NCBI GenBank assembly: GCA_021613535.1
Contig: CP075495.1
Coordinates: 13,826,001 to 13,890,000, forward strand
Direction of reading: 5' to 3'
DNA: 64,000 bases
Source of the DNA: Adineta vaga
Taxonomy: Eukaryota; Animalia; Rotifera
Shown here: piece by piece, positions 1 to 64,000 of the stretch
How positions within the stretch are numbered: position 1 is the first letter of the stretch
Layout of the letters: the number at the start of each line of letters is the position of its first letter
Translations under genes and position numbers: made by a program
The notes under the pieces: generated by a model
What the model saw: only the letters and a program-made list of their open reading frames with translations
Database searches by the model: none
What the model was told of the DNA's origin: nothing

Positions 1-91
1 GTTGTTTATCGAGCCATTTTTGTTTAAATGTTGTATGACGTCTATTAAGATCGTCAATTTCATTCTGTAAAGACGATATTGACAAAGTCAT
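1..91 (-). CDS. Possible 5' end of an unknown coiled-coil-like gene running off the window start
   Basis: ATG at 91 gives the open frame MTLSISSLQNEIDDLNRRHTTFKQKWLDKQ to the window edge; no homology recognised. Confidence 0.3.
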   Translation of the reverse strand, partial: MTLSISSLQNEIDDLNRRHTTFKQKWLDKQ

Positions 92-679
92 GATATATTT
101 TATGAGATTTGCATGATAAGAAACGATTGAATCAATAAATAACAACACTTATGATCATAAAGCGTTTATTAAAATTAAAAGAGATAGTTTCAACTTATTG
201 AATGAAGCCATTATGATATGTAAAAAATTAAACTCTACGAATACATGATATTTTCATTGGATGAATGAACCGACGACCACTGCCCTCTGGTGTAATGTTC
301 TTTGAGAAGAGACGAATGAGTATTTTGTCATTATATAAATATCGGATATTAGAACAATAAGAAAAGAGAAAAAGACTTACAATTCATCATAAAGTTAAGA
401 CGTGTTTGTTGTCGTTACGTTCGATATTCGAATATATTGAAATAGTAAAAAATAATACATTTGATTGATGATATCAATGTATCTACAAATCACTATGTTG
501 ATACTTCTAAGATACATATTCAAAACGATTGTTAAAATCTCCTATCACTGTTGATTATGCTATCAGTATGATTTCATCCGTTTTTGTTTTTCAATTATCA
601 GACATATATTTTGAATCAACAGCTTTATTACATTGAAACTCTTACATTTTTATATCTTTTATCAGTTGAGAGAAAAAAA

Positions 680-1207
680 CTACATGTTCAGATTTTTCTT
701 CGCTGTATATTGCACAATTGGTTTCGATCGTTTATGAAAGAGTAATTTTCGTTTAATAATACATTCAACTTGATAACTTGTACTATTTGTACTATTTGCT
801 GGTTGTTTACGCATTACTAATAAAGGTTTTTCCAATTCAACCATTTTCCCATCAAGAACATGTTGTCCAATGACGCATACAGGCATATCCTAAACAAAAC
901 CAATGTTTTTTCTTACTTTTAGTCGAGTTTCAATTATATTTACATTTTGTGTAAAAAATAAAAAGCCCAGACGTTCACCAGACAAAGTTTGTTTTTCCGC
1001 AGCATATTCCTAGATATGATGACAATACTCAATTCTTGATTGAAGAATAAAAATAGATAAGAAAGGAAGATGGACTTACTAAATTGCCTTGTAATTCCAC
1101 TAGAATTAATTCGGATGAATTTTCTCCTCTTTTAATCGAAAAAATCAACTTGTCAACGAATGAAAAACAATTGAATTTACTCACTGTTCGATTAATATTT
1201 GCACCAT
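680..1207 (-). CDS. CHTF8: Chromosome transmission fidelity protein 8 (Ctf18-RFC subunit), 4 exons
   Basis: Spliced product MVQILIE..SELILVELQGNL..LGFLF..PVCVIGQHVLDGKMVELEKPLLV..IIKRKLLFHKRSKPIV matches Ctf8 motifs; GT-AG introns of ~55 nt. Confidence 0.88.
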
Positions 1208-1422
1208 ATCTAAAAATTGATTATTCAAATTTCTTCTTAGACAAAACAAAATTATAGTTTTATTTTATTCCGGAAAAGGGGATATTTACACATTCAAATT
1301 ATTTGTGTTGAGAACAGAACAGCACAAACAGAAAATATACAGACACACACACACGTACATGAAAATTAGAGACAAACATCTGATTATTGCCATATATTTA
1401 TATAGAAAATGAACGATAAAAT

Positions 1423-3862
1423 TCATGTTTTTCGACGTTTACTTGAACGTAATGATGAATTATCAAGAGACGATCGTTTTCGATTGTCAAGTTTGATTGT
1501 AACAAGAGATGATTTTGTTGTATTCATTTTTCCAAGTTCATTATATAAACTAGGATCAGGTCTCATACGAATTGTCAATTTAGGTATAATTCTTCGTTGA
1601 GAGTTTTCATTTTGATTTTCATTCTTATTCATAATATTATCAGTATTTTCACTATCAGTTCTTGATGATAATGAACTGAAAGAAGATGTACTCGAATGAC
1701 GAAGTGAACGAATAGTTGGTCGCCAGATAAGAAAATTTGGATTATTAGAATGAATAGTTGTTGTTAATGAAGCTGATGAAGATGAATATTGTGAAATAGT
1801 TCGTTGGCGGCCACTAGCATATGTTCGGGAAGATGATGATGATGATGATGATGATGATGTAGATAAAGCAGGTGAAAGCAAACGAGATGAACGAGAAGGA
1901 TGTGTAGTTGTCTAATCGGAAGAATCAAAGTTATATGATACAAGATGAATTTTGACTTTACCTGTGAATGAGTCATATGTGATGTTGCTCTTGTTGTTTG
2001 TTTAGATGGTTTTGTAGATGAACGTGAATTTGAATTGGTACCATCGGAGAAAAATGCTGAATCGGAAGATGTAGTTGCAGCTGATGGTAATGCTGGTTGA
2101 TTACGAGAAATAGTAATGGGTGATTTTGATGATGATGAATGTGTACTACTTGGTCGTCGACGTGGAATAATTCCATTTAATGGTAGAGATTGAAAATTAA
2201 GACTGGTATTCATATTACTCGATTTTTTCTTTCGAATAGACTAAAACGAAAGGAAAAATGTTTTGATTCTAGAAATTGTGTACAACAAACTTACTATTTT
2301 CTTCTTTTTCTTTATATTCTCATCGCAAGTGACTGTCGTAGCCTAAATAGTATACAATAAATATAACTCTTAATATATATTCAATTGATATCTTAGTACT
2401 TACATCTATTGTGGCTTTGCTTTCACTATTTGGCGATCTAAATTGACCTGTTTTATTTCGACTAACTATTGTTGGTCGTTTTACTGATGTTGAAACACTG
2501 TCTATTTCGGATGATTTTTCTAAAATAAAAAACATACGATCTCTTTCTCTCATTTCTTCTTCGATTTTTATTTCAAATACTTACGTTTCTCTTCCATCAT
2601 TGCCTTACTATTATTTACCGAATAAATCTTGCGTAAACGTTTATCAGTTTGACGTAAACGTGTAGAAACAAGTATCGTTTTATTCGTTGATGGTTCATTT
2701 GTCGTAGATATTGCTGAAGATGACGCATCCGTATCTGCAGATGATTTCATTACTGATGAATTCTTGTGAGCAAATCCACCTTGATTAAGCCTAGAAAAGA
2801 TATTTTTAACAGATTAAATTATATCATCGATGATCTGAAAATGAAATTACATTTCACAACTACGACATTCACAAAGTGAATTATTATCACCAAAAAAATC
2901 CGATCCATAACTACAAGTGATTTCATCACCGATTTCAATTGGACGAAGAACATGAATATAAGCAGAACTTAAACCTGTTGCCACAAACTAGGAAAAGAAG
3001 ATGAATTCACATTTATCTAGTCAAAATAATCCTCAATTCTCTTACTTTACAATTAGCTCGACAATCATGATTAATATAAGCTAAATCAAAGAAAATTTCA
3101 TTGAAATATCTAACAAAATTTGTTATTCTATTCTATTCTTTACCTGCAGGTCCAAGCCATAGTTGTGAACATTTTTTTCGACAAGAATACATAACAGAAA
3201 AATCATTAACACCAGGCTTAAGAAAAGCTTGTTCTTCTTCAGGAGTCAATTCAGCGATACAACCAATTAACATTTCGATCTTATCATGGACTGCCCTGAA
3301 ATATATAACCAAATAATATGTATTTCTTTCCATAATTTTCATCGATATTTACCATGCTTTTGTTGCAACAACTTTTCCTCCACATTTTTCTGTTGAATAT
3401 CGAAAACATGGTAGAAGTGTAACCCCCGAATTTCCATTAAATAAATGAAGAAAGCGAAATAACTATTCAAAAGAAAAGCAAAATAATCATTCGAAATGAA
3501 ATTTTCTTATTTTTCAATGATTTACATGTTCTTTGAATCCAGTTATTTGCAATGAACTTTTTCTTGCAAGTAAATTCTCATACCATGTTCCGATAGATGT
3601 AATTTGATTGAAACATTTTTCATAATCTAAATGTTCTTGAAATTGTTCAATAGCTAATTTCCATTGCGGTAACAAACGACGATTTGCTCGAAAACGAATA
3701 TTCATCTTATGTGTTGTAAATCCAAACATACTATCAACAACAATCATTGTCGCTAGATCATCATTTTCACTAAATGAAAATGATTCATCGATTATATTCA
3801 TATAAAATATTTGTATATTCTCACCAAAGATCAGCGACTGCTCGAGGTATACCAGAATACAT
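1423..3862 (-). CDS. KMT5B: Histone H4K20 methyltransferase SUV4-20, multi-exon, with long S/T-rich C-terminal tail
   Basis: [18 protein letters not shown]-terminus; [21 protein letters not shown]|[42 protein letters not shown]/post-SET motifs across exons. Confidence 0.95.
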
Positions 3863-4544
3863 CGTTATAATCGAATCGAAATTAAGAATCTTTTATTAAT
3901 ATATATATATATATTTATTTATTTATATCATGCTACGATCAAGTATTATTCTTTTTGTGAAATTATCACAAAGAAAATAATTTTATATCAATATTTGACA
4001 TAATTAAATCTTAAAATAAAGAAAAAAAACATTCGCATTGAATTTAGAAAAAAAATAATAATGATACTATAAAAAAATGTTCATTGATTTTCTTTTCACA
4101 ATGAATGATATTGGTGCCAAACGAAAAAAAAAGCTCTTCTTTTGTTAGTTAATCATATATGTCTATGACCAATGCTGCTTGTTGATGAGTCATTTTATAT
4201 GTTTAACTCTCACTGACATCTACTCTTTCTCTCAATTTACAAAGAAATAATTACATTCATTGTTTTCTTCGATGAAATTTAAGATTGTTGAGCAAATCAA
4301 ATATGAAAATACTTTCTTTAGCATCTAAGAAAAAGAATATTGTTCATACATTATTGTTTTCATATTCGTATATCGAATAACATGAGGCAAGAAACTAGAA
4401 AGTATGATAATTGAATCGTTACTATCCAGAATAACATTTCAAATGTGTCACGTGTTAAATCAAAGAAAGAAATGACGAAAAGAAAAGTATCGAGACTATA
4501 TCTTCTTGTCTTTTGTGGAGTTTATTCTTTAACTCGAAAGAATC

Positions 4545-5809
4545 ATGTCGTATCATGTCGAAACAGATAATACAACAGGTCATAAATATATTGTCGATAT
4601 AAAACGTCGTCGAAGTATTTGTTCAATAGATGGATGTCTTTCACGAGCGCAACGAAATTCTTTCTGTGCAAAGTAATTCCATGAAATTGAAAAGTTTTAC
4701 TCACTCTATTTTTCTAGACATTTACAAACAACAGATAAGAAAAGAGTTTAGTTTCAGTTATTGCCTTCTGTTTCATCTAACTTTTTCGATTTAGTTAATG
4801 AATAAGAAAACTTCACATCAAAAGTTACAAACTAAAAAAGGTTTTGTCATGAAAAAGAAATCATCTCCAACTAATTCGCTTATTAATGTTGAACAAATCG
4901 TTTCGAAATTTCATAATGTAAGTATAGATCAAATTCTCATAGTTTTCCATTGACATTTTCGATCTTTTCATATGAGTTACCTGTTGAAATACAACTAAGT
5001 GCTGAAATCGATGATGATGATCTCAAATCTGAAAGTTCAATTGAATATGATTATACAAATACGATGCCAACTCCAATACCTAATCCTATTGAACATCGAC
5101 ATGTTTCAATTGCAACTATTTATCTACAAGATGAACAATGGGTAGGATAGATTTAATTGTTGTTTCTCTTGAAAGAAAAGAAAAAGAATCTTGTTTGTTT
5201 CATTTTTAGCATCAACTTGAATTATTTATTAAATATTTTTCATCTTTTGCTTCACTTTCAAATAATATGAATATTAATTCTTCTACAACACATTTACTTA
5301 TTGATGATTCGATGAATCCACTACGATGTATTTTTTCGAAAAAAATTTTTCAAGCAGTTGCTCGACATATTTACATTGTTTCAATTCGATGGATTGAAGA
5401 ATGTTTATTACGAAAGGAAATTATTGATGAAACACCATTTGAAATTCATGGTGATCATTCAATGTCAACAATGCATTTAACTCGTCGTTGTTTAACAAAA
5501 CCTTTATTTTCTTCATCAATTTCATTTGCTATTGATTGTACATCATTTCAACGAACAATTACACGAAATGAATTAGCTGAATTAGCTGTTCTTAGTGGTG
5601 CAACATTGTTTGATCCTGAACAACAAATGTTGAGTCAATATCAACCAAAACTTCTTCTTGTTCTTGTTGATCCAAATGTGGATCGTTCGCGATTAGTAAA
5701 TCAATATCAACCATGGCGTTTGAATGTAAAATTTCTTACGCCAGGATATCTGTTAAAATCAATTATTTATCAAAACCAACAACCATTTGAAGATTTTGAA
5801 CTCGTTTAG
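4545..5809 (+). CDS. Small protein with an N-terminal C-x4-C-x9-C-x2-H knuckle and C-terminal BRCA1/BARD1-like BRCT repeats, ~5 exons
   Basis: Exon 1 encodes ..CSIDGCLSRAQRNSFCAK|H. The last exon, THLLID..LRCIFSKKIFQAVARHIYIVSIRWIEECL..DETPFEIHGD, resembles BRCA1 BRCT1 and is followed by a second BRCT-like unit (ELAELAVLSGA..YLLKSI). Confidence 0.75.
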
Positions 5810-6842
5810 ATTGTTTTTCTCTATATATATTTCGTTTTTTTGCAAATATATACGGAAATTTTGTTGAATTATACTTGTTATTATATCTACTCAATGATCA
5901 TTATGAGCAAGAGATTATGTAAGATTCGTTCTTTTTTCATTTACTCTTCGTTATATATAGATGTATCGATTGAATGAAGGATAAAATTGAATATATGAAT
6001 GATGATAGAAGTATTGATTATAAAGACGAGCAAGTCTTCTCAATGAAAATAGATTGGGATATTAGATTAAATATTTTCGAGGACAAACAGTATATGAATA
6101 TTCAAAAAACTTATTTACCAATCTTATTCTATCTTGTCTAAAGCATAGATGAGAATTCGATTTAGACATATCAAACTTGGCAATATAAAATGACCTTTAA
6201 TGACTAGAATGAAAACAATTAGTCATGCGAAAAGAACAAAGAGTATATTTCTCTGACGTTATTACAAAATTAATCGACGATATTCTTTTCCCTTTCTATG
6301 TTATATGACGTTCATGAATCAACAGAAAGAAACAAAAGAAAGTTTCAAAATTCATGTAAATGTTTATCTGACTTTATTTCTATATAGTAATAATATCACG
6401 AGAAAGATTTCGAAATCTAAAGATATTGCAAGAGATTTTCTCTTCTTCTTCTTCTATCTATTTGACCAAGATATATCTTACTAAAGAATTGTACTGTTGA
6501 CTAGTAAGTATTTGTTTCGATTCGAATTCTCTTTTTGTTTTGTAAAGAAGAAGTAGTAGTAGTAGTAGTAGTAAAAGAAGAAATGCTAATCTAAATATGA
6601 TTAGGAATAGTCAATCTTCTCACACACAAAGTGTTCCGTCTTTCGTTTACTGTTCTCTGTGTGTTGTGTGATGAGCGAGAGAAGAAAAAAAAGAAGATGG
6701 TTTTAGAGATTCGACAAAATGAAGAAGGAAAAAAAACGGATCAAAGCAGCACACATACATACACACGCATATAGATATATACACTTACACTCATTTAAAC
6801 ATTCGAACATACACACAGAAAGAAAGAAAGAAAGAAATATTT

Positions 6843-8697
6843 TTAACATTTTTTAGTCAAACTCTTTTCCGCCGCTATTTTTTTCAATTGTTTCAAACGT
6901 TTTTCATAATCCAAACCAGTTGGTCTTTTAGTATTGTTATTAGTAGTTGATGAGGGTGAATTACTTCCTGAACTATTACTGCCGGAACTATTTAAACGAT
7001 TATACGTTGGAGTTGTTGCAGTTGGAGGAGATTTTAATACAGAAGTTTGTCGACCGATTGGTGTCGGTGAACTAATTCGTGGGAAAGACTTGGTTGAAGG
7101 CAATAATTTCTGTGTAGATTTTGAAGATGATAATTGTGGTTTTAATACAGGTGGTGATGATGGTATATTAGGTTTTGATGATGAATTAGTACTTTTTATT
7201 GATCCTGTATTACTATTAGCTGCTGTCGTCGTCGTCGTCGTCGTCGTCGTAGTGGTTGTAGTAGTAGAAGTACCATTGATTGATTGTTTTAACAGAGGAT
7301 TTAATGATGTTGTAGTTAAAGATTTTGGTGATGGAGGTGAACGTTTTATATTAAGATTACTATTACTGGATGAAGTCAATGTATTTAAATCAGCTAGGAT
7401 TGACGATGCTGATGTATTAGAGGATTCTTGTATGCTCTTTTTTTCTTTAAATCCAGTAGCTAATGATGCCCAACCATTTGTATTTTTAGTAGTTGTACCA
7501 TTAGATAAGGAAGAATTTGAATTGGACGACAATGGATTACTGCTTATTGTAATATCTGATGTGATCGATTCTGATGACTGAAAAAGTATAAAATTATACA
7601 GTATGACATGAAAAGATGAATAGTTAAAATTTACTTTTGGCTTGAATGAAAAAAATGGACTTGTAACATCTGTAATTGAAGTTGATAAACCTTTCTTTCC
7701 AGTAGATAAGGTTGACTCTGTTGGTTTTGATTTGGAATTTGATACAGATAGATTACTATTTGTTTTTGTTTCTTTGATCGATGATTGAGATTGTTGCTAC
7801 AATGAAAATTAATATTTATAATTTTTTTCTTTGAAGAAAATTTTCAATACATACTCTTTTATTAATCATTTTTCGACATTTTGAACAATACCATAGACAC
7901 CGTGGATCACTTATATCAGCAGTACTAACAGATGGTTTATGGCATTTTTGATGGTACTTCGCTTGACATTCATGACATTCAACTAAGCGATTATCTTTTT
8001 CTTCAGTTAATACCCTACAAGTATTTGAAAACTAAAATCAATATCAATTAAATCTCTTTTCATAATACTTACATGCATTTATTGCAAACAAGACCTAATT
8101 CAATAGCAAATTCATCCATATCTCGAGATGTTGATGTTGATGGATTTGATTGAGATTCTGATGGTTTAGTTTTTGTTTCATCGCTATCATTTTCATCATC
8201 ATATATATCATCATCTTTGTCGTTTGTAGTCACTTTTTCTTCAATTGGACTTTTTTTCTTCTTAGTACTTTCATCATCTTCTTTTATTGTCACAGATTTT
8301 AAACGTTTTGTAGGCGGTGGTTTCGAATTGGTTGATAATGGTGCTGAACGCTTTTTCTAAGCAAATAGAAAGAGAATTGTTTTTCCTTTTTCTCAACAAC
8401 AAATGAATACTTACAGGTAATGGTTGAGGTGATTTAGAGCCTGATAATATTTCGGATTTTGAATCTGACGAAGTCGACTCAGGAGAACGCTACAAAGATA
8501 TTCGAAAAACAATGAAATTGCTTATGAAAATATCTATGTAAAAAACGAACCTTTGGTGAATTATTTGTTTGCTTATTTTCATTAATAAGTTCATCAATTA
8601 ATAATTCGAATTGTTCGGCCATATCCGATGGATTTGCTAGAAAAATCGAAAGTGTTCGTTGTAGATAATCAAACTGTTTTATTGGTAATAAATCCAT
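6843..8697 (-). CDS. INTS12: Integrator complex subunit 12 (PHD finger), multi-exon
   Basis: DEFAIELGLVCNKC..NRLVECHECQAKYHQKCHKP..DPRCLWYCSKC PHD finger; C-terminal EKRLKQLKKIAAEK; S/T-rich linker. Confidence 0.9.
7225..7266. repeat. (GTC)n/(GTA)n trinucleotide tract encoding poly-Thr in INTS12
   Basis: Seen directly in the sequence. Confidence 0.85.
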
Positions 8698-9958
8698 GTG
8701 GTTTTTTTTAAATATTTTGTTTATTTATGGGAAAAGATATCTGAAAATGAAATAGTTCATATTATATTGCTGTTCTTTGTTAGCAAAGAAAATCTTTCGA
8801 TATTTTATTTGAATAATATCAAAGTAAATGTGCTATGGAATAAATGTCGAGTGGATGTTGATAATCTTTTTTGTTTTCTTTTTGAAAATGTTTCTATCTT
8901 TTATATAAAGAGAAACGTTTTTCGAAAGATGAAAATCTAATGTCTTGGATTATAGATGGATGTATGAGTTCTAGGAATCATACCTTTATATTTTTAATCG
9001 AAATTTTGAATAATAACGACGTTGAGAAGACGAAGAAGAACAACAACAATAATACTGCACATTTGTTCTTCGTCTGTTCATTGGGTTTTTGTTGAATATC
9101 TAGAACACATGCACAGACGTTCACGTGCTCAGCTCAGAATAAGAAGGAAAAAAAAGAGAATAGATCTTATATGGAATCTAGCGACATCTACATTGAACTA
9201 CAGTTTTTGAACAGGTTTGAACGCTTTACTTAGAAAAATATCTTTATAAATCGAACAAATTTCATTCTTTAATTATATTATTCTTCATTGAGAATACAAT
9301 TTTATTGAAAAGAATGAATTTCTTCTCAACCAATAACTACTGACATCTACTAAAAGAAATTAGTTTGCTGACGTCAATAGATGATCCCTCGCTAATTATG
9401 CTTATTTTTGATCTTCCGCTTTTCTGTTTCCTCTTGATAGTATGATGTAAAAATAGAAAATTATTTTTTTTATATTGAAATGAGTTCGAGAAAAACATGT
9501 CATATTGCAACTAGCAGAGCACTCCATTTGCATCTAATTCGATCAGTATTTGAGAGACATTGAATAAATGCATATATCTATATATATCTATATATATTTA
9601 TATTGTGCACCAGCACGTATGATCAAATATTCTATGTTGTTTTTTTCTTCTACGAAGAGTGTTCAACCTATTTGACAAAATGTACATGTTTTTATTTCAC
9701 TCAATAACAATTTCTCGTTTTCTTTTTTTCTGTCTCGCCCTCGCTCGCTCTGCTTCTATTTGAAAAATCCATTCTTGTCGACCAGAAACCATCTGTTTCA
9801 CTCTCTATTTTTATTTAAACGAACGAAGAGATGCAACGGACATCGATCTTCATTTGCCAACGACATCGCCTAGAATAGAAAAGAAACACGAAGAAAGAAT
9901 GAATGTTTTATATTTCTTCTCTCACTCCAAAATATCAAGACAGCAAAGAACGATGACG

Positions 9959-10595
9959 ATTTACGTTACCCGAGAAAAAGAAAAGAGAACGCTCGAGTCG
10001 AGATTCGAACCACGTTCCTTCTCACAGGATTGATCATACACATACACACATACGAATAAAATGACGGAAAAAACCAACAGCGAGCCCATCATCATCGCCC
10101 TCTATTTATACGTCGATGCTTCTCTCTCGTTCGCTCACAATTCAGAGAAAAAAGAGAAAAAGAGAAGAGGAAGAAAAAAACATACGAAGAAAAGAAAAGA
10201 ATATCTATATAGGCAAATAAAACGAACGTGAAAGCATACATGTATAAATATATGCCGTCGTCATGTGTTTCGAGAGAAGTGTAGATGTACGCGAGAAAAG
10301 AAAGAGAAAGCGAGAGAAGAAAAAAAACGAGAGAAAAAGATAGTCGACAATCGCCATTAATATAGAATATTCTACTGCTCCATCAGGATGATTGATAGAA
10401 AGACAAAAAGAAAATGAGAAATAACATTACACCTACAGTGTATGTCCTGTAAAAGTTTTATCGGGTAAAATAAGTGAAAGGGCTGATGATGGTGGGGTTG
10501 AATGTTTCTTCTCAGCTGATACATAATAATAAATATCGGTTAGATTTTTAGTTTATTGTCTTAAAAAAACGTTAGATTTTTACAGGACGTTTTTT
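9959..10595 (+). ncRNA. Candidate structured non-coding RNA element of unknown family
   Basis: Four long-range complementary segment pairs of 13-18 bp whose G-U pairs work only on the + strand; no ORF of 60 codons or more. Confidence 0.35.
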
Positions 10596-10739
10596 GTCGT
10601 TTTTATTTTTTCTTATTTTTTACACACATATCACACAAAAAGATGAAAATTCAACAAGAAAACACATGAAAAAACATTGATGAGCTGTTTATTCTACTGA
10701 TTTTTCATATCCGTGCATTGCTTGATTAAATAATCTCAT

Positions 10740-11142
<403 letters not shown>

Positions 11143-11407
11143 TTATATTGCATGAACATGCGTTTTATAGTTTTCATAATGGACTTCATTTCTTTTCATC
11201 ATTTGTATATCTGAACAAAGACATAAGAAATTCCAAACGTATTGATGAATGTTTTGTAATCATCAAAATATACTATCAAACAAGAAATCATACATACATT
11301 GCGGAATAAATGATTGGTAGCAAACCGGATAAATTGTTAAAAGATACAGAGAGAAAGAAAAAGAGAGAAATGTCAAAGTTTTGAAAAATATATAGATCTA
11401 TTGATAA

Positions 11408-15726
<4,319 letters not shown>

Positions 15727-16484
15727 ATTTAAATCTAAACTAAATCATTTGTAATATAAAATCACTTAGAAATTTTCATACCTATTTATACTTCTAGTTA
15801 AAGAATCGAACATTCATTCTCGATCTAACGAGAAAATCATCTGATGTTTTACGTTGTTTTGAAGAAAAACAGAATAGAAAGAAAAAAAATATTCTCGAAA
15901 TATAGAGAAAAATCAAACTAGAAGGTCTGCTTACCTACACTAAATTCTCTTGTCTGAGAATTTTCAAAACGAAATTTTTTTTACTTTTTTCTTCAAAAAA
16001 TAAAAATTTCTTTTTGCATTTGTTTTTTAAACAATTAAATTCGAGAAAAAAAACGACATTTGAATTCCTTGAATTCTGATTGGTGTTACTAATGACGAAC
16101 AGATATTCTATGGATCGGTGCTCTATTATTGGAGAAAACAACAGCATAACAGTAGTAAGAAAAACGCGCATCATTCATCAAAATGGATATGAAATAACAA
16201 AAGAAAGGAACTAAATTAAATTGATTTCGATTCATTTTCAATATTTTGTTTTTCTTTTTAATCTATTCTATATACGTAGACAAATGAAAAAACGCCTAAT
16301 CCAATTTTGATGAATCATCATATTCATTCTTCTTTTGTTTTTTTTTTCAGTTATTATATTCATATAGATATATATATAGGTATATATCTTATTCATACAT
16401 AACGATTGATCATTTTGGCATCGTGAGAGTGATTCTTATCATCTCAACGAGTTCGTTTTTTGTTTATTCAAATTTCAAAACAAA

Positions 16485-19400
16485 ATGGTGACTGTGATAG
16501 AAGATAAAGATGAATTAATAACATCTGCTCATAACGGTGTACCTACCGGTTCGAGTGATATTGAACGACCATCTTATTATATCAAAGATTATCAAGAAGT
16601 AAAATACAGCGAATATTTATTTTTTTCAGTTCAAAATTTAAATTTTGTATAATTTAGGTGAACTTTCATCGATCACCGTCATGTAAACCTTTACCGGAAA
16701 ATTTATCGAAAATAAATCAAGATGAAAAAATGAAATCTTCCGTAAGTTATCGAACATCTATTGTTATTCAAGTAGCTATCTCAAGGACAAAAGGTTTGGA
16801 AATGTCAACAGACACACCCACACCCTTCAGACTTAATTTTGAAGTTGAAAAAAAAACCTTTCTCATTTTTTTTTTGCTGTATAATTAGATCAAAGGCACA
16901 TTTTATGTGCAAATCGATGCAATTGAATCGCACAATTTCTTGCTAATAATCAGCCAATCGAACAAACAAATGTCAATAATTCTCTACTTTTAACATTAAC
17001 CGATGGTGTCATCACTGTTAAAGGTCTTACAATTGATGAAATTCCTGATTTAAAGTATAAGAAATGATTTTTTAACAACCAAAATAAATATTCAATCTTT
17101 GTTTAGTTTGAATATAAAACCCGGTTCTAAATTATTATTAACTGGTGTAATATCCATTGAAGATGGTTTATTACAATTAACATATGACAATACACGTTTT
17201 CAATATGGTAGTAACACATATCCTCGACCACGATCAGCCTATCGAGTAAATATTCTTCTTTTTTTGCGAAACATTCATCTTCAAATGAATGATATTTGAA
17301 TTCTAAAATCGAAAAAATACGACAAGACATAACATTCTATTCTGATTATTTCAGGGTCGTGGAGGTGGATCTTATCGACCATCATATGAAGGACGACGTA
17401 AGTCTTCAATTGATATTCTTCCATAGGTTATATATACATTTTCATTGTTAGGTGGTGGGAATAGTAGTACTACACGATATGATAATGATGATAATGATTC
17501 AAATTTTCTTAAACGACCACCACCAAAAACGACATTGATGGATTTTATGCCTTTACGGAAAAATTCTAATGATACAAAACAAACCATTGATAATGATAAT
17601 CAAAAAGTAAAGGAACGTTATGAGAATAAACGTCGAAATCCATCGGAACAATATCATAAAACAAATAATGGTGTTCATACAACGAATTCGAATCATTATT
17701 ATCCGCAATCAAATACGAATAATAATTATTATTCCGAACAAATCATTTTCCAAACAGATGGAACCAACGAACAATTGGATCCTGAAGATGATCCATCGCA
17801 TTTAAATTATCGTGAAAGAAGGAATCCTTTACCACCTAGGTATGTTTATTTTCTTTTTTGTTTCTATTGAGATTGTTCGAAATATTCATGACATTTAATA
17901 ATATCAAGGTTTTCTTTTTAAAAGACTTTTAACTAAGAAAAAGAAAACTACGATCTTATCAATGTCAATGTGCTTTTAATAATTTAACAAATATAAAATA
18001 CTAATCTATTGGAATCGACATTTGACATGTGTAAAGTAATTATTGTCGTAATATGAGAAGGACATAGTCTTTCAATGAATTTTTAATAAGAAATGATTTC
18101 TAAGCACTAATTACTTTGAATTATTATTATTCATGGATATAATCATTTTCTTCTTGATAGACTTCAACGTGCTCAAGAAGAACGTACTCGTCGAAATACG
18201 AATCGTTATTATGATGAATCGATCATTTTATCAGGTGGTGAATTAAATGGTACTTATCGTAATGGTACAGCAAATAATCATTCATTGTCTTCCTCATCAT
18301 CATTTTCACGACGTCCTGATCAATCGACATATATATCCAATGGTCAACAACATCAAGCAACTCTTAATTTTGTCCCGCATGCAAATATGCTTGCAGCTGT
18401 TAATGGTTCAACTCAACCTCATCTTGCTTATTTTCAAACAAATGCAGGTCCTCTAACGTACAATATGTCTGGTATTCCAAATCCATCATTTCATAATCAA
18501 CCACCATCACTTGCTTCTTCATATTGTTATGGACCTCCATATGCATCTCCGACGTATCTTCCAGCAACAGTTTCAAATGGTATCGATGAAGATTCAAAAC
18601 TATTTAATAATCAATCAGGTACACAAACAAAGTTATTGATTGATGAAAATGAAAATCAAACAACAACAACAACAACAACAACAATAGGCGAATCTCAACA
18701 AACTGATAATACGACGACTAATGATACAGAAAATCAATCTCAAGCATTAGCAAATGAACAAAAAGTTGTTTCATCGTCATCATCATCCAATGATGGAAAT
18801 AATACTTCTCAACAAGATACTACAGAACAAAACGAAGAGAAACGTCGAGATACACATCCAGTATGTTTAATATTAAGAAAAAAAAATGATTTTTCTGAAA
18901 AAAAATTACTTTTTCTTAGAATCCACGGCCACGTTGGAGAGTAAATGATGTATGTTTTGCTCGTTGGAGTGAAGATCGAGAAGTAAATTATAAACAATCT
19001 GTTTGAGAAATATATTTGGATTGATATTTTCTAGTTTTATGTTGCAACAATTGTTCAAATTCAACCTCCGTATTGCACTGTAGTATTTCGTGATTACAAT
19101 ACTTATGATCAAGTACATTTTGGTGATTTAAAAATATTACCACGCGATCAACAATATGTATGTAAAGAAGAGTTTTTTTTCTTTTTTATATTGATCGTTT
19201 TCGATATTTTTCTCTTCACTTTCTTTTAGTATCCAACGGCTCAACCATTAATAGGTCCGTCATCGAATTTGAATCCTCTGGCAGCTAATGTATATTTTCC
19301 ACCACGAACTGATTATTATCCTTCAACAATGGATGGTTGTATAATGATGCCAGAAGCTCCACCTTTTCCGTTCAATTCTTCAGGTACATTATATATGTGT

Positions 19401-19799
19401 CCACCAATGATATCATCTATTTCACGTTCAAATCGATATCATCCTCAAGATAATTCATCTTTTCAACCATCGAATCGACGTCATGAAAATGGAATTACTG
19501 ATACAAATACAACAATAAATTCATCTTCATCGCCAAGTAAAGATTCTAATGATACAAGTATTATTGATTCAACTACAACTTCAGTTGATGATAATCAACA
19601 ACAAGATCTACCATCGACGACAGATCAAATTCGATTATGTTCAATTGCTGATGTACCTTTAACACTAGTCACAAAAGATGAAGATCGAGAACGTAGTACA
19701 AGTACAGAAAGTCTAACAAGTAGCCGATACGATGAACAACAATCAATTAATGAAGAAGAAAAACCAGACAGAAATTCCATCGTTAACAACGATAGTTAA
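16485..19799 (+). CDS. TDRD3: TDRD3-like protein (RMI1-type OB fold plus Tudor domain); apparent 1-nt frameshift near 16926
   Basis: KPLPENL..IKGTFYVQID..LLLTLTDG..IPDLNLNIKPGSKLLLTG..DGLLQL OB fold; RPPPKTTLMDF and LPPRLQR motifs; Tudor domain WRVNDVCFARWSEDREFYVATI..VVFRDYNTYDQV. Confidence 0.85.
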
Positions 19800-20795
19800 T
19801 TTAACATATATGCAAATGAAAAAAAGCAAGAGAGGGCGATAACATATACATGATTGTCTTTTTTTGTTAACGTTTGGATAGTAATATACATATATCGTAC
19901 ACGCACTCATATATAAAACATATTTACAGTGAGGATCTTCTTCTTCTTCTTTTTCTTGTTCTGTTCTCTATTTTTTATTTCATTCTTTCTTTCAATGTAT
20001 TAGAAAAAAAAAACTTTAAAAAAAACGTGTTCTACTTTTCTTTCTTCTCTTGTTGATACTCATTCATTGTTCTTTCGCTTTAATGTGTTCATCGTGCTCT
20101 CTTTCTCTCTCTCTCTTTCTTTCTGTTGTTTCTGCGTGCACGTACATAGTATTCACATTATTTGTTATTTGTTTCTCATTCAAACGCATTGACATGTATG
20201 TGCTTATTTATTTACTCCTTGTAAATGCTTCCCTATTCTTTCGATCATTTGTTTGTTTTTTCTTTTCATTTCTTTGAGCCTAATCTATATGAAAAAGGGA
20301 GCTTAACAAGCAACAACAGCAATTGAACAGAGAAAGAAAGAAAGAGAGCAAGAAGTTTTGTTTCTCTGTGTATCCTTTTTTTTCTGGTGTTTTTGTTTTG
20401 GAGGAAAAAAAAGAAAAGAAAAGTCCACGCATATACACATTATGCTTTTTTTTATTTGTGATGTGCGATTGTTGTTATTTGTTTTATTTTCTGGTGACGA
20501 TACCATGATGCTCTCTTGTGTGGCATGTGTGATTCTGTTTTCTTCTTCTTCTTTGTGTGTACATGAGTGTTCTCACATTATTATTACTGTTGCTATTACT
20601 ATTGTATCGCGTGTATGCATGTTTCTCTCTCTCTGTTTTGTTTCATTTTTTTATGATTATTATTATCATCATCATCATTCAAAAAAAAGAATAAGAAAAC
20701 TGAAACTGGTTTTTAAACAAGAACATATCTCGATCGATCTCTTTCTTTCTTTTTTGTTTTCTTTTTCTTTTCCTTTTATAATTATTTTATAGACA

Positions 20796-23380
20796 ATGAC
20801 AGATATCAATGCAGTGGATATTCATTCGGCATCATCATATAGTCATGATGATGAGCATGAGAATACGAATAATAATAATTCATATCTATTGAATCAAAGT
20901 AATGTACCAATGGATATTGATGTTGATGATCAAATCATAACATCATCATCACCATCACCACCACCACCATCAACAACAAAAACGAATGGATATAGATTAT
21001 CAGATTCAATTGAGAATGGAACGAATGATAAACACGAGGAAAAAGATGTTTTTCATCTTGGGTAAAGAATATAAATATATCTATTCAAAATCTACGGTTG
21101 ATAATTCTTTTTTCTTGTAGAAATCCTGTTTTAAATAAATCATTCGATGTTTTACCACAAATAAAAGATGACACTATTCCTACAGTTGATTCTATTGTAG
21201 ACAACACTGTAAGTGAGTTTTTCTCTTTTATTTCCTGTATCAAATGAAATATTAAAGAATAACAAAAAGAAACTCATCTCTGAGGTATTTCTCTTTCTTA
21301 TTTTTTTATAGGGTGAGATCAGCAATTCACTTGATACAACAGTTGAATTACCAACTAATGAATTAAATGAAAAACTTTCTCGTATGATTTTTCTATTTTG
21401 AATCTTTCTTTAAAAGAACTCATTTTGATTCTATTTTAAAGAACATCATACATCAAATTTTATGAATAATAATATCGATACACCAACAAGTATTCAACCA
21501 CTTTTACCCAATCAATTTTCACGTGAGTAAAACTAATTTCAATGTCTTCAAATTGATAATGATTATTTCTTTAGTTGAATATCCATATGTTATTCCTCAA
21601 CCACAAGAAAATATTCCATCTCCATCATCACCACCAAATTCTCTTGAGTCAATGACAGCATTGACAAAAAATATGAAATTAAATGCAATAAAGACATCAG
21701 AAGGACAAGGTTATCTATTGAAATGAAAATTTTCATTATAAAATTTTCTCTTTTCTTTTTGTTTCATTGTAGAACCATTAACACCAATGTTCAACACAGA
21801 GAAAACATTTGATACGAATACATTTGTTTTAAAAAAGAAAGAACGACGTAAACCGACAACGCCAGCTACTGAAACTAGTTTCAATGCTGTATGTTTTTCT
21901 TATCTCATAATAAATATTCAAGACATGAAGTTATTTTTTTGTTAGCTTACAGAAGATACGACACCAGATTTGTGCAATAAACAATCACCGCTCAATACAT
22001 CAACAACGTCATTGGATGCAGTTACAACCTCTCGAGCACCGACGATAAATTCAACTCCATCACAACAACCCACGATGGATCCCATACGAATCATGTAAGA
22101 GTCATAGACTACTCGCATTTTTTTTCCTCTCGTTCTCTTATTTCTTTTTACCAATCGACGCGCCTCCGAACGAACGAGAGAAAAAACTTTGTTTTTCTTT
22201 CTTTTTTCCTCTTGCTTAATGTCCATACGTTGGCAGATCATCATTTGCTCGTGTCAGTAGTCCTCCGTAGTTTTTTTCTCCACTCAAAATACACCATGTC
22301 GACACTATTGAATACTGATGACGAAATCAATAATATAACAGATCAGTTGACTTCATTGCCGAGTATTTCATCAACAACAACATCATCTATACTTGATGAA
22401 GAACAATTTCATCCAAAAGATATTAATACAAATTCCTTACATGATTTCTTAAATACAGAAAAAACAATTTTTCAACCACCATCATCAACAATAACGACGA
22501 TGACAACAACAACAACAACGAACGAATCTGATATGATTAAAAGTTTGATAATGAATCATGAAAATCCCATGGAAAAATCGACATTATTTCGTTCGTTAAT
22601 CGAACATACTGAACCAACAGTAAATGCTCAACAATTAACAGAACATTTTTCACTTTCTGAACAAGAACAAAAACGTTCGAAAACCGATCATATTAATGAA
22701 CATCTTTTACGTCCATTTAGTGAATGTGTTGAACAATATTATCGTATACTTTATCGTGTATGCGAATGTACAGAAGAATTAAAACATGAATTACGACAAG
22801 TTAAAAATGAACGAGATCAAATGAGTGAAGATTTGATCAATGCTGAAAATGCCTATGCCGATGTCAAAAAACGCAATGAGAAATTAAAATTAATCATCAA
22901 TGAACATAAAATGGTTTGTTTAAAACAGCAAATGAAATTTCTATTGTCAAATTTTCTTTCTAGAATACAGAAACATTGAAACGTTTTTCAGAAGAATCAG
23001 TTCGTTATACAGAAGAACAAAAGCAAAAATATGCTGTTCTAAAACAACATGCACAAGAAAAATTAAATGAGTAAAACTAAATGAATATTTCAAGAAGAAA
23101 AAGAACAATAAATTTCATATTTATAGAGCTAATACTGAAATTGAACGATTAAGACGAACTCAAGCGTCTGAAATGGAAGGCGTACAAACACAATTACGTT
23201 ATGCTCAACTTCGTGTTCAATCACTTGAACAAGAAATGAAATCTGTTAAACAAGAATTAGAACAAAAGGTAAAAGAAGTCGACATGAATTTGTTCTTTAT
23301 TTTTTTCTTTCTTCTAGAAAAAAGAAAACATTGAATTAACAAATATTTGTGATGAACTCTTAGCAACTAATAAAAGATAG
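20796..23380 (+). CDS. TACC: Transforming acidic coiled-coil (TACC) family protein, multi-exon
   Basis: Acidic S/P/T-rich N-terminus; C-terminal coiled coil ERDQMSEDLINAENAYADVKKRNEKLK..KYAVLKQHAQEKLNEANTEI..KKKENIELTNICDELL. Confidence 0.85.
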
Positions 23381-23602
23381 TTATTCTTACTTTCGTTATT
23401 TTCTCATACACTCCATTTCAATATGTAATTTTTTCTCTCCTTTTATTATCTTCTTTTCTCTCATATACTGCTAGTCTCGTGTTTTTCTTTCTTTCTCTCT
23501 CTCTCTCTCTCTTTCTCGGTGTGTTCAAATATGTTAAACAAAACAACGGACAATGCTTATATTTGTAGATAAAACCTAACAAAAACACATATACACACTC
23601 AA

Positions 23603-24405
23603 ATGCATTCATTTCTTAGTCGATTGAATACTCTATTTGCTTTTACATTGTCTGTTCTTGCTGTACTTACTATTGGTGTATTTCTTTCGACATATCTTGA
23701 GGAATATCATGAAACGGTTTCAATTAGTGCTAATAAACCAATTGTGTAAGTCGAAAAGGAATGCTTTTTGTAAAACAATAATTGAAAATGTTTATTTTGT
23801 CTTTCAATAAAGAAAACATATGACGGATTTTTCTGCTAATCGAAAGAAGAATGATCTTGGAGTATTACAATTAAATTTAGATATGGGTAAGTCTTTATTG
23901 AATTGAATTGATCATTCTATTGAAATTATTTAGATCTTAATTCATTGTTTGATTGGAACGTAAAACAATTATTTTTATATTTGATTGCAGAATATGAAAC
24001 ACCATCAAATGTAAAGTCATAAATTTGTTAATAAATATTATTGATTCGAATGAAGATTCATTTAGAATTTAAATCAAGTCGTTCTCTGGGATAAAATAAT
24101 CAAAAGAGGTGAAAATGCTCGAATCGATGTGCGTGATATGGCAACAAAATATTATTTTTGGGATGATGGTGAACATCTTCGGTTAGTTGATTTCGTTTTC
24201 TTCTTATAAATTTTATCTATGCTCAACCAAAAACATTTTTTTTAATTTTAGATCAAATAATGTGACATTAACACTTGCATGGAATACTATTTCCAATGCT
24301 GGTCGTTTACTTCATACTCGTGCAAATGGTTCGACATCTTTTATATTTCCTGATCAATATGTGACTAGTCGTGTATCAACTGGTAAATCATCCGGCCAAG
24401 CATAG
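23603..24405 (+). CDS. SPCS3: Signal peptidase complex subunit 3 (SPC22/23), 5 exons
   Basis: [68 protein letters not shown]. Confidence 0.95.
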
Positions 24406-24584
24406 GATAAAGCTTGATTTTGTTTTTTGTTTTCTTTGTTTGTTTGTTCGTGTTCGATTGTTATGGATGTTAGAAAACGAAAAGAAAAGAATAACCGGTT
24501 TTATCAATATGAAATATCTAAATATTCAAAAAGAATATTATGCCAACTTCTTTCTCTACAATCTAGATTATTAAAGGGAAATTC

Positions 24585-25005
24585 ATGGCTGCAGAAGAAC
24601 AGATTGTAAGTTTCGATGATTGTATTTGTTAAAGAAGAATATAAATAATTTCATCTGTATTTATCTTAGTTTCGAGAATTTCTTGAAACTTACAATCGAA
24701 TTGTTGAAGAATGTTTTAATCGATGTGTTTATACATTTAATTATCGATATTTAATTGAAGATGAAGTATGTAGAGAATATGTTGTTTTTTTGACGAAAAA
24801 TCATTACAAAAGGAACAAAATTTAGATTGATTGTGCATCACGTTGTACATCAAGATTTGTGAATTATAATCAACGAATGGCGATGAATTTTGCGACAATT
24901 CAAGCGAAAAAAATGATCGATATGCAAGAACAAGCTGAAGCACAACAGCAAGATTCATTACCTACGATTGCTAATCCACTGAATGAAAATTCTACACCTT
25001 CTTGA
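24585..25005 (+). CDS. Small TIM chaperone, Tim9/Tim10B-like (twin CX3C), 3 exons
   Basis: FREFLETYNRIVEECFNRCV..IDCASRCTSRFVNYNQRMAMNF; CFNRCV and the C-terminal tail lean towards TIMM10B. Confidence 0.85.
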
Positions 25006-25282
25006 TCAATTTGTTTTGTTTCGTTTTCTTAGGAAATATATATCAAATTTTCTAACACAAAAAAAGAGAAAAAGAAAAATATTTCGTTTATAATCATTTG
25101 TATGAACAAAGATGTTCGAAGATGAAGAATATCGCATTCAAATCAATTAAATGTCTTGTTTTCTCAAGCTTAAGCTATTCACCTATCTCTTTTATTTACA
25201 ATAATCACTCACAATCCATCTCTTTTGTCTTCTTTATACACTGAATGAAGAAAGGAATGATATCTGTATATATGTATGTTTA

Positions 25283-26430
25283 TCACGATTGTTTGGCAAG
25301 AATAGCATCGACAAATGTCCATGAATGTCTTTGTCCTTCGAGTATTGTCAATGAAAGATAATTGATTTTTTGTGCTATTTGAACTAATTCATTAGGTCGT
25401 GGTTCTGCACCAATTAATTGTCGAGTCAGGGTTTCTAAGGATGGTGCATGACCAATAAATAAAATTGTCATATCATTTGTATCATGTTTTGATAAAATTT
25501 GACGCATAACCAAATGTGATCGTTCATAATAATCGTATTCAGTTTCTTCTGTTGATAAAGACTTTTGTACACTATTATATGATGTTTCAACATTGAATCG
25601 ATTTAAAATGAGTTCATTTATTGACATAAAATGTGGTATAATGTCTTTATGCCATATACCACATTCAAATAGACCTAATTCAATACGAATTGGTATTAAT
25701 GTACGTAATTTCATTCCATCAAGTATAGCATCGGCTGTTTGAATACAACGTAATGATGGTGATGAATAACAATAATCAATACGAAGACCGGTACGACAAA
25801 GTGCTTCACCTAAATAAAGATAAACTAATATATATATATATACATATGAAAATGATTTGATTTGTCTATACCTGTTCGATATGAACGGATAAGGCCAAGT
25901 TCGGTTAATGGAGGATCATTGATATATTCTTGAAAACATTGTCGATATGGTAATGTTATTGGTAGATTTGTATGAAAACGTCGATAATTTCCTGTTTGAT
26001 CAAAAGCTTGAGAAAACCATGATTCACCAAAAAGAGCATCAACACGTTCAGCATGACGGATGATAACTAATTTCGTTTTTGCTCGTCGTTTTTGTCGAAC
26101 TTGTTGTGAAAGAGCACTTTCATTATTATTATCCACAGATAATTTTCTTTCAAAATTATATTCATGTTTTGCTGCTATAGGTACGAGAGTATCAATATCA
26201 TTTGTCGATAATTGTCGATCTCGATCTTTCATGCCACAAGATAAACAAGATGCACTTTTAAGTGCATCTAATGAACGCTGTCGACCAGTATTAAGCACTT
26301 TTGATAATGATTGACTACGTTGCAATGCTGATGGATTAGGATGGATAGGAGTTTTTGAGTCAAAACTAGGATCATATGAACCTTCAACTTGACCGAGAAA
26401 ACGATTGAGTAATTTTTGAAATGTAGACAT
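25283..26430 (-). CDS. Histidine phosphatase of the UBASH3/STS (ecdysteroid-phosphate phosphatase-like) branch, 2 coding exons
   Basis: IIRHAERVD..DPPLTELG..YSSPSLRCIQTA..IELGLFE..LFIGHAPSL. Confidence 0.85.
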
Positions 26431-27211
26431 TCTAAAAAGATATTATATGAGTATTCTTATCATAGAAATTTCATAGAATGATGATCGATATTTACCTGAA
26501 TAGGCTTTTTTCTTTGTCAAATAGAATAATTTCTTAAAATTTTAAGTTAATAGAATTATTGTTCATTCAAAAGAAAATATATATGTAAATGTATGTGTCG
26601 CGTTTTTGACTATTTATATCGATTGATGATAGTTTGTACGTGAGTATCAATAAGAATGAATGAGCATCACTCTATATATATATGTATGAATAAAACAAAC
26701 TTGAATTAGCAAAACTCGTGATAGGTGAAGATGCAAAAGGCGACGACGAGTCTCTTCTTCTTGTTCTCCTCCTCCTTCTCCTCCTCCTTTTCTCGTTCTA
26801 GTAATTGTATCGAAGGATAGATATCTTTGACATTGGTCAGAACACGAAAAAAAATAGAACATATATAAACAGGTTGATCTGATCTTGGACAGACGATAAG
26901 TACATTTGATTTCTCTCTTTGTCTCTCTTTCTTGATTCATTCAATCAAGGATATTTATCATTAGATTTTTGTATGAAAGAACAATTGAACTGACATTGCA
27001 ATTCAATTGAAGTTATAATGAGATGAATAATGAATATAACGTTCAGAGAACTAACATTTGATAAGATAAGGTCGACAAAATAATCGATTTGTGCGATGGT
27101 ATACTTTAGCAATTTAGTGGTTGGTTGGATAGAAATTAATGTAAAATGTCACATATAAAAAGAATGATAAATACAGTTTTATTCTCGTTTCTTTTATTAT
27201 CAAATATTACT

Positions 27212-27480
27212 GTTATCAACCAATTATTTAATTGATATTTGTAAGAAAAAATATCGTTTGGACAACAAAATCTATTGTCTCGTCTGCTTTGTCAGACATT
27301 CGATACCATGATAGTAGTTTAAAGAGAAAGCTCGTTTTATTAGAATAAAAGTTTGTCTCTATTATCCAAGTATAATTTATGTTAGTAAGAATTTTTGTTA
27401 ATTCTGTATTTGAAGTGAAAAAAAAAAGAAAAAGGGACACTCAAGAATCAATGAAGTAGAACAGAGATAAAGTGAATACA
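27212..27480 (+). repeat. Left copy of the diverged direct repeat bracketing the accessory island
   Basis: Colinear with ~42051-42355; the core 27371-27471 is near-identical to 42248-42347 (tataatttatg..ctgtatttgaagt..ggacactcaagaatcaat). Confidence 0.85.
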
Positions 27481-27520
27481 CATGTACGTAATTTGATATT
27501 GAGCAAACACCTATCCAAAA

Positions 27521-28344
27521 CAGAGACCGACGGGACGGGATGAAATTTATATTGAATTGTCCCGCGAGGAATATTTCTTTTATTTTTGTACCGCACTAAT
27601 ATTTTTCTCAGAATATGTGTGAGAATAATCTAATTTATTATTTTTATCTCCAATGTGGAAATATTTCTTTTATCACTAATCATTGTACCAAATCTGTTAA
27701 GTATTTGTTCGTGATTTTTCTACAAAAAGAAAAGAATTATACAAAAAACTGCAAATAAATGTTGTTATCATACGTTTAAATATTTTAACTGAGATACATG
27801 TAACTATGCAATCTAATAAAAGTTTTCTTGTGATGTTTTCTATATAGTTTAATAGAGCTCAATGAGCTTTCCAAAACTGTTTGTATGAAAACAAAACTGA
27901 ATCTTTTTATTCCCATAAATTTACCAACAGTTTGTATTTTATATATTTGCTACACAAATGATGGTTAAAATATTTTCTGTATTAGCAATAGAAGTGTCTC
28001 AGATTTTATACATAGGTCCGAATGAATTTATATTTTTCAATCATGTAGAACAAATTCATTGTGAAAATATATGATAGGATACAGCTTAAAAATAAATTGG
28101 TATCGATGTGTTTATATGATCAGAATGGACATTAAACAATCTAGATTTAATTTATTCAATTGATATACAAATCAATGTGCTCGTCTCAACTGTTTCTTTT
28201 CAGCAATCAATCAAATCGAAAATAGAATTAATTTGAGGAACGGTGTGTGGTTGTGGGTACTCTGCTTATGATTTATAATTCCGCACCCACACCCACCCTC
28301 AAGATCAGTTTGAAAAGCTACAAACCGAACCTTGCTCATCTCTG
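27521..28344. mobile_element. Possible degraded DNA-transposon (hAT-like) remnants
   Basis: Ends read cagaga../..tctctg, with GC-rich subterminal motifs (gacgggacggga; gtgggt/acccac); no matching TSD. Confidence 0.25.
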
Positions 28345-29215
28345 GTTCTTGGTTACAAGATAAAAAAATCATAGATCGAGAAAAACGAAAAAGATTTTTC
28401 CTTTCTTTAAAAAAAAGTATGTTTCCGACAGCTTATTACAGAAATCCCACCTCAATTTTTAGCCGAAAAAGGAGATTTCCGATAAAAACCATATAATTTC
28501 TGACAGTTCTGAAGACGGGTTACCTTCCTATGTATTTATGTTAATTTTGAAATTTCTGACGAAAATTGATTTTTCTCGAGTGGAACTTAATGCACAAATA
28601 TTTGATGAAAAATGTTTAAACTGAATAAATTCTTCAAATAAAAAAGTGTTATCTTCAATGAAAAAAGCTTTTTTAAAAGAAAGTTTTGTCAAATTTCGAA
28701 AATAAATTTGGCAATAATCGATTATTCATTCATTTTCACTCTACAATGATCAACTGAATTTAGAATGTGAACAAGTTATATATCGATATAACAGAAGAAG
28801 ATTTTCTTTTTCTAAAACCGAGACAATATAAGTCTATCTTATGAAATAAGTTAATATAGATCTTCCTATAAAAATGATCTGCATAGATGATTTCACTATT
28901 TCTATATTCTCTCCAATTACCTTGATCTATTAAACAGTAATGTTTCTCCAAGCAAAATTGAAAAGGAAATTCTTTGTGAAGATCAATATAGGCGCGGTTA
29001 TGTATATAATAATGATGTTTTTCACATTGACCATCAATATAAAAAAGATACGTTAATATGATATTGAAGATAAAATAAATTGTTCTTATCGATGATCATC
29101 TAAATATGTTTGATCGCATTGTGTAGCTACACATCAAAAGTTGAATTTCCAAGGAAAAATAAGAAAGACAATATTTATTTGAAACAATTCTATTTTACAT
29201 TGTAAAAAAAAGGAT

Positions 29216-30057
29216 ATTATTCAACAATATTTAATTGTATTTAGTCAAATAAAGTATACGATAACAATAGTCGTATTTAATCCGAAAACCAGAATAAATA
29301 TCCGACAATTCGAACACTTTTATTTTACCCATTGTTTCATTGAACCAGTTTTCATTTCCATATAATAAATAGTTTGATTCAAACCAATTAAAATTCTTTT
29401 TTTTTCTGTCACATTCACAATCAAGACCATAACTAGCTAATGCATAAAAATAACCTTGTACAATTTTTTCTACATCACGACCCTCACTACAACATTCATT
29501 ATAATATGATAAATATTCCTGATTCTTGTCCAATTTAATACGACATACAATTTCATAGATTCCAGCCAATATTGATTCAAATTTCCCTTTTATACCAACT
29601 AGAAAAACAGATTGAACACTATATAAGCGAACACATCGACCTGTTAAACTATTGAGATCATATTCATGCTTGGGACATAATTTGTTAGTGCATTTTAAAT
29701 GATCTAATGAACAACGTAAACCCATTTCAAACAAATCAACAGCTAATAAACGTTTAGAATCAATAAAATAAAAATAAATTAATTTGTAGAATAAGATATT
29801 ACAAATATTTTCTTGATTTAAATATTTATTTCTTTTAAAATAATATTCAAAGAATTCTTCGATTGTAAGAGCCATTTTTAATTCATTTGTACGTGGACAT
29901 GATTTTTGCTTAATTATACTTTTATAAGCTAAATAACCATCACTATTATCTTTACTATTTAACATATTTAGTAACCAAACAATACACACATTAATATTTC
30001 CATGCTTTCGAAAAGATTTTCCAAATTTTTTTTATCTGTATTCGTACGATATAAAAC
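29216..30057 (-). pseudogene. 3' half of an F-box/PP2-like (phloem protein 2 lectin-like) gene, disrupted
   Basis: RCVRLYSVQSVFLVGIKGKFESILAGIYEIVCRIKL..WFNETMGKIKV..LFD*IQLNIVE resembles PP2 domains; frameshift in an A8 run (~30030) and frameshift plus stop near the end. Confidence 0.55.
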
Positions 30058-30355
30058 ACAAGTAACGCTCATCCGTAGGATTCGCTGACCCCTCTCTGAA
30101 AGAACTATAATGATGATTAACGCATCTATATTCTTTAAAAAACTCTCTTAAAGAGAAGAAACACTCGTCAAAATTTCTTTTCTTGATTTCATGTTTTGAT
30201 TTTGTTCAGCATCATTGAAAACCTCGGGATCCAAATTTTAGCGCCTCTGGTTGAACGAATAAAGAATACATCAAATTTACTGACAACCACTCCCGAAACT
30301 ATTTTGAGATTTGTCAAAAAATATGCTCAGAAATCGAGATTTATTTAGACTCTAA

Positions 30356-30602
30356 CCCAGGTCGACCAATCGGATACTCGAATCCGATCGGATCCAACAT
30401 AGCATACTATAGTTTCCAAAAAACGGATTTCGACGGATCCGACAGGTGGCCATAAGACCACAATAAAATATAGCTAAAGAGAACGCTCATAAAATTTGCA
30501 GCTTCCGACGGAAATTCTACTGACGGAATCCGATAGGATTTTGTCGGAACGTTGGATCCTATAAGGTCCTATCGGATCCAATATCAGATTTGTCGACCTG
30601 GG
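30356..30602. mobile_element. MITE with CCCAGGTCGAC terminal inverted repeats and TAA on both flanks
   Basis: taa|cccaggtcgaccaatcggata ... tatcagatttgtcgacctggg|taa; internal GGATCC/TCGGA subrepeats. Confidence 0.75.
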
Positions 30603-30767
30603 TAAGAGCTTTATAAAATTATTCGTTTAATAGACTAAAAGATACAGCATCGAAAACTGAACAAAATCCTCTATTTAGATATTCTTTCTGTGGACCGATC
30701 GGTACTAGTCGAACATTAAAAATACGTAAATATGATAAACAGAATAATATTAATTGTTTTTATCTAT

Positions 30768-33030
30768 CCCCTGAAAGAAAAAAAGGAGTATTCCAAAACC
30801 TTTTTTGGTTCTGCAACACCTCTAGAACCAGAAAAAGTTCTGTATGACATATGAGAAACCAAGAAAGGTTCTGGGCAACTATTCTGAACTACAAACGATT
30901 TTGTCCGACAATTCTAAACTATGAAAAGTTCTGTCAGTCATCCCTCAAACTACAGAAGGTTTAGTTATTTTGCTACTGAACCTTAAAAACTCCTTCGAAC
31001 CATGTAAGCTTATGAACAGGCTTGTAAGAAACCGAAATGGTTCTGCCTATTAAATCCCGAACCGTAAAAAGTTCTGTTTTATTTATTTTGAACCAAAAGG
31101 GTTCTACCCAAAAATACTCAGTTTGAAAGGGATCGGTCTGATAATATGAATTATAGAGATTTTTTCCTTCGATGTTACTAAATGTAAAGTTTCTTTTCTA
31201 AAATCCGCAACCTGATATAGCTGTCCCAGTGAATGTTGGAGTATCGTAAGTTTCCTCAACTGAAGAAGAGAGTCACACACTCAAAAATGTATATACGTTC
31301 GTTTGTTCATGCAAGTCAATAACAATTCAACAACTTTCTTTTCTCTTTGGAGTTTTGTCATAATAAAAAACGGAAATGCTTTGGCCATTTCAAGTTGTCA
31401 ATAACGATCTTAGGTATGAACTGAACAACTTAATGTTTTGCATCGACGATGGTGGGAGTCCACTATCAGTATATGATTATTCCAAGCAATTTTTCAGTCA
31501 TCCAAATCTGAGGGAGGTTTTTCTCTTATTACTTACATGTAACAAAATCATGTTCAGGCCAGTTACAAGTTAACAGAGAACGACTCTAATATAGCTCAAA
31601 CTAACTTATATGTTATGTCAACAATAGAGGGTAGGAGTTGATCAGCTCAAATCCATGAACTCTGATGAAATGAACTAAAGAACTATTCAAAAGTTTATCA
31701 TTTCGCCGAGCCCAATCTTTTGAAAATATTCTTTACAAATAAAATGATCTTTTTCAGCGGTTCCTCTATTCGATTATGTAGAGATATCACGTAGTCATCA
31801 ATTGATAGTATGTAGGGGTATTTGTATACCCTTGAGCATAGAAGATATCTTTATATAATGAGACTAGCATGCAGGGACGGGCTGAGGATTTTATAATAGC
31901 CGAAAATTTAACTTCAAAGCATGGGTCCCGCATGAAACTTATGAAAGATGATAAGTGACCCAAATGGTGAGTTTTTACCACAAACATTTAGTGATTGAAG
32001 TTTGCGAAACAAAATTCTTTTAATTGCTACACCCAATTTTTGTTTTTGGTTTAAGCAGTACTCAGATTCTTAGAATGTTATCGGAATCTACATCGAATTT
32101 CATCCACAGATTACAAGTCTTTCAGAAGCTATCAAGAGATATATTCAATACGACTTGTTCAATCCCTCTTTCTATTCGGACAGCTTTCGAAACTAAATAT
32201 CATATGAAATATTTCTTATTGTTGTATAGGTACATATCGATATCTGATTAAGAGTAAGTAATATTTCAAATAAGAAATGAAACATTCTCTATTATCATTT
32301 AGGTTTGTATAGATATGTGGGTAAAAATGAGTTATTTTCAAAACAATATGTTAAATATTTATTGTTATTATTTCGGTTCTTTGCCATATCTGATTAAAGT
32401 TGAGTGATATTTTGGATTTTAGATTAAATATTTTCTATTGTCATTTAGATTCAGATCGAAGTCTAACGAAATGTTAGTTATATTTTATATAGAAAACTAA
32501 ATATTTTCTTCTTTTATATTTAAACCGATCTATATTGCAGAGAAATGGTAAGTGGGATATTAGAAACAAAATAAGTAGAATGATTTTCTTTTTATATCTA
32601 GGTTGATTTGTACACGTATTCAAGTACTGCAAGTGCGTCTGTTTATATTACAAGGTCAAAAACAGACTGAGAAAGTGAATTAGGTTAGGGCTGAATTGAG
32701 CCAATTGGCAGAAAGCAAAAAGCGTGATTCGACTGTAGCTTAATTCAGTTTTTCGGTCTATTTGAGAGCTTAACATAAACAGACGCACTTGCAACACTGG
32801 AATATGTGTACAAATCAACCTAGATATAAAGAGAAAATAATTTGCTGAAAAACCATTTAACACACCTTTTATGTCAGACTGAACCTTATTTTTGTATAGA
32901 ATAATAAAGAGTTCTGTTAGGTTTTAACAGAACCCTCTATGAGCCAGAACCTTTTTGTGGGTTTCTGAGTTTTACCAGCGGGCCGAACCCCCAAAAAGGT
33001 TCTGGAAAACTTCTTTTTTATTTTCAGAGT
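30768..33030. mobile_element. Non-autonomous CACTA/EnSpm-like element (~2.3 kb) with subterminal GAACC/GGTTC repeats
   Basis: Left ctgaaagaaaaaaaggagtattccaaaaccttttttggttc versus reverse complement of the right end ctgaaaataaaaaagaagttttccagaacctttttggggttc; many GAACC motifs near both ends. Confidence 0.6.
32584..32837. repeat. Foldback inverted repeat with ~67-bp arms
   Basis: 32584-32650 is the near reverse complement of 32770-32837 (tatatctaggttgatttgtacac..gcaagtgcgtctgtttat). Confidence 0.85.
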
Positions 33031-35470
33031 TGGCTTTCATGCATCTAATATCTGATGCGATGAAAAAAATTTAAATAGAAGGAAAATGATTGATAAAAAT
33101 TGTCCAAAAATATCAACTGCTTCGGATTTGAATTTAAAAGATGCATATGTCAAATTAATCAACATCATGTCATATAAATTTGGTTGTGTAGGACCATATT
33201 GACATAATAAATTTGCTGATAAATAACGAAATTATGGAACATACGATAATAAACAAATCAATCGATTACAATATATTGAATTATCAACGAGTAAATGATG
33301 CTTTAAACAAATATTACCTTCAAAGACAATGATCAAAAAAGATTAGAACACTTATGATAATTAAATGAAAATAGAGTTGCTCTAATAAATTACTGCTTGT
33401 CTATAAATAAGAAACAAAATGAATAGAAATATAGATGAGATTTACGGAATGTTCATTTTTAATTTTGTTCTCATTTCGTAAGTCTAAATATGGAATTTTT
33501 TTTATCTCTTTTGCCATGAAAGTAGAAAAGAAAAACTTCTTTTACGCAAGACATCAACATTATTATTTGTTTTCATTAGAATTTAAAACATTGAAAAAAG
33601 AACGAACAATCATATACTCTATAATTTTGGTCAAAATGTATATGTTTTCTGATAGAAGAGAAAGCTTTTATCTGGAAACATCAAGTATTAAAAAATAAAG
33701 AAAAAGAGTTTATTGAATTTTTTGTATGGATTCAATAGTTATTTACCTAATTATGACAATGGATAATATTCGTTTAAAATCGATTATTTTAAAATTTACA
33801 AGCTCGTCTTTCAAATGACGTTTGATAATGTCTTCATTTTCATCTTGGTTATGATGCAACAGTCGTTTGGATTCTCATTGTTTGGATGCTGTGAAATTGT
33901 TCAAAGGTTATAGGTAACTATTATACGAATTCGATATTTTTTACAAATATATTTAGAGCATTGCAATCGAAATTGATTGAATCAGACCAAGCAAAGTTTA
34001 TCATTAATTTTTTTATCTCTTTTCGACTAATGTTCGATATTATTTGTTAATTCATGTCAGATATAATCCTATCTTTGTTAAAATACCAATATTATATGAA
34101 AGAAAATTTCCATTTAGTGTAAATATGACAATTATATACTTCATCAATATATTCATAGTCAACAAGTCAGTGATCAATATGCCATTGGTTCAATGAAACA
34201 AATGTCATGATACATGCGTCGATGGTATATTTTAGAAGAATGTTCATCACAATCGATGAATTCAGAAAGGCAGTTCACATTGATTTCTCAAATAAACAAA
34301 ACCGTCATATTAGATAAAGAAACTATTTTGGATGTACATTCAACAACTAAATGTTCAGTATCATGTGTAATTATTTGAATGCACAGCATGAAAAACTTCG
34401 ATAGATCTAGTATAGTCGGTTTCATCGACACCGATGATGAATATATTCAAAATGAAATAAGTGTAAACTCAAGACAGAACGACTTTATCACTCGCGAATT
34501 AATCATACTCTTGTAATTCTCAGAATGATAATGAATAGGAAGGGACTATAAGTACGTGTCACTATGTAAACATGAAACACTCTTTGTGTTTACAAATGCA
34601 TTTCGCCGTCTTTAATTGAAGCTCGAATATATCGGAAGTTGCATCCAGATGCGATTTATATCCTAAAATGTGTCTCCCAACATTAGTTAGTTGAGACTGA
34701 GATACACTCTTTTCTCTAAAACTTTCTTTTTTATCTTGAAAGATGTACGAATACAAAACATCTTTCTATCATTAGACATCAAACGTCAAATCAAAGAAGC
34801 AACTAAATAAAGTTGTCAAACTCGTCATCCACTTTATCGTGACGTCAACCCCAACTCTCTAACGTTACAAATATAGTAACGATTTGTGAGGCACTCAGAG
34901 TTTAAACTAAACTCTCTATTATGAGAAATATTCAAAATCAAGTTAAAAAAATATTTTGCTACGTTTTCATGCACAACAGAATGTTTAAGAAATGATTTTC
35001 CAGTCGTTCCCAATAGATCACCGATGGGAATAAGTCCAGCGGACCCATTCAAAGGCTCATAAGACGCATCGACGGTCGTCCTTCTTCTTCATAACCTTTC
35101 CACTATTGAAAATTTTTCAGAAGACATTATATTACGAGCAGACAGTTTCACAAAATATCATATGATACCCATCAAACTTCAATTGATAAACTATAGTGCA
35201 TTTCAAACACGGGATTTCGCTATCTCGGATATACACAAATCACCAACTTAGACGATAAACACATCTCTCACGGTCGAACATCAAGAGCTTACAACAATAC
35301 ACGTTATTGTACCATAAATACGACTTAGAAGCACACTGTGTATTGATTTGTCACCACATCGGTTTCCTCTGAAAAAATTCTCCAGAAAAGAGCACTAAAG
35401 CGCAATGTCCATCGAGTCCAAACTAGAACGTCAACCTATTTCCAAAAGTATTTCGGAGATACTTTCTTTG

Positions 35471-36607
35471 TTAGTAGCCCATTTGAATGCCTCGGAGATC
35501 CAGTGTGGTGAGTGTCTATAGAGGAGAGAGAGAGCATGGATGTGTCAATTAGGACAAGAGCGAACGAGTATTACCGTGTTTATTTGCAAGGCATCACCAA
35601 TATGTCGTGCTCCTTGATGGCCGATATCATTGTTCTCGAGATTTAGTGTGGTGAGTGTCTATAGAGGAGAGAGAGGATGGGTGTGTCAATTAGGACAAGA
35701 GCGAATGAGTATTACTGTGTTTATTCGCACGGCATCACCAATATGTTGTGCTCCTTGATGGTCGATTTGATTGTACTGGAGATCTAGTGTGGTGAGTGTC
35801 TATGTATAGAATATTCCTTTCGAGAATGTGGGTAAAGTAATTTGAACTTTAGAGTAAGGTTTTTCAAATAGATATAGGATTATACAAGAGGTGTTGCGGT
35901 AGTGTGTGAAAGTGTTCGATCCGGGTTCATGGAGTGAAAAGAGAAATCGTTGCTTGTCTGATTATTACTGAGTTAATGTTGTAATCGTCGGATGAGTAGA
36001 GTGAGTGCTGTACTGAAGGTAGTGATACTTGTTTATTTCGAATGGTTTTGGATTGTTATTTTTAGACTTGGTTTGCGAAAGATCGTATTGAGTCGGGGCA
36101 GAATATAAAACAATTCACTTTATTTTATTCAGTGGGTTTCAAAGATAGTTGTTGCATTGTCTAAGGGTTGCAATAGTGACATTTGTTGGAAACGGGAAAG
36201 GTGTTTTAATGCTGCGGTTTTATTCTTGTGCGGCACAGGACTGCACGTTTAATAAGATATATATTCTATGGGCATAGATAGTAAAGAACAGGCGAGAGGA
36301 TGGGTTGTTTTAATAGCATGAGTCAATGTTGTGTTTGGTTGACTCGTGGAATTTGCTTCGGAATTGTGAAATTTGTTTTTTCTTTGAGTAAACTGATTAA
36401 GTTAGATGTTGCGAGGCTCATGTGTGTTTGAACAGATGAGAAAATAGGTAAAGCACTTCGCAAACTTACTTGATATCGATGATAAATGTTCAGAATTTGA
36501 TTAAAACGTTGGCAAACATTTTGCATTGAACAAAATAGTGTAAAACCAGACAGATGATCCAAAATTCGATAGACGAGTTCAATTGGTAATGTTGAAAATG
36601 TGTACAT
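35471..36607 (-). CDS. F-box plus RI/NLRC3-like leucine-rich repeat protein; possibly truncated by TAA in exon 4
   Basis: F-box FSTLPIELVYRILDHL..VCQRFNQIL; two complete 84-nt exons TLTTLDLQYNQIDHQGAQHIGDAVRINT and TLTTLNLENNDIGHQGARHIGDALQINT; a third repeat begins then stops. Confidence 0.8.
35478..35802. repeat. Tandem exon+intron repeat, period 141-143 bp
   Basis: gtggtgagtgtctat recurs at ~35505, 35648 and 35789; the intervening introns are nearly identical. Confidence 0.9.
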
Positions 36608-37528
36608 ATTCGCTTAAAATTCCACAAACGTTTGTTGAGAATACAAGCTATTGAATATATTTTGTTTGTTATGAAAAGAAATTCGCTTTGCTGATAGTAT
36701 TGTATTTTTGTTATTCGAAAAAGATAATGAAATCTGACGATTTCAACAAAAGCGAATAGTTCGTTTATGCAGAAAGATGGCGTTAACGTATGTATTGAGT
36801 GGAGTTTCGTTTGACGTGTATGATTATCAGTGGCAGTATACAGTCAAGATACGTATTTTTCCTTAGTAGTTTTTTGAGTTTTACAAAAGAGTTCGTTTTA
36901 AGAAAGAATATTTTTGCGCGTGATATTCAACAAAAGTTTAATCAGAAAAAGAAATCTTTGAGGGTAGATACCGATAGTCTCTACTTTTCAGGCTCACGCT
37001 CCATACCCTCATAAACTAATTTCATTCTATTAGTTCGACGTAAGGCAATTTTTATTTCAAATACGTCTATCCTTAAAGATCTTAACACGAAAATGAACTG
37101 AATTGAAGAAAACAAAGCCGGTTCATCTTATCGTGATGTGTGAGATAAATTTCTTGTATGAACAGTTGGTGGTGTATAAAATATTCTCAAAAGCAAAAGA
37201 AAACACATGAAAGTATAAACTAAGTTCGAGTCTGACTCTCAGCGAGTTAACTGAGACTGTTGCATGTCTATGCCATCGTATCTCTAAGATGTTCTTATAT
37301 GATTTGCTTATTCCCCTACGTTTTTCATTGATTCCAATAGTGTTCAAACTAGACAAATTTTACTGTACTTTATTTTTCTCAAACCTGCTACGGATTCGAT
37401 TCTACCTATGTGCTCATTTATTGAATTATCATCTCTAGAATGATCAATAGTTTCTATTTCAATATTACTAAACTTTTAATGATTTTATGAATAAATAATG
37501 ACCGACTGATTGTAATCTCATATTATAT

Positions 37529-37980
37529 CTATCGAAAGCGCGTACTTAGCTCGTACTGAAGGGTATAGCAATATTTTGATCTTGTGCAGCCTTTAACTTT
37601 TAACCCTTGATCCTTCACATTGACCCCACCTATCATCCTACCCTTAATCTGCTCTCGGTTTCCGATGTTTAAGACAGTCTTGAAGAAAATGGTTTTTTGA
37701 CCTTTGACACTGATACAAAAGCGCACAGAAACTTTTTTCCATATGACGCTCCTTTCTGTGGAAGGAATAAGGTATAGGTGTAAGTGTTCCTTGACAGAGT
37801 ACGCACATACGTACATCCACACAAGGAGAAAAGACCGATCTTGGATCCTCATAGTTCCTGCGATCACACAGTTCATGATGACCAATGATAACCCATGAGG
37901 GTCCGAAAGTTTGATAGGATTTGGGTATACAGGATCCGCTTTTTCCCCCTTGCAGACTCACGCCCTCAAATTCTACTGAA
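37529..37980. mobile_element. Possible second HINE/DINE-1-like interspersed element
   Basis: Locally higher GC; gtac..gtac mini-hairpin followed by gaagggtata; (cata/cgta) microsatellite; overlapping spurious ORFs. Confidence 0.35.
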
Positions 37981-38461
37981 AAAACATTTCTTCAATGAAC
38001 CCAGTAGCTTTATTAAATAATTCACAGTCAGAATTTTTCTTTTATGCTTAATAACAGGTTATTTTCGGTTTCGCAATAATTATAGTAATTGATTAGAATT
38101 ATGAAAAGCTAATATCAGATTTGCAATCCTGGACTTCGATTACTTTTGGGTAAATCATATAAAGATGATTATTAGTAAATTTTCATGAATTTTTATATTG
38201 CTGCAAGCTGACTGGATTAGACAAATAAGAAATAATAATTAATTAATTATGGTTCATAGAAAAATATTTTTGGGAAAGGAACCCAAGATTCGTATTCCTC
38301 GATCTTGATTACATATGACGAATCGTTGTCCGATGACCGGGGGCAAGTTTTCATCGATTTATACGCTGCTTTCACCTGATTGGCTTGGACAAACAAACAA
38401 ACTTTAAGCATTTTAACGACCCTATTTAAGAAGCATATAACCCTTTCTTTGAGAAAAGGGA

Positions 38462-38680
38462 ATAATCAGAATTTTTCTTGTTATTAAATATTTCACGTAC
38501 ATATCCTTGATACAATTTAAATCCAAAATGACTTTTAATCAATATCTTCCAAAAATAATTATCATTTTCAATTAAAATATAAAAGTGTTTGCATGTTTTC
38601 GATAAGTTCAGAATATCAATAAAAGATAAATATTTACATAAATTATATAAAACATGTTCAGGAAGATTAATTATAGACAT
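38462..38680 (-). pseudogene. 5' (F-box) half of the split F-box/PP2-like gene
   Basis: MSIINLPEHVLYNLCKYLSFIDILNLSKTCKHFYILIENDNYFWKILI is an F-box; the frame runs into the repeat hairpin right after NSDY. Confidence 0.7.
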
Positions 38681-39371
38681 TAGATCTAAAATGAAAAACA
38701 TCATAAAAATTTCTTTCACATAGAGAAAGGAAAATCAAATGGACAAATTGAAAATATATCACAAATAGCATGACAGACAATATTCACCGCAAGAAGAGGA
38801 AACAATGATCAAGTTTCTATTATAATAAACTATTCCAACATTCTCATCTAAGACAGTCTTTATAGCAAATCACTTCTTCCGAAGTCCTATTTTAATCGAA
38901 TGAAATATTCTATCAGTCATTTTATCATTACATTTAACTGAGGAATTATCAACTACAAAAAAAAACATCGTTCTCTCCAAAAAAATTCAAACTATTCAGA
39001 TATCTATAATATATATATATATCCGTTTATAAGAATCTAATGAGGTTTATTTTTTTTGAACTAAATAAATTTAATGAAGCAGTAAATCAGTCTGTCAATA
39101 GAACAAAGCACATTTCTCAACTATGAACTAAAAGAGAGATGTTGTCTTGAAGAAAAGACTGTTAGTATCATCCTTACTTATGAGCAAGTATCATGATTTC
39201 TCCTATAATTATTTCTGTTTGACGATATAATGAAAATCCACATATATGAGAAAGATTCAAAAAAGACTTCTCAGATGTATCTGATAAAAAAACATGAATG
39301 AATATCTGCACGTAATTTTACTGAAAAAATATCGAAAGACGAAAAATGACTAGTTCATTGTAAAGCATTAT

Positions 39372-40590
39372 CATTCGTCATCATCATCGTCGTCACTGTC
39401 GCTCTATAAACATTGTCGAAAAAAATTAAAAAAAATAATATTCAGAAAAAACAATTAGACACAAACGTGCCGATAACATTATACGATGTTCATTTCTGGA
39501 AGAAAACATAGACTTTTCCTTTTTATAGTAGTCACAAATACTTACAGATATTCGTTGAAATTTTTTCGAATCTGAAAAACAAAAAACTTTAAAACTTTTA
39601 TTAGAAAATTTCTAATACAACATTTTTTATTTCTTGCTCTTTATTATTTTCATCAGATTCTTTCATTTTTTGTTCCAAAGAGAAATATTGTATCTTACAA
39701 GATAATCATATAATTCATTTAGCACTAATGATATCAGTTTAATTCCGTAAGTAATGTTCTCTTCTTCCTGGCATACAGAACCAAATACCTGTAAAAAAAA
39801 TCATACCTTGGATCGAACGTTTTTTATGAGAATATAATATATATCAGAATTTCTTCATATCATCTATGAAAAAAGGTTTCAGTTTTTCATGACACAGTCA
39901 ATGCTCATACTGATTTCGATTTTCTAAACCTACATTTTGAAAAAGAACGACAACCCAGGTCAAGCATTCCGGTCCGGAACCATCCAGTTCCAGGACCTTA
40001 CGGTGATTTCATGGAAGCAGTATTTCGGTAACCAAATCCTTTCAATGGATTTACCCGGTTTTATTGGGAACAAAAAGAACCTGCCATAACCGATAGTCGG
40101 ATACAATCACCGGTTCCCTCAGCAGGATTCCAGACACTTTCCCGTGGTATCCAACGCGGAAAACATAGATATCCTGCAGTTTTTTACCGGAAATAAGCGG
40201 AATACTGGTTCCAGGAACCATCGTCCTAGGAACAAGTACTGTTGTTATTTGCTCATCTATTTCCAACAATGAACTAAAATCAATTAATGTGTATAATGTA
40301 TGAAACAAAGCCATTGTATTATCATAAATCCCATTAGCTTGTTCTTCAGTTAAATCATAACAACCGATTAATTGACTTAAAACTACTTCTTTTCGTTGGA
40401 TCGCAGTCATTCGATTGTTTTGATATGTAATTAAATGAATATCGATAGGGTGTAAAAATATTCAAACACGACCACAATCACAATAAACCACCTTCCTTTA
40501 ATTATAGTTTGCCGAAATGCAAACCAATCGGTGAACGGCAAATAAAAACACAATAAACACAATGATAATGATGAAGTACAATTCCATGGA
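39372..40590 (-). pseudogene. Decayed multi-exon gene of unknown function, interrupted by a MITE
   Basis: Coding-like segments KEVVYCDCGRV*IFLHPIDIHL..MTAIQRKEVVLSQLIGCY.., VFGSVCQEEENITYGIKL..NKK*KESDE.. and SDSDDDDDE*, with in-frame stops. Confidence 0.45.
39954..40231. mobile_element. Degenerate CCCAGG-type MITE, related in style to 30356-30602
   Basis: Starts cccaggtcaagcattccggtccggaacc and ends ggttccaggaaccatcgtcctagg; internal TTCCGG/GGAA subrepeats. Confidence 0.55.
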
Positions 40591-41480
40591 TATTGTATTT
40601 TCTAGCAAGAATAGTTATTAAAAATGCTCGTCACCAGATTGATCCGTGGTCTCGTGAAAAGGATTCGTACAAGAAAACACATTTATTTCTAATATACACT
40701 CGGTATACTTATACAGAGAACTATTTTGTACCAGAAAATACAACAAGTTAATTTGTGTATAGTTCATCTTACTTACCAAAAGATAAAAAGACTTATGTTC
40801 CTAAAATCCTCAGGAAGAAAGCAAATACGTAAGCCAAAAACTAGCCAAGTAAAATGACCACACATTTTTTTCCTAATCGTATGCTCTATCTGTTTTCATG
40901 TCCTTCATCGAGTCAATCAAAACTGATCCGGTAAAATTTGAGATAGTAATTAGCTCTCTTTGTAGCTGTCTGAACTAATTAATAATTGAAGAATAATAAA
41001 TCATATCTACATAGAAATCGATTCTCTCGATTCGATACTAATCTTTATCAGTTGTCTGTACTCACTTAAAGATCAATACAAAATGACTGTATTTTTATCC
41101 ATAAAACTGGGATGAAAGATCTGAATTCTATGTTTGTTGTTAGTTACCTTTCTATAGTTCTCAGTAGCACAACACTATAGCTTGTAATGTGAATGGTGTT
41201 CAACATTGCGAGACAACTAAATGAAAACGATTGAAGAAAAGTGGAGAAGTAGAAATAGAATAAGTATAAAGAAAGAAAAGGAATGGATTGGTTCACTGTT
41301 TCAGATTGGTTAATGTAAATCACAAAGAAATAAAACTGTGTGTAATGAATCTTTAGTTGAGTCATGCACACAACTGAATAAAATTATGAAAAACTAGTTT
41401 ACTTGCTTGATAACCTATAGGATAAGCCATAGAAAGTGAAGAAGTATACCTTAAAAAAGAAACTGAAATAAATGATGGTA

Positions 41481-41705
41481 GAGACGTCTGGGGTAATTCG
41501 GATCAACTGTAACATCTTCCCACTTTTTTCGCTAATACTTTTTTTTTGGTACATAGTATCAAGGAGATCCTTTCACCAGTAGATAGAACATGTTTGATTC
41601 TAGTTGTGGTAAAAAAAATCACCTTTCTATCACGTCTTACTGCTGAGAACGAAACAAAACATGATCGATGACTCAAATTTTGATCCGAATTACCCCAGAC
41701 GTCTC
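41481..41705. mobile_element. Young MITE with perfect 26-bp TIRs and TA flanks (Tc1/mariner-pogo-like)
   Basis: ta|gagacgtctggggtaattcggatcaa ... ttgatccgaattaccccagacgtctc|ta. Confidence 0.88.
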
Positions 41706-42050
41706 TACTACTCATAAATGTAACCAGCGAGCGGATCAGTTCGGTGAATATGAGTATAAGTATTGAAGATACATAGACTATTTTTATGGTGCTGGTGGAA
41801 TTGTAAGGTTGAAATTAAAATTCCAGGAATAGTTTACATGCTGTAAAATACAAAGTGGTATTATGATACAGAATGTTAGTTTCCCTAGAAAGACTTTTGA
41901 ATGATCCATGAAGCGTTCACTTATTTATCTGTATTTGTGTAGTTGCTCATCATTGTACAAGAAAAAATATCGGATCACCATCAAAATTTCGTCTTTTTTA
42001 ATGGATTTATGGAACATTAATATCGATCTAGGAACTATCAAATATTAATT

Positions 42051-42355
42051 TTATTAATTAATTATTTAATTGATACTTTTTGGAAGAGAAATATGATTCA
42101 AAAAGCAAAATCTATCGTTCCGTATTCATTATCAGAAGTTCAATACTATGATAGTTAGTAATTTAAAAAGAGAGAGGGAGAGGCCGTTTTATTAGCATAA
42201 AAATTTGTCCCTTTTGTCGAAGCATTCTTTGATGACATTGACCGCATTATAATTTATGTCAGTAAGAATTTTTGTTAGTTCTGTATTTGAAGTAAAAAAA
42301 AAGAAAAAAAGGACACTCAAGAATCAATAATGTAGGACAAAGATAAAATGATTAT
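42051..42355 (+). repeat. Right copy of the diverged direct repeat bracketing the island
   Basis: Colinear with 27212-27480. Confidence 0.85.
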
Positions 42356-44820
42356 ATAATCAATAATGGTAACTTGTCATTATGAAAAGTGGTAGAATAA
42401 TATTATATATGTTTACAAAATTTTTACTATCGATATAATTTCAATAATGACAATATGATGAGCGGACATGAACATATGTTATGAGTTTTGTTCCTCTTAA
42501 TGATTGAATAGAAATATGATTATTTATCGGAAAATATTCGGTTCTGAATTATACAATAAACAGATTATCTGTATCTGTTCTTAATATACCTTTGACTTTT
42601 TGTTTGTTTTGACCTTTGCTTTGTAAAACATATTGAGTATAACTGAAGGCTATGAGTAGTACCTTATGTAGATTTTAGCTTTTGTTTTTGTATTAAATTT
42701 TGATGTACGTAGATAGGAAGACTAAAGTAGGTAGAAACTGGAAAATAAACAGTATGATTAATGGATTTCGAATCTATATTTATGAAAAATATACAAAAAA
42801 GATTGGTATTTCATTATATACCATCAATAATATGATCGCGATTATAGTTATATATATTTATTATAACATATATGAAAGAAAGATTTGTTTTACATTCTGA
42901 TGAATGGAAAAGACGCAGTGGTTTTGATCGTAGTAATTCTTGGAATTCTGTGAATAAGAGACGGAGAATAATATTACCATCATGTTCTTGTATCACATGT
43001 TGATATGATTATAAATCTATTCAGAAAGCATTATTTGTTGTCTTTTCGACTAGACAATCTAAACCTATTTTAATCAAAAGTTCACCTTTTCAGATATATC
43101 ATCTGTTTATGTCAATCAATCAATGGCCTTTTGTCATTTCTCACCAAGATTTATTTTATGAAGGATGATATTTTCAACAACCTTGAACTAAAAAGACATA
43201 ACATCTAAAGTTTTCGTTTTTCTTTCTCAACAATCTATTGACAGGTGGCGATTTTTTTACTGATAAATTTTCAGTTATATTTTTAAATCATTTGAAACTT
43301 TCTCACATTTCTTCAATGTAATTTTATATTGTTGATTATGATTCGATTAATCGAAAAAAAGTCATCTATCATATCTGAAATATTTTCTATTGTATTCTCT
43401 ACAATTTCAATACAAGAAAAATCTTACTGTATGTAAGAAGAAGAAGAAAAAAAGCGAAAAAGAATAGTTTGATTATCGCGATGACGATAATCCTTTTAAA
43501 AAATTTACTAAGTCACTAGTAATCCACTCCTAATATGTATGACATTTCATTCGTGTGTTTTTTCTTTTTTGTTTAATGATTTAAATTCTAAAGCACAAGT
43601 TACCAATCATCATAGAAGTTCAACTGAAGATCAAAACACATCAATTTCTTATCGAATATTCTATTGAACAAACAGAAGGTCTTTTTTTTAATCGTATAAT
43701 TCGATTTCTTACTTCTTTAAATGTCAATAAATAAAATCTATGCAACGAAGAAGTTTAATAATTGACACTATTGTCACATCAAATATATCCATATGTGTAC
43801 ACTTGTACTGTTCAATTACTGATCGATTGCGAAACACATCTTGAAGAAAGAGTAGAGATTGGTCTTACGCGTAACACAGTGCAACTTTCAAGGTCAAAAC
43901 ATATATATATATATATATATATACATACAACCGCATAATTTTATTTATTGCAATCTTTGGTAAAGAACGGAAAGGTAATAAGAGAAAGAGAGAGAGAGAA
44001 AAGAGGAAAGAATCGGAGACTTCCCGAGTTGATCCTTCGTGTTCTTTTTAACGGGCTTCAACATCATTGTATGAGTGTGCCACCATCACCTCAATAAACT
44101 TTTTTTTTCTTCATAATGTAACATACAAAGTTGAAGAAAGAAGAAAAAAAAAGAACAGAATAAAGGAAAGAAAAAGTAAAGAGAAAAGAATCTCGACAGG
44201 AGTTTTGAAACAGAACGTATATTCTTGCGCATGTGCCTTTAAAAAAACGACAATGACATGACCCTGAAAGATGGGTCGGTCCCGTTGTTGCACAATGATT
44301 ACGAAACTAGCCGATGTTAGTCAATGAGTAAGAGTTACTGTGATCAGATTTTTTTTCTTCTTCTGATATGTTTTTTCGTCACAAAATTCTACAGATATTT
44401 GGCATTGACACGGTAAACATGTTACTTATTTTAATAAAGAAAAAAAAAGACTCCCAGTGTGCCACCTACTCGTGATTCATAGATAGATATAAATGATTGA
44501 TTAAAAAATATTTTTTTACATTTTCGACGAATCAATCAGAAAGGTTAGTTTCTTTTTCTTTACTGAAAATGTGATATGAAATAATTGTCATAACATATAA
44601 ATAATAATAACAACAACATCAATATTATTTTTATTTTCTCGAGTATACGTATGTTTTAATGTTTAAGAAATCAATTGACAGTAAGTATTAATCAATAGGG
44701 AACAGAGAAAACATAACAAAAATCTGAATGAACGAAATATTCTTTTAAATTAAAATTTCTTTTTCTTACTTATCTAGATTTATTTAAATATAAAAGCATA
44801 GAGATACATAGAAAACTTAA

Positions 44821-46366
44821 ATGGTAACAGCAAATTTAAATTATGAACGACGACCGTCATCTGATATAGATGGCGAAGATGACGAGAACAATAGTCGACA
44901 TATTCAAAAACGTCTTGTAAGTTATTTTTTAACATATCTATTCTATTTTATTTTATTTTATTTATAAATAGGATCATTTATATTTGGATAATTCTCAATT
45001 CAATCGTGGTCAATATCAACATTCACAGCGTACACTTTCACCGACTCATGCACATGAATTTTATATGTCGTCAAATACAGTTCCTGTTTATCGTCATGGA
45101 CGTAAGTTTTATGTTCCAATAGAAGAATTCGAACGTATGCGAGCAGAACAACGACGACAACGTCGAACATTAATGCAAAAATCTCAAAATTTACCTGTAT
45201 CAAAATCTCATCAATCGAGCCTACGACCATCAGCAATATCCTCGTACAATTCGATTTATCGAAGTACTTCTCATCCACACGATTATCGATATGGATTACT
45301 GCGAGCACCACATTTACCTACGAATTCAACGATGAATCAAACACGAATTGATTCAGCAAGACAATCTCGTTTAACATCACGATATTGTGATGATCGAGAT
45401 GATTCACCATCTTTTACATCTGCATTACCCATGAGATTACCAACGTCTGCACTTCGATCAAATTCATCGGATAAAGTATTGCATAGTCGTAGAACTCCAC
45501 CACCATCGATTTGTTCTTATAATGATTATATTCCAGATGACTATGATCTTAAACGGTCATTTTCAGCTGAAATTGTTCATCCACCTGATTCCCAACGACA
45601 ACAACCATTAGTACTACCTCGTCGAATAATTCCTACTCCAACTGTTGATTATGGTATATCAGCTGGTTCATCCTATTCACCTACATCTACTGAACAAACA
45701 TATAATCAATCGAATGCCGCAAAATTAACAAATTACTACAATCGATTGCAACCATCAACATTAAATTCTACTATTCAACCAGCTCCTTCGGCTTTGTCTG
45801 GAACGGGTCTTATTTATGAAGCAAATACTCCGGATTCTGATCAAGTTTATTCCGGTTCTTTCAATCGACACATAGGAAGTGGTTTAAATTCAACACTAAC
45901 ACGATCATCATCAACAAATAGTCGTAATGATTATTATTATCCTCATTATCGAGATGCAACGAGTGGCTCATTTTCTGATGATAATTCTTCATCACCATCA
46001 ATGTTTATACAACGTCGAAATACAAATACAGATCGTTATCGACGATCTCAACAAAATGCCGAAATAGCTAATGATTATAGACAACGACCAGAAATGAATA
46101 CTCGTCCAACTGCAAGAAGTCATTCAAGTGATGGTTTGACAGAAAAGAAACGTGTTCGTTTTGCTGACATGGAAGGTTATACGTTAGAAACAGTTCCTGA
46201 TGTTGAACAAGATCGTTCTCCAATGACGAATCATTCTTTAAACAGACGAACCTATGCTTCTACACCAAATCATTTCCGAGAACAAGTACAACCTTTTCAT
46301 AATACATTCTATCAAGCAACTGCTAGAGCTACTAATAATGAAAGCAAACTTGCAACCGACGTTTAA
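44821..46366 (+). CDS. Largely disordered S/R/P-rich protein with a PP1-docking motif, 2 coding exons
   Basis: Exon 44821-44916 splices in phase to 44972; KKRVRFADMEGYTLETV near the C-terminus. Confidence 0.8.
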
Positions 46367-46632
46367 TGTGTTTTTCTTTTGTTCTTCTTCTATTTCTTCT
46401 CTATGTACGTGTGTGTATGTTTCTTTTTTTGTGTGATCGAATATTTTTAAATAATGAGAATGATGAAATGTCTTTTTAGTCTAGGATATAGTACATTTAT
46501 TGGAAGAAAAAAAATGAAGATGCAATAATTTAAATTACAAAATCATCAGACTAATCTGTCAAGTTTCTTTTTGTTCATGTATCTCGAAACAAAACAGGAG
46601 AGAAAAGAAACATATTATAGGGTAATTTCCTG

Positions 46633-47499
46633 TTAAAATTGCGATGAAAGATTCTCGTCATATGTTGAACTATCAATGTGACGATTCTTTTGATTACGAC
46701 TAACTTGATCGGTTACTTTTTGACGTGTACCAGCTGGTTGTGCACGATAAGGTTTTGTAGATGGTCGATAGGCCATTTCGAGAGTTTCTGTTTCCTTATG
46801 AACGACAGTTGTTACTTTCTCATGAACTGGATGTTTCGAAACAGGTTTTGTTACTGTATATGGTGCTGTTGATCTATGAACATCTGGGGTGTCATAACGA
46901 CTGTCCGATGTTTGATGAAGATATCTCTTTGTTGTATCTTCAATTGTAATTGTACCAGTTTCTATGAAGATAAACTCATTCAAATAAATAGATTAAACGA
47001 GATAACGTACCTTGTTTATTTTTTCTAGGTCTTTCTGGAGTACCTACGGTACCAATTGATAAATTACTAGGAGAACTGCTAGCTTTTGATGTATCACTAA
47101 TAGAATCAGTCGAAGAACTTTTGGAACGTCGAACACAATACATTATCAATAAACCCTAAACAATATAGCAAAACGATTTCAATAAATACAATATAAAAAA
47201 TTCTTACAGTCAGCATAAGAAATGAAATACCAGCCAAAATAATACTTGTTAGAAAGATAGCTGTATAAGCTTCTCGAGAAATACATGAATCAGGTCCAAA
47301 TAATGGAAATTGATTAGGTTCTATACAACTCGATAGAAATTTTCATAGAAAAAGAAAAAAATGCATCCTTACTTGGACATTCTGAACTATTTGAATCCGC
47401 TCGTACTTCATCATTCATTTCAATTTGTGCAAAAATTAAATGTAAAAATGAAGTTCCTATCAGAAGAATGGTGAGAAGCTTTTTACAAAGAATTATCAT
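46633..47499 (-). CDS. Orphan type-I single-pass membrane protein, 4 exons
   Basis: Signal peptide MIILCKKLLTILLIGTSFLHLIFA, short ectodomain with 2 Cys, TM segment AYTAIFLTSIILAGISFLMLT|GLLIMYC followed by VRRSK, S/T-rich tail. Confidence 0.7.
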
Positions 47500-48623
47500 A
47501 TTGGAACAAGAGATAAGGTGAACTTATAAAGGAATTCAGTCTTTTAAGTAGATATGAGTAAGTCGTTATGTATTTATTCGTTCGTTACTTTTTTTTTCTT
47601 TGAAAAAAAAGTGTCTTTCAATCTTTATCTTTAATCGATAAACACCATGCTTCCTCACCTACACTAAACATCTCTATATAAAAACGATATAAAACTGATA
47701 TTGTAAGTCAAACGACAATGAAGAACATGTCTTTTTCTCTTTCATTTATATTTATTCTATTAAATCTTCCATCGAAATGAAAATCATACATGAATATATA
47801 AATGGTAACATTGATAATAAATTGATGTTATTAATAAAATAAGATTCTATTGTAACATTTTTCGAAGGACATCAGTCTGTTAGATGAAATGATATACTGA
47901 TTTTTCTCTTTTTCAAGATCAAATATTTTCAAAATATTCTCAAGTGTTTTATATATTTATCTGTCAATAAATAACTATGATCATTTATGAGCAAAGCTAT
48001 TCATTGAATTTAAAAATATCTTTCCAAAATCATTTCTTAGTCACATGTTTGTCAATGTATTATGGATAAATAGTTATACAAATAGTCTTTTATGTGATAA
48101 TGTTAAGGAAAATGAATACAACGAATTTGATGTAACATTCTTGATTGCAACAATATTGTAATAGAAAAAAAGCCAAGGGCATTACAATAATGATGATTAA
48201 AGCATACAGAAGAAATGTTTCTTTTTCTGTATCATTACACAATATATCTATCACTATTTCTTTCTATTTACAATCGTAACATTCCTTATTAACATATCAA
48301 CACTATTCACTAATTATTGTAGTAGAATATAATTAAACATGAGAAACTAATATATACATATATATATATATATGTCGTAAAATGTTGATTTAACTCTTCA
48401 ACAATTATCTTCTCAAACCGATGGATTATTATGAATAATCTTTCGTTTTTATTTCTATCAAACAAAATATTGTTTGATTACTTCATCATTCTCTTTTTCT
48501 TTACTTTTGCACATTTTTCTTTTTCTTGTTGTGCTTCATTGCACATTCTTCATCACTAACCCCGACATTCAAGTATAAACATATGATGACTCGATTTCAT
48601 CAATTGATCATTTTCTTTTAATC

Positions 48624-50523
48624 ATGTCGCATCGTCGAAGTCATAGTGATTCAAAATCTACACATAATCTTACTGAGATACTTCCTTCATCAAATAAAAT
48701 GCCAAGAATCATCAATGAACAAACATCCAGAATAAATACTGATGGAAATCAGCGATATCAACAAGATACTCCGCCAATTCCATCGGATGGTCATATGTTT
48801 TATTGTCTTTATAATACAATACAAAATTTAATTCATATTCATATGATTTATATTCTTTTGTATCATGCTGTTTTTTGGTTAAGTCCAAATCAAACATCTG
48901 GAAATACAGGACCTTATACAATAAATCTTGAAAAAACTGAATATGAACAAACATACTTTGTTGCACTGATCAGTGATTATAATTCTGTTGTTGGACCACC
49001 TATTAATGCAGATTTAATAAATAAATATATTTATTGTACATTAGTTGGTGTTTGTTTATTTGAATTAATCATAGCTTATCTATGGACAGCACGAACAACA
49101 TTATTCATTAGTACATTTCGATATCCTAAATGTCGAAATGTATTCAGTGTAGTATTAGTATTAAGTATTTTATTCTTTTATTTTCTTATGTTATTTTGGT
49201 TATATATTCATACATTTCTCACACGCCATTTAACAACGACAATAGGTTCACTTGTTTTTATTCATGTCATTGTCTTAACTATATTGGATAAACCATATCT
49301 ATTTCGTAGTTCATCGACAGATTTATTTTCAATAATGAATAGTACACGAAAGCAACAGCGTCCTTTTGTTTGTTCGCCGTCGACAACAACATTATCATCG
49401 ACAATAAATTCGATTAATCGTTCTCCATTTCGACCATCTTTACAAGTACAATCTCGAAAAATGAATTCATTTATTTCATCATTTATATTTTCATCTCGAT
49501 GGTCGTCGGTTACTGAACAAAATATTTATATTCATCAATGCTCATCTAACTATGCAGAATCAAGAAAAGAAGCAGATGAAATTTGGTCTACTGTTGTTCG
49601 ACGATTGATTCTAGTTTGCTATCGAACAGTATCATCCTTCATTCTTTTTAATATTATTCCATTTGTAATGATAGGTAAGAAATAGTAAATTGAGAATTTG
49701 CTTAACCAGAAACAAATAGGATGGATCTAAATGAACGTAGACATTGAGGAAAGAAAAAAATATATCATAGTTATCGATCTACTTCTTGAAACTGGAAAAG
49801 AATTCTTTCTGAGTACAAATATATTTTTTGTTATTCACAACACACTAGTGATTTATTACCAGTTCAATCAATCTTTACTTCAATACCTTAGTGATATTCA
49901 CATTTATTCAAATCCCATAGAGAAATAATACATAGTAGATTTGTTTAGATGCTGATGTACGTCCAGTTAATCTTCAACAATATCATATATTAATAATGAT
50001 ATTTATATTAACAACATTTCTAACTCATACTGTATTTCTTTTTCCAATGGAACTTCAATTTAATCTTCGCCATTTAGCAACTCATCTTGGTCATTGGCGT
50101 TTACAATCATCTCTTCGAACAGATTCCATCAACGAATGGTCATCGGAATGTAATTCATATATTCGTGGTAGTCAAATAAAATGTTCGTCAAATCATAAAG
50201 AAAAATATTTCATTGGTGAACAACTTTTAAGTAATGCTGCACATCCACAATCAATTTCACATTCAATTTTCTATCGATTATTTTCTAATCGAATGAATTT
50301 TCTTTCCAAACAGTTTCTTCTCTGTATAATTCTTATTCTTTGTCAATTACTTTGGATTATTCAAGGCAAATTTTGGTATGAAATTATCATTAGTATATCA
50401 ATTATTTTCAGTACATCATATATAATATTTCAAATAGTACGTGATCGTCTTATCTTCGAAATGATGGATGACAATGAATATAATGAAATTATTTTAAAAT
50501 CAAAAGAAAAAAAATCGAATTAA
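48624..50523 (+). CDS. TMEM39A: Transmembrane protein 39, 2 coding exons
   Basis: HQCSSNYAESRKEADEI; ATHLGHW..EWSSECNSYIRG..NAAHPQSISHSIFYRLF; multiple TM segments. Confidence 0.82.
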
Positions 50524-50566
50524 ACAAATAAAATACATCTGACATAGAGAATAGAGAATATATTTA

Positions 50567-53500
50567 TCACACATTCATCTGATATTGTGTTGTATATAAT
50601 GGAGATATACCTAAAATAAAAAGATACAATCATTTCAAATAGATACTCGAAATTGTTCACTTGATCAAATATATTTTCATACCTGAAAATGTGTAATCGG
50701 TTATTTCAGCCAATCTCGGACTGTATTCATTATTGAATGTTGTTGTTGTCGATTTCGAATGAAAACCAGAACTATTTATTGATGATTCATTCGATAGATT
50801 ATCCATTAATTTTTTAGTATTATTATTATTTGAATTATTTGTAAATAATGATGCTAATAAACGATCTAAATAGAAAGAATTTTGATTGAATATTAGACAT
50901 ATTCATTTTCAAACCTGTTGGTTCAAGTTTTGTTTGATCAATTTTTAATGATAATTCATCATTATCAGTCAATGATGGATTACATGTTCGAAAATCCGAT
51001 GTTTGTAAGCATCCAACATCTTTAATCAATTCATTGATTGAATAATGTGCATCATAAACAATCGGAAGTTTTTTCACTAAAACAAAGAAAAATAAACAAA
51101 AAATTCGTGTTTTTAATGCAAATTTTCGTCAATTTACTTGAATGTTTTTTTCTTTGCTTAGCTCGACAACTACAATAAACGATACCAATCGATAAAATAA
51201 CAATTAACAGAAATATACTACAGATAATTGGTATGAAAATAGGTGAAGAATCTTCGAAAGAATTAATTTGATAGAGACGACTTTGTTCAATACCAAATTC
51301 ATTTTCTGCAATACATGATAAACGATTAAGATTATTTACTGTTGAAAAGCTTCTTCGATGATTATAGAGTAATTTTGATGTACAACTGTAATCATCACAT
51401 GTTGTGGAGATTAGAGATTTATCTGTCGATTCGATTGAATCATCATTTAATCGCCAGCTGATTTTCTATACAAAGAAAACTAGAAGAATTATGAAAGTTT
51501 GTTTTGTTTTTTTTATTACTAAAATTGGACTGGAAGAATAAACTTGACATTCAAATTCACGTGTTTGTAGTGAACGATAATGTTTGGATTCTTGAATATA
51601 AATCAATGGTTTTCCTTTGAAATAAATAATAAAATCATCAGTAATTGTTTCGAATCCATCTGTTTCAATTCGATATGAATATAATCCTTGTTGTTCTCGT
51701 GTTGTTATATTTATCAAATTAAATGATGAACCTTCAGCAAGTTTTTCTCCATAACGATACCATGAAATTCTTGCACGAGGAAATGAATCAACGAGACAAC
51801 GAATTATAACAGGATCCGATAGTTTATTATTAGAATCAAGAATAACGAATTTCGGTGGTTGTACAATAAAAGTTGGTGCATCTAGAAATAGATTATAAAA
51901 TGATTTTTAAATAGAAAATGACAAAGAAAAATTTATTGTCATACATCGGATTAATAATCGAATACTCGTATTCGTTGTACCAATGGAATTTGTTGCTGTA
52001 CAACCAATAGTATGATTATGTACTTGTTTTGATAGTGGAATACTGATAATCGAACTGGTTAATGTTGTTAAATCCATTGAATTAGCAAACCAACTAGAAG
52101 AAATCGTTATGTTTTTGTTTTGAAAACAAATAACAATTTGTTTTTAAATACCTAAATTGTGGTTCAGGATTACCAGAAACGATACAACGAAATGTAGCAG
52201 TAGAATTAACAGTTAATGGATAACGATTTTGTGATTCAATACGAGCTTTTGGTTTATCTAAATATATAAGTATAGAATGGAAATGATCAAATACGTTCGT
52301 CAGAAAGAATTTAACTTACAATGAACTTGTATTCGTTCTGAAACATCTTTGGAAAAACTACTTCCATATTCATAGATTTGTTCACATCGTATTAATGCAT
52401 TATCCCAAGTACTATCAAGATCATTAATTGTATAAACTAATTTTGTTAGATTCTTCTTTGTTTTTATATCTAATTCATAGGTAACCTTTGTTGAAGGTTC
52501 TCGAGTAATTATTTGCTCATTTTTATATAAGAGTAATTTTGATGCTGGTTTAGATGGAGTTGATAAACAAGTTATATTCGTTGATTGACCTTGTTTTAAT
52601 GGCATATTCGGAAGTATTAATGTTGGTTGACCATTTGGTGGTGCTAACAGGAAAGAAAACAAGGTCAATGAAATTTAAAAAAAACTGTCTCAAGTATCTT
52701 TCATACTAATAATGGTTAAACGAACACGTTCAGAACGTGCTTCATGTGCATTCATTGTTCTCTGTACTTGACATTGAAATATTCCTTCGTCTTTATTTGA
52801 CACATGAACAATTGACAAATTATAATGATCTAAACAAAGAAAAAAGAGAAACGAATTGGTTCAATCATTTTGTTTTATTCAAGGAGAATTGATACTATAC
52901 GAGTAGTGATTATATCACTTATCTTTTTCTTTTCTTTTCGTTTAACTTGTTATATCCGGACAGTTTATATAGAGTTAGTCAATCAACTTTGAAACATACT
53001 CTTTTTGTTTTATTGCACATTACTGTATTCAATTTCCTGGTGAGAACAATAGACAGATAGACATGTAGAATGTCTAACCAGTTCGCCCGTCAATTTTTGT
53101 CAAAAACTTCCTGTCCATTTCTTCAATTGCTCTCCTGAGAAGACAACAATGGAAACGACAGGTCAACGAGATGAGACGAAAAGAAAACTTCTTCGATGCA
53201 ACAATTAGCAACTAGACAGAGAGAATAGCGACTATAATCAATAATAATGTGTACTTCCGGTAAAACGAAGAGAAAAAAGGACACTATTACTTTTTCATTA
53301 CACATACACACTAGGTGGTCGAAACTATTCATGCTGGTCAGATTTCAATAGACCATACCAGCAGTCCGATACAAAGAGAGAGAGAGAGAAAATAATTAGC
53401 ATAATGGAAATTTCCGCAATCGAAATTCAAAAAGGGTGAAACTTCAGATATTAATTATACGTACTGAGACGTTCATTGATCGATAATTGAAATCTTGGAT

Positions 53501-53872
53501 AAGCAGTATATTGATAGATACGTATGATACCATGAGACGTTGTTTCATGTCGTAATAATTGTGTTTTACCAAGTGTACAAAAATCATTCCAACACCATGT
53601 GACAATTGCATTTGATTGTTTCGAAACAATACAAGGAAATTGAATTGTTTCACCCGGATATGCATTGATATGATTGGGTCCAATAATAATTTTTTGATTC
53701 ATTCGTGAATCAATAGCTAATTTGAAAAGAAAAACAATCCTATCGTCGAAAAGATCAAAATTATAAGAAAATATTTACTAGATTCATCAGCGTTAACAAT
53801 TACAGTTTGCGATGAGAAAATGACATATGTGATGATGAGTAGCGGCAGTTGTAGACGATAAGTGGCAGTCAT
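50567..53872 (-). CDS. Kirrel/Neph/IrreC-like Ig-superfamily adhesion protein (signal peptide, 5 Ig domains, TM, PDZ-type C-terminus QMNV)
   Basis: Signal peptide from MTATYRLQLPLL; Ig motifs FPCIV..W..DEGIFQCQV, ITCLSTPSKPASKL, FRCIVSGNPEP, IRCLVDSFPRARISW, FECQV; TM segment IFIPIICSIFLLIVILSIGIVYCSC. Confidence 0.8.
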
Positions 53873-56800
53873 GTTCAATAAACTAAAAGAAGAATAAGAA
53901 TGGTAAACGAATGGCGATCGAAAGGCGTCCACCGATTAACATCTGTGTGTGTGTGTGCGCAGTGATTCTATCATATGCATACACGCACGCGCTCAATATA
54001 CAATTGCACTCATAGCGCAGATTTGTGCATATGCGTGTATCTCATATCATGTCCTTCCAAAATATGTGCATACATATACAAGAATAAAAAAATGGAGAAG
54101 AAACTGATAATAGCACAAAAAAGAAACGAAAGACAGGACAAAAAACCTTGTCCGACACGTTGAGAAAAATAACTTTGATATACTTAACTACCTTGACTGC
54201 TCAATAATGATCACATAAAAAGAAAAGGGAGAAGAAAATGTGAGAATGATATCATTTGATTTGTATTGATAGAAGTACACTTTTAGTCTATGTTCATAAT
54301 CAGAAAAAATCAAATGACAAAATCACCAATCAATACTGATGATGACAACTGCAAATGAACAATAAATGATATCGTGTAAATTGGTTTCTATTCTCTCTCA
54401 CTTTCTTTCTTGTTCACTCAGTACGGTGATAAGAGCTTAAACAAGACAGCATACACGTGTGCCGCTATAACTGCCTCTGGTGATAACTCTTCATACTAAT
54501 ATACATATATAAAATAAAGAGAAGAGAAAGAAGAAAAGACATCTGTGTATATGTGTGACTTCGAAATGGAATGATTCTGTAACTATTGCACGACATGTGA
54601 TCAAAAAGTAAGAGATAATCATTGAGTTTTTCTTATCAGTGCCATATTGGTCAATATTCGTTAATCAACCAAGCAGGAGATAACTCTTATTTATTCTTAT
54701 ACAAATTGAACACAATCCTAGCACTTACTTCTTTCGTTAGGAAGAATATTGCATATATATATATATATATACGCACGCACAAACTACAAGCAGCTTATCT
54801 AAAAAAGAATAAGATAGCAATTGAGATAGAGATCAGCAAGTTAATCTTTCCTTCTTTACACTTCTGTTGAATAATTACCTCAATAAGTGCTAGTCTCCTT
54901 CGTTTGTTTCCTAGTAGGATGGACTCGTGATAGTGTTTATATTGGGACAGAACTCAACTGTTACTATTATAAACATCGACAACTAAGAAAGATAGATAGA
55001 TAGACAGATAAATAGACCGGGAAAGAGACACGAAGAGAAAGTTAGATTGTACATGCACAGTGCGAGAAGAGTCTGTGAACTGCCCATCGAATCATGTCAT
55101 TTGTTATGTGTTCGTGCAAAGAAAGCGCAAAAGAGAAAGCGAAGAAGAAGAAGAGAGAAGTGACAGAGAAAGGGAGAAGAGAAGAGACGAGAAGAAAAGA
55201 GAATATAACAGTCGATGTATGAGGTGGTACTAATTCTAAAAAAGAAAAGTCATCCGTCACACCTTGTCGCTGAACAGATGTGCTTATAAAAAAAAAAGAA
55301 ATGAGAAGAAATCAAAGTCTTTTGAAAAAAAAGAAAAGTGTTATTGAAGCAATAGTCATTTTCACGCTCGTTTATCTTTTTTTCTTTTTCAATCGCGATT
55401 AATTCACACTCATTTTTATTCGATCCTATTTGCTATTTCAATTGCTTAAATATCTCTCGATGTTTGTATTATTGACAACAATTGTACAGTCATCTGTTGA
55501 TCAATGATAAACAGTTAACTGTCAATCTACAATCAAATAGAAACTGATAATCACTTTTGTCCTTCCTTATATATATCTTTCCATATTGATTCTCTGTACA
55601 AGCTGATGCTTCCTTCTTCTTCTTCTTCATCTAAACTAAACAAGCTGTTGACTAAATCGATTTGAACAAACAAATACGAATTAGAATAATTTATGTCAAG
55701 GTTTGATAAAAAAAGTCCATTGTCGATAGTTTAGAAATTACTTATCGTTATGATATCTATCAAGGTAAAGAAAACGACTGATGTTTATATAATATGTGTA
55801 TCAATAAAACCATATGGAAACAAGTTCATGATCGATTAATAATCGAAAAAGAACGTTTTCTTTTTGATAATGATCAAATCGATTTACGAAAAGAGAATAA
55901 AAAAAATATGTATATGAATCTCATTTTTGCTCGTCGAAGCAAATCATCGTCTCACTCAAGTGTCTCTGTCTATCATATATCACCATGAGAAATAATGATA
56001 CTATCAACAATAAACTCATATAGATAGACTTCTCTATAGACATATGATAACTATTCTACTTAGTTATGAATGTATTTCATCGATGAGAGAAAAAGAAAGA
56101 TTTGATTTCCAAATATGTTACTGCTAGAGAGAGAGAAAAAAGAAGAGAAGAAATAGAAAAATGAACATAAGCGAACTTTCCTTCTTTCTTTTTTTATATT
56201 CAACATTTGTCTTGTTAAAAATACATTGAAAGAAAGTGAGAGAAAGGTATACTCATTAAAACAAGTCAGTGAACGTGAGTGAGAAAGTTCATCTGTATGA
56301 ACAATAGTTGTTCGTGCGTGCATACCATATTTTAGGCAACTTCTGGTGCCACATTGATTAATCTTTCGTTTATGGTCGAATGCTCATTTCAACATACAAA
56401 TAGAATGAATGAGACTCTTGAGGATACGAACACCAACAAAATGACCATGATCTAACAACTACTCATTATTCGAGTAATCATCTACTGACCTTGTTAAACA
56501 GTTTTTCTCTCTTGTTCTAAATTAACATCGACTATCTACACACATGTTCAGATAACAATTAGACATTGACTTCAATTGATATACTTGTACTTTGTATAAA
56601 ACTACAAATAAGATGTGTTCAATCGATTTCTTCCGCTTTGGTCATTATTATTCTACAACTGACGACATCAATTGTTATCGTTATCATTCTTTCAAATGAA
56701 TTACTTGGTTATTTTAATGACAATAAGACAAAAGAAGAAGGCGGTAGTATAACGTCATCATAGTCTGTCTGCTGGTCATTCTTCCTCACTAAGAAAGCAT

Positions 56801-59800
56801 TAAAGAAAATGAACTACTACTTCGATTAATGAATCAACGAAACAATAGGAAGCGACAATGATTTCGACTAGTGTAGTAATAACAAGAAGAAAAAAAAGAG
56901 AGAGGGAGAGGGAGAGGGAGAGGAAAAATCATATTGACAGTTACTTCATTTGATTAACAAAATGACTATAATCTCTTCCACAATTTGATTAAACATATAC
57001 ATATATATATATATTATGACATAAGAGCAAGATGTTATTATATAAGCAATACTCAAGAAAGAACAAAATCATCTCGGAAGTTGAAGAAAAAGAAATAACT
57101 ACTTAGACTAGCACTTAATCGACTCGTTAAAATCAATTTGATTCTTGTTTTTATCGAGACAAAATAAGATCAATTGCTGAAAGTGTGTATCAATAGACTC
57201 TGTCGTTTTTTAATATGACAACTGCTGCGATCTTTCGCGAAAATTGTTGTTGTTGTTGTTTCTTTTCTTGTAAATTGAATAAATTTTCTTCGACAGATGG
57301 TCAATAACAATGATCTTGAACTGGATGCATATTTAATTGTATATAGACATCTGTAATGTAACAGATTGATATGTTTTTGTCGACGTAATAACTATTCATA
57401 TAGAATTAGTTTTCTTTTCCAAAACAATTTGGTTTTTTTTATGCAATCCATAAGTTTACATATGAAATGTTAAGACTTTTATCGAGACGATATGAGTTAA
57501 TTAAATAGAAGAATCGTCTATATGAATTATTAGAAAATTCTTTTCATTTCAGTTTATTAATAATTCAACAAGTCATTCCATATGATGATCAATGCACTTG
57601 TTCAATATAATCAGTTACATAATCTGATGAGAACTCCACGAATTTAAGAAAAGTAGAAAAAACAACGTATTTTGTTTTTCTGTTGATGAAATGAGAAAGT
57701 TTTCGATATTTTCATCGAATCGTTGTTAACGAATCATCTATATAATAAAAAGAAATATGAATAAGAATATTCTTCTATTCTCAAGAGTTTTTTTTTCTTC
57801 TCAAAGTTAATAATTGAAATATGTATAGTTCATATATCAATTGATTCTAATACATTTCTTCTATGTAAATAATCTATTGACAATATCCATTTGGGATTTC
57901 ATTATTCATATCTATTCATTTGAATGAATTATATGTAGGTGTGATCATGGAAGACAAAACAAAATTAGAAATATTATGATTATTAATATGTTTGAAAAAT
58001 TTCTTGGAGAAAAATCAGATTGATGTATTTCTTTTTTTATTCGTCAATAGAGTTTGTTTTGTATAACATTAATATTAAATCTATGAACCAGAAAAACAAT
58101 AGAAAAAAAAGAATGATCAGGAACATTTTTCCGATTAACGTAAGCAATAAATACATCAGTTTTTTTCCGTTCAATTTGTTTTGTTTATTTCAAACAAAAA
58201 TAATCAGTTGACGTCTGAAGTTCTTTGTCGCTCTCTCTCTTGCCTTCTTCCTCTTTTTGGTAACAAAACAAAAGTGTGGTAAAATCAACAAGGAAAGACA
58301 ATTTTTTCTTAATGATTTATCATTGTGATGCAAATTGTAGAGAAAAAAAACTGAAACGATTCTCATTCATCTAAGTCATAAATATCTATAATTGATGATT
58401 ATATCACAAGGGATTATTTAATATTTCTTGTATTTATGTGTTCTTTCGTGTTTTTCGGTTGATTCTAATGATACAATAGCGAAAAGAAAATTTTCAAAAG
58501 AACAGAATAGCATGTTTAATAATTAGGAACAGAAAAGAAAAGAAAAGTATTGATTATCATAACATGTGAGAAGTGAAAATAGATTATTTTTCACTTCTCT
58601 ACAGAATTTCTCAGGAGAATTTGCTTTCTGTTTTTTTTTCTTCTTTTGGAATTTGCAAATCTTCCGTTAGGATTAATCACGTTCACCGACAGCAAATAAT
58701 GGATGCTTAGCGAGGCGTCAAAAGTAGCTAACAAGCAACGTGTGTGTGTGTGTGTGTGTGCATTAGTAGGATTAGTTCAGAAGATTTTGATGATGAATGT
58801 ACGTTTGACGTTGATCGTTACAGATCAGTAATATAATAATGATTGTGCATAACGAGATAAATGAAATGGAATAACTGATGAATTTTAACTTTTCTTTTTC
58901 TTCCGTTGGAAAGCAATTGATGAGAGGTTTTTATCGAGACAAATATATGACATGGCATGAATTGTATAATGGACTAGAAATGCATTTTAATGTATTGATC
59001 ATTTCATCTAATGATGTCTAACGTGTCAACTGAGCTAATATTTTTCTCTAAACGTTCTTTTTCCTGCATTCAATGCACTTCTATAATTGTCGTTTTTGTC
59101 GTTAGATTGTATTAGAGAAGCACGTTCAGATGAAATTCAATCTTCATCATCATCATCATCATCGCTAATGTTGTTGTTGTATGTTATTTTCAATGCTTCT
59201 CATTTTTGTCCCGAGTTTCTTTTGTACCGAAGAGCACAAAACTAGTATCGTATTTTGTACTAAATCGTTTTTAGTTAACAGACATTTTTCATACATTGAA
59301 CACCTTTTTTTTCTATAAATTTCACCATTCAAACGGCACGTTCTATTTCAGTTTCCTTTTTCTTTTATTATTTTTTTTGTGTCTCCTACGCACATAACAT
59401 ACAAACAATGAAGAATGATGTTTCCTGTTTGTGTCGGACAAAGTTGAATATTAGATAAGAATCTTTAATCTATTTTTATAAGGAGAAGAATAACAGCAAC
59501 AGATAAAAGACATTTTTTGTCCAATTCCTTTTTTTTTATGTCATTCAGTCAAGGAGAGAAAGATTTGTGTCATATGTCACAATCATAACGAAAGTATCTC
59601 AAAAAAGAGAAATGAGAAGGCAAACAAAAGAAATGTTTGAAACCGAGATAAATATCATTTCTCACAAGTTTGCTTGAGTTTCTTTTTAAGAACATCATTG
59701 AATGCACACAGATTAAGGACACAAGAAGCGGATAAAGTCTAGTGGTTGAGGTGAGAAAAAAAAGGAGAAAAGCACGTTCAACAAAAAAAACGAGATGAAG

Positions 59801-61730
59801 AAGAAAAAAAGACGAGTAAAAAAGCAAACAGCAGCATTGGTTGATGAACGCGTCATGGACAGACAAGTTCATGCACATTACTCATTTACTCATTCTTTAT
59901 CTTTCCGTTACTCTCATTTACTTTCTTTTCTTTATTTCTTTAATGTCGTCGTCGTTGTCGTCAATTTCATCTTCTATGCCATATTTCATCAGTTATATGA
60001 TAGATCTTGATTAAGAAAATTAAAAAAAAACGGAAGACTGTAGAAGAAAAAAGAAAGAAGAAGAAGAAGAAGAAAAAAGAAAACAGAGTATTTCAGTTTA
60101 TATATGTAGCGGTGTGTTTAAACTTATAAATGTAATTGAGTTGTAGTATTTCTACATACCCATGCGACACGTCGACGACAGCAATTAACCAGTAGTCATT
60201 TCATTTTCTTTTCTCATTTTCTTTTTCTATTATGTCTTCAAAAAAAGAATGAATATCAGTAACATCATGACAAACTCTATCATTCAACAGCAGGTAATGC
60301 CATTACTATCATTATCCGTATTCAATCCATCTTAAAACTAATATTTACATTGAGTAAAGAAAGAATCACTAAAGTGAAATATTGATTGTCATTTTTATTC
60401 TTATGAGATTGATACAAACAAAAAAAAAGAGAGAGGAAAAGAAAGAAAGTCAGATCAAGTGTTTGGAAAACTAACAAGAACAAATTTTTGTGAGTGCAAC
60501 ACCTACATGATCATTTCGATAGATACAATAAAAACTAATGAGTTGAAGGAGAAAAATATCGGATGAAAAGGTTATTTTCTATATTTTAATATCCTACTGT
60601 TTATCTATTGAACAATAAGATCTTAATTGTTTTCAAGGTTAATAATGTCGAAAAATATTATTCAATTGAAAAAGAAGAAGCAGTAAAAGAGATATTCTCG
60701 ATTTAATCTTCATTTTCATTCTTATCTTATAAGTAGATTTACATTTTCTTTCTTTTTTATGTTTCAAACAAAGGTGTTACTCAAAAAGATAATGAGAAAT
60801 CTTCAGATTAAATTCTTTAATCTTCAAAGATTGAATGTCGAAACGATTCTTTCTCTTCTTCGATGTATCTTCCTCACTTTCTTCAAAGAACAAACTGACT
60901 TAATTATCTATTCTTGTTAATTACCGTCTTTCAAACTTAAATTTAACTTTCTCTTTTTCAAAACTGAAATTATCTCTTAATTCAACATTTTCTCTTTCTA
61001 GATCTATATCTATCTGAACGACGATTATTAATGACGATGTACAGTCGTCGTCGTCGCATTTCTCAACGACACCAGCGACTGAACATCGATGCATCTTCTA
61101 CCATTACAGAATCAAGTAGGTTTTATTAAAACAAATACAAATATATACTAACGATCCTTTGCTAGATGATTTCTCTTCTTCTTCGTCTCTTTTTTTGGGC
61201 TGAGGAGAAAAAAAAAAGAATTCTCGAATTTGTTCCGGTCGTACAAAAATAGAAATATACATTTTCCTGTTGCAAAATAAATCTTTCTCTCTCGTTTTTT
61301 TTGTTACCTTTTTGCGAGTTTTCTTCTCTCTCTCTCGGTTCTTCTGTTCCATTGTTTCTCAGTTAGAAATTCTCCCTTTCTCTGTTGGCTTTTTTTTGTT
61401 GCTATACTTTTTCTCCTTCTTCATCTAGTTTAATGGAAAAATAGAGAAAGAGAGAGGGAGACTAGGAGAACAAGACTTCTGCATCAGCCTCTTGATCACG
61501 GCATGCTGCCGGTCTGTTAACGAACCTAATCCTCGAAAAACGGAATAGAACGCAGTCGGACGACTCTCGATCATTGTCCCCTAAGAATCGATAGCGACAA
61601 AGGGAAATAGAGAGGGAGAGAGAGAGAAAAGAAAGGCACCAGACATAGAAGAAACTTCGACTTTTATCTTGATGACTGATTATTTTCTATTTGTTATTAT
61701 TTGTATATTTAGAGTAACTCTAGAGCATTA

Positions 61731-64000
61731 ATGCCCGGGTCACGACGTGGCTTGGTTGCACCTCAAAATACCTTCCTTGAATCGATCATCCGTAAATGCA
61801 GTGGTGCACGTAAGTATATCATATTTATTTCAATTGACAAATATTCTATTTATTCAATTAAATACATTAGATGAAAAAAAAACAGAAACAGACTACGATA
61901 AGAAATAAGATTAGGAAAAAAAAAGAAAACTTCTTCATCTGTTTAGATTAATTTTTATTCTATACGAATTATTTTAACTGACATCCAATAGATTACTCAT
62001 GATTTCGATTTTTATCCTAAATTTAACGGATAACTATTCATCTGGATACAATATTTTGATTGTTTTTTTCTTATTTATCTTGGACTTCTAGCTTTTTTTA
62101 TCTTATTAGATATATTGAAGAAGAATAGAAGCACTGTTTCAATAATATTTCCTGTTGAGCTTTCACTCACACACACACACACCAATAATTTCCCTATATA
62201 CATACGACGAGGCGGGTTGCTACACATACAAGAAACTGAATTGGCGACAAATGTTCTTTTAGAATAGTAAATGAGCGATCCTATGGGAAATACACATACA
62301 TTATTCACCAATTCGCCTTCAGCGTTCATATTGAAAATATCCGTATATGTGTTCTACGTCTATACTATGAACGTTTGTCGAAAAATCAAAGAAAAAAAAT
62401 CAATTAAAGAAAATAAAAAGATTGAAGTACTTATATTACCCTGGATTTCCGGACGAGTAACCTATATCCTCATTAAATTTCAATATATTCTACTATCTCT
62501 TTATCTATGCACAATGTCATATTGTTTTAACATTAGATTAAATTCTCTGTAAAATTTACATTTGAATTTATGTGAAAATTATTTCTGATTGACTACAAGA
62601 ATATATATTTGAAATGTTTGATGAATATGTAAAGAATACAGGTGTGATACTGAATAATTGAGTGAAGTTAGAATCGTACGAGATCGAAAGATGTCAATTG
62701 GTTATCGTTTTATTTGTATATGTTTATTCTTAAGTTTGACTTTTTTTTAATAAGCATTTCATTGAAATTTTCGTTATTTAGACACGGCGTTCATTTTATC
62801 CAATGCTCAAATCGTTGAGTATCCGATTGTGTATTCGAATGATGGTTTTACAAAAATCTCGGGATATTTACGAGCTGATCTAATGAATAAAAGTTCCACG
62901 TGTAATTTCATGTACGGCGATTTAACAAGTGCCGATACACAATCAAAAATTCGTGATGCATTGGAAAATTGTCATATTGAACAAGTTGAAGTTCTTTTAT
63001 ATAAAAAGAATAGTATGTGTTATTGATATTTGTTTGAAATAAAATTTTGTTTTTAAAATCGAATCTTTCTATCTCATAGAAACTCCAATATGGGTATTTA
63101 TGCAAATAGCTCCGATAACCAATGAACGCGATACTGTGGTGCTTTATCTATGTACATTTACGGATATTACTGCACTTAAACAACCCATTGAAACCGAAGA
63201 TACAAAAGGTTGTCATTTCAATCTTTTTTATGTCATTTTTCAAAATTAAATTCATTGTCGTTTTTTTCTTTGTTTAGGTGGTTTGAGTAAATTTGCACGT
63301 ATAGCAAAATCTGTCACAAGAAATCGATCGATTTTAATGAATTTTGCAACACCAACTGCAAAATCAATTCAAATTGATCCGACAAAACCATCACAATTAC
63401 CAAATGTATGTTGATGATCAATGCAAAGAGTAGAAAAGATTTATTCAGTTTTTTTTTCTTTTATTCTAGTTACTCAATTTAAGTGCAGAAGTATTACCGG
63501 TATGTAATCACGATTTTTTTTTCAATAACCTAATCAAATCGCTTCTTTACCTTCATAGAGCTATCGACAAGAAGCACCAAGTACTCCACCACATATAATT
63601 CTACATTATTGTACATTCAAAACCGTCTGGGATTGGGTGATTCTATTATTGACATTTTATACATCATTATTAGTACCTTATCATGCAGCATTTCGAAGTA
63701 AATCATTAGATGATGTGCCATTACTTGTTGTTGATAGTATTGTCGATGTTATTTTCTTTATTGATATTATTTTAAATTTTCACACAACATATGTACACAC
63801 AAGTAATGATGAATCTGTATTCTTGGCTATTTTCTATTGAGTTTTTCATTGTTTTCTATTCAGAATCTGGAGAAGTTATATCTGATCCAAAACGTATTAG
63901 GAAAACATATTTAAAAAGTTGGTTTGTTATTGATCTATTAGCTTGTTTACCATACGATGTATTTAATGCATTTCAAGAAGCTGAAGAAGTAAAGATTTGT
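61731..64000 (+). CDS. eag: Ether-a-go-go voltage-gated K+ channel (KCNH1/5-like), 5' part, truncated by the window end
   Basis: [22 protein letters not shown]; PAS domain [22 protein letters not shown]; [13 protein letters not shown]; [25 protein letters not shown]; [17 protein letters not shown]. Confidence 0.96.

Follow-up and report, generated by a model that had tools for sequence, protein, structure and literature searches.

The question raised by this locus is what separates the two halves of an F-box gene that lie 8.4 kb apart on the same strand of the window (the whole 64,000-nt stretch of Adineta vaga DNA analysed here), and why a second F-box gene lies in between. We find that an 8.4-kb element splits a single-exon host F-box/PP2 gene with nucleotide precision. 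The best explanation, to which we assign a probability of roughly 85%, is a non-autonomous rolling-circle transposon with Helitron2/Helentron-type ends and a standing F-box/LRR passenger, inserted in the F-box/PP2 gene. The three parts of the locus are:

38462..38680, minus strand: 5′ half of the host gene, with start codon, F-box and linker, ending in ...NSDY (Pfam F-box, E 5.5e-10).
30058..38461, minus strand: non-autonomous Helitron-like element of 8,404 bp, running 5′ to 3′ along the minus strand of the window.
29231..30057, minus strand: 3′ half of the host gene, starting VLYRT..., with a frameshift in an A8 run and a PP2-like domain up to the stop.

The F-box frame runs from an ATG at 38680 to the last residues ...NNKKNSDY at 38462, within an ORF at 38719-38426 of the minus strand that gave the PF00646 match (E 5.5e-10) in the Pfam search, and it stops exactly where a hairpin (CCCTTT...AAAGGG) begins, as the original prediction had stated. 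On the same strand the reading frame at 30057 is VLYRTNTDKK, and a 1-nt shift in a run of eight A (30033-30026), the homopolymer slip of that prediction, is required to enter a 252-aa ORF at 29989-29231. This frameshift lies 25 nt downstream of the insertion, and the A8 run is free of indels in read contigs from two runs. The window ORF has no Pfam match in the Pfam search, and its label as PP2-like holds by transitivity only, via its alignment to the paralogs L006 (residues 155-321, E 9.6e-11) and L008. L006 carries both an F-box (E 6.4e-10) and a PP2 domain (PF14299, E 1.3e-12 at residues 213-340), so that F-box and PP2 are found in one protein of the host family, the direct match of the window copy being to the F-box only; PF14299 gives no direct match in the interrupted copy or in its closest paralog, both of which have diverged too far. 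As the host gene is both interrupted and frameshifted, it is now a pseudogene.

The two halves were tested for colinearity by aligning an intact paralog to the two pieces in the window. Four paralogs from the same genome, all intronless at the insertion point, contain both halves within one open frame of 329–343 aa, which is the colinearity across NSDY-VLYRT that had been proposed as a check. One intact paralog, located on a different chromosome, contains both halves in a 329-aa frame, its DNA reading ...CCGATTAT up to the join and GTTTTATATCGTAC... after it. The closest paralog, L002, whose protein reads ...EKNSDYVLYRTDKDKEKF... across the join, is 72% identical to the host 5′ half over residues 5-50 and 54% identical to the 3′ half over residues 57-310, and over the join its DNA (...AAAAATTCCGATTAT followed by GTTTTATATCGTAC...) is identical at every nucleotide to the two flanks in the window. 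Being colinear there, the paralog serves as a paralogous empty site, with neither duplication nor deletion, which bears out the predicted in-frame join without a target-site duplication (TSD). One T is ambiguous, and the cut can be placed as TTAT^G or TTA^TG; the empty site holds a single T, whereas TT is usually quoted for Helentrons. Because read contigs from four runs (29100-30600) break at the repeat edge, they neither bridge the element nor show an empty site; they give two allelic variants of the PP2 half, and two runs from related organisms contain little or no host-gene sequence.

The limits of the element are repeated elsewhere in the genome. Matches in other copies start at base 1 and stop at base 8404, with 92–96% identity and unrelated flanks, and eight read contigs per run end at 30058, each with a different flank. 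One search gave at least nine near-full copies and searches with the ends gave further ones, flanks again unrelated; the family comprises at least 20 long copies (8.4–11.4 kb) and dozens of short relatives (0.7–2.4 kb). The two ends occur together on the short, HINE-like elements, and also on long elements with the same cargo, a co-occurrence that the original prediction had proposed as a check. Pairwise divergence is star-like at 3–5%, with 1.7% private changes in the window copy, and diversity among copies is flat outside the LRR region (0.03–0.06), leaving no conserved segment other than the cargo. A profile search for PF14214 or PF05970 gave no match inside any element copy, there is no ORF of more than 150 aa in eight copies, and ten ORFs had no Pfam match. 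The family has the marks of a non-autonomous transposon: many copies whose ends are identical and whose flanks are unrelated, the lack of a transposase and an empty site.

The termini are as follows:

38441..38461, minus strand: 5′ terminus, a T followed by a 5′ asymmetric TIR that folds into a hairpin (TCCCTTTTCTCAAAGAAAGGG; genome matches, DNA fold).
30089..30104, minus strand: subterminal inverted repeat of the 5′ terminus (TTCTTTCAGAGAGGGG), situated 31 nt inside the 3′ end (junction alignments).
30058..30088, minus strand: 3′ terminal segment, with a weak 4-bp hairpin (30081-30071) and, at its very end, 13 conserved nt, GAGCGTTACTTGT (genome matches, fold).

The 5′ end reads TCCCTTTTCTGAAAGAAAGGG at 38461 and has 119 genome-wide matches at up to 2 mismatches, against one for a control. 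Helitron2 is defined structurally by a 5′ asymmetric TIR 0–2 bp from the 5′ end and a 5′ hairpin (Bao & Jurka, 2013, PMC3627910), and the TIR found here, CCCTTTTCTGAAAGAA, begins at base 2 and folds with energies of −4.2 to −5.5 kcal/mol (z −2.1 here, −2.65 in a short relative). The inverted match at the 3′ end is 14/17 in the window copy and perfect (TTCTTTCAGAAAAGGG) in the short relatives L044-L046 and C2:81289. For at least 70 of 74 copies the base directly before the element is a T, the last base of the element is T and the base after it is unbiased; in the alternative register, shifted by 1 nt, an A precedes the junction T in 22 of 32 exact-match copies. The 3′ end, GGATGAGCGTTACTTGT, has 91 genome-wide matches at up to one mismatch, against none for the control. 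The element begins with TC and ends with CTTG(T), and some short members terminate in canonical CTAG/T. Of the hairpins claimed for both ends, the one at 38461 stood, but the one at the "ACAAG" end did not: it is a 4-bp stem, 13 nt from the end, and shuffled sequences fold as well as it does (z +0.4). At the corresponding position the stem of Rep-bearing relatives is 7 bp long. The "ACAAG" end had moreover been labelled 5′, and the labels were reversed; the ...GAGCGTTACTTGT end, at 30058, is the 3′ end, and on the coding strand of relatives it is found downstream of Rep-PIF1. A subterminal microsatellite, also claimed, was absent near either end; TRF finds only the 141-nt array of LRR exon plus intron.

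As the element encodes no Rep/helicase, this activity must have come in trans. The last 13 nt of the element are common to OTU-Rep-PIF1 elements of the same genome: at four loci with Helitron_like_N and PIF1 the coding strand carries ...GAGCGTTACT(T/A)GT at a distance of 1.2–5 kb downstream of PIF1, and Rep copies with the 3′ end GGATGAGC(G/C)TTACTTGT are found at C2:32651-40701, C2:212081-220116, C2:227521-235571 and C2:81289-93000. Upstream of Rep at one of the four loci, at C2:~92-93 kb, two adjacent ORF pieces align to successive stretches of the OTU profile, each below cut-off (E 0.026 and 0.038). The autonomous partner of Helentrons encodes a Rep-helicase fused to an AP endonuclease, with an OTU protease as a frequent but not obligatory accessory (PMC4067079). 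No Exo_endo_phos domain was found in the Rep/PIF1 elements that have the same 3′ terminal 13 nt, and PF03372 had no match at C2:78-98 kb. A Rep-PIF1-APE frame exists at C1:18044017-18048174, with no matching 3′ terminus among the matches listed nearby; true Rep-Hel-APE Helentrons are present in the genome and none is tied to the element. Of the proposed assignment to Helentron-derived HINE/DINE-1 elements we retain a TSD-less mobile element with such ends; strict Helentron membership is not supported, as the Rep/helicase elements with the same 3′ terminus show no AP endonuclease. Among the loci examined, none combined the two ends of this family in one autonomous element. Two copies of the Rep-bearing relatives are colinear only from within a coding repeat, and the candidate site of their 5′ end has no recognisable terminus.

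The element has a 5′ T, a hairpin-folding 5′ TIR, the inverse of this TIR ~31 nt before the 3′ end, and a 3′ tail that is conserved. We suggest that it was copied in by a Rep-helicase acting in trans, for which the OTU-Rep-PIF1 elements of this genome are the most likely source. Integration is shown to lie directly after a T of TTAT, with no target duplication and no host bases lost, and the interrupted host gene, in which the frameshift is also present, is now a pseudogene. A merely superficial resemblance to Helitrons is improbable, with the element in truth a recombination product or a member of another TSD-less class, such as Cryptons or Spy-like cut-and-paste elements. Its lack of a Rep/Hel of its own, the CTTG(T) end in place of CTRR and the weak 3′ hairpin would all fit such an origin, and TSD-less cut-and-paste elements do exist (PMC4122938). 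However, the inverted repeat is asymmetric (terminal at the 5′ end, 31 nt inside the 3′ end), which is the signature of Helitron2 and differs from a symmetric TIR. The terminal 13 nt recur in elements encoding Helitron_like_N and PIF1, where they follow the helicase on the same strand at four loci, and the canonical CTAG/T closes some short members.

The rolling-circle element carries the second F-box (LRR) gene that the original prediction had placed within it, and this gene is real:

36470..36607, minus strand: cargo exon 1, an F-box of 46 aa followed by a GTAAGT donor (PF00646, E 1.3e-4).
Within 35471..35799, minus strand: cargo LRR exons 35799-35716 and 35658-35575, 28 aa each, AG/GT-bounded (LRR_6, E 3e-4 and 1e-3).
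35515-35471, minus strand: last partial exon of the cargo, including the stop.

With its F-box followed by LRRs, in an open gene that is predicted to be spliced, the cargo has the composition of F-box/LRR genes (FBXL-like, RI-type LRR). The repeat unit consists of an 84-nt exon and a 57-nt intron, and the number of LRR exons (one LRR each) ranges from 1 to 10 per copy. The gene is intact, with an open F-box exon, in 8/8 copies examined, and start, splice sites and stop are retained in every one. All 41 LRR exons are open and AG/GT-bounded, none containing a stop where 7.9 would be expected to, a value of zero that none of 2000 simulations reached. Variants in the F-box exon number nine synonymous and eight non-synonymous (p 0.004 for the non-synonymous deficit; dN/dS 0.24), and the LRR framework has a dN/dS of 0.49, while LRR codons 8, 9 and 11 show 3–4 times the diversity of the adjacent intron. 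The F-box-LRR gene is a fixed component of the family and not a one-off capture, and comparison of the copies shows a pattern of purifying selection on the cargo together with fast-changing LRR surface codons. Since the cargo is kept open and selected across copies, what the transposon spreads is a diversifying SCF-adaptor gene that is probably functional and that travels as a standing passenger of the whole family.

The original prediction had a rolling-circle element move an F-box-LRR gene into another F-box locus. As a special event this is not supported: the gene is constant in at least 20 long copies, and the flanks of seven other copies (~350 bp per side) contain no match to an F-box/PP2 gene; as these copies lie outside F-box genes, a target preference for F-box genes is not supported, and the landing of the window copy in another F-box gene would be a coincidence. 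We likewise find no support for the proposed shuffling of SCF adaptors, in which the insertion would be a step towards a novel F-box chimera here. The cargo gene points the same way as the host gene, and a GTACGT at 38500-38495 in the host F-box ORF is in phase 0, as are the cargo LRR exons, which makes a chimeric splice conceivable; but the PP2 half of the host gene is severed and frameshifted, the cargo has an F-box exon of its own and none of the seven other copies (0/7) has flanks that match an F-box/PP2 gene, and we regard such a chimera as very unlikely. A still working F-box/PP2 gene, with the 8.4 kb removed as an exceptionally long intron or "intronised" transposon, is hardly credible, for although neither gene half contains stop codons and the element is co-oriented with the gene, its boundaries are TC...GT and not GT...AG, the four paralogs have no intron at this point, the A8 run carries an independent frameshift unchanged in contigs of two runs, and the same 8.4 kb is found at no fewer than 20 unrelated sites.

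The disruption of the gene is an ordinary transposon event and the hit on an F-box gene looks accidental; the cargo is more interesting. Tentatively, the element could do more than haul captured junk and be devoted to carrying a functional F-box/LRR adaptor that diversifies fast, building and scattering a variable "recognise-and-ubiquitinate" repertoire. If this is true, the repertoire could serve the host, in immune-like recognition, or it could serve the element by targeting defence proteins of the host for degradation, in the manner of viral F-box proteins, and co-oriented insertions in other F-box genes, as here, could occasionally yield chimeric adaptors. The locus supplies a nucleotide-exact empty site, by which the true ends and the target of the family are fixed, and in this family a hypervariable F-box/LRR gene under selection is present in some 20 copies or more. 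A clear full-gene case in a bdelloid rotifer would show a route to multiplied "recognition" gene families, and it offers a testable system with respect to SKP1 binding by the cargo, its targets and the Rep that moves the family. A literature search of incomplete coverage found no paper describing an element that carries an F-box/LRR gene.

Proteins with an F-box and a PP2 domain (PF00646 and PF14299) are best known from plants. The host family resembles them in its N-terminal F-box and C-terminal PP2 lectin-like domain, but belongs to an animal, a rotifer. The element itself is like Helitron2/HLE2 (PMC3627910; HELIANO, PMC11417382) in its 5′ T, its hairpin-folding TIR 1 nt from the end, its subterminal 3′ asymmetric TIR just upstream of the 3′ tail, its TSD-less insertion after T and its long and short non-autonomous members with common ends. 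It differs in a 3′ hairpin of only 4 bp, in a 3′ TIR 31 nt from the end compared with the 20–30 nt quoted, and in its one empty site, T^G and not T^T, the class being assigned from the ends. With the Helentron-derived HINEs and DINE-1 elements (Thomas et al., 2014, PMC4067079) it has in common palindromic subterminal inverted repeats, a T at both boundaries, a short 3′ palindrome 8–35 nt from the end (13 nt here), internal tandem repeats and many short derivatives; in contrast to these it has no microsatellite, is far longer (8.4–11.4 kb) and has an intact, predicted-spliced gene aboard. It is set apart from Helentrons in the strict sense (PMC4067079) by the Rep elements with its 3′ end, which lack the AP endonuclease, and from the canonical Helitron1 (5′-TC...CTRR-3′, hairpin ~11 nt from the 3′ end, A/T insertion), with which it shares the TC start, by its CTTG(T) end and its 5′ hairpin and TIR.

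Like the gene-capturing Helitrons of maize, bats and fungi, this rolling-circle element multiplies host-derived coding sequence, but captures by Helitrons are mostly of fragments, that of full-length genes being "exceptionally rare" (reviewed in PMC6431247), whereas the cargo here is intact in every copy examined and has the marks of purifying and diversifying selection. Bdelloid rotifers are asexual, with few transposons and greatly expanded gene families, and in Adineta vaga an expansion of host gene families through Penelope elements, with an LRR gene among them, has been described (PMC3846280). There, too, intron-containing genes are multiplied by transposon machinery, but with the terminal repeats and TSDs of a retroelement, whereas the element described here is a DNA transposon of the TSD-less rolling-circle type.

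The F-box/PP2 gene on the minus strand of the window is both disrupted and frameshifted. Its F-box half runs from an ATG at 38680 to 38462, with the tail ...YVREIFNNKKNSDY, and the minus-strand frame at 30057 opens with VLYRTNTDKK and runs into eight consecutive A (30033-30026).

38719-38426, minus strand: ORF with the F-box (PF00646, E 5.5e-10)
29989-29231, minus strand: 252-aa C-terminal ORF, entered from the VLYRT frame by a 1-base slip at the 8-A run

This single-base slip is the homopolymer slip of the original prediction. It is a lesion distinct from the insertion, and contigs from two independent runs contain no indel at the A run. The label "PP2-like" is correct at the level of the family, as PF14299 is matched in the paralogs L006 (E 1.3e-12, residues 213-340) and L008 (1e-4); the window ORF itself does not match PF14299 in the Pfam search and is linked to the family only through its alignment with L006 residues 155-321 (E 9.6e-11). 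At 29183-29322 and 29859-29994 in the PP2 half, paired contigs of similar depth with 2-5 base differences were observed in two runs, which suggests two haplotypes of the 3' half of the broken gene.

When the genome (100.8 Mb, six contigs, ~30% GC) was searched with each half of the host gene on its own, both halves were found in a single unbroken frame of 329-343 aa at four loci.

C6:12693447-12694385: intact F-box/PP2 paralog, both halves in one frame
C6:7363899-7364831: intact F-box/PP2 paralog, both halves in one frame
C5:13002375-13003199: intact F-box/PP2 paralog, both halves in one frame
C2:4426469-4427104: intact F-box/PP2 paralog, both halves in one frame

The closest paralog, L002, is 72% identical over the F-box half and 54% over the C-terminal half, and its protein reads ...EKNSDYVLYRTDKDKEKF... 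across the join. Aligned to the two window pieces separately, its DNA ...AAAAATTCCGATTAT|GTTTTATATCGTACAGA... agrees across the join with the left flank ...AAAAATTCTGATTAT and the right flank GTTTTATATCGTACGAA... of the window. By this alignment L002 is a paralogous empty site, and 30058-38461 (8,404 bp) is the insertion. Relative to L002 there is neither target duplication nor loss of host bases, and a single T can be assigned to either flank (TTAT^G or TTA^TG). The in-frame join without TSD, predicted on removal of 30058-38461, is thus borne out by the colinear DNA of L002, which also qualifies as an intact paralog colinear over NSDY|VLYRT. L002 is surrounded by more PP2-like fragments, one with a stop, in what appears to be a small tandem array of F-box/PP2 copies undergoing decay (L002-L004, G000:C6:12686614-12698811), and its own frame lacks the initial part of the F-box.

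With the 8.4-kb element as query, many genome copies are found at 92-96% identity, colinear from base 1 to 8404, and end probes raise the total to at least 20 end pairs spaced 8.4-11.4 kb. For the 21-nt 5' end, 119 genome sites match when 2 mismatches are allowed, against 1 for the control; for the 17-nt 3' end, with 1 mismatch allowed, the figures are 91 and 0. Eight copies fetched with their flanks have sharp junctions and unrelated flanks; in the reads, 8 contigs per run halt at 30058 and then run into differing flanks. Many end pairs are only 0.7-2.4 kb apart, with both ends present in each of three that were fetched, and these are therefore short non-autonomous members. The two ends proposed for the element accordingly co-occur elsewhere, in short members as well as in long copies with cargo. 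Pairwise divergence among copies is 3-5% and star-like, with 1.7% private changes in the window copy, which points to an old burst rather than a fresh insertion.

Further structures were observed within the family. At G000:C5:15670254-15680195, a short element of the same superfamily appears to contain a long cargo copy (15671079-15679977, minus) in the orientation opposite to its own. In the 3' part of the window element, 30339-30619 is probably a nested high-copy MITE, with 43-nt inverted arms, contig depth 40-100x that of single-copy flank and fewer columns aligned between copies. At 32579-32842, a 72-nt arm pair (90% complementary, 120 nt spacing) is present in all element copies.

The insertion does contain a second F-box (LRR) gene, as predicted.

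36607-36470, minus strand: cargo F-box exon (PF00646, E 1.3e-4), GTAAGT donor at its end

Its LRR exons (LRR_6, E 3e-4 and 1e-3) are 84 nt long, AG/GT-bounded and spaced by 57-nt introns, each corresponding to one 28-aa RI-type LRR, with the stop in the last exon; there are two full LRR exons in the window copy and between 1 and 10 in the seven others. The cargo is under selection. All 8 copies have an open F-box exon, and its variants are 9 synonymous versus 8 non-synonymous (78% non-synonymous expected, p 0.004; dN/dS 0.24). Stops occur in 0/41 LRR exons; with substitutions placed at random at the observed density, 7.9 exons are expected to be hit, and 0/2000 simulations came down to zero. 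LRR framework codons have a dN/dS of 0.49, and repeat codons 8, 9 and 11 are 3-4x as diverse as the linked intron. Together, the open exons, selection statistics and codon diversity argue that the cargo is a maintained gene whose predicted binding face changes fast, in every copy examined. A one-off capture of an F-box-LRR gene is contradicted by the presence of the cargo in all of these copies. Among the non-element genes compared, the closest relative lies at C3:~706 kb and also encodes an F-box/LRR protein (63% F-box-exon identity).

At this locus a member of the family has inserted precisely, behind a T and with no TSD. We suggest that the element would have been copied in by a rolling-circle mechanism, with Rep/helicase supplied in trans, and that it probably landed in an F-box gene by chance. 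The proposal that transposons shuffle SCF adaptors is unsupported, as the host gene is broken and frameshifted and the flanks of seven other copies have no F-box/PP2 match and for the most part lack a long open frame. A hypothetical chimeric transcript, spliced from the phase-0 GTACGT at 38500-38495 in the host F-box ORF into the cargo exons, which are also phase 0, is conceivable. As a gene disruption the event is ordinary; what makes the locus valuable is that an exact empty site fixes the ends of a transposon multiplying a selected, hypervariable F-box/LRR gene.

On the window minus strand the element begins T|TCCCTTTTCTGAAAGAAAGGG, with an inverted repeat that starts one base in from the end and self-folds (z -2.1 and -2.65). 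The inverted copy TTCTTTCAGAGAGGGG is set 31 nt in from the 3' end and is a perfect inverted match in short relatives; the 3' terminus is TCAGCGAATCCTACGGATGAGCGTTACTTGT. In at least 70 of 74 copies the base directly before the element is T, mostly within TTAT, and the base that follows the element shows no bias. No Rep, helicase or ORF >150 aa was found in the element (eight copies). The original prediction was largely right in its observation and roughly right in class, and wrong in its evolutionary reading, in orientation (the ACAAG that it placed at the 5' end marks the 3' end) and in its subterminal microsatellite, which is absent from the element; the family's 3' hairpin, at the ACAAG end, is no better than shuffles.

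Elements with Helitron_like_N and PIF1 are present in the genome, chiefly towards the chromosome ends. At four fetched loci the coding strand has ...GAGCGTTACT(T/A)GT at a distance of 1.2-5 kb downstream of the helicase, and in two colinear Rep-PIF1 copies homology breaks off exactly there. The copy at C2:81289 shares its inverted repeat and tail with the element family, with weak OTU matches upstream of Rep; between helicase and 3' end of an OTU-Rep-PIF1 element lies a 589-aa open frame without Pfam family (L034:4802-6568, minus; G000:C2:82802-84568). True Rep-PIF1-APE Helentrons are also present, e.g. a 1860-aa frame at C1:18044017-18048174 (minus), and no 3' terminus of the element type is among the matches listed near it. 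An exact cargo-family 5' terminus is found at C1:18049862 on the opposite strand, just past the start of that frame. A second, larger genome-wide set of 3' ends (...CGACGAGCGTTACTTGT) shares its last 13 nt with the element family, here preceded by a 7-bp hairpin, and takes in Rep-PIF1 copies, e.g. C2:322141.

The Helentron-like class is favored by the lack of a TSD and by HLE2-type ends (Helitron2/Helentron group), but no AP endonuclease was found in the Rep-PIF1 elements sharing the 3' terminus (four fetched loci). From its sequence we class the element as Helitron-like with HLE2-type ends, and as a candidate only for a Helentron in the strict sense. The arrangement of its inverted repeats and tail matches that which defines Helitron2 (PMC3627910) and likewise the Helentron-derived HINEs/DINE-1 (PMC4067079).
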